In this document: piece by piece, positions 1 to 64,000 of the stretch
Numbering within the stretch: position 1 is the first letter of the stretch
Layout: each line of letters begins with the position of its first letter
Assembly: GCF_009914755.1 (NCBI RefSeq)
Contig: NC_060927.1
From: the human T2T-CHM13v2.0 reference genome, Homo sapiens
Direction: 5' to 3' (one strand)
DNA: 64,000 bases
Made by a program: the position numbers and the translations under genes
Notes under the pieces: model-generated
Seen by the model: only the letters and a program-made list of their open reading frames with translations
What the model was told of the DNA's origin: nothing
The model's database searches: none

Positions 1-274
1 GTAAAAGCCAATTTAAACTTTTAAATGGTAACTTAATTCAATGCTGAATATCAAAATAATCAACTGTTAAAAATTTAAATGATTGTTTTGATATATTCTT
101 GTACTAGCAACACTAATTAAACTTTCTCATCATGGTACCCCTATATAGCAGGGGGAAATGAACACATCCCACAGCAGCTAAAACACGTGAGAGAGTTCAT
201 GCAGGTCTTGCATTTTATCTTAGAGATTCAGGTAAATTTTGGATTTTATTCTATTTGATAATCTTTTGTTTTTA

Positions 275-925
275 AACTTTTAAGTCTGGGGTACATGTGC
301 AGGTTTGTTCCATAAGTAAGCTTGCGTCATGGGGGCTTGTTTTACAGATTATTTTATCATCCAGGTATTAAGCCTGGTATCCATTAGTTATTTTTCCTGA
401 TCCTCTCCCACCTCCCACCCTCCCAAAAGCCCCAGTGTGTGTTGTTCCCCTCTATATGTCCATGTGTTTTCATAATTTAGCTCCTATTTATATGTGAAAA
501 CATGCAGTATTTGGTTTTCTGTTCCTGCATTAATTAGTTTGCTAAAGATAAGGGCTTCCAGCTCCATCCATGTCCCTGCAAAGAACATCTCATTCTTTTT
601 CATGGCTGCATAGTATTCCATGGTATACATGTCCAAAACTTTCTTTATCCAGTCTATCACTGATGGGCATTTAAGGTGATTCTAAGTCTTTGCTATTGAA
701 TAGCGGTGCAATGAACATACACATGCTTATGTCTTTATGACAGAATAATTTATATTCCTTTGGGTATATATCCAGTAATAGGATTGCTGGGTTGAATGGT
801 ATTTCTGTCTTTAGGTCTTTGAGGAATTGCCACACTGTCTTCCACAATGGCTGAACTGACTTACACTCCCACAAACAGTGTATACGGTTTCTTTTTCTCC
901 ACAACCTCACCAGCATCTGAATAAC
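275..925 (-). mobile_element. L1PA 3' end fragment
   Basis: L1 3'UTR and ORF2 C-terminus ([15 protein letters not shown]) on the minus strand. Confidence 0.9.
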
Positions 926-1175
926 CTTGTTTTTAATTTTCCCCCTTTACACCACATTTTCCTCCTAAACATTAGCAATTTAGAAATATCCCATGTTTAT
1001 TTCATGCTGTCTCAGCACTCCTCAGGTACTCCTGGGGATGTGAGATCTTATTCTTTGAAAATAATGGTAGTATGGTCTTTAACACAGCACTATGAAGTGG
1101 TAAACTGTGAATAATAATGTTTTAAATTGATATAAAACATTTCAATAATTTATAAATTTTAAAAATGTTATTATA

Positions 1176-1470
<295 letters not shown>

Positions 1471-1747
1471 GTTATTATAGCTCGTGTTCCAATCTTATAA
1501 AAATAAAAAAAATCAGCATTTCAGCAGTATTTCCTTTACTAAGGAAAGGGAAGTAACGTTTATGTACTTTTATTTTTGGAACTTTGAAACTGAACTCACC
1601 TTATTTGTCAAATTTATATATGTGCTATTAATTGTTCAGTCTTTCTGCTCTATTCCAATTTCAGAAAACAGGTACTTAAAAAAAGCATTTTATTTTTGTT
1701 GTTAGAAATTACAAACTGTAGGAACCATTGCAAAAGGTGAAAATTAC

Positions 1748-1885
1748 CTTGTTTATCTATAACAGAGTATGAGGCCAAAAATCCGCGTCCAGAAACATGG
1801 ATTCCACTCATGAACAGCAATGTGATTTCATTGCCTTTTGATTCAATTGAATGGTTCATTTGCAACCCCAGACCACAGTATTTGC
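1748..1885 (-). CDS. DCBLD2: DCBLD2 coding exon 3 (CUB domain C-half: [45 protein letters not shown])
   Basis: Acceptor ttcattcctag|GCAAATAC, donor CAAG|GTAATT; 138 nt; in frame with exon 2; YCG and GF-ASY CUB motifs. The gene continues beyond the left edge of the window. Confidence 0.97.
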
Positions 1886-2504
1886 CTAGGAATGAAAGAA
1901 AAGCAGATTATTTGGGATGACTCTCATGAAGTCAATAATATTTGCAATGTAGATAACAGAAGCAGAATAATATACCAAGCTGGCTGTTAAATTAGTATGG
2001 AATAATGACTAAAATGTTTAATGATTACCAATCATATTGCTCTGGAGGAAAAAAATGACAAGTAATGTCTATTCAAATGATTCAAAAGGAAAAGCAGTAC
2101 ATGCATCACTGAACTTATAGAGATTAATTTCCTGTGAAAGACATGTATACTCTTTCAAAACAATAATGAGGGACTAAAAAAAATAATTAACAAAATATTT
2201 CATCCAGGCAGGTGGCTCACAAATGAATTGATGATTAATTAGTAGTATTCTTAAAGTGCTTCCCTCAAACCCCTTAGATTCCAGCCTCAGGTCATCCCTC
2301 AAGCCTTTTTTTGGACCTACTCAATTTTACTTCTGAGGGTTGTTGGATTTCTAGTTAATCTCTTTAGGTGATCATATCTGATCCCATGGCTTTAACTATG
2401 ATCTGACAACTCACAAGCTTAACCTTCCATCCACAGCTTTTTCCTTGAATGTCAGATGCATATATAAAACTGTGTGCCTAAATTTCATCCTTTAATGTCT
2501 ATCA

Positions 2505-2749
2505 CAGAGGTGCCTCATCTTTTGGTCTCCCTGGGCCACAGTGGAAAAAGAATTGTCTTGGGCCACACATAAAATGCATTAACACTAATGACAGCTTTTG
2601 GGCACGATCAATCAACCAATAAACAAACAAACATAAATAAATCACAAAAAAATCTCATGTTTTAAGAAAGTTTATAAATTTCTGTTGGGCCGCATTCAAA
2701 GCTGTCCTGGGCCGCATGTGGCCTGCAGGCCACAGGTTGGACAAGCTTG
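2505..2749 (+). mobile_element. MER30 (hAT-Charlie MITE)
   Basis: CAGAGGTG...GGCCACAGGTTGGACAAGCTTG termini; perfect 8-bp TSD GTCTATCA at 2497-2504 and 2750-2757. Confidence 0.88.
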
Positions 2750-3153
2750 GTCTATCAGATATATAAAAAATAACATATCCTCAGTACAGATCTAAGATAC
2801 TAAGATAAAAAGAAAGAAGAAGAAAAATTAAAGCAAGACACACACTAATAAATAATAAAAACTGATTTTCTTATGTGCTTGGTAACTTGTGTAAGAAAGC
2901 CTGAATAAGGACTTCCAAAAATGTTTTAAGCTATGGCAACATCACTTGAATAAGAGTAATGTGGACCTCCAAGGATATCATTTTCAAGGATGATACTTTA
3001 TCTTATGAGTAGTGAATTCTAAGGAATTGACAAATAAAACAAAACAAAACCTCTCTAGAACTAGTAAAGAAACTTAGCTAAGTCACAGGATCCATATACA
3101 AAAATCAACTGCATTTCCATATATGCTAGTGCAATCTGAAATGAAATTTTTAA

Positions 3154-4392
<1,239 letters not shown>

Positions 4393-4529
4393 TGTACCAA
4401 TTTATTCCCCCTCTCCCCAGCAGTATTGGTGATCAAGAGACTGGTAACTTGTTATTTTCTTGATTAACTTTTCCAATGTGTGTTTACTTGTAAAATTTCC
4501 TCTAGTATGTGATCTTTTAATGCTTCTAG

Positions 4530-4875
<346 letters not shown>

Positions 4876-4879
4876 TAAC

Positions 4880-5375
4880 TTCTTTTATGTTACATATATG
4901 GCAAAACGGAGATTTTTCTGGGTAAGCCTGAACTAATCAGGTAGGCCCATTAAAAGCACATTGTTTTCTCAGGTTGCAGAATTGGAAATAAGAGAGACAC
5001 ATGCCAGGTGGCCTGGAAGAATGCAAACATCTATGTAGCAACTTGCCTATCAGGGCCATTGCAAGTCACCTCTAGAAAGTTAAAGCAGTCCCTGGCCAAC
5101 AGTTACCAAGAAAATGGGGACCTCAGTTTTACAACTGCAATGAACTGAATTCTACCAACAACTAGTACACTTGGAAGAGAACTGTGAGCCCCAGATGAGA
5201 AACGTATTCCCAGCTAACACCTTAATTTCAGCCTGGTGGGACCCCAAGCAGAGAATTCAGTCATGCCATGCAATGCCTAGACTTCAGATCCATGGGAAGT
5301 GAGATGATAAAACTGCGCTGTTTTAAGTTGTAGGCTTGTGATAATTTATTATGAAGCAAAGTAAAACAGAATACA
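4880..5375 (+). mobile_element. MaLR LTR (MLT1-like), diverged
   Basis: GGGGACCTCAGT...CAACTGCAATGAACTGAATTCTACCAAC...GAGCCCCAGATGAGAA motifs. Confidence 0.65.
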
Positions 5376-8300
5376 ACCAGGAATTTAGTGTACAGTCCAA
5401 GAATATTGTGCTTTTGGATAATTGAATTTGATAGAGGTATGGAGGCGAAGTTAGAATTGATGGCTCAGGACCCAAATTAGCCCACAGGCCTCTTGGTCTG
5501 TACAGCTCTGGGCTATACTCTCCTTCAAAAATGTTTAAATTAGGTGTTAAAGTTCTCAAAATCTGGAAACTTAACATAAATTCTGAATTTCCAACTTCTC
5601 TTGAAAAATCACAAGGAAAAAAGGAAATCTAGGCCAGTTTTCTAAGTGGTTGTCCTTAAGTAGCAGCTGTCCCCTTTGAAAAAGAAAGTCACACTCCAGT
5701 TTGCCACAGCCCTATCACTCCACAATGCCACCAGTCCTGAAGCTCAGCTATCATTTATCATCATGGCTATGCTGTTATTCTTCATATGCCTAGGCCATTT
5801 CACTCCTTTATTTCATCTGTCTAGACCCTGTTGGCAGTGAGCTTGTAGCCACTTGTACAGAGTATAGAGACCTTATGGTCACCATGCCTCTTCTGATGTC
5901 CACATCAACCACAGTAGATGAATAACAGCAATAAATTAAGCTCTAGAAGGTGTTAAATGGAAACATTCTGTATTCAAAAGAGGGGAGATAGTGCATCTGA
6001 CTCTGATAAACCAGAAGTATAATTAATATTGTTACGAAACTTGAGAAATCTTATTTATGTTCTCAATTAAATGGAAGCTCATTCAACTTCCTGAGGTGTG
6101 CCACGGAACAATGCTCTCCTTAGGAATCTGCAACTTAGAAGGATGAACCAGAGGGTAGAGAGTTACTTGCTAGAACAAAAGCACATCAGCTCTGCCCACT
6201 TTCAGTGGAGGGAAATGAAGCTTGCTTAAAGAGCCTCAGTCCTAATTTACAAACTTATTTACGAACAAGTTTTTTTTTTCTTTTTTTAACTAGCATAGAG
6301 CATCTCTAGTCTCAAAAACAAAATTTGGAATTCTCAAAGGAACTCATTTACTGAAACTCTGAATATCCAGGCACTAAGCCAGGCAGGAACTGGGGATTCA
6401 GTAATGGAATGAGAGGCAGTGATGCCCTCAGAAAGCTTAGTGTAGTGGGACAAATCAAATGTACAGTTGAATCCTCTAAGGTACAGAAGAGGCCATGATA
6501 GCTCCTGAACAATGTTTACCATAGATGCTATCATTAAATAACTCCCATCAGTAGTTTCTTTAAAAAGTCTGGCTTTGAGGACCATTGTCTTATGCTTGGT
6601 GGGCCAGAGTGAGGTGGAGATGTACAAATTAACCCCCTGCTTGGAGTGGTTGAGTGTTCTCTTTTTGAATGTCTAAAATGTCTTCCCATAATCATTTCTC
6701 TTATACTGTGAATAAGCTGTCCTTTTGGCTGGATTTAGCCTTACTTTTAGCTGCTTCAGCAAAGACTTGCCTGCAGAAGATAATGATAGGAAGGTATAGC
6801 TCTAATTTCTTTTTGAACAATTAGACTATTGGGTATATATTTAAAATGGGACATAACAGATATTTACTAGGTTTAAAAGGGATTTAACAATATTACTAAA
6901 AATGAATTTGCCTCTCCTTCTAAAATATAGTGGTTTTAGAAAAGTATTTTAAATTATGTTTTTCTACAACATATCATAGTCATTGTACATCTTGATTTTA
7001 GAAAAGTGGCTATTTTGGTGTTATTCTTCTTAAGCAGCAGATCTGATATCTGCACATTTTAAAGTGAATAAACGCTGCAAGGGAAAAATGTACCTTGACA
7101 CTTTGACTCCTACCTCACACAACACAGATAAAAATCAATTCTGGATGGATTGAGGATAATATTAGAAACAAATCCAATAAGGCTTTAAGTGGAAAACTTT
7201 GAGAAGAGCTTCACGACCTAGAACTGGGCAAAAATTTCTTAAACAGAATACAAAAAGTACTAACCATAAAATAATTAGTAAACGCAAACTACATAAAATT
7301 AACGTTTATTTATCATAAGATACCAGTAAGGGAGTAAAATGGCAGCCCATAGCAATGGAGAAGATACATTTACTACATCTAAAAAGAACCCATTACCCGA
7401 ATATATACAGAACTCCAACAAATGAATAAGAAAAAGATCTCCCAATAGAGAATATGCATGAAAATGTAAACAGATTTTTTATAAACAAAGATATTTAAAT
7501 GGATAATAAATGTATGAAAAGAGCACAGTATCATCAGCTATCAAGGAAATACAAAGCAAACTATGTATAACATGCCATCAGTACACACACACCAGAACAG
7601 TTAACATGGAGAAAAGCAGAGAATGGTAACTAGAACTCTTATACACTGGTGGTGGGTATAAAATAGTACAGCCACAAAAACATTTGGCAATAACTGCTAA
7701 AGCTGAACATATGCAACCCAGTGACCCAGCAATTCCTCTTCTACGTATAGAAATGTGTACTTACGTACATCTTCAACATAAAAAAGTGTCAGTTTTACCA
7801 CACTCACACAAACATAACATTAAAATTTTAATATTTTTTATGAATTCAAAAGTCAGGAAAAAAATGTAGTTTTAAAACTATGCATTTCTTTGACTGTAAG
7901 CATAGTTCCCTCCTCTAAAATCCTTTCAGAACTGTAGCTCAGACAAAAGAGCATATAGGTTTTTACCACTATCTACAATGGTAACCAAACGGTCTTGATA
8001 GAAAAATTTATAGCATTCAGATGGGCTGAAATATTCATAAGGTAATATCAAAATTCCCCATCGAAATTTTCCAAGTGGGCTTTCCTTCTCTCTTATGAAA
8101 CTTCTACTTTAGCAAAGGACTTTAAGAGTTATCTTTTGGAAAACAAGCCAACTCTGTAAAGAGAGCTTCACATTCTATTTCTTAATAAAACATCTTGAAA
8201 AGGTAGTGATTCAAGGTCCTAGCTCTTACTAAGTTGACAGATTATTTCAGTATAGCTGGCAGTTTCTCATGCCAAGTATGCTAATACAAAAAGCAATGAG

Positions 8301-9235
8301 TCATAATAATGTGAAGACTTCAGCAAAACCAGATGTGGTGCCAAGCATCACAGATGAGACATTCATAGAATATCAAGAAATTTCTTTAAAGCTTTTCTGA
8401 AAAAATATACTCTTCACTACTTAGGAGATGTCAAAACCTTTTAATATTCACTTAAAAGGCTCACAAACAGGAATTCTTGGATGGGGGCAGGATCTCACAG
8501 GAGAGTAAGTTCCCTCCAGTTAAATGCTGAGAAATGGACAGTTGTCAATTCCTCAATAATCTGCCTCAAAACCTCAGAGGAAACATTTAGGATACTGAAA
8601 GAACAAAACAAAACAACAAATATATATGCAATCTCTCCCGAACTATGGTCTCTCTCAGAAGAAAAAAAAGAAAAAACTATATTAACAAAGGGGCCTATTA
8701 TGAGCTACAAAGCTTATAAACCACTGCAAACTGCCAGCCCTATCCACAGAAATACAGAGGTACAATGTTAATCTACTTAAAAATACACAGTATAAAAAGA
8801 AAACAAAAAATGGGAATCCCTAAAATTTAGTTTATGAAAACCCTCTCCCCCTATAAAAACAGTGACAGAAGGAAACTACAGCACAACACTCCAAAGTTAA
8901 TTAAATGTCCTCATACATTTGGGATATGATAAAACATCTTGAAGCATAAATTCAGAAACTAGGGGCAGAAATGGACAAAAAAAGCAGAAAGAAATGAGAG
9001 TTGGTTGACCTCAGGAAAGAAATATAAGAAAAAGACAAAAGTATACCAAAAATGAAGAATTAAGACATTATAAAGTGCACAAGGAATTACAGATTCTAAC
9101 GAAAACATAAGGAATGTTGAAAAGAAGAAAAAAAACAGACTAAAAAGAATATTTAAAAAGTAAAAAGGATCAGTGAGAATGTGGCTGAAATGAAAGGGGA
9201 TATAAATGGCAAAGAAGATTCAACTGACATATAAG

Positions 9236-10773
9236 TGTGTCCGGAATTGGTGGGTTCTTGGTCTCACTGACTTCAAGAACGAAGCCGCAGACCCTCGCAG
9301 TGAGTGTTACGGTTCTTAAAGGTGGCATGTCCGGAGTTTGTTCTTTCTGATGTTCGGATGTGTTTGGAGTTTCTTCCTTCTGGTGGGTTCATGGTCTCAC
9401 TGGCTCAGGAGTGAAGCTGCAGACCTTCGTGGTGAGTGTTACAGCTCTTAAGGCGGCACGTCTGGAGTTGTTCATTCCTCCTGGTGGGTTCGTGGTCTCG
9501 CTGGCTTCAGGAGTGAAGCTGCAGACCTTTGCGGTGAGTGTTACAGCTCATAAAGGCAGTGTGGACCCAAAGAGTGAGCAGTAGCAAGATTTATTGCAAA
9601 GAGCGAAAGAACAAAGCTTCCACAGTGTGTAAGGGGACCCAAGCTGGGTTGCCACTGCTGGCTCGCCACTGCTGGCTCCGGCAGCCTGCTTTTATTCTCT
9701 TATCTGGCCCAACCCACATTCTGCTGATTAGTCCATTTTACAGAGAGCCGACTGGTCCATTTTACAGAGAGCTTATTGGTCCGTTATGACAGGGTGCTGA
9801 TTGGTGCATTTACAATCCCTGAGCTAGACACAAAAGTTCTCCACATCCCCACGAGATTAGCTAGACACAGAGTGTCGATTGGTGCATTCACAAACCCTGA
9901 GCTAGACGCAGGGTGCTGACTGGTGTGTTTACAAACCTTGAGCTAGATACACAGTGCCGATTGGTGTATTTACAATCCCTTAGCTAGACATAAAGGTTCT
10001 CCACGTCCCCACTAGAGTAGCTAGATACAGTCGATTGGTGCATTCACAAACCCTGAGCCAGACACAGGGTGCTGATTGGTGTCTTTACAAACCTTGAGCT
10101 AGATACAGAGTGCCGACTGGTGTATTTACAATCCCTTAGCTAGACATAAAGGTTCTCCAAGTCCCCACCAGACTCAGGAGCCCAGCTGGCTGCACCCAGT
10201 GGATCCCGCACCGGGGCTGCAGGTGGAGCTGCCTGCCAGTCCCGCGCCGTGCGCCCGCACTCCTCAGCCCTTGGGTGGTCAATGGGACTGGGTGCCATGG
10301 AGCAGGGGGCGGTGCTCGTCGGGGAGGCTTGGGCCACACAGCAGCCCACGGTGGGGGGCAGGCTCAGGCATGGCGGGCTGCAGGTCCCGAGCCCTGCCCC
10401 ACAGGGAGGCAGCTAAGGCCCAGCGAAAAGTCACAGCAGCTGCTGGCCCAGGTGCTAAGCACCTCACTGCCTGGGGCTGGCAGGGCCAGCTGGCCACTCC
10501 GAGTGTGGGGCCTGCCGAGCCCACACACACCCAGAACTCGCACTGGCCTGCAAGCGCCGTGTGCAGCCCCAGTTCCCGCCTGCGCCTCTCCCTCCACACC
10601 TACCCGCAAGCTGAGGGAGCCGGCTCCGGCCTTGGCCAGCCCAGGAAGGGGCTCCCACAGTGCAGCAGCAGGCTGAAGGGCTCCTCAAGTGCTGCCAAAG
10701 TGGGAGCCCAGGCAGAGGAGGTGCCGAGAGCGAGCGAGGCCTGCGAGGGCTGCCAGCACGCTGTCACCTCTCA
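9236..10773 (-). mobile_element. ERV9 solo LTR (LTR12C-like), same orientation as DCBLD2
   Basis: Minus strand begins TGAGAGGTGACAGCGTGCTGGCAG and ends CCAATTCCGGACACA; 4-bp TSD TAAG (9232-9235, 10774-10777); tandem CCAAT enhancer repeats 9790-10165; AATAAAA TATA-like box 9690-9696; polyA signal 9590-9595. Confidence 0.95.
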
Positions 10774-10829
10774 TAAGTATTAAAAATAAATACACAAAGC
10801 AATGGAACAAATATTAACATTAAAAAATA

Positions 10830-17985
<7,156 letters not shown>

Positions 17986-17988
17986 TTC

Positions 17989-19756
<1,768 letters not shown>

Positions 19757-20068
19757 TCACTTAAAAAATCATTAAATAAGAAGTATTAAAACTATAATCC
19801 AAGACAATTTTCTAGAAATAAAGGAAGACTTGAATTTACATACTGAAAGGGTCCACTGGGTACCAGTGAAAACCTGTAATGATCAACTTCAACACATATC
19901 CTTAGAAAACTAATAGACTTTAAAGGTAAAGAAAAAAATCCTCATGGTCACTGTACAAAAACCAAATACCTTATAATGGCAGGAGAGTTCAATTGTCATC
20001 AGACTTCTCAAAAAACAATATGAAGTAAGGGAATCATGAAAAGCATTTTTTTTAACTCAAAGAAATAA

Positions 20069-20385
<317 letters not shown>

Positions 20386-21858
20386 AGAAATAACATTTGA
20401 ATCCAAAATTTAAATACTATCAAGCAGCCCCCTGAAGCCTAAAGGCCATAAAAAATTTACAAAGTAAGCAGTTTTAAACATGCAAAATCTGCAACATAAG
20501 CCCTCCTTAAGGAATCAACCTATTCAAAGATGAACTTCATCCAAACAATAGACTAGTGGGAGGACTTGAGGAAAAAGACAGTGATCATTTATTATATTTA
20601 ATTATAGATCTAGAAAAGTTAGAGATGGGGTTGAAGAATAAGAAGATATGATACATGCTGTGTGTTATGAATGTATATTCTGAGAGTGCTATGATTTGGA
20701 CATGGTTTGTCCCCATGAAATCTCATGTTGAAATTTATTTATATATTTTTTTAATTTTCAATAGCTTTAGGGGTACAAGTAGTTTTTGTTACACAGATAA
20801 ATTTTATAGTGGTGAAATCTGAGCTTTTAGTGTACCCATCACCCAAATAGTGTACAGTGTACCCAACAGGTGATTTTTTAATCCCTTACCACCCTCCCCC
20901 TTTCTGAGTCTCCGATGTCCATTACAGCATTCTGTATGCTGTTATTTATCCACAAGGTTAGTCCCCCCTTGTGAGAACATATGGTACTTGGTTTTCTGTT
21001 CCTGAGTTACTTTACTTAGGATAATGATCCCCAGTTCTATCCAAGGAGCTGCGAAGACATTATTTCATTCTTTTTAAGGGTGAGTAGTATTCCACTGTGT
21101 CTATATGTTTACATCATATATATATAACATTTTCTTTATCCACTCATTGGTTTGATGGACTCTTAGGTTGATTCCGTATCTTTTCCATGGTGAATTCTAC
21201 TATGATAAACATACTAGTGCAGGTATCTTTTTGATATAATGACATATTTTCCTTTGGGCAGATATCAGTAGTGAGACTGCTGAACTGAATGGTAGATCTG
21301 TTAGTTCTTTGATAAATTTCCATACTGTTTTCCACAGAGGTTGAACTAATTTACATTCTCACCAACAGTGTATAAGTGTTCCCTGTCTGCGCCAACATCT
21401 ATTGTTTTTTGACTTCTTAATGGCCATTCTGACTAGGGCAAAGTGGTATCTTACTGCAGTTTTAATTTGCATTTCTGTGATGACTAGTGATGTTGAGCAT
21501 TTTTCATATGTTTGTTAGTCTTTTGTGTATCTTCTTTTGAGAAATGTCTGTTCATGTTGTTTGTCTACTTTTTAAGGGATTATTTATTTTCTTGCTAATT
21601 TCAGTTCCTTGTAGATTACGGACATTAGTCCTTTGTCAGATGTATAGTTTACAAATATTTTCTCCCATTCTGTAGGTTCTCTGTTTACTCTGCAGATTAT
21701 CTCTTTTGCTGTACAAAGCTTTTCAGTTTGAGTCCCATTTATTTATTTTTGTTGCATTTGCTCTGTCTCTTACTAATAAATTCTCTGCCTACGCCAATAT
21801 CCAGAATTTTTCCTAGGGCTTCTTCTAAAATTGTTATGGTTTCAGGTCTTACATTTGA

Positions 21859-22364
21859 CCCTTTTCCTGTTTTCAAAAAAAGGTGTGGCTTGCTGCCAGC
21901 GCTCATTTAATTTTACATAAACACGTTCTTTGAGGCTGAAGCAAATCTGACTGATAGTCAATGTGAAAATAAAATATAAAAACTGTTCTTGGAGTTATTT
22001 CTAAACAGAACTAACATTAGAATTGTCTGAATCATCAGAATAATCTATTTCAGAAAAACTGAATTCATGAAACTAATCCTTGGCCAACAACTTTTCATGA
22101 ACAATGTTAGCATCATGTGTAGGAATGCTGTTTTCTAAGATTTGACATTTTCAGTGGTTGAGATTTTATTTTGTAAGTGGAAATACCGCTACTAAAAATG
22201 GAGTGCTATAAATAGGATAATGTCTTTTGTTTCCAAAGTTGATATACTAGAGCAATGCAAAAATAATAATCATAGGGTGCTATTTTGTGGCAAATTTACT
22301 TTGGGGTAAATGATGCAGCCGCAAGTGCCACTGGCGAGTATTCTCAGAGCAAATGGGGAAAGGG
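21859..22364 (-). mobile_element. MER75 non-autonomous piggyBac DNA transposon inserted in the L1
   Basis: Terminal inverted repeats CCCTTTTCCTGTTT ... AAATGGGGAAAGGG; target TTGA (decayed TTAA) 21855-21858 and TTAA 22365-22368; splits the L1 sequence ACATTTAAGTCTTTAATCC. Confidence 0.88.
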
Positions 22365-22767
22365 TTAAGTCTTTAATCCATCTTGAGTAAATTTTTGTAG
22401 ACGGTGAGAGATAGGGAACCAGTTTCATTCTTCTGTGTATGGCTATCCAATTTTCCAGCACCACTGAATGAATAGGGTGTCCTTTCCCCCATTGTATGTT
22501 TCAGTCTGCTTTGTCAAAGATCAGTTGGTTGTAGTTATTTGGCTTTATATCTGGGTTCTCTATTCTGTTTCATTGGTATATGTGTCTATTTTTATACCAG
22601 TTGTCATACTGTGTTGATTACTGTAGCCTTGCAGTATAACTTAAAGATAGCTAATGTGATGCCCCCAGATTTCTTTTGTTTGCTCAGGACTGCTTTTGCT
22701 ATTCAGGATTTTTGGTTTTATTTGAATTTAGGATTTTCTTTTCTAATTCTGAGAAAAATGGTGTTTT

Positions 22768-22887
22768 TGGCAGGATATGATGGCACACACCTGTAGTTCC
22801 AGCTGCTTGGGAGGCTAAGGCAGGAGGCTGAGGCTGAAGTAAGCCAAGATTGCACAACTGCACTCCAGACTGGGTGACAGAGTAAGA
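22768..22887 (+). mobile_element. Alu right-arm fragment
   Basis: CACCTGTAGTTCCAGCT...CACTCCAGACTGGGTGACAGAG, with an internal deletion. Confidence 0.8.
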
Positions 22888-23040
22888 TGGAAAGGAAAGG
22901 GAAAGGGAAAGGGAAATGGAAGGAAGAAGAGATAGAGAAAGAGAGCGAGAGAGAGAGAGAAATAGAGAAAGAAAAAGAGAGAGAAAAAAAGAAAGAAAAA
23001 GGAAAAGAAAAGAAAGAAAAAGAAAGAAAGAAAGAAAGAA

Positions 23041-23119
<79 letters not shown>

Positions 23120-23130
23120 GAAGAAAGGTA
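22888..23130 (+). repeat. Compound polypurine microsatellite (GGAAA/GA/GAAA)n from an expanded Alu tail
   Basis: About 240 nt almost purely A/G, including a long perfect (GAAA)n run at ~23043-23118. Confidence 0.95.
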
Positions 23131-24420
23131 GGCAGGCATTGGTGGTATTTTGATAGGAACTCTACTGAATCTGTAGATTGTTTTGGGCAGTATGGTCATT
23201 TTCACAATATTGATTCTTTTAATTCATGAACATAGGAGGTTTTCTATTTGTTTGTATCATCTATGGTTTCTTTCATCAGTGTTTTGCAGTTCTATGTGTA
23301 GAGATCTTTCACCTCTTTGGTTAAGTATATTCCTAGGGTTTTTTTTTTTTCCTTTTTTTGCAACAATTGTAAATGGGACTGAGTTCTTGATTTGATTCTG
23401 CTTGGTCATTATTGGTATATAGCAGTAGTACTGATGTGTGTATGGTGATTTTGTAACCTGACACTTTACAGATTCATTTATCCAATCTAGGAGATTTTGG
23501 AGGAGTCTTTAGAATTTTCAAGGTATAAGATCACATCATCAGCAAACAGAGATAGCTTGATTTCTCTTTTCTAACTTAGATGCCCTTTATTTCTTCTCTT
23601 GCCTGACTGTTCTAGCTAGAACTTCCAGTACTACGTTGAATAAAAGTGGCAGAAGTGGGCATTCTTGTCTTGTTCCAGTTCTTAGGAAGAATGCTTTCAG
23701 TTTTTCCTCATTCAGTATGTTGGCTGTGAGTTTGTCATATATGGCTTTTATTATTTTAAGGTATGTTCTTTCTGTGCCTAGTTTGTTGAGGAGTTTTATC
23801 ATGAAGGGATGCTCAATTTTATCAAATGCTTTTTCTTCATCTACTGAAATGATTTTTTTTTGTTTTTAATTATATTTATGTGGTGAATCACATTTGTTGA
23901 TTTGCATATGTCAAATCATCCTTGCATTCCTGGTATGAAACCCACTTGATGCTGAATTATCTTGTTGATATACTGCTGAATCTGGTTTGCTAGAATTTTG
24001 TTGAGGATTTTTGCACCTATGTTCATTAGGAATATTGGTCTGCAGTTTTCCTTGTTTGTTGTGTCTTTTCCTGGCTTTGGTATTAGGGTGATACTGGGTT
24101 CATAGAAAGAATTAGGGAGGATTCCCTCTTTCTCCATCTTTTAGAATAGTTTCAGTAGAATTGGCATCAGTTCTTCTTTCCATGTCTGGTAAAATTCAGC
24201 TGTGAATCCATCTGGTCCTGGGCATTCGTTGTTGTTGTTGTTGTCGTTGGGAGATTTTTTATTACTGATTCAATCTCACTACTTATTACTTGGTCCATTC
24301 AGGATTTCTGTTTCTTCCTGATTCAAATTTGTGGGATTGTGTGTTTCTAGGAATTTATCCATTTCCTCTAGACTTTCTAGTTTGTGTGCACAGACATATT
24401 CACAGTAGTCTTAGATCATT

Positions 24421-24495
24421 TTTTCCAGTGTTCTACACATTCAGAGAAACTTTCTAATAATAAACTACAGAAGTGATCTCTGAAAGTATAGTCTT
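24421..24495 (-). pseudogene. U3 snoRNA 5' fragment (nt ~1-75), 5' part of a U3-L1 chimera
   Basis: Reverse complement AAGACTATACTTTCAGAGATCACTTCTGTAGTTTATTATTAGAAAGTTTCTCTGAATGTGTAGAACACTGGAAAA versus recalled U3 AAGACTATACTTTCAGGGATCATTTCTATAGTGTGTTACTAGAGAAGTTTCTCTGAACGTGTAGAGCACCGAAAA; first 16 nt identical, roughly 85% overall by eye. Confidence 0.9.
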
Positions 24496-26889
24496 CATGT
24501 TGAAGTTTAACTGCCAGCATGACAGTATTGGAAAGTGGGGCCTAATGGGAGTTGTTTGGGTCATGGGGCCAGATCTCTTATAAATTGATTAATGCCATCT
24601 CACGGGAGTGAGTTCTCACTCTAACAGGACTGGATTAGTTACCATGACAGTGGGTTGTTATAAAGCAAGTCAGCCTCCTCGGTCCCCTCTCTCTCTGCAC
24701 AAGCCCCTTTCCCTTCCAGTTTCCTCCATGAGTTGAAGCAGCACAAAACCTTTATCAGATGAGCTGTCCACTCTTGCACTTTCCAGCCACCAGAATTATG
24801 AACCAAATAAACCTCTTTTCTTTATAAAACATCCAGCTTCAGTTATTCTGTCGTAGCCACACTAAACAGAATAAAACTGAGGAAACTGGGTACAGAAGGA
24901 AGGGGAAAGAAGTCTAGTTCATTGAATGTTTTATAGGCAATAGGTAGAAAATAAAGAATACCATTAAAAATGGACAAATCGGATAGTAAATGATTAAGAC
25001 AATAGGGACCACAGGCATTTTAAAAAGTATAAATTGAAAAGCAGCACCTAGAACAAAACTATAAACCTTACCAAACACGAAAAGACACTTAAAAAAAACC
25101 AGAAGGACAGAAAACAATGTAGAAAAAATGAACACAACAAATATAATATACATAACTTTGAAAGATATGGAAGAGTTAAAATGTATCAGTTATAAATAAA
25201 TGCAAATAGATTTAACTTAGACATTAAAAATATTTGCAATTTGGCTCATAAAGACCCAAAAATATGCAATATTCAAGAAAGACACCCAAAACAAAGTGAT
25301 TCAGAAAGGCTAAAAATAAAGTGATGGGCACAGACAGACACAGCAGGATAATGAAAACAATAAGGAATTAATAGGAGGGTATGTGTGTGATACTGGTGTC
25401 AAACAAAGGAGAATTCAAACTAAAAAGTAATATATGATGGGTAGGAAACCTTTAAATGTGAGAAGTCATAATTTAAAATGGAGATATTAGAATTATGAAT
25501 ATCTAGTCGACACAGCACAGCAACTTTATAAAAGCAAAACCTCCAGGAGACAGCAAAGAAAGAGAAAGAACCACACCAAATAGGAGATCAAACAGATAAA
25601 ATAAGTATATAGAAGACAGAAACAGCAAAATAAAGACAGATTTTTAAATGCATATCAAACTTTTTACAGTAGAGAGTAAACCTTCTCAAGTATATATAGA
25701 ATATTCACAAAAAAACTGGTCATACATTAGCTTATAAAGTAGAAATTTTACAATGCTCTCTGACTATAATGCAATAGAATTATACATTATTAGCAATAAC
25801 AAAGAAAGGTCCTTCCAATTAGAAATAAACCTGTTAAACAATTATTGGGTAAAAGAAAAACATAAACCAAAGTTTAAAAATTCCTAAAAAATGATATAAT
25901 TGACCCATATTAATCAGTGATATCATTCTTAAGGATGTGATCAAAGTAAAATTCATAGGCTTAGATATTTTTATCAATAAAAATGAAAGAAAAAGTGAAT
26001 TAAATGCCTAGCTAAAACTAGCAGTTAACAAAGTAAAAAAAAAATTTTAAATCATGAAAATAGAGATTAATAATGTAGACAACAGAAAAACAATAGTTCT
26101 AATAAATCAAGATTCATTTTTTGGAAAAATTTAACAGAATAGGCATGCCCCTAGCTAATTTAATGAAAAAAGAGGGTGGGAAGCATAAATATGTAAAATA
26201 AGAAATGACAGGAGGTAAATAACTATTGGAAAAACACTGAAATAACCATGTTAATAACTGTAAGATTCTATTTTACAGACATCATGGCCAATATATTAGA
26301 TCACCTAGGTGAATGGGTAATTTACCAGGCAAGTACCGTTTATTACAATTGGACCCATTAGAGGTAGAAAGCTCAAACAGACCAATTTCCTGAGAAGAAA
26401 CAGAGAACGTCATTAAGGAAGCATCCTATCAAAAACGCACCAGGCTAAAATAGCTTCACAGAGTGAAACCTTCAAAAACTAGATTGTTCAAATTCTCTGT
26501 AAATTTTTCCAGAGAACTAAAAAGAAAGGAAAACTTCATATTTCTTTTTATTTGTATGTATAGTATCAATACCTAAGCCTGATAAAGAAAATGCAAAGTA
26601 AATTACAAATTAATATCACACCAATATTTATGCAAAAATACTAATAAAATATTAGGAAACATAATCCAATGCCACATTAAAAGAATGTCACATCATAACC
26701 AAGAGATACTTATTCCAACAATGCACAGTTATTTCAATATTAGGGAACCCATTAATATAATACACTATACCAATAGATTTAGGTAGAAAAACCATATCAT
26801 TACCTCCATAGATGCTAAAAAAGCTTTTCAACAAAATTCAATAGTCTTTCTTGATAACAACACTTAATGGAAATCAGTGGATACTTCCT

Positions 26890-27290
26890 ATTATGGACCA
26901 GATACTGGTACGCCCCCCAAAATTAATTGCTGTTGAAGTCCCAACTCTTAATATGACTAGAGTTGGAGTTAGGCTCTTTAGAGAGGTAATTAAAATTAAA
27001 TGGTTTTAGTTTTCCTAAGGTGGGGTGCTGATCCAACAGGATTAGTGTACTTATAAGAAGAGACATAAGAGAACCTGCTGTTTCTCTCTCCTCATCCCTC
27101 CAACCTCGTCATGTGAGGACACAGGAAGAAGGTGGCCATCTACAAGCCAGGAAGAGAGCCCTCACCAGAAACTGAATTGCTTGGCATCTTGATGTGGGAC
27201 TTCTAGCCTCCAAAACTCTGAGAAAGTAAACTGCTGTTTTTTTAAGCCACTCGGTCTATAGATTTTGTTACGGCAACCTGAGCTCAGACA
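26890..27290 (+). mobile_element. MaLR LTR (MLT1A-like) inserted in old L1
   Basis: MLT1 motifs (GTGAGGACACAG, GCCATCTACAAGCCAGGAAGAGAGCCCTCACCAGAA, GACTTCTAGCCTCC). Confidence 0.8.
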
Positions 27291-28559
27291 CTTTAAATTT
27301 CCACTAAGATAAGGAACCCGGAAAGGATGCTCACTCTCTCCACTACTGTTTAACGTAGTCCTGGACTGGAGGTGTTAGCCAATACAATTAGATAAAAGAA
27401 TCAACCATAGGCATAAGAAATGGAAAAAAAGGAAGTAGAACTATCTCTATCTGCAGATGTGATTGTGTATCTGAAAATCCCTAGAAAGTGAATGATAAAA
27501 CTAACTGAAATAATTTTAAAAACTCAGTAAAATAGCAGAAAAAAATCAACATACAGAAATACAATCTTCACATAATTAGGAACCCGTTACAGGATATAAC
27601 AGCAAAACAAAAACACCTCCATCTCCATTGCAACAAAGCAGATAAGATGTTAAGGATTAAGTTTAACAAAAAATGTGTAAACCCTACATGAGAAAGAGTT
27701 TAAAACAATCCTTAAAGACAACAAAAGTAGATGTGAAGAAAGGAGAAAAAAAAAGAGCTCTTGGTTTTGAACTTAAGATAACTCAACATCATAAAGTTAA
27801 TTTATAAACAGCATAATGTCAATAAAAACACCAACGAGCTTTTTTGTGGAGTTAGATAAGCTGATACTAAACTTCACATGGATAAACAAACAGGAAGGAA
27901 GACCCAGGAAAACACTAAAAATGAACGTTTCTGAAAGGAGACTAAGCCCTATCAGGCATTAACACATACCATAAAGCCTCTGAAAGCCTTTACAAAACAG
28001 TCACATTCTGGTATGTGGATAGATACATCTGTGGAGTGCAACCCAAAGTCCAGAAATAGACCCAAGCACATACAGAACTGCAGTATATGATAAAGGCAGT
28101 ATTTCAAACCACTGGGACAAAGATAAACTTTTAAATGCATGGTGATGGGGCAAGTGGTTAGTCATATGGAAAACACAATGAGATCTATACTTCATGCCAT
28201 ACAAAAGAAAAAAACCCCGATGTACCAGGGATCTAAATATAAAAAATGAAATCATATAATCCCACTATGAAAAAAATGGGTAAATTTATCTTTAGTTGGG
28301 ATATAGGAAGAAGCTTTCTAACTAGGACTTAGAATCTAGATGCAATTTAAAAAAAGACTAATGAATCTAACTATAAATACATTTTTAAAAGTTTGCATGG
28401 TTGAAAAAAAGTAACATAAACAAAGTCAAAAGACAACTGACAAATTAGGAGAAATTATTTGTAGCATATACCACTATTATGTTTATAGACTAATATCCCT
28501 AAAAGATAATGAGAAGTCCTAAAACCTGAGAGAAACAAAGACCAATAAAACTTGACAGA

Positions 28560-28687
28560 TGGGCAAATGGTGTGTGCCTGTCGTCCCAGCTACTCAGGGG
28601 GCTGAGGTGAGATGATTGCTTGAGCCCAGGGGTTTGAGGCCAGCCTGAGCAATATAGAAAGACCTGTCTTTAAAAATAAAAAAAAAC
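28560..28687 (+). mobile_element. Alu monomer (FLAM-like)
   Basis: GTGCCTGTCGTCCCAGCTACTC...TTGAGCCCAGG...CCAGCCTGAGCAATATAG. Confidence 0.8.
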
Positions 28688-28722
28688 TTGACAGAAAAAC
28701 GGGCAAAAGACAGGAAGAGATA

Positions 28723-28754
<32 letters not shown>

Positions 28755-31613
28755 GGCCGTCAACATATGGGAAAAAACAGTTCAATTTCACTCATAGTAA
28801 GAGAAATGCAAATTACAACTATACTGAGCACTATTTATCATTATCAATTGGCAAAACTTAAAAGATATGACAACACACTTTGTTGGGAAGGCTGTGGAAA
28901 ACAAGCATTTTTATGCTATGGAAATGCAAACTGGTATAACTTCCAATTTAGCAATGTCTAACAAAGTATATAATTTACCTTTTGACTCAGCAATCACTTC
29001 AGGAATCTACACCAAAGACACCTCTAAGAATACAAAAATAGTTTGTAACTGTAAAATATTGAAAGCAACCAATACAACCATTCATAAAAGAGTGATTAAA
29101 TAAACTATGATACATCCACATGATGGAGTTCTATACTGCTATAAAAAGAATGAGGACTATCCTACAAAATGATGCACGGTGATTTCCAGAAAACACTGAT
29201 AGGTAGGGAGAAAGCAAAGTACAAAAGAATATTGAAAGAATGTTAAAGTTCGTATAAGAAAGGAGAAAACAGAAAATATAAATGTCATTTGTATAAAGAA
29301 GTACGGAAAAGATAAAACAAACACTAATGCAATTGGTTAGCTACAGGGAGTGAGTGGAGATGGGGTTAAAAGGAAAGAAGAAATGCACTGTAAAGGGGAG
29401 GAATGTCACTTATCTACCTTTTTGTACAGTTTTAACTTTGAGAATCATGTTAATGTTTAACATATTCAACAAAAGAGAAAGAAAACCAACAAGGATAAAG
29501 AAAAAACCTATAATGGAAGATGAACAGAAAGAAATGAACCAAACCATATTTCAAATGAGTAACATAACCACATTGAAGGGCAGGTGGTGGTGGAGTAAGA
29601 ACCAGCCTAAAGAATTTTTTAATGTAGTATTTAGACTCTAAGTCCTCAGGTACGAATTCTAGGTAGCAGGCTTCTTTCAGTTCGAGTCATGGGTTAGCAA
29701 TTCTAAAACTATTTTCTGGTTATAGCACTGAACAAGTAAATACATTACAGGTAATGGGAGCAAGATTTCTCACTGTCAGAGAAGTGAGTTAGAAAGAAAA
29801 ATAGGAAAAGGATAGAATGAACCCTATAATGTTGCATTAGTATTAAAGGTATCAGCATAAACTCATGCTCTTTAATACAGGCAGATAAATATAAAAAGAT
29901 ATAACACAGGTACATGTATATACATATGTATATACAAATGTCTATTTACTAAATCTATTTGTTGATAGGCATATGGTAGCTCATTGGTCTAAACCTAGCA
30001 ACCAGACATTGATTTCTAATACCATTCTCCACTAAAAAGAACCAGGGTTCCCTGAAGAAATGGCTGATTCCAGGGCTGGAACAGGGCAATCACAAGATAA
30101 ACCTAGAATATCCTGTGCCAGAATATAAAGAAGTACTCAAATAATGATGAGGACATCACCAAAGGACATAGGAGCTAGCGTGAAGAGGCTCCCACTGGAG
30201 ATTTGGGACAATCTGAGCACCAAAATAATGACAGGAAAGGGTGATAAGTGATGGCCTAACACAGGAATCCATTGACTTCACACTGATATAAACAAACAAA
30301 TGGGAGAGAAGGGAAAGATCCTGTTTTTAGTATGAAAAAAAAACCTAATAAATACAGAAGGAATAATGAAATTAGAAAATAATAATTGATTCATACAAGA
30401 TTAATATGTCCCAAATCTAGTGGGTATAAGTTTGATGAGTAACAGGATATTTCCAACATTTCAAAGAGTCTCCCAATCAGACATGTATTGGTTATGAAGA
30501 GCAGCATAGTTACAGTGTAGAAAACTGAGAGACATCACCTTAGCCAAAATATCAAAGTTAATAGCACCAGAAATGGGACAAATCAATCTCATGTGCCATG
30601 ATATGATACACTGAGAACAGCGCATCTGTGGTATTCTTGCCAAAAGTCTGTCACTGGAATCTAATAATGAGGAAGCATCAGACACACATCCCACGAAATC
30701 ATTAGCCCATATACTTCAAATGTGAACATCAGAAACACAGAGAGACCAATGAACTCTCTTCTCCTTTAATGCTTGTTTTCTAAAGGGGCACTGAGAAAAC
30801 ATGATATAGGGGGAAAAAAAAAGATTCAGTGACATTATCCCTGAAATCCTGATGCCCACAATGTATTTGTTTCTATCCTGTAATTCTCTGCAGACCTATC
30901 TTAACCAGAATGTTAAATGACTATTCTTGAATTATCTTTATTTCTCTGCAATACGTTAAGAAACTTTTCTACCACTAACCATAGGCTGCTACCAAATGGA
31001 GGACCAGTGGGTATACGGTAGGTGTGATGGGGGAAGGGTGGGTACAAACTGAAGCCCAACAGGAACCATCATCACTCAGGCCCCTTGACCTTTCTGCAGC
31101 TTTCCATTCACCCATGAGGAGAATAGGAAAAAGCAATGGAAATAAGGGAAAGCTGAGATTTATTAAATACCTATTACACACCAAACACTGCAAAGTATTA
31201 CTTCTTTTAATCTTCAGACCGTACAGAAAGTGACTATGAAGTCTGGGCAGGTTCAACACTTTGTAGAAAAAGGACTCTCAACAAGTAACTCCTGGAGCTT
31301 TGACTAGAATTCAGCGAGCAATTTGAAACCTGTGCTCAGAATCTTCCCCACGCCACTCTTCCACTCTACCAACAGTGCCACTATGTATTATCTAAATATA
31401 TAATTCTCTTGTTTTATTTTAACATAACCACTTTTCTTTATAGGAATTTTCAAAATTACACAAAAGTAGAAAGAAGAGGGTGTAACAATTCCCATCTGCC
31501 CATTACTCAGCTTCACTAATGTGCCCTTGTTTCTCCTATCCTTCTCCCTATTTCTGAAATACTTAAACATAAATCCTAGACATTTGAACTTGAGAATGTC
31601 TCTAACAAATTAG

Positions 31614-31954
<341 letters not shown>

Positions 31955-33275
31955 TCTGATAATCTTAAAAATAATTTCTTTCAGTGGTTAGCTTGAATCA
32001 AGATCCAAGCAAAGTCTACATATTATTTTAGGAAGATATGTCACAATGTAGAACAGTTACCTTCCCCCTCCTCCTATTTTTTTAAAATGCTATGTATATG
32101 TTGAAGAAACTAGGTCGTTTGTTCTACAGAATTTCTCATATCCTTAATTTAGTCCTTACACTCAGTAGAATGTATTTCTCTATCTCCCTTATCTCCTGTA
32201 AAGTGTTAGAGGGGTGACCAAACTGTGGTTCACTTTTCCTCACTGTTGCTTAAAGAATGCTCAGGTGGTACTGTCTGCTCCCTACTGCATCTGCAGGAGA
32301 CATCTACTATCCAGTTATCTTCTATTAGTGTTAATATCACAGTAAGTTTTTCTACATCCTCAGGCGATTTGTGTTCCTAAAACTTTGTTCAACACCATAT
32401 ATTCATGCAATACGCACGTGGTGCTCAAACCACCAGGTTAATCAAGAAGTGACTGAGAAGCACCAAAGTTTATCAATCAGCAGCCTGGGAGATAGGGCAG
32501 GAATTTTTCCTCTGGTAGATAAGAGGCCAAAAAAGTAAAGAAGAGATGAAGGATTTCACTAGAGATGGAGAGGAAGCCAGAGGATGAACATAGTATGGTA
32601 TTTAAAGAACAGTATATTGGATTCCTATTATAGTTCTGAAGGATATTTTACACACTGGAACCAAAAAATGTTTCTAAATAAACTCACAGAGAATTCCTAA
32701 TTTTATAATGTTAGTTCACCTAAAAAGCCTTACAAATTTTTCCACCTTTCTTGCTTAAGAAAGGTACTGATGCCTAAATCAAAGGTTTTTAAACGTGACT
32801 GCAAGAGATTTTCCCAGGAAGCGTTTAAGATACTGAGGCCTGGGTTCCACCTAATCAATTCTGATTCAACTGGTCTAGGATGGTAACTGGGTTTATGGTA
32901 TTGTTTACTACTTAGGTGGCTCTAATATGCAGCTATAATTGAGAACCACTGCTCTTAATCAAGAACAACAACAATGGCCACTACCATTTACTAAGCATAT
33001 ATTATATCTTAGGTGCTGTTTACTTTTCTAAGCACGTTACACATACTAGTTCATTCCCTGTATTTTTTACAAGAGAAAAAATGGAGAGGTCAGGTAATCT
33101 GGCCAAAGTCACACAGCAAGCTGATGAGAGTTATGCTTTAATCCCAGGAAGTTTGGATCCAAAACCCTTGTTTTTAATCACCATGCTATACTGTCTCCTA
33201 AGCATTAATTATACTTGTATTCTTCAATTGCAAATAAAACTATGAAAGGAAAACATTTTTAAAAATGAGATAATT

Positions 33276-33593
33276 GGCTGGGTGCAGTGGTTTACGCCTG
33301 TAATCCCAGCACTTTGGGAGGCTGAGGTGGGTGGATCACCTGAGGCTGGAGTTTGAGACCAGCCTGGCCAACAGCCTGGCCACCATGGTGAAACCGTCTC
33401 TACTAAAAATCAAAAAAAAATTAGCCGGCTATGGTGGCGAGCGCCTGTAATCAGGTACTTGGGAGGCCGAGGCAGGAGGATAGCTTGAACCCAGGAGGCG
33501 GAGGTTGCAGTGAGCCAAAATTGCGCCATTGCCCTCCAGCCTGGGCTACAAAAGCAAGACTCTGTCTCAAAAAAAAAAACAAAAAAAAAAAAA
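33276..33593 (+). mobile_element. Alu (AluS-like) about 260 nt from the exon 2 donor
   Basis: Dimeric Alu with an internal short duplication CAGCCTGGCCA x2. Confidence 0.95.
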
Positions 33594-33853
33594 CAGAGAA
33601 TTAACTTCCTCCTTCTTAGTAGTACAGTGGCATCTTGGGCAAGGGTACCAATATGTGCTTATTAGAAAAGTAAATAAAGTAAACAGACAAGAATCTTCTC
33701 TTCCCAAAAGATTCAAATTCAAAATTTTTACACATATTCAATAATTTCCCACATAGCACCTTACACTGCATGGTTATTTAATGTTAATATCAAAAAAATA
33801 CATCATTGAGACAATGATGTATTTACATGTACATTTACAAAAAAAAGTCCTAC

Positions 33854-34081
33854 CTATTTCAGTTCTGCTGACTCCAATTCCATTATAAATTCTCAAGTAA
33901 TTAAAGTGACAAGAATCAGAATCTTCAATGTCAAAGTCACCAAATTTGATGCGAACTCTCTCTCCCATCTTTACACGGATCTCCCATTCACAAACAGTGC
34001 TGTTGGGATAGGTCTGTGGGTAGTTTATGGATGTAAGGGTTCCACTCTCAGGGCCTAGTACAGTGTGTCCACATCCATCAC
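33854..34081 (-). CDS. DCBLD2: DCBLD2 coding exon 2 (CUB domain N-half: [76 protein letters not shown])
   Basis: Acceptor ttttttaaag|GTGATGGA, donor GAAATAG|GTAGGA; 228 nt; in frame with exon 1; typical CUB motifs (CG, S-NYP--YP, CEW-I, F-DFDIE, C--NYL-IY). Confidence 0.97.
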
Positions 34082-34732
34082 CTTTAAAAAAAGTGAAAAG
34101 AATGATAAATTATTCTCACATATTTTACTTCCTCTATAATGATTTTTTTGTGAAGATTTAAAAATATGCACGACATCAAATATTTTATACCACCCATACT
34201 TTCTATTTTATTTTTTTTAATGGACAAATAATTGTACATACTCATGGGGTTCACAGTGATGTTCTGATACATATGATGTATAGTGATCAGATCAGGGCAA
34301 TTAGCAAATGCATCATCTCAAACATTTATCACTTGTGTTACCTGAAACTACATAATTTTGTTAACTATAGCCATCCTGCAGTGGTAGATTCCTCCTATCT
34401 AGCTGTAACTTTGTATCCTTTAACAAATCACAAGACCTGACATTGTTCTTAGTATATCTATTCACAGGAGGCAAGAGAAGACAAGTTAGGTCAAAATAAT
34501 CAATGGTTACTTATATAATTTATAAGTTCAAGGAGATTTCAATTCTGAACAAATAAAAGTAAATATAAATTAGTAGTCATTAAATATACATATACATGTT
34601 ATAATAAATCCAATCTTCAAAAGAAGAGCAACTTAATTGTTCAAAAAGTGAATGTAAAATATAGAAATGTGGTCAGCTTCATCTATTTACAAATCATGAA
34701 CCAAAATATCTGTGAGAAGCTGAATGGAAGCT

Positions 34733-35532
34733 CTTTTTTTTTTAACTTTTTAAAAATTATACAAGTTCTGGGGTACATGTGCACAATGCGCAGGTTACAC
34801 AGATATACATGTGCCATGTTGGTTTGCTGTGCCCATCAACCCATCATCTACATTAGGTATTTCTCCTAATGCTATCCCTTCCCCAGCCTCCCAGCCTCTG
34901 ACAGGCCCCAGTGTGTGATACTCCCTTCCCTGTGTACGTGTGTTCTCATTGTTCAACCCCCACTTATGAGTGAGAACATGTGGTGTTTGGTTTTCTGTCC
35001 TTGTGGTAATTTGCTGAGAATGATGGTTTCCAGCTTCATCCATGTCCCTGCAAAGGACATGAACTCATCCTTTTTTATGGCTGCATAGTATTCCATGGTG
35101 TATATGTGCCACATTTTCTTTATGCAGTCTATTACTGATGAACACTTGGGTTAGTTCCAAGTCTTTGCTATTGTGAATAGTGCCGCAATAAACATATGTG
35201 TGCATGTGTTTTTATAGTAGCATGATTTATGATCCTTTGGGTATATGCCCAGTAATGGGATGGCTGGGTCAAATGGTATTTCTAGTTCTAGATCCTTGAG
35301 GAATCGCCACACTGTCTTCCACAATGGTTGAACTAATTTACACTCCCACCAACAGTGTAACAGCATTCCTATTTCTCCACATCCTCTCCAGCATCTGTTG
35401 TTTCCTGACTTTTTAATGATTACCATTCTAACTGGCCATGAGATAGTATCTCATTGTGGTTTTGATCTGCATTCTCTAATGACCAGTGATGATGAGCATT
35501 TTTTTCATATGTTTGTTGGCTGCATAAATGTC
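34733..35532 (-). mobile_element. L1PA 3' end, 5'-truncated
   Basis: ORF2 C-terminus ([12 protein letters not shown]) plus 3'UTR and polyT; direct repeat GAGAAGCTGAAT at 34714-34725 and 35533-35544. Confidence 0.9.
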
Positions 35533-38079
35533 GAGAAGCTGAATATTTCTAAAAACACTATGTACGAAAGATTATGCAGATTACTGACTATTACAGACTA
35601 CAAGGCACTCCTTCTTGAAATTATTAAAGCAATATTTAATGAAGTTTAATTCTATATTTACTGAAATTTAACTTTTTAGTAGTTCCTCCCGCACACCTTA
35701 TTTTTTCCCTATAGAATAAGGAGAAGTAAAATTAAAGATTTGAAAAAATGACCTTTATATATTGGCAGCAGCATTATTTGCTCCAGAAATTTATTCAGCA
35801 GCTAAATACAGAAACTTAGTTAACAACATGTTTGTAAAAATGAAATATTTGCATTCTTTATCATAAAGTTTGTATTTTGTTTTTACTGAGCACCCAGAAG
35901 GAAAAATTAATGTTCATTTAGGAGTTTCAGCAGCTGCTCCAACTGTACTGTTCAGCATTCCATAACAATAAGATTCAAATAAATCTCTTTCTAGTAGGAT
36001 GATGAATATATGCTTTTAAAATAACAGCATTTTGTCCTTCAAAACAGTTATTTATAAATCACCTTTTGGAACAGTACAGCACTTACACAAAAACTATATT
36101 AAAAGTGACACTGCTGAGTTCTAAACTCAATATGGACACAGAGGGCTGTAATAGAACTTTCTACTATGTTGATTATTTTTAAGAACAAATGTAGTGCTAA
36201 TATTTGCTAGAAAAGATGAAAACTTTCAAAAGCCTATGAATAAGAACTTCACGTAGTTTTTAGTAAGTGGTGGATGCTAAATAAATGTTTATTAATTGAA
36301 TAAGGAAACTGTACATTAATCTATGAAAAAGTAATTTCAAATTAGTCTCAAAGCTAACTTTAATGATGGAACAACTTTGTACCTAAATTCTTATGATAAT
36401 ACTTAAAAATCGTATCCTTGGCTGATAAAGAAATTTTATTGTTGAATCCATATTAGTATTGCTCCTTAGTCTACTTTTAAAGGTCAGTACTAGAAATCTG
36501 GCTTTCTGAACAAGTATCTCTCACACAAAGCTTAGTTTTTAATCAACATTAAATTTTAGCTATCTTCTATACTTGCTTTCATTTCATACACAAGAACTAG
36601 GCATAGCAACTCAGTAACACAAAAATATATAAGGGCAGAATGTAATAAACGTGGATTTCTGTGCAATATATCCACTGGTCTTTTGCAAATATAAAATGTA
36701 GGATGTTACACAGTCCATAAAAAAAAAAAACCACAAATTTCCCCTGAAACTGGCATGAAAATACCTTGAATATCTCTGCTGGATATCAGCTAAATTAAAA
36801 ACATAGGGATATAAAAAAATCTACTGTGAAAATAAATGAATTGTAAGATAAATAACTCTTAAACAATCACTAACATTTTTCCTCAGAGGAAAAAACTACC
36901 ACCCTAAGACAGAGTTCCTAACATTATAAAACTAGTCTGAAATGCCCTTACTACTGAAAAGATGAAAACATTCTTCCTGTAGGTGGTTCAATCTTCATAA
37001 AATAACCACTGAATAAACAAAGTAACTCAAAATATAAATGCACGTTCTTTAGTAAATAGAAAACAAAGGCAGCTTTTAAGGTGATTGAAAGTGTAGATGA
37101 ATTTCAGAAACTCAAGTATTTTCTATTAACAGCTGAATCTACGACTTTGTAGTGGCAGATTGTCACACTTAAGGTATTCCCTGTAGGCTATTATTCAACT
37201 TACGGTTGTCATTTAAAAATGATTTTTACAAAGAGTACACGCAGAGTGTTAGGAGTAATTTTTAGGTGTCTTATGCTCATGTTTGATTCTCAATAAATAC
37301 ACGAACATTTACTGCCCTTTCCAACATGAAGGATAATTTCTACAAAAGTTAACAAAAGAAATACTAACTGATGAAAAACAGGACTTTTGCATGCATGCTG
37401 ATGAAGAAAATAATTACAGAGTTGTCTTTTTTCATAACCTTGTGTAGGGGGAGGGCAGGAACAGTCCACAAGTAACGTGCCAAGAATGTTCTAAAATATG
37501 TGATGGAGTTCAGAGCTTCCTCCTCTTGCAAGCAAGATGATATGCACCAGAAACTAAAGTTAACAACAGGTCTCCAATCTACAGCAATGAACAAATTTGA
37601 ATGCTTTGTATCTCAAAAAATATTTGACAAGTTTAACCTGACTGGATAAATAGCTTAACTAAGCACCTACTGCTATGAAATATATGTTCAGAATACTCCA
37701 GTTCAAAAGGGAAGGCTAGACATATACATTTTTTTTTGCTTATTCCAAAAGAAATACCGTTTACATCGTGACCCTATACACTCTCGCATGCACGCTCATG
37801 ACCCACTAAAGTATTTCATGACCCCCTAATGTGTCCCCAACTGCAATCTGAAAAACACTGTGCTAGGTATGCAAAGGTCTTAACATTGAATTTGCAAATC
37901 AAGGAAAGACCTCGTTCTCATTTTCACCCCTAAATTAGAAATGTGTTTCCAGTTTATTTTTACAGTTCTTAAAAGTAAAGCCTATTCCACCAAGATACTT
38001 AAAATACGACAAAATATTTAAAAGTAGAACTAAAATTGGGAAAACATTCTTGATCAACCAATTATGTAATACACTTAGA

Positions 38080-38320
38080 GCAGTGATTCTCAAAAGGTGG
38101 GTTGCAGGGCAGAGGAGAAGAGGACCCCACAGAAGCAATTTTACCTCCCATTTGGCAGTGTCTTGAGACAATTTTGGTTGTCACAACTGGAGGGGGAGGG
38201 GTGTTATTGGCATCTAGTAGGTAAAGGCCAGAAAAGCTGCTAAAACATCTTATCATGCACAGGAGGTCCCTCAGAACAAAGAATGATCAACCTTAAAAGT
38301 GAATAGTGCTGAGGTTAAGT
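38080..38320. mobile_element. MER20-like hAT element
   Basis: CAGTGATTCTCAA...GACAATTTTGGTTGTCACAACTGG...GGCATCTAGTAGGTAAAGGCCAG...AATAGTGCTGAGGTT. Confidence 0.75.
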
Positions 38321-39949
38321 GCTGACTTAGAGTTAAAGCTAGAAAATCTCAGAAAAAAGATCTGGTTTAGCTCTTGGCTGGGTTCCATTTGGCCCAAAGG
38401 GTAATGCTGTTCTATTCACTAAGAGACTGGTTTTCCCCCAAAGATCAGCAGTTATACTAAAGAGTTTTATGTTCCGACTTTCCAATTTTTAAAAAAAGTA
38501 AAAGGAATGTTTTATTTTTCTTTAACATAAAGAAATGCTTTTTATTAGTCTACAGACCTCAAATGATATATATTTTTTCTGGGTCAGGAGCTCTTAACAT
38601 TAGGAGGGAAAGGAGCTAACAGTAATCATCTGTGACTGCTATTAATTCTGAGTAGCTTTGTACACTGGGAAGAATAATGATCTGTGACCAGGCTACACCA
38701 CCTACTATTATTCCTGCTCATAAGGCAGAATTGACAAAAAGAGTAAAACTACTCTTGGAAAAAACAACATTCAGAGCACCAATCCATACATTCTCACCAA
38801 CTCCAACTTCACTAACTTTCTCCTTCTCCAAACTCCATCAGCACTATCACTGACAGGTTCTCTTTTTCATCTTCCTCCTCGACATGTTCTCCACCAGACT
38901 ATAACTGATCAAAAAGGGTAGAAGCCTGTTAACCTAATTTTTGAATTTTAATTTTATTTCAGCTAAGAATAAACACTGGAATTTGATCTTAATGATTCTT
39001 TGGCTGCACATTTATCTAGGGAATTACTCATAGAACATGTGTTCACTTCCTCTGAAGAGTGTAAGGTCAGATGTGTTAAGCCAGATACAAATTTTGATAT
39101 TATTACAGGAAAAAACCCCCCCTTTTTTTTTTTTTTTTACTACTTATCCCTAGAAAAAAGAGAAAGAAAATTAAACGTATTTAAATGACAATGAATTATT
39201 GCAACAAAGAATGCATGCTTTTTTAGGCTACTCTAATTAAACTCCAAATCAAGTGTGTTTTTTGTTTAAGTATGTGCTTGTGATGCTGATTCCATATGAC
39301 TTTCCAGCCACCCCCAGATTTTAGCCATATCACTACTGATAAATTGTATTAATTATATTCTTATATATGCATTACTGAATTTTAATAATATGAACATTGT
39401 GATTTCCAAAATTATTTCCTTTAACAGCAAATGCAGGATACACTTGCACAAATATGCCAAAAATGGAGAGCAAAGGTTTAAACTTTTCCAGTGAGTTTTC
39501 AAGGTTTTTTTTTGGTGAACTGGTGAGTCTGACTATACTTGCTCTAAATAACTGTCACTTTGGTCACATAATACATCTGCGAGATCTTAAAATGAGAAAG
39601 CATGGAGCTTTTACGAAACAGAAAAGTGTTCAGAAGAGTAAGTTGCAACTGTTAACTAACGTATCTGATTTCATTTGGTTACAATAAAGTTTTTATTATT
39701 TGGTACTGTGAATTTTTAGACCAGAAGTACTATATCAACCTTGTAATTGTGAGGTTTGTTAAGTTGCATCACTACAAATCTCAGATAATTCAAATACTAC
39801 TCTAATTTCACTTAATTTTTTAATGTCCTCTTTAGCCCTGGTAATTTTCCTTGTTCTGAAGTTTTGTCTGAAATTAATACAGTGACTCCAGTCTTCTTTA
39901 GTGTTCACAAGGTATATCTTTCTCCATCCCTACAGTTTTTAAATTGTGG

Positions 39950-40490
39950 TAAAACATATATAACATAAATTTAGTATTTAAAATATATTTCACTTTTTAA
40001 AGCAGTTTTAGGTTCATAATAAAACTGAATAGAAAGAACAGATATTTGTCATATATCCCTTGCCCCTACACTTGCATAGCCTCCTTCATTATTAACATTC
40101 CTGACTAAACTGATACATTTGTTACAATTGATGAACCTACACTGACACATTGTTATCACCCTGAGTCCACAGTTCATATTAGGGTTCACTCCTGGTGTAC
40201 ATTCTATAGGTCTGGACAAATATATGACATGTACCCACCACTATAGTATCACACAGAGTAGTTTCACTGCCCTAAAAATCCCATGTTCCACCTGCTCATC
40301 TCTACCTCCCCCAAAACCCTGGTAACCACTGATCTTTTTCGGGTCTCCCTAGTTTTGCCTTTTCCAGAGCATCAAACAGTTGGAATCACATAGTTGGTAG
40401 CCTTTTCGGATTGGCTGCTTTCATTTAGTAGAATGTATTTAAATTTCCTCCATGGTTTTTTGTGGCTTGATAGCTCATTTATTTAATTTT
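39950..40490 (-). mobile_element. Old L1 3' end (L1MA/MB-like)
   Basis: TTTGTTACAATTGATGAACCTACACTGACACAT, GGTAACCACTGATCTTTTT...TTTTGCCTTTTCCAGA motifs. Confidence 0.7.
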
Positions 40491-42399
40491 TAAAATACTG
40501 CATAAGATGCACATGCATTCAGAGTCCAAAGAGGGTCAATGTGACCATTTTTTTAAAAAGACATTGCCCCCAGCTTCATTCTTTTTAAGCTCAAACTCAT
40601 CTCTGCATGTGTGATAATCTACAAAACTGAATAACATGAAGGAATGTGAGCTATATATAAATCCTCTTCAACTCCACCATGCACATACTCTACCTAGAAT
40701 GCAATGGTTATACACACTGGAGTCATACAATCAATTTAAATGTCCTATCTACCACTCACTATGACCTTGAAAAGGTTACTTATTGCTGCTAAATCACAGT
40801 TTTGCCAGGGGTAAAATGGGAATATTAACAATTCAAGCTACCAAGGTTAAGATTTAAACGACATACCATACGAAAACAACTGGTGTCAAGGTCCTAAGCC
40901 ATAACAATGTGCTCAATAAATATTTGTGAGTACTATTATTGTCATAAAAGATCAGAACAGCTTTTGCCCATTGTTTATTGACCCAGTACACTTGGCTACA
41001 ATCTGGCGAAAGTTAAGAGAACAATGGCACATTATTTTAGGAAATTTAAATTTATAGCATGCTTTAAAGCTTCTAGTGTCTTGTAGAAAGTATAAATTTA
41101 TGAGAAAGTAATGCTCACTAATCAACCCAATGACCTCTACTGCAGTTCAGTAACTCACTCTCAGGACCACAACCTGGACTTTATTTTTGCCATTATTGGA
41201 AACTACTCCCAACTCTGAAATCTTAAAAACTTTAACATCTCGCTCTTCTGGTTACAGTCTCCTGACCTCTCAGCTCTCTTACACCCACTGCATACTTTCT
41301 GTGAACTGGATTTCTCTCTTCTCTCTCCATCTGTTAAGCTGATCCTGGCCTCACTTCTTTCTCTACCTAGTCTGGGCCTCACGTCCAATACATTAACTAC
41401 ACTCTTTCTGATATCTTCGCTTTCTAGCCACTGTATTCTTCTTGAGCATATATCTGCCTGGCAAAAGCTCCACCCTAGATCATTAAATAATTTCTCTTTG
41501 TCAAAGAGTTGAGCACTATAGAAAGAGAAAAAACTCACAAAACCCAGGAGATGAGTGTCATCAGATAGTAATGGGTTCCAGCCTCAGATGGGCACTCAAA
41601 GCCTCTCAGTTTTCTCTTATTTGGTGGTACTCAAAGTCAAGTCAATGTTAGAATCACTTACAGGCTAATTAAAGGTTCTCAGGCTCCTATTTCCACCTCC
41701 CTGGATTCTAACAAGTATGTCAGAAAGATGACCTGAAACTTGGAAATAGGGTAAAAAAAAAGTGTGCAGCACATCCTTTAAATGTCATAAAAAGCAAAAG
41801 CCACTCAAAGTTATAGGGCAAAATAATTACCACCTGCTATTTAATGCTGATTAAAGGTTGCAGTCTTGGTTACATGTTAACTTACAGATTGTTTGGTAAA
41901 GATGCACATAATTTCTCTATAGTTGAAAAAATAACCTATAGGTAAAAGTTTAAGGCTTTGTTGGCCATTAATCAGTTTTGGCCATCTAATGCAGCTATCA
42001 TATCCTAACATTGCCTATAAACACCTAGCTTCTCAAATACTCTATGGACAGTTTTAACATTTTACTGATTCCCTTATTAATGAATGAGTTGAACAAAATA
42101 TTTGGTGTGTTTATCTTATATTTGCAAGACAACTGATTTTGCCTTTTTTGCAAATTATAACCTGTAATTGTAGTTCTTCAGTGGGGCCTTGGATCTGCAG
42201 TTTTACAAGCTTTAAAACACTAAGGGTAACAACTAAAAACACACAAAACCTCCTTCTACATGGTGTCCCCTCACCACCCCCCATCTACCACCTTTTTCTC
42301 ACTTTTTCCTTCTTGTACATAGATTTCTTTAGTTGCCTATACTTGATGTCTTCTTTGCCTCCTTTTCTAATGTCAATGCACTGCAATTCACGTTCAAGA

Positions 42400-42835
42400 C
42401 TGTTGCGGGTTGAATTGTGTCCCTCAAAAAGACACATGTTCAAGTCCTAATTTTTGGTACCTACAAATGTGACCTTATCTGGAAACTGGATTTTGCAAAT
42501 GTAATCAAGTTAAAATGAAGTCATTCTGGAGTTAGGGTGGGCCCTAATCCAACAACTGGTGTTTTCTAAGAGGAGGAAAGTTTAGACAGAGATGCAGGGA
42601 GAACCACATGTAACCACAGAGGCAGAGACTGGAGTGATATATTAAAAGCCAAGCAATGCTAAGAGTTGCAATCACCAAAAAGCTAGAAAGAGATAAGGAT
42701 CCTACCTTAGAGTCTTAGGAAAGAGCATGGCCCTCTGCACACCCTGCTGTCAGAATTCTAACCTCCATAACTGTGAGACAATAAATTTAAGTCAGTTAAG
42801 CTTGTGGTACTTTGTTACAGCTGCCCTAGGAAACA
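42400..42835 (+). mobile_element. MaLR LTR (MLT1B/C-like)
   Basis: TGTTGCGGGTTGAATTGTGTCCCTCAAAA...GTGGTACTTTGTTACAGCTGCCCTAGGAAAC. Confidence 0.8.
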
Positions 42836-43454
42836 CACAGATCTACATATCCAATGAAACTCTTCACTAAAGCAGTCAGTTTCTGAGCTGCCAAAAGCCA
42901 ATGGAGAATTTTCCATCCTTATCTTTTGTTACCTTCTACAGCATCTGGCATTGCTGGCACTTCCTTCTCTTGCTTCCTTCTCCCTTACTTCATATCTCCC
43001 CTCCCTCCTTCTTAAATCTCTCCTCCCATGTCTTAATTCCTTTAACCCTCCAACTGCATCTCGCAGACCTTAACTGTATGTAACCTTGTTACTACCAGCT
43101 GTTGATGTTGCTATTCTTCAGAGTTCTTTCCCCACTCTGTATTCTATGTGGGCAATCTACTCCTTGACTTCAGTTGTCACTAAATGGAGAAAGCTCCAAA
43201 GTCTTCAATCTTATCTATATACATACTAAGCACTTTTGCTCAGAAGTTCCACTTCATTTGAAACTCCACATGTCCTACGCATTCAATGAACAACCTCCAC
43301 ATGTCCAGCAGTGTGCTACTAGGTATTAGGAACAACAGTAAAAATGTCAGACAAGACCCCTGTCCTTACAGAGTTTACAATATAGGGAGTAAGACAAACA
43401 CAGAGAGTCATTCCAGGGATGATGAGTACTACAGGGAAGTAATGAGTGCTTCAG

Positions 43455-43580
43455 TGTGAGTGTGAGAATGTGTGTGTGTGTGTGCATGTGTGACAGAGGG
43501 AGAGGGAGAAGGAGAGAGGGAGAGGGAGGGAGAGAGAGAGAGAGAGAAAGAAAGAAAAAAGCAAGCAAGCAAGCAAGCAG
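43455..43580 (+). repeat. Compound microsatellite (TG)n-(GA)n-(GCAA)n
   Basis: Directly visible. Confidence 0.9.
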
Positions 43581-46500
43581 TTAGCTAGGTAGAAATCCTG
43601 GTGAATGAGAGAAGTGGAATGCAGGAAGAGGAAGAAGATTCCAGAAAGAAAAATCTCAATATTAAACTGACTTGGCTCTCTCAAATTTAACTAATCATTA
43701 TATTTTATACTTTTTATCTCCTTAGCAGTTCTAAATTTAGTCCCTCTGAACAAGTGCAGGCCCTTGCAAAGTTCTCTAATAGGTTTCCCCACTTTCTATC
43801 TTTTCTCCCTCTAATCCACTGTCCACACTTCAGCCAGAGTTTCTTAAATACTAACTGGGTCATGTAGGTCCCTTATTTAGAAATCCTTTAACTGTTTTCC
43901 ACTGATGATACAACGAAGTTCAAATGCTTCAGCCAGGATACAAAGGCTATCATAATCTGGCCCCTGATTCCCTTTCTGGTCTCATCTCTTCACTTTTCCC
44001 ACAACCTCTTTGTTCCACAGTCCTGAACTATAGGTGACTCCCCACATGCTCCACGCTCTCACCTCTGTGCCACTGCACTTAACATTCCACTCTGCCAAGA
44101 ATAACGTCCCTCCTCCTTTTATCCACCTAGCAAATACCTACTCAATGTTATTTTCTTTGTGAAACCTTTCTGAAGCTCCTGGTGTTTCCCCCTATTTCCA
44201 TAATAATATCTTTCTGTACTTAATATGCTTAATTATGCATATTTATGTCAGGTTACCATACCAACCTATAAAATTTGGTTAGAAAGGCAATGCATTCTAC
44301 TCACCTTTATAAGCATACACACAGAAATAAAACATACAAGGCTCTTAGCACATGCTGTTGAATGAGAAATAAGCCTAAACTAATGTTATGGTAGACAACT
44401 AACACATTAGAAAGTACATAGGCTTTGGAGTCCAACAGACTTAGATTCAAATTCTAGACATGCCAGTTTTCAAGATCCTGGACACTTAACTGCCACAAGC
44501 TTACATACCCTAACCAGTATACTGGTGAGGATGCAACTACCTCACGGATGAGGATACCACCACCCATCTCCCAAGATAAATGTAAAGGTTCAGTAAGAAC
44601 TTCTTTAAAATACAGTGGACTCTTTATAAATGTAACACTCTTTCTCCTAGAAGAGGATGCCTCTGTTTATCTAGTACCCTGCCTTATCCTTCTCTGGAAG
44701 GTGCTCTGCAGTTTCCCAACAGTTTTAATATGACCTCATGCCCCCTGGTTATTTGACTGGTCCAAGGGTGGGTACTGAATCACACTGGGTCAGTGTGAGG
44801 GCCAACTCACCCTTTCCTGGACCTTGTACAATAGGGAAAATACAGAATTTCTCCGTGTTAAAACCGTAAGCCTTCGGGATTGCCAGCAGCCATGATTCCT
44901 TCCACAAAGAGAAAGCCAGACTGAAACAAGAGGGAAGAACTAAGCTGAGTCCTTGGTTCCTGAAGTCTAGCTGCATTCCTGCCTTCCCCTCTCAATCCTC
45001 CCAATAGTTTCTCCTTCTACCTTAATCAGATATGGATTTCTGTTCTCTATAACCTCAAAAGTCCTAACTAAAACACTCTTCCTCCATGCATGCAAAAGAA
45101 TGTCCACCTCACATCCAGACCTATAAAGCTGGCTTTTAGGATGCCAAGAGTAGACAGAAACAAAGGTATATCAGGAAAGAAGAGATAAAATGATCTGAGA
45201 TGGTGGGGATCAAAAAACACTGAAGCACACCAACAGGCAGAAGGCTGAAGAGGCAGAGCAAAGGTCAAAAAGGAGAGCACAGAACTCATATTAAGATTTG
45301 GGTGGGCTGGAGACAGTCATGCCTTTCTGCCACATTCCTCTATTGCATGCTCTGACTCCTCTCACTGAGCTGGGGGTGGAACAATAATTGGGGATAAAGG
45401 GAAGAGGGATGGAAAAGTGAGTCTTAGTGGAACGGAAACATATAAAAATGGAAATTTTAACTGCAGAGTAAAATGAAACAAAATTTTCTTTGACATATTG
45501 ATTCATTCATTGAACAAAAATTTACTTGCTACCCAGATTCAATCCCAGCCCTCGTTACAGTCTAAAAAGAAAGATGAGTTACATATTTTAAAATATTTAG
45601 AGTAGTAACTGGATGTCAAGTTCAACAAGGCTATTATTTAAATCCAGGTATGTCCAAGTCCAAAGCCTCCAGATTTTCAAAGACCACTGTAGTAAGAAAA
45701 AAAAAAAAAAGAAACCAATAATAAAGATAGGCAAAGCTGCTTGGTTTTTCAAACTAAAACAAAAACCAAAACAAACAAAAATCTGACAGTGTAAATGACA
45801 GTTTCAGTAAAGCAGAAACAAAACCCTTGCTTTTTTATTGCAAGGGTTAAAAAATAAATTAACAATTTAACAAATATCTGCTGTGTGCCAGTCACTAAGA
45901 AAATATACAGCACAAATGTAGATTACCATTTAGAAAGCTCGTCACTGAAAAAAGCAGAGATACAAGGTACCACAAAGCAATGAAAAAAGAGATATGTAAA
46001 AGCCAGTGGCATTTTGAGCATGTTTCCAGATATAAAGTAAAAGTGCCATCAAAGTGTAAAGCATGCCAAAACAAAATTCACATTCCCCAATGTAGCAGTG
46101 CTCTGATAAAGAGGAAGAGGACCAGGTTTCAGTCAGGAGGAAGTCATACTGTGCAAGGATTAGGAGCAGGGCAGGAGTTCGGCTGTACAAATCAGCTTTA
46201 CAAAGTGAGATAGTCTGCTAAGCAGTAATCCCCACTTGGGACTTGATTAGCCAGACCTCATTTGTGGCAGATCTAATCATGATGACCACATGACTTAATC
46301 TTGTAACTATGAGCTATCCAGAACCAGAGAAAGCAGAGAATGGGGATTATCACATGGGCCCAAGTTTGGGAACTGTCCAAGATCACGGAAAGAGCATTGT
46401 TGAGATGATGGATTTGGGGTGCCTGAGTTGAGAAGAGATAACCAAACCTAGTGACAGACAAATGAACCAGGTGAAAGAGGAAGCACCTGAGGCTAATGTC

Positions 46501-47914
46501 AGGCCTAACATCGCAGATACAAACTCCTCAGTCTGCCCCTCAATGGGAAGTCCTCCACAATACGTTCCAGCCTCCATTTCTCATTACTTTTCTATTACAC
46601 CAGATTAGTGAAGCTACCTGAATGCTCCCCAGCAACATCCACTGGCAAGAAAAAGGAGACAGGCAACTACGAGAACAAAAACTAGGGGGACTTTTATAAT
46701 ATTGGAGATGCCTATTGAAGTCAGAAGCTGAAAGCATGCAAAGGAGAAAGTGTGCCCAAATTGCTGGCACTGATTTAGGCTGTCACGGTTGTTAAGGATG
46801 ACCCATCTGAGGGGAGCAGAGCTTTCTAAGAAGTAGGCATGTCTATTTTCAGAATTTCAGCTTGAAGGATTCCTCTCATAGTCAAGGGTGTGCAGCAAAG
46901 GAGTCTTCCTCCTGGGAAGAGGTGGGACTGGGAAAGGCTGGGAAGACTGTTAGGCTCTGAGCAAACAGGTAGTAAGGGTGAAGACATGGCTCTGTTCCCG
47001 GCTCCTGAACTGACCACTAATTTACGGGGATTAGGCAAAGGACAACAGCATGAAGTGCATGCCGGTGCCAAGGGATGAACCAAATAATGTGCTCAGGGTA
47101 GCAGATTAACTCTAGAAATGGGGTTCTTAATTCACATAATTTGAATGACAGACACTATGATAAGTATTAGAAATAAGAAAATGAATAAAACTCTCTCCGC
47201 TGGCAGGAATAAATACTTAGAATACAGTGTGGAATGTATTATTCGGAGATGAGTGTGTGGGGACTGTTCGAGAACTCTTCATAAAGGGATGATACCCAAG
47301 AAGGGTTTTGAAGGCTGATCGAGAGTTTACCGAGAAGACAAGGAAAGTAAGAGCATTTCAAGTAGAGGAAACTGCATATATGAAGAGGTTAGTATAGGGA
47401 ACAAGGCAAAATGGCATGAAATTATATCTTAGAAGAATAAAATTAGCTCAGTCTCATATCTGAACTATACAGTGTGAGAAATGCTGGCATTAGATTAAGT
47501 CAGAGTGAAAGGGAGGGACCAGACTGTGAAAAAAATTACTTACATGATACGCAAAGGAGTTTGGACGGTATCTTACAGATGATAAAGGGGCTGCTGGCAA
47601 CACTATGGAAGTCATTAACACAGCTCCAAGAGGAAAATGCCCCAGCATGTGGTACCATGCCTGGCCCACAGTAACCAACCAACGTTTTTCCAATAACTGG
47701 GCAGACACAGGGCATGAGTTCAAGAAGCAAACAGTGGAGCATGACCAGAATGAGTTTTGCTACTCATTCTAAAAGGGTGGGCTTTCACACTCCCACTTTC
47801 CTGACTCCCCAGGTTATAATCTTATGATCTTACTCTTCAAATATCCGCTGTTCCTTGTGGACAAGAAACCTACCAAACTTCAAAGCTTACCAATCTAAAA
47901 CCACTTTATCAGTG

Positions 47915-48082
47915 AGGCGTCTCCTACTTCTCCAGGAGTTGTGAGCTTTTTCTGCCTTATACAACCTTCTTATAACCTTCCTTGATTATTATTATAGTAG
48001 GCGTCTCCTGCTTCTCCAGGAGTGGTGAGTTCTCTCTGCCTTACATAACCTTCTGATATCCTTCCTTGGTTATTATTATATA
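47915..48082 (+). repeat. Diverged 84-bp tandem duplication (2 copies)
   Basis: AGGCGTCTCCT(A/G)CTTCTCCAGGAGT...CCTTCCTTG(A/G)TTATTATTATA at 47915 and 47999. Confidence 0.9.
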
Positions 48083-51000
48083 TATTCCAACTTGAATTAC
48101 TTTCTCAAATAGACTGTAGGTTCTCTGAAGACAATAACAATGTTTTACTCTTCTCTGAATGTCTCAGGACTATACTGAGGTACATGCACACTCTCTTGAG
48201 AGTTCACAGTTGGTACCCCTTCATACTGATAGTTCTTAATGAGAGAATGATAAAGAGTGCCAATACCTTCTCTTTGATCCCAGGCAATTCAGTTTTGAAG
48301 GCAAGGTTGCACACACCCTACTCAACAAAAGCCTTGCAGGGAATTCTGGGCCACTCTCCTTAAAAAGCAGTTGAGGGAACGTGCATCTTGGGATTCTCCC
48401 ATAATTCAAGCAGCAAATCAAAGTTTTTCTTTCAATTACACACCCATCAGGGTGCACGTTCAGCTGGTGAATGATGTTTTAGTAGCCCTTGGAAATCATG
48501 AGTATCTCATCAGCTTCAGTGGGTACTGCACTGGCACTCATTAGATACTAGTTTATTTGAATATCTGTATTTTCTGTCCTCATAGGTTGTACTAATTTAA
48601 CCCAAATAATGAACTGAAAAATTAGCCTGATATTTGTTTCTAAACTAACATTTTGAACTGAAATACTTTCTCAAAGATTTTTCTCCAGAATGAAGAATTC
48701 AATTAAATACAATAACAGCTCTGAACAATACAGTAATTACTTTATAAATACTGAATGTCTTATGATAAAATTTTGCATTTTGAAATTTTTGTTTTACTGT
48801 ATTTTGTAGGTATGCTTATGTGTGCTAAATTAGCCTATAAGTTAATTTTACATGAACACACTATTAAAATTACAACTACAAAAGATTATGCAGGTATGTG
48901 AATATGTAATAGAAAGGAAAGTTAAAAATTATAAGTCGATGGATTAGAAGACAGAAATGTGGATAATCATCTACGTTTTTAGTTTTGAGTAATAATCATT
49001 GTTATCCATACAATATTTAAAAATAAATACAAAGTCCTATGGCCGTAAGGTTGTTATAAAGAAAACCGAATCCAGGAGCCACATCAGAAAAATTGCCAAA
49101 TTGTCTCACTTCATATTTCAACAATCACACTTAGCAAATATCACTATCTTTATGAAGCTTTTCCTCATCCTTCTACTGTTGGGTCATCATTCCATATCCT
49201 TCCAAATATATCAAGAAGTGGAAGCAGAAACTGTCTACTTGTATGCATTCAATTAATGTCCAACATTACTACCTGAGCTTCACTTCCCAGTGTCACTTTG
49301 CTAAGTGTAGTCCTAAATTTAAATTCTACTCCTATGTAAATCTAGCCCTTTCCCACATACATGATCTATTAACTTTTGGAAATTAATTTGTCATTTTAAT
49401 TCTACTACTGGTATTTTACTTATGCCAATTCCACCATTTTAAGATATTTTTACATGTTTGTCTTTAAAATGAGGCTCAGATGTTCAAATGGAATTATCAA
49501 CTATCCCCAGGGAAAATAATATGTTCTTTTTGTTTCTAACACTGAGAAATCTACCTATAATTTACCTGCAATCTTAGAATCAATTTTTCATTTACAAGTT
49601 TCAAAAATGTGCTGTTTCAATCTGATCATTCACACGTGTGGATTGTGTGCTGCTTCTAATTTTCATTTTGTAAAATTAATTAGAAATATAGCAGAAAAGG
49701 ATGCTTTGATTTATTTGCTTCTGAACAAAACTGGATAAGAGCCCCAATGTTTTATCAGACAAAGAAAAGACAATGGAAATTTCTAAATTAACCTAATGTC
49801 AATGTGAAAAATAATTACAAATGTTTATTTGCAGAGAGAAATAAGTTTTTATTTTCTGGCAACTCACAAATATTGTTCAAAAATATTTCCCTGCATCACA
49901 AGCAAATAAAGGCATTCCTTGACAGAATATAAACTTTTTCACATATTGGTTCCAAATATGTTCAAATAACTGAAACATCCTTTTTAAGAATGAACCTGAT
50001 TTGTTTCACAGATTAAATTAGCAAAGAAAAACTAATATCTTCACAACATGTTATATATTAATAGGCCCAAACAAATCAGGCTTAATGGTTTTTAAGAATT
50101 AATTCCCTGATATTTTACCATGTTCAAATTACATTCTAACCAAGAAAGTAGGCAAGCCTTCCAGGATACAAATGAGGAAGCTGAGCTCCTGATATGAAGT
50201 AACCCAAATTCCTACAGTCATAATGGAAACCAGAGACCTAAAATCATAGTAAACCATCAACTTCCAATAAATTTAATACAATAGCAAATATGCTACCAGC
50301 ATAAGTTTCACCAATTTAATTTTTTTGAGATGTACATTTTACAGAAAAAAAGTCTTCAATAAAAAAGATTTCGAAGACCAACTTCTTGATATCCAACTTA
50401 GAACTCTACACAAATACAAGCCATATGTGAAACATCAACATAATAAATAGAGGTAAACAGAATATATTTATAAATTTATAAGTGAAACAGAACTGGTTAA
50501 AATACATCTGTTGTGAAAAGTCGGTAAGTTTTCAAACTAATGATACATTTTATTCGGAGCCAAATAAAAAGAAAGGTCATTGTGAACAGAAAATCTATTG
50601 AGGAATAGCTATGTATGACATTAATTGGAATGAAGGTAATATATTCTGCTATTTCAAAATGATGTCAGAAAGAAAAAAGACACTGAAGCACATTTCTACC
50701 TCTCCATACTAGATGCATTTCTACCTTCAGTTGTCAAATAAAGAAAAAAAATCTATCAAAGAAACCTTTTTTGCAGTTTAATTTTTATTCTGACTATATG
50801 CGAATTACAGAAAATTTAGAAAAGTATAAAGAAATGTCCCACAATTTTACCACCAAAAGACAACAACTGTCAACAGTTTATTTCCTTCCAGTCTTAAGAC
50901 TTCTTATAGAGTAAAAACTCTACCTTGTAGCTGAACATTACAACATGTACAAATCCCATTAAAAATTCTAAAGGTGTTTTAAACAGACTTCTTTTCAGGT

Positions 51001-51566
51001 TATGTGAGGGAATATCAGTAGACCCTAAAGAACATCTGTTAGACTGGGAAGACTGGCTTAAAAGGAATTCCACCACGGGCTGCTTTAGGGTCCTTTGAGT
51101 AAAAAATTTAATTTTTAAAAATGAGAAAATTCAAATCTCAAATAATTGTGAGTTTTCAGATGATGTATACCTAATTAGCTCTTAATTTATCAACTTAGTA
51201 AGATCGAGATTAGTAATAATCATTTATAGCTATTTTAAGCTTTTCCCTTTGCAAAATTCCTGCATACTATCATTTCATTTATATTAAGCTATGAGATAGG
51301 TATGCATGCTCACCTTAATGATGTAGAAAACTGAGGTACAAAGAGATTAAATATTAAATGATTTAGCAAAATTTACCCAAGCAATTTAGAAGAACTAAAA
51401 AAAAAAAAGTCTTTTAATTATCAGAATCATTTCTATTTATGTTGATGTTTACATAAGATGACACTGTTAAAGAGAAATGTATTTGTTAAAATGTTCTGGT
51501 AAAAAAAAATTATATTAAACCTTAAAAAATGAAGTAATGTTGCTTGTCTGATTAGACTGGCTATTT

Positions 51567-51860
51567 CTTTTTCTTTTTTTTTTTTTTTTTGAGACAGTCT
51601 CGCTCTGTCGCCAGGCTGGAGTGCAGTGGCGCGATCGCTGCAACCTCCGCCTCCCGGGTTCAAGCGATTCCCCTGCCTCAGCCTCCTGAGTACCTGGGAC
51701 TACAGGCATGTGCCACCATGCCCGGCTAATTTTTTGTATTTTAGGAGAGACGGGGTTTCACCATGTTGGTCAGGATGGTCTCGATCTCCTGACCTCGTGA
51801 TCTGCCCGCCTCAGCCTCCCAAAGTGCTCGGATTACAGGTGTGAGCCACTGCGCCCGGTA
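51567..51860 (-). mobile_element. Alu (AluSc-like) in intron 1
   Basis: Reverse Alu; TSD TAGACTGGC. Confidence 0.93.
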
Positions 51861-53432
51861 GACTGGCCTTTTCTAAAAACAAGGCAATCCCTCATTTGGA
51901 AGGTAGACATGTAACTGATTCTATACTGTTCCAAGATTTTTTTTAATAACATGATACAAACACTATCAGATCCAGAAACAAGCAAAGCAGAGTACTCTGC
52001 CTATGGAGTAATATGCCCTCCTGCATCAAGGTACCTTATATTCTTTGTGTCTCAATGTCCTTACGTTTGAACTGGGATAACAATAACTATCTCAGCTGAT
52101 TGTAGTGAAGATTCAAGGAGTTAATAAACCCAAACCACTTAGTCCAGTTGTTCCAGCCACAAAGTAAGCCCTAAGTGTTAGCCATATATAAGCCTGTTTT
52201 CCCCCCTACCAGGAGGGAAATACATCTCTACAGTGGAAAGAAGGATTTCACACTTTAATATATTAAATGATGATGATGTTCAGTAATTTTAGAAGACGAT
52301 CTAACTAAAACCTAAATGCTAAGCATCTAAATTTTGAGTTACTCTATATAGAAACGTGTCTAGATGTAAGGGGTCAGTTTGCCAAATACATTTTTTCCTT
52401 ATAGTTACAGAGATTATATTTCCACATGCCTGTCAAGGTTCGGCATCTTCTTAATGACAGGCCATGATTCCATACTTCACTGAAAACCATGAGAGCAACA
52501 TAAAGCTGGGCTTAAAGGTAGAGAACAATTTTCTTTTTAAAAAACTCTCTTCCTAGCAATAAGTAACAATCCAATCCTTATCCTTCCCACTGCAATAAAA
52601 TGGAAAATGCAATGGAAATATCTTTTCAAAAACTGATGCCAAACTGATTCAAAAAGTGTGGTACACTACGGGAAAACAGTACTAAAGGGGAAAAGAAATC
52701 ACCCTGCATTCTCCTTCCATTATGATAAGTATTTAATAAACAGTTTTGCCTGTTTCTGGAACAGGTTTTTCAAGGATTGTAGGTGGAAAAAAAAAAAAGT
52801 TTTGTCACTTTCTGGAAAGGCTTACCTTTTTAATGTGGAGAGCTTCACTTGGGCAAATTAGCATAGCGTTGGGTCAGACCCAGTGTTTGACCAAGGCAGT
52901 CTAGACCACCAGCCTCAATGATGGATTGTAAAGAACATGTTCTGAATCCAAGACTCAGAGATAAGCAGAAACTATTCCATTCGCTTCAGAACCCGGGCTC
53001 TTTCACAAAGGATCATAATTACCACCACTTACCTTTAATAGGCTTAAGATGCTATTTAATTAACCTGCCTTCCTACAGTGTCCATCCATCCGTGCAGCTT
53101 AACTTTAGGGGTCATTACCTCCAAAGGTTCTTTTTCCTCCCCAAAATTTTCCCCAGAAGGACCTAATATCAACGAGGCTTTCATAGCAGGGTCTCACGTC
53201 CCCCTTTCAGAAAAATAAATGGCCTTGCCAAAAAGTAAAGCCGCGCCAACTTGGGGGACAGACGGGCAAGACCTTGCCTTTGCAACTCAACCCCGTGAGT
53301 ACCCAGCCAGGTCCGGCCACGCACGAAAGCGCACCGCGCCTCCCTGCAGCGTCTGCAGATTTGTTCAGGGGCCAAGAGACCCGCAGCCCCGACGGAGGTT
53401 CCCCCGCCGCTCACTCCCCTGGGACCACTCAC

Positions 53433-53637
53433 CTTGCTGGGCTCCAGCGTCCTCGAGCAGCAGGAGCAGGACAAGTAAGAGCAGGAGGAACAGAGGCATG
53501 GAGAAGGAGGAGGAGTTGGAGCAGGGAGGGAGGGAGCGGGAGAGGGGGAGCGCGGCCCAGGCGGGGGCGGCGGCCGCGGCCCGGACTTGGGGACACTGCG
53601 GGCAGCGCCTGGCTCTCACCACCGCCCGGCTCGCCAT
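53433..53637 (-). CDS. DCBLD2: DCBLD2 coding exon 1 ([14 protein letters not shown]...[23 protein letters not shown]), unusually long signal peptide
   Basis: ATG at 53637 in strong Kozak context (GCCGCGATGG); the translation matches the recalled human DCBLD2 N-terminus; donor CAAG|GTGAGT at 53433/53432; 205 nt, phase 1. Confidence 0.97.
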
Positions 53638-53663
53638 CGCGGCGGCCGGCAGTCTGCCTGCAT
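53616..53663 (-). other. Overlapping upstream ORF ([15 protein letters not shown], 15 aa) in the DCBLD2 5'UTR
   Basis: The only ATG between the main start and 54116; 26 nt upstream of and out of frame with the main ATG; TGA at 53618-53616 lies inside the CDS. Confidence 0.7.
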
Positions 53664-55802
53664 AGTGCGGGTGCCTCGGCAGCCCCGCGCGCCTCTGGCC
53701 GCGGCACCCGACCAGGAGACGGCGGCAGCGGCGGGAGAACAAGAGGCAGCCCTCGCCTCACCCCGCGCCGGGACCCTTCCGCCCCTCACCCCGCTTTCAC
53801 CTACTCCTCCTTCGTCCCTTCCCTCCGCTCCCCGCGCCGAGACCCCAGGCCGGAGCGCAGGGGAGGGGAGGGAAGGAAGCGGAGTCCTCGAGCCGCGGAG
53901 GACGGCCGCGGCGGAGCTAAGGAACGTGCCTCCCGCGCCGCGCTCCTCACCAGGGTCGCCGCTCGCCGCGCTCACCCGCGGCTCCGGCTAGCTGGCAGGC
54001 AGGCCCGCAGCCAGCTCCCTCGCGCTCCCTCTCGCGCGCGCCGGCCACGCCCCCTAGGCACCGCGGCCAATCCTCGGCCAGCTCTGGTCCGTCTCCTTCC
54101 GCGAAACCCAATCAGCATGCTCGCTCCTCGCTCGACCCGCTAGTTCTCCGGCCCATTCCTCGAGCTCCACCGCCCCTTACCTCCCTCTTCCAATCCCCTT
54201 CGGCCTTTGGAGGCGTCCCACCCGCCTCCTCCAATCCAGGTCCCGCCCTCCAGCTTCGGATCCCCGCGGCCCCCGCCCGGCCCGGGCGCCTGTTATTGTT
54301 GGGCCCTCAGCCCAAACTGATCCCGCAGAGGCGGCAGCCAGCTCGTCAGTGACTTCCGGGACGTCCCCCATCCCGCGCTCCCTGCTCCTCAGGCCCAGCT
54401 TGCTCCTTGCTCCTTTCTCCTCGCTCCTCCGACGCACATCAGACCACTGGAAGGGGGTGGGAAACCTGGATCCTGGGTTGTTTTAGCTGGGAGCTGAGTC
54501 TAAGGGACTTTTTTTTTTTTTTTAATGGCAGAGCGTGGCTTGTTTTGTTAAAACTGCCGCCAGTTGTTGCAACAGCTCCGAGTTAAAATAATAGATGCAG
54601 TGTTCAGTTTTTAATATATGTGTTCCCTGTTTTCTCTGCTCTTTTTATGGCGGGGGGTGGGGGACAAAAAAGTGTAAAACAAGATCCGTGCCGCAAAGGC
54701 AATTTAAACCTAACATCCCAACCTTCATGCAGCCATTCTACAAGGAGTTGTTGAGCACCTGCTGTCTATCTACAGAAATCTTGAAATGTGGAACAGAGAT
54801 GGAAATATAGCATGCAAGTCAGAATGAAGTAAGTGCTAATTAGAGTCACAAGCAGTTTGATGGAGACTGTAAGCCTATGGAACGACAAAAAGAATTTTAG
54901 GAAAGAGGAATGCAGAGGTCTACGCAGTGATTTATTTTAGAAGAGAGTGGCCATGTAGGATGTTTTTAACAGCAGTCCCTGAAAGGACAATGGTGTCATT
55001 AGCAAATACAAAAAACTGCTAAGGTGGAACAAGTTGTGTGGGAAAGTAAGTTAATTTTGGACGTATTGAATTTGAGATGCCAACTTAGATAATAAGTGAA
55101 GCTATGTAACAGGCAGATGGATATTTTAGTCGAAAGCTCAGATTGAGAGCTTTGAAATTATGGCTCTGGGAGTCATACATAGCCATACATGTATACATAT
55201 ACATATGTATACATAGTCATACATAGATGTGATATTCAAAAACATGGAAGGGACTGATATCCTTCAATGAAAGTCTAAGTTGGAAAGGACTTTGGAGGTC
55301 GTATGTTTCAACTCCCCTGCATATTTCTTATACAATAATCTCTTTAACCAAATTTATTCAATTAGCATTTATTAAATGCCTAAGAAACCCTATTATGCTC
55401 TAAGCCATTGTGGGCATTGGGCATAAAAAGTTTACTGAGAAGAACTTACATTCTGGAGGAGGAGGTGACATGTAAACAAACCTATTGTTATTAGTGCCCT
55501 GTTAGAGGTGTGGACTGGTGCCACAATACCACAGTGAACGGAGTTCAAAAAAACCCGTCAGTTTGAAATGCCAGTGTCTTGAATAAGAAACTAAAGTGAA
55601 AAAGGTGATCTCAGGCCAGAGGCAAAATAGGCTGGGTCACAGGCTCAATAGGGAATGGTGTTGATGGAGCTGGATTGACTACTGCTGACGTAATGGGAGG
55701 AACTGGAGACTAGTCTGGAAAAGTTAGGAGGGGCAAGATGTAAGGCAAGCTAAGAGTCAAGATTTTATTTTGTATCACTGGAAAATAACTAAAGGGTTCT
55801 AA

Positions 55803-56140
<338 letters not shown>

Positions 56141-57810
56141 ATTATCAGGTTTTTATTGTAAAAACCCCAATCAGCCAGTAGGGTGAGGAATACATTGGTG
56201 TAAGAGCAAGACTGGAAGCCAGGGAGAGCCAGTCTGCAGTTAAAGGGAGTGATGGTGAGTTTTTAGTGCATTAAAAGTGGGCTTGGGAAGGCGGGACCAA
56301 CTAGGGGAATATTTTTAAACTTGGTGACTGATTATGTGGAGTGTAAGGAGTTGAGGAAGTCTCCAGGTTTCTGGTAGAAGGTGATGTCTTTCCCACAGTA
56401 AGGAGTACAAGAAGGAGAATTGGTTTGGTTGGATAAAGAAGTAGAAGTTAAAAATCATAAATTCAGAATTGAACCTATCAGACATGATGTGCTAATGTGG
56501 CAAGCAGTCAGTCATGAAATAAGATTTCTAGTAATAGTGCCTGAGACAACCTATTTCATGTTGAATCACTCCTTTCATAGGACCATTGAAAGAGAAGCTT
56601 GAGGTCACAGATGTGGTGGCAGAGCAAGGTAGTGTGAATCTTAGCCTGGCATTCTATTGACTACATAGAACTGTGGCAGAGGCAGAGAATTCATCTAAGA
56701 ACTAGCACAGTTATGGAGCATTTCTGGAAGAGGCAAAATTTGGTCTCTAGCAACCCCTACCCCTTTAATATAGCAGGAAAAGATCCCGACTACATACGTG
56801 TAAAGCAAGAGGAAGGAGCACTTACATTTCTCATCACTGTTTTACTTACTGTCTAGTGTTTTAAAGTTGTTAAAAGTAGAGACTAGAGAGGTGAAGAGGT
56901 TCTGAATTAGGTCACTGGCAGGGAAAAAGAGAGGGAGGTGGGAGCAAGTTGGAGTTATATTTAAAGCAGCAAAATCAGAAGGTCTTAGTGACTGATGCCA
57001 TTTGACTATTTCTGTGTTATTTTATGCCTCAGCTTCCGGAGTTTCGCTTTGGAAGACAGGGTCTGGAAGTCTGGCTAGAGAACATTTGTGGTGCCCCCTA
57101 TTGCTTTATGTATATAGAAAATTACAAATATAGCACAGATGTGGGAGAGGATTGATGCTGTTGCACCCATATTCTCTCTTCTGATTATTGTCTCTCTACT
57201 TAGTTGCCAAACAATGACAGAAGGCTGCTCTGAAATGATCAAAATTTTCTCCTGGGACCTCACACCAAAGGAATATAATAGGCATTCATTTCTAAGACAA
57301 TGCGGGTAAAGTGGAATTCTAGTTTATATTACCTTTCTTATTCTCTGCATGCTGCTCTAGACAACTTTGTCATGATCCTTGCTTCTGGGGACTTGGTTTG
57401 TTTGGGGAATGACATCTTATGAGGCAGTGGGAGCAATACTTGTCCAGGACCATTTTACCCATGCAACCCAGATGCATAACCCAGGGGCAGAACTGGGGAT
57501 TCTAATCAAGTCTCAAAGTGGATAGGTTTGGAGAGGGCCATCATTGTAGCACATAGAGGCTCCAAGAAGCTACAGTTCCTCCACAAGGCAAGCCCAGGTT
57601 CTGGCTTCTTTTTACAGGGTTTCAAAAGTGTGTATTATTTTATTGTATTTCTGGTTGTTTACTCTACATTAAGATATTTAAAAATAAAAATAGATTCTCA
57701 ACCTAAATTTTAATTTACCAGCTCTTTCTCCTCTTTTTATCTTTTATCTCTCTTCCTCTTTTTCTCATTCTTTATTTCATGTTTCTTAATCAGTAAAGAA
57801 TGGAAGAATA

Positions 57811-58440
<630 letters not shown>

Positions 58441-60795
58441 CTATAGGGAAAAGGGGAAATATAAAAAGAATAGTTACATTTTACTATTCCTACTTTCAAA
58501 TGAATCCAAGCTCAGCCAACTGCTAAGGAAATTAGAATGTAGGAAAAGAACCTGGGGGCTGGTGCCTTTGTTTCTGTCTGTGCAGAAACATCTGGGTTTC
58601 AATGAAATGGTACCGTAAGAATCATTTGGCACCCATCATTGCTATTAAATGTCTGTTAGCATTAATGAAACAAAAGAGGCTCATTAAAAATGGCATTTAT
58701 ACTGGAAACCTTAGGAGGATGGTATGTAATGAATCATTGGTGAGCTTTATCAGTGACTGTGTATTTTTGGCAGGATAACAGAAAGAGGGAATGAACAAGA
58801 ATGTACTTTTGTGATCTTCCAGTGGGGTAGGAGAGAAAGAAGATTGTGGCAGTTCTGGGAAAATACTTCAAACATCAAAGACCAGAGCCTTAAGATCTGG
58901 TTACTGTTCTCACAGGAGCATTTTCTTTGTCCTGTTGACTGTTTGGGAAAATGTTTACAGCCAACTTTGCTGCTAAATGTCTGAATTCCGCTGAAGACAC
59001 TTTCTTTCTGTGAACAGAAGTGTTTTGGACACATTTTTCTCTTTATCTTGTATGCTTTTTTCAGTTACTTATTTCAGTCAACTCTCCTAAGTTTATTACT
59101 CATATTTTCTTAACACTTATAAACTTTTTAAAAGATATTTGTTATAGCAAATTTAAGGCAAAAGTGCCAGAAATCTAATTTATTATAGAAGGTATTTAAT
59201 TTCTGCCAGTGGATGATAATGTTAAATATTTCTCTTAAAAGATTAACATTTGTATATATCAGCAACATGACTAACTTTTAGCATTTTCCATTTGCATCTT
59301 CATCTACTGCAACCATCTTACTCTCTTTCTCTCTCTCCATCTCTTGCCCCAGTCTCTCTCACACTCTTGGTTTTTCTAGGAACTTTAGGAAATTAACCAA
59401 TTCATTTTCTTATGGGTCATGACAAGAAGAAGGCTTCAGTCTAGTATTTTATCTCTGATGGAGATTTCAAAGGATTTTAGTAAAAGCATGTGAAAACTGC
59501 CTTCCATAACATTATTATCATGCCTAGAAATTAGGAAATTAATTATACATGGATGGTTAACATAGCAGTAAAATGTGAATAGTGACCATGCTAGTATATC
59601 TGAGATAATATGATTTAGGTAACCTGCAGGCCTCCCCTGCTATATGCCTGTATCCTTTCCTGTGGGACTTTTGCTGGCAACGCAGTTGAGAATTAGATGT
59701 ACAGAGTTGAAATGCTCTTTGGATTCTGAGAAATTAAGTTTTGTGAGATAATGGAAACAGCCCTAGATAAGACTCTTGTATACAATTTCTGCTTGAAAGT
59801 GCTATATAACCTCCAGCAAGGCTCCTAATCTCTCTAGACCTCAGTTTCCTTGCCCATAACAGAAAATGATGGGATCCTATTCTAAATCTGAAGTTTGATA
59901 ATACTTCCAAATTTTCTTTATTCACATCTCCCTTTCACCTCACGTCAAATTCTAAGTCTTCAGTTCCCAGATTTCTACCTAATGAGGAGGGAAAAGAACC
60001 AAACGCTGATAACTACAGAATTGGTCTCTGGGAAATAATTGTCTTTGCTGAACACCAGTGCACCTTAAAGGGTGTGTTTGATTTGGAAAATAATCCTCAG
60101 GTCCCCCAACTGCATCCCAGCAATGTCTTAATGAATGGAGGCTATATGAATAGCCCCAGTTTTATTCTGTGAAAGAAGCGAACAGAACCTTGGACAGGCA
60201 GGGTAACCTTTTCAGAGAGGAGATGGGGCCAGGTCAGAGGAAATAAAGCTGGTTAGCAACTTGGCAGGAAGCTGGAGCTTCAGAGATGTAAGAAATATAA
60301 TTTCCCACTCATTTCAATGCAAAGATGCTTTAAAAATAGGGATATCTAATAAATAATTTCAAGGTGTTTGCTATATATGCTATACTGTAATCTTCCCCTT
60401 GCCTTCCTCCCAAACTCTTCATTAAGTTTACTACAATCACAGCCTTGATTGGGGGAGACTTTGGGCACTGTGAGTGGAGGACATGCCTATTTCCACATAA
60501 ACAAGGGCAGCATCAGCAGGTGGTGAAATGAAAGCATGGATCAAGGATTCAGAGGAAGCAGAAGACTACTATAACTAGAGATTTTGAGAAACTTAAATCT
60601 TCACACCACTCCCCACTCTCTTGACAAGAAACTAGGTTCCCATCCCTATATAAGTCAGGATGTTTGAACCATAGCAAGCTAGAGGATTTGGAATCGTCCA
60701 GGCAAGTGACATCTTTCACACTAGGATAAGCAAATAATAATATAATAATTCAAATTTTTATTTTCTAAGAACGAAGAGAATAGAATTGAAATTGG

Positions 60796-60901
60796 GTGCT
60801 CACTTCGGTGGCACATATACTAAAATTGGAACAATACAGAGATGATTAGCATGGCCCCTGCACAAGGATGGCACGCAAATTTGTAAGCATTCCATATTTT
60901 T
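60796..60901 (+). pseudogene. U6 snRNA retropseudogene (full length), 5' part of a U6-L1 chimera
   Basis: GTGCTCACTTCGGTGGCACATATACTAAAATTGGAACAATACAGAGATGATTAGCATGGCCCCTGCACAAGGATGGCACGCAAATTTGTAAGCATTCCATATTTTT matches U6 with about 10 differences, several of them CpG transitions. Confidence 0.96.

Positions 60902-64000
<3,099 letters not shown>

What the first reader, a model, noticed from the sequence alone, without database searches (positions are those of the whole stretch)
20724..24509. Hidden U3 snoRNA(1-75)-LINE-1 chimeric retrocopy with intact TSDs inside DCBLD2 intron 2
Seen: the 75 nt between the 5'-truncated end of a minus-strand L1 and its TSD are not L1. Their reverse complement is the exact 5' end of U3 snoRNA (AAGACTATACTTTCAG...), ending at the GAAAA near the hinge. 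The junction with L1 ORF2 lies in an A-run, and a 14-bp TSD (CATGTTGAA(A/G)TTTA) encloses both parts, so they inserted as one event. Established: U3 pseudogenes truncated near nt 70-75 arise from self-primed reverse transcription, and small-RNA/L1 chimeras form during L1 retrotransposition, with U3 versions much rarer than U6. Inference: template switching or capture of a self-primed U3 cDNA at the A-microhomology. The captured segment is the pre-rRNA-pairing 5' domain, in sense orientation in the DCBLD2 pre-mRNA.
Basis: partly seen in the sequence, partly recalled or inferred. Interest (0 to 1): 0.8.

Follow-up and report, generated by a model that had tools for sequence, protein, structure and literature searches.

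The report
Known U3–LINE-1 chimeric retrocopy
The first 75 bases of U3 snoRNA are fused to a truncated LINE-1 and were pasted into an old LTR in a DCBLD2 intron as one event, but this is an ordinary, dead example of a well-known kind of insertion and this very locus is already in a published catalogue.

Summary
On the minus strand, 24495-24421 is U3 snoRNA nt 1-75 (Rfam U3 44.3 bits, cut-off 34; 10 substitutions and 1 deletion against a real U3 gene). It joins directly to a 5'-truncated L1 with reverse-transcriptase remnants and an A-rich tail. A 14-bp duplication (13 of 14 identical) encloses both parts.

I added two checks:
- **Target site.** Twenty of 29 paralogous MST-type LTR copies show the two flanks as one continuous LTR holding the 14-mer once. 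The LTR is therefore the target, and everything between the copies went in together.
- **Junction.** Eight of 10 related L1 copies carry AAAA at the junction, so U3 nt 72-75 and L1 share 3-4 nt of microhomology.

It is not hidden or new. RefSeq annotates the U3 piece as a pseudogene. Cell Genomics 2026 (PMC13174262) Table S3 lists this locus as L1PB3 + U3:1-75. In its Table S2, 16 of 22 U3/L1 chimeras have U3 ending at nt 68-76.

The copy lacks the whole 3' snoRNP domain, and nothing suggests a function. How the two RNAs were joined (template switch, RNA ligation or cDNA capture) cannot be settled from sequence. Verdict: real, single-event chimera, already known. Interest is low.

The parts
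20687..20723 (+). Left part of the target LTR (MST-type; the neighbouring piece is named MSTB2 in the published table), up to the TSD
   Evidence: In 20 of 22 paralogous LTR copies that match both flanks, the left-flank alignment starts at query position 43-50, about window 20687.
20724..20737 (-). TSD copy at the 3' (tail) side of the insertion; minus strand TAAATTTCAACATG
   Evidence: Present once in paralogous LTR copies.
20738..20758 (-). Degenerate A-rich tail of the L1
   Evidence: Read directly (minus strand gaaaattaaaaaaatatataaa).
20759..22777 (-). L1 body, 3' segment (end of ORF2 and 3' UTR); annotated L1PB3 in the published table
   Evidence: L1 ORF2-like frames; table row. The subfamily name comes from the table and was not tested here.
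22778..23131 (+). Later insertion inside the L1: 5'-truncated Alu fragment followed by an (AAAG)n tail
   Evidence: Tandem repeats at 22889-23127. The Alu-like sequence was read and named from recall. Boundaries are approximate.
23132..24420 (-). L1 body, 5' segment with reverse-transcriptase remnants. Its 5' end lies about 1.2 kb into ORF2.
   Evidence: RVT_1 hits, L1 relatives, and position relative to the ORF2 start of the L1 copy at 60933.
24421..24424 (-). AAAA shared by U3 nt 72-75 and L1: the crossover lies within it
   Evidence: Eight of 10 related L1 copies have AAAA in this column, and the U3 gene has GAAAAC.
24421..24495 (-). U3 snoRNA nt 1-75 (5' domain only), 10 substitutions and 1 deletion
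   Evidence: Rfam RF00012, 44.3 bits; alignment to the U3 gene.
24496..24509 (-). TSD copy at the 5' side; minus strand TAAACTTCAACATG, preceded by T, so the nick context is TT/AAAC or T/TAAAC
24510..24873 (+). Right part of the same target LTR (MSTB2:41-456 in the published table). The end coordinate is converted from hg38 and is approximate.

Best explanation
This is a U3(1-75)/L1 chimeric retrocopy made in one L1 target-primed reverse transcription event. Shown: an L1-type nick at TT/AAAC in an older MST-type LTR; an L1 copy from its A-tail up to about 1.2 kb into ORF2; a direct join to U3 nt 75-1, running exactly to the U3 5' end; and one 14-bp target-site duplication around the whole. Inferred: the join was made by the L1 reverse transcriptase leaving the L1 RNA and continuing on U3 snoRNA. 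The new cDNA end (TTTT) would have paired with the AAAA at U3 nt 72-75. That is the last unpaired stretch before the terminal stem that pairs U3 model positions 76-80 with the RNA's 3' end. I put the single-event chimera at about 0.95 and the template-switch route at about 0.6. The insertion is old and decayed, with a later Alu inside it, and it has no snoRNA function.
For: The U3 identity and extent rest. The L1 identity rests. There is no A-tail and no second duplication between U3 and L1. The TSD is 13 of 14 identical, against 15 of 20000 random pairs in the control. Of 29 paralogous LTR copies, 22 match both flanks and 20 are collinear with a projected overlap of 14-15 nt (18 of them exactly 14). 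So the flanks were contiguous and the 14-mer was single before insertion. Eight of 10 L1 relatives have AAAA at the junction column, and an independent L1 copy in the window aligns into the A-run. Rfam's consensus structure pairs model positions 76-80 with 215-219, so nt 75 is the first unpaired base 5' of the terminal stem. U3 starts at its nt 1, as expected for run-off at the template's 5' end. The published comparative alignment scored the insertion as contemporaneous (found_by_msa_prediction = 1).
Against: Sequence alone cannot separate a template switch from RNA joining before reverse transcription or from capture of a ready-made U3 cDNA. The microhomology is only 3-4 nt of A in an A-rich element and could be chance. 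In the seven L1-fused copies of my sample (five by BLAST, two by eye), the U3 ends are at 69, 70, 71, 72, 72, 76 and 76, and four of them stop short of the A-run. The break therefore seems to be set by U3 itself rather than by pairing with L1. The authors of the catalogue favour a cleaved U3 fragment. I had no outgroup genomes, so co-insertion rests on the TSD, the paralogue test and the published flag. That published row also lumps the MSTB2 piece into the non-L1 part.
Confidence: 0.6

Rival explanations
1. Same single-event chimera, but the two RNAs were joined before reverse transcription. A U3 5' fragment ending near nt 75 was ligated to a broken L1 RNA, and the hybrid RNA was then copied by the L1 machinery.
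For: [quoted passage not shown] U3 ends cluster at 68-76 whatever the L1 breakpoint: 16 of 22 rows and 18 of 18 truncated copies in my sample.
Against: Ligation predicts no microhomology, yet AAAA is shared here. It also needs an L1 RNA broken inside ORF2 that still recruits the L1 proteins. No such U3 fragment was examined here.
Confidence: 0.2
2. Same single-event insertion, but the U3 part was a ready-made self-primed cDNA. The U3 3' end folded onto nt 76-80 and was extended to nt 1. The product was then captured at the 5' end of the L1 insertion by end joining at the A-run.
For: Rfam's structure puts the U3 3' end on model positions 76-80, next to the break. Tail-less truncated U3 copies with the duplication directly at nt 69 or 77 exist: L039 and L036, 2 of 18 truncated copies. 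That is the class attributed to self-priming (Bernstein 1983, recalled, not read).
Against: It needs more steps: removing the attached U3 RNA and joining two cDNAs in the right orientation. The strong sense bias of U3/L1 chimeras (95.5%) is simpler under continuous synthesis.
Confidence: 0.12
3. Two separate insertions that happen to abut: a truncated U3 pseudogene and an L1.
For: Stand-alone truncated U3 copies are common (11 of 18 truncated copies are not fused to an L1 body).
Against: Only one duplication exists and it encloses both parts. The sequence after the L1 tail repeats the LTR upstream of U3 nt 1, not the end of U3. No tail or duplication lies at the U3/L1 junction.
Confidence: 0.03

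Closest known systems
U3/LINE-1 chimeric insertions (Buzdin 2003 class; catalogue in Cell Genomics 2026, PMC13174262, Tables S2 and S3)
   Same: U3 from nt 1, in sense, 3'-truncated near nt 70-76, fused directly to a 5'-truncated L1 inside one TSD. Sixteen of 22 catalogued rows have U3 ending at 68-76. This locus is itself a row of Table S3 (L1PB3, U3:1-75).
   Different: Nothing essential. The published row gives no TSD and lists the neighbouring MSTB2 piece with the non-L1 part; here that piece is shown to be the split target LTR. The L1 family (L1PB3) is among the older ones in the list.
U6/LINE-1 chimeras
   Same: A small nuclear RNA in sense at the 5' end of a truncated L1, inserted in one event. 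There is one in this same window at 60796-60901 plus L1.
   Different: U6 is taken whole (1-107), joined at its 3' end. U3 is taken only up to an internal point near nt 75.
Stand-alone truncated U3 pseudogenes (the self-priming class, Bernstein, Mount and Weiner 1983; recalled)
   Same: The same U3 segment, nt 1 to about 69-77 (18 of 18 truncated copies).
   Different: Those have the duplication directly at the U3 end or after a short A-tail (L036, L039, L045, L051). Here 3.7 kb of L1 lies between U3 and the second TSD copy.

Membership tests
Small-RNA/L1 chimeric retrocopy, U3 subclass | The 5' part is a copy of the small RNA starting at its first nucleotide | tested here: met
   U3 nt 1 abuts the TSD. 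One A is ambiguous between the TSD and U3 nt 1.
Small-RNA/L1 chimeric retrocopy, U3 subclass | The 3' part is a 5'-truncated L1 in the same orientation, ending in an A-rich tail | tested here: met
   RVT_1 hits on the minus strand, L1 relatives at 81-88% identity, tail at 20758-20738.
Small-RNA/L1 chimeric retrocopy, U3 subclass | Direct junction, with no tail or duplication between the parts | tested here: met
   Alignment with the U3 gene and 10 L1 copies; the parts meet in a shared AAAA.
Small-RNA/L1 chimeric retrocopy, U3 subclass | One target-site duplication enclosing both parts; the target is intact without them | tested here: met
   14 bp, 13 of 14 identical. Twenty of 29 paralogous LTRs show the flanks contiguous with one copy of the 14-mer. 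This is a paralogue proxy, not the orthologous empty site.
Small-RNA/L1 chimeric retrocopy, U3 subclass | L1 endonuclease-type target (TT/AAAA-like) | tested here: met
   TT/AAAC, or T/TAAAC if the TSD is 14 bp. That is one base off the consensus, which I give from recall.
Small-RNA/L1 chimeric retrocopy, U3 subclass | Both parts appear together in species comparison | not testable with these tools
   No primate genomes are held. The published table flags found_by_msa_prediction = 1 for this locus.
Small-RNA/L1 chimeric retrocopy, U3 subclass | U3 3'-truncated near nt 70-76 | tested here: met
   It ends at nt 75. Sixteen of 22 catalogue rows end at 68-76.
Functional U3 snoRNA gene | Complete 3' domain closed by the terminal stem (which carries the snoRNP boxes, by recall) | tested here: not met
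   In the Rfam alignment the 132 positions collapsed between model 82 and 215 are represented by only 16 nt, which are L1, and the terminal stem is unpaired. No homology to the U3 gene after nt 75.
Stand-alone self-primed truncated U3 pseudogene | Duplication directly flanks the U3 1-~74 segment | tested here: not met
   The second TSD copy lies 3.7 kb away, beyond the L1.

The most novel reading that the evidence does not exclude
The breakpoint at U3 nt 69-77 is the same in L1-fused copies, in copies followed only by an A-tail, and in tail-less copies. It sits at the foot of the stem that pairs the U3 3' end with nt 76-80. So all three classes may come from one L1-driven pathway with a single U3 intermediate. 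In that case the classic 'self-primed' U3 pseudogenes and the U3/L1 chimeras would be products of the same reaction, and this locus, with its AAAA overlap, would show the entry point.
Probability: 0.3. Interest if true: 0.35.

Novelty: already known. Interest (0 to 1): 0.12.

Why it matters
It matters little. It is a correct reading of a fossil insertion that documents L1 reverse transcriptase joining two RNAs. The class has been described since 2003, and this locus is already tabulated. The small additions here are the TSD and nick site, the shared AAAA at the junction, and the finding that the MSTB2 piece listed beside it in the catalogue is the split target rather than part of the insertion. 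The open general question is why U3 is always taken only up to about nt 70-76. One locus cannot answer it.

Tried and rejected
- **Function of the sense-oriented U3 5' domain in the DCBLD2 pre-mRNA.** Rejected as unsupported. The copy has no 3' domain and has 10 substitutions and 1 deletion in 75 nt, and no test was possible.
- **Older literature.** Buzdin 2003 and Garcia-Perez 2007 are not held, by DOI or by PMC id. Bernstein 1983 was not looked for, because I took it not to be in PubMed Central. What I say about these three papers is recalled, or taken from how Doucet 2015 and PMC13174262 cite them.
- **Loci for the 40 L1 matches.** I fetched 10 short stretches instead. All 10 were chosen because their match reached query position 1 or 2, so they are not a random sample of L1 copies.
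- **Dating.** No outgroup genomes and no L1 consensus were available. I only note about 15% divergence of the U3 part and 81-88% identity of the L1 part to other copies.
- **Pfam on four further L1-like frames.** No hit. They lie outside the RT domain.
Full report
**What is there**

On the minus strand the order is: LTR sequence, TAAACTTCAACATG (24509-24496), then AAGACTATACTTTCAG....

Rfam's U3 model (RF00012) matches 24398-24495 on the minus strand at 44.3 bits, against a gathering score of 34. The E-value is 1.2e-7 for the 5.5-kb stretch and 1.4e-6 for the whole window.

The window's own genome can be searched. Its best U3 matches are a cluster on contig C17 at 199 bits. I took one of these, L001:1501-1717, as the real gene. 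Aligned to it, the window matches U3 nt 1 to 75 (24495-24421) with 10 substitutions and one deleted base, and homology stops there. The last 23 nt of the Rfam span, which is also RefSeq's LOC124906384 span, come from fitting the whole model. They are L1.

**The L1**

- Downstream of nt 75 the minus strand carries broken L1 ORF2 frames.
- Two of them hit Pfam RVT_1: 23587-23865 (E 3.3e-10) and 23916-24140 (E 2.5e-5, below Pfam's cut-off). Four other frames gave no hit.
- The 171 nt beside the junction match L1 copies all over the genome at 81-88% identity (3968 candidates, 40 scored).
- Against the L1 copy at the far end of the window, the junction falls about 1210 nt after that copy's ORF2 start.
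- The body ends in a degenerate A-rich tail at 20758-20738.
- A 5'-truncated Alu fragment with an (AAAG)n tail sits inside the L1 at about 22778-23131 as a later insertion.

**The duplication and the target**

The tail is followed by TAAATTTCAACATG (20737-20724), which is 13 of 14 identical to the copy upstream of U3. In a control with 20000 random position pairs at the same spacing, allowing +-10 nt at each side, 15 gave a match that good.

A stronger test used paralogues. I searched the genome with the 265 nt to the right of the insertion and obtained 29 other copies of this LTR family with their flanks. I then aligned the window's left and right flanks to them.
- Twenty-two of the 29 match both flanks at E <= 1e-3.
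- In 20 of those 22 the two matches are collinear and overlap by 14-15 nt. In 18 the overlap is exactly 14.
- The two exceptions gave projected overlaps of 33 and 6, from partial alignments.
- Seven copies matched only the right flank.

The flanks are therefore one LTR that begins near 20687, and the 14-mer was single before the insertion. Everything from 20738 to 24495 went in between its two copies. The base before the upstream copy is T, which gives TT/AAAC (13-bp TSD) or T/TAAAC (14-bp TSD). Both are close to the L1 endonuclease preference as I recall it.

**One event or two**

No tail, no second duplication and no filler lie between U3 and L1. The sequence after the L1 tail repeats the LTR upstream of U3 nt 1, not the end of U3. 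Two independent insertions would have left a different pattern. I put a single event at about 0.95. I could not test the orthologous empty site because no primate genomes are held.

**The junction**

I aligned the window with ten L1 copies whose match reached the junction, and with the U3 gene.
- Eight of the ten L1 copies read AAAA in the column where the window reads AAAAAA (24424-24419). The other two read AGAA and AACC.
- U3 reads GAAAAC at nt 71-76.
- So 3-4 nt (24421-24424) belong to both parents and the crossover lies within them.

Rfam's consensus structure pairs model positions 76-80 with the last five positions, 215-219. U3 nt 75 is therefore the first unpaired base 5' of the stem that holds the RNA's own 3' end.

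**How it most likely formed**

Shown: an L1-type target, an L1 copy from its tail inward, a switch to U3 at nt 75, a copy running to U3 nt 1, and one TSD.

Inferred: the L1 reverse transcriptase left the L1 RNA and continued on U3, with the cDNA end pairing to the A-run (about 0.6).

Rivals that give the same product:
- ligation of a U3 5' fragment to a broken L1 RNA before reverse transcription (about 0.2). The catalogue's authors favour a cleaved fragment.
- capture of a self-primed U3 cDNA (about 0.12).

One result counts against a role for microhomology. In a sample of 25 other U3 5'-part matches (L036-L060, the best-scoring non-gene loci, so biased to young copies), 7 are full length and 18 end at nt 69-77. 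Five of the 18 run straight into L1 by BLAST against this window's L1. Two more, L043 and L055, look like L1 to me and seem to correspond to catalogue rows. Their U3 ends are 69, 70, 71, 72, 72, 76 and 76, and four of them stop short of the A-run. Of the rest, L036 and L039 have the duplication directly at the U3 end, and L045 and L051 have a short A-tail and then the duplication. The others are unclear. The break therefore looks like a property of U3, not of its partner.

**What is known**

- Doucet et al. 2015 (PMC4476161; one passage read) note that U3 chimeras are 3'-truncated, citing Buzdin 2003.
- 'Comparative genomics reveals LINE-1 recombination with diverse RNAs' (Cell Genomics 2026, PMC13174262; also bioRxiv 10.1101/2025.02.02.635956). 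I read passages and parts of supplementary files 1 and 2.
- It catalogues 253 chimeras: 70.9% U6, 10.5% 5S rRNA and 8.5% U3. U3 is in sense in 95.5% and is 'recurrently truncated'.
- Its Table S2 U3 sheet has 22 rows, and in 16 of them U3 ends at nt 68-76.
- Its Table S3 U3 sheet has 3 more rows. The third is this locus: hg38 chr3:98868463-98872106 minus, L1PB3; U3:1-75 at chr3:98872107-98872180 minus; found_by_msa_prediction = 1. These coordinates agree within a few bases with those I predicted from the gene table.
- That row has no TSD columns, and it lists MSTB2:41-456 together with U3 as the non-L1 part. The paralogue test shows that piece is the target, not cargo.
- RefSeq also annotates the U3 piece as a pseudogene (hub table).

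**Function**

None is indicated. The copy lacks the whole 3' domain, which by recall carries the boxes that bind the snoRNP proteins, and it has diverged by about 15%. Its sense orientation in the DCBLD2 intron is correct but carries no evidence of use.

**Verdict**

The mechanism of joining is unresolved. Novelty: already known. Interest: 0.12.

Noticed in passing
window 60796-60901 (+) and onward to at least 61460: A full-length U6 copy (Rfam U6, 99.8 bits) is followed directly by L1 sequence, with the ORF2 start at about 60933. The window therefore holds a second small-RNA/L1 chimera. It is listed in Table S2 of PMC13174262 as U6:1-107 + L1PA11 (hg38 chr3:98908459-98912054).
   Followed up: partly
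window 22778-23131: A 5'-truncated Alu fragment on the plus strand with a roughly 200-bp (AAAG)n/(AG)n tail lies inside the L1. It explains part of the gap between the two L1PB3 fragments in the published row. The rest of that gap (about 21657-22777) still reads as L1 ORF2 frames, so the gap is probably an annotation split.
   Followed up: partly
loci L045, L051 (also L046, L048, L049, L057): Several truncated U3 copies (ending at nt 69-74) are followed by a few odd bases and an A-tail, then the duplication. They look like L1-made copies in which the switch to U3 came straight from a poly(A) tail. In L046 a full Alu follows the A-rich stretch inside the duplication.
   Followed up: partly
PMC13174262 Table S3, U3 sheet, row for this locus: The catalogue lists MSTB2:41-456 together with U3 as the non-L1 part of the chimeric insertion. 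The first roughly 50 nt of that LTR lie on the other side of the insertion (window 20687-20737), so the LTR is the split target.
   Followed up: yes
window 20102-20384 (-): Sub-threshold Metazoa_SRP, mir-1268 and mir-3135 hits just left of the insertion are what an Alu gives. This fits NCBI's masked stretch at 20035-20403.
   Followed up: no
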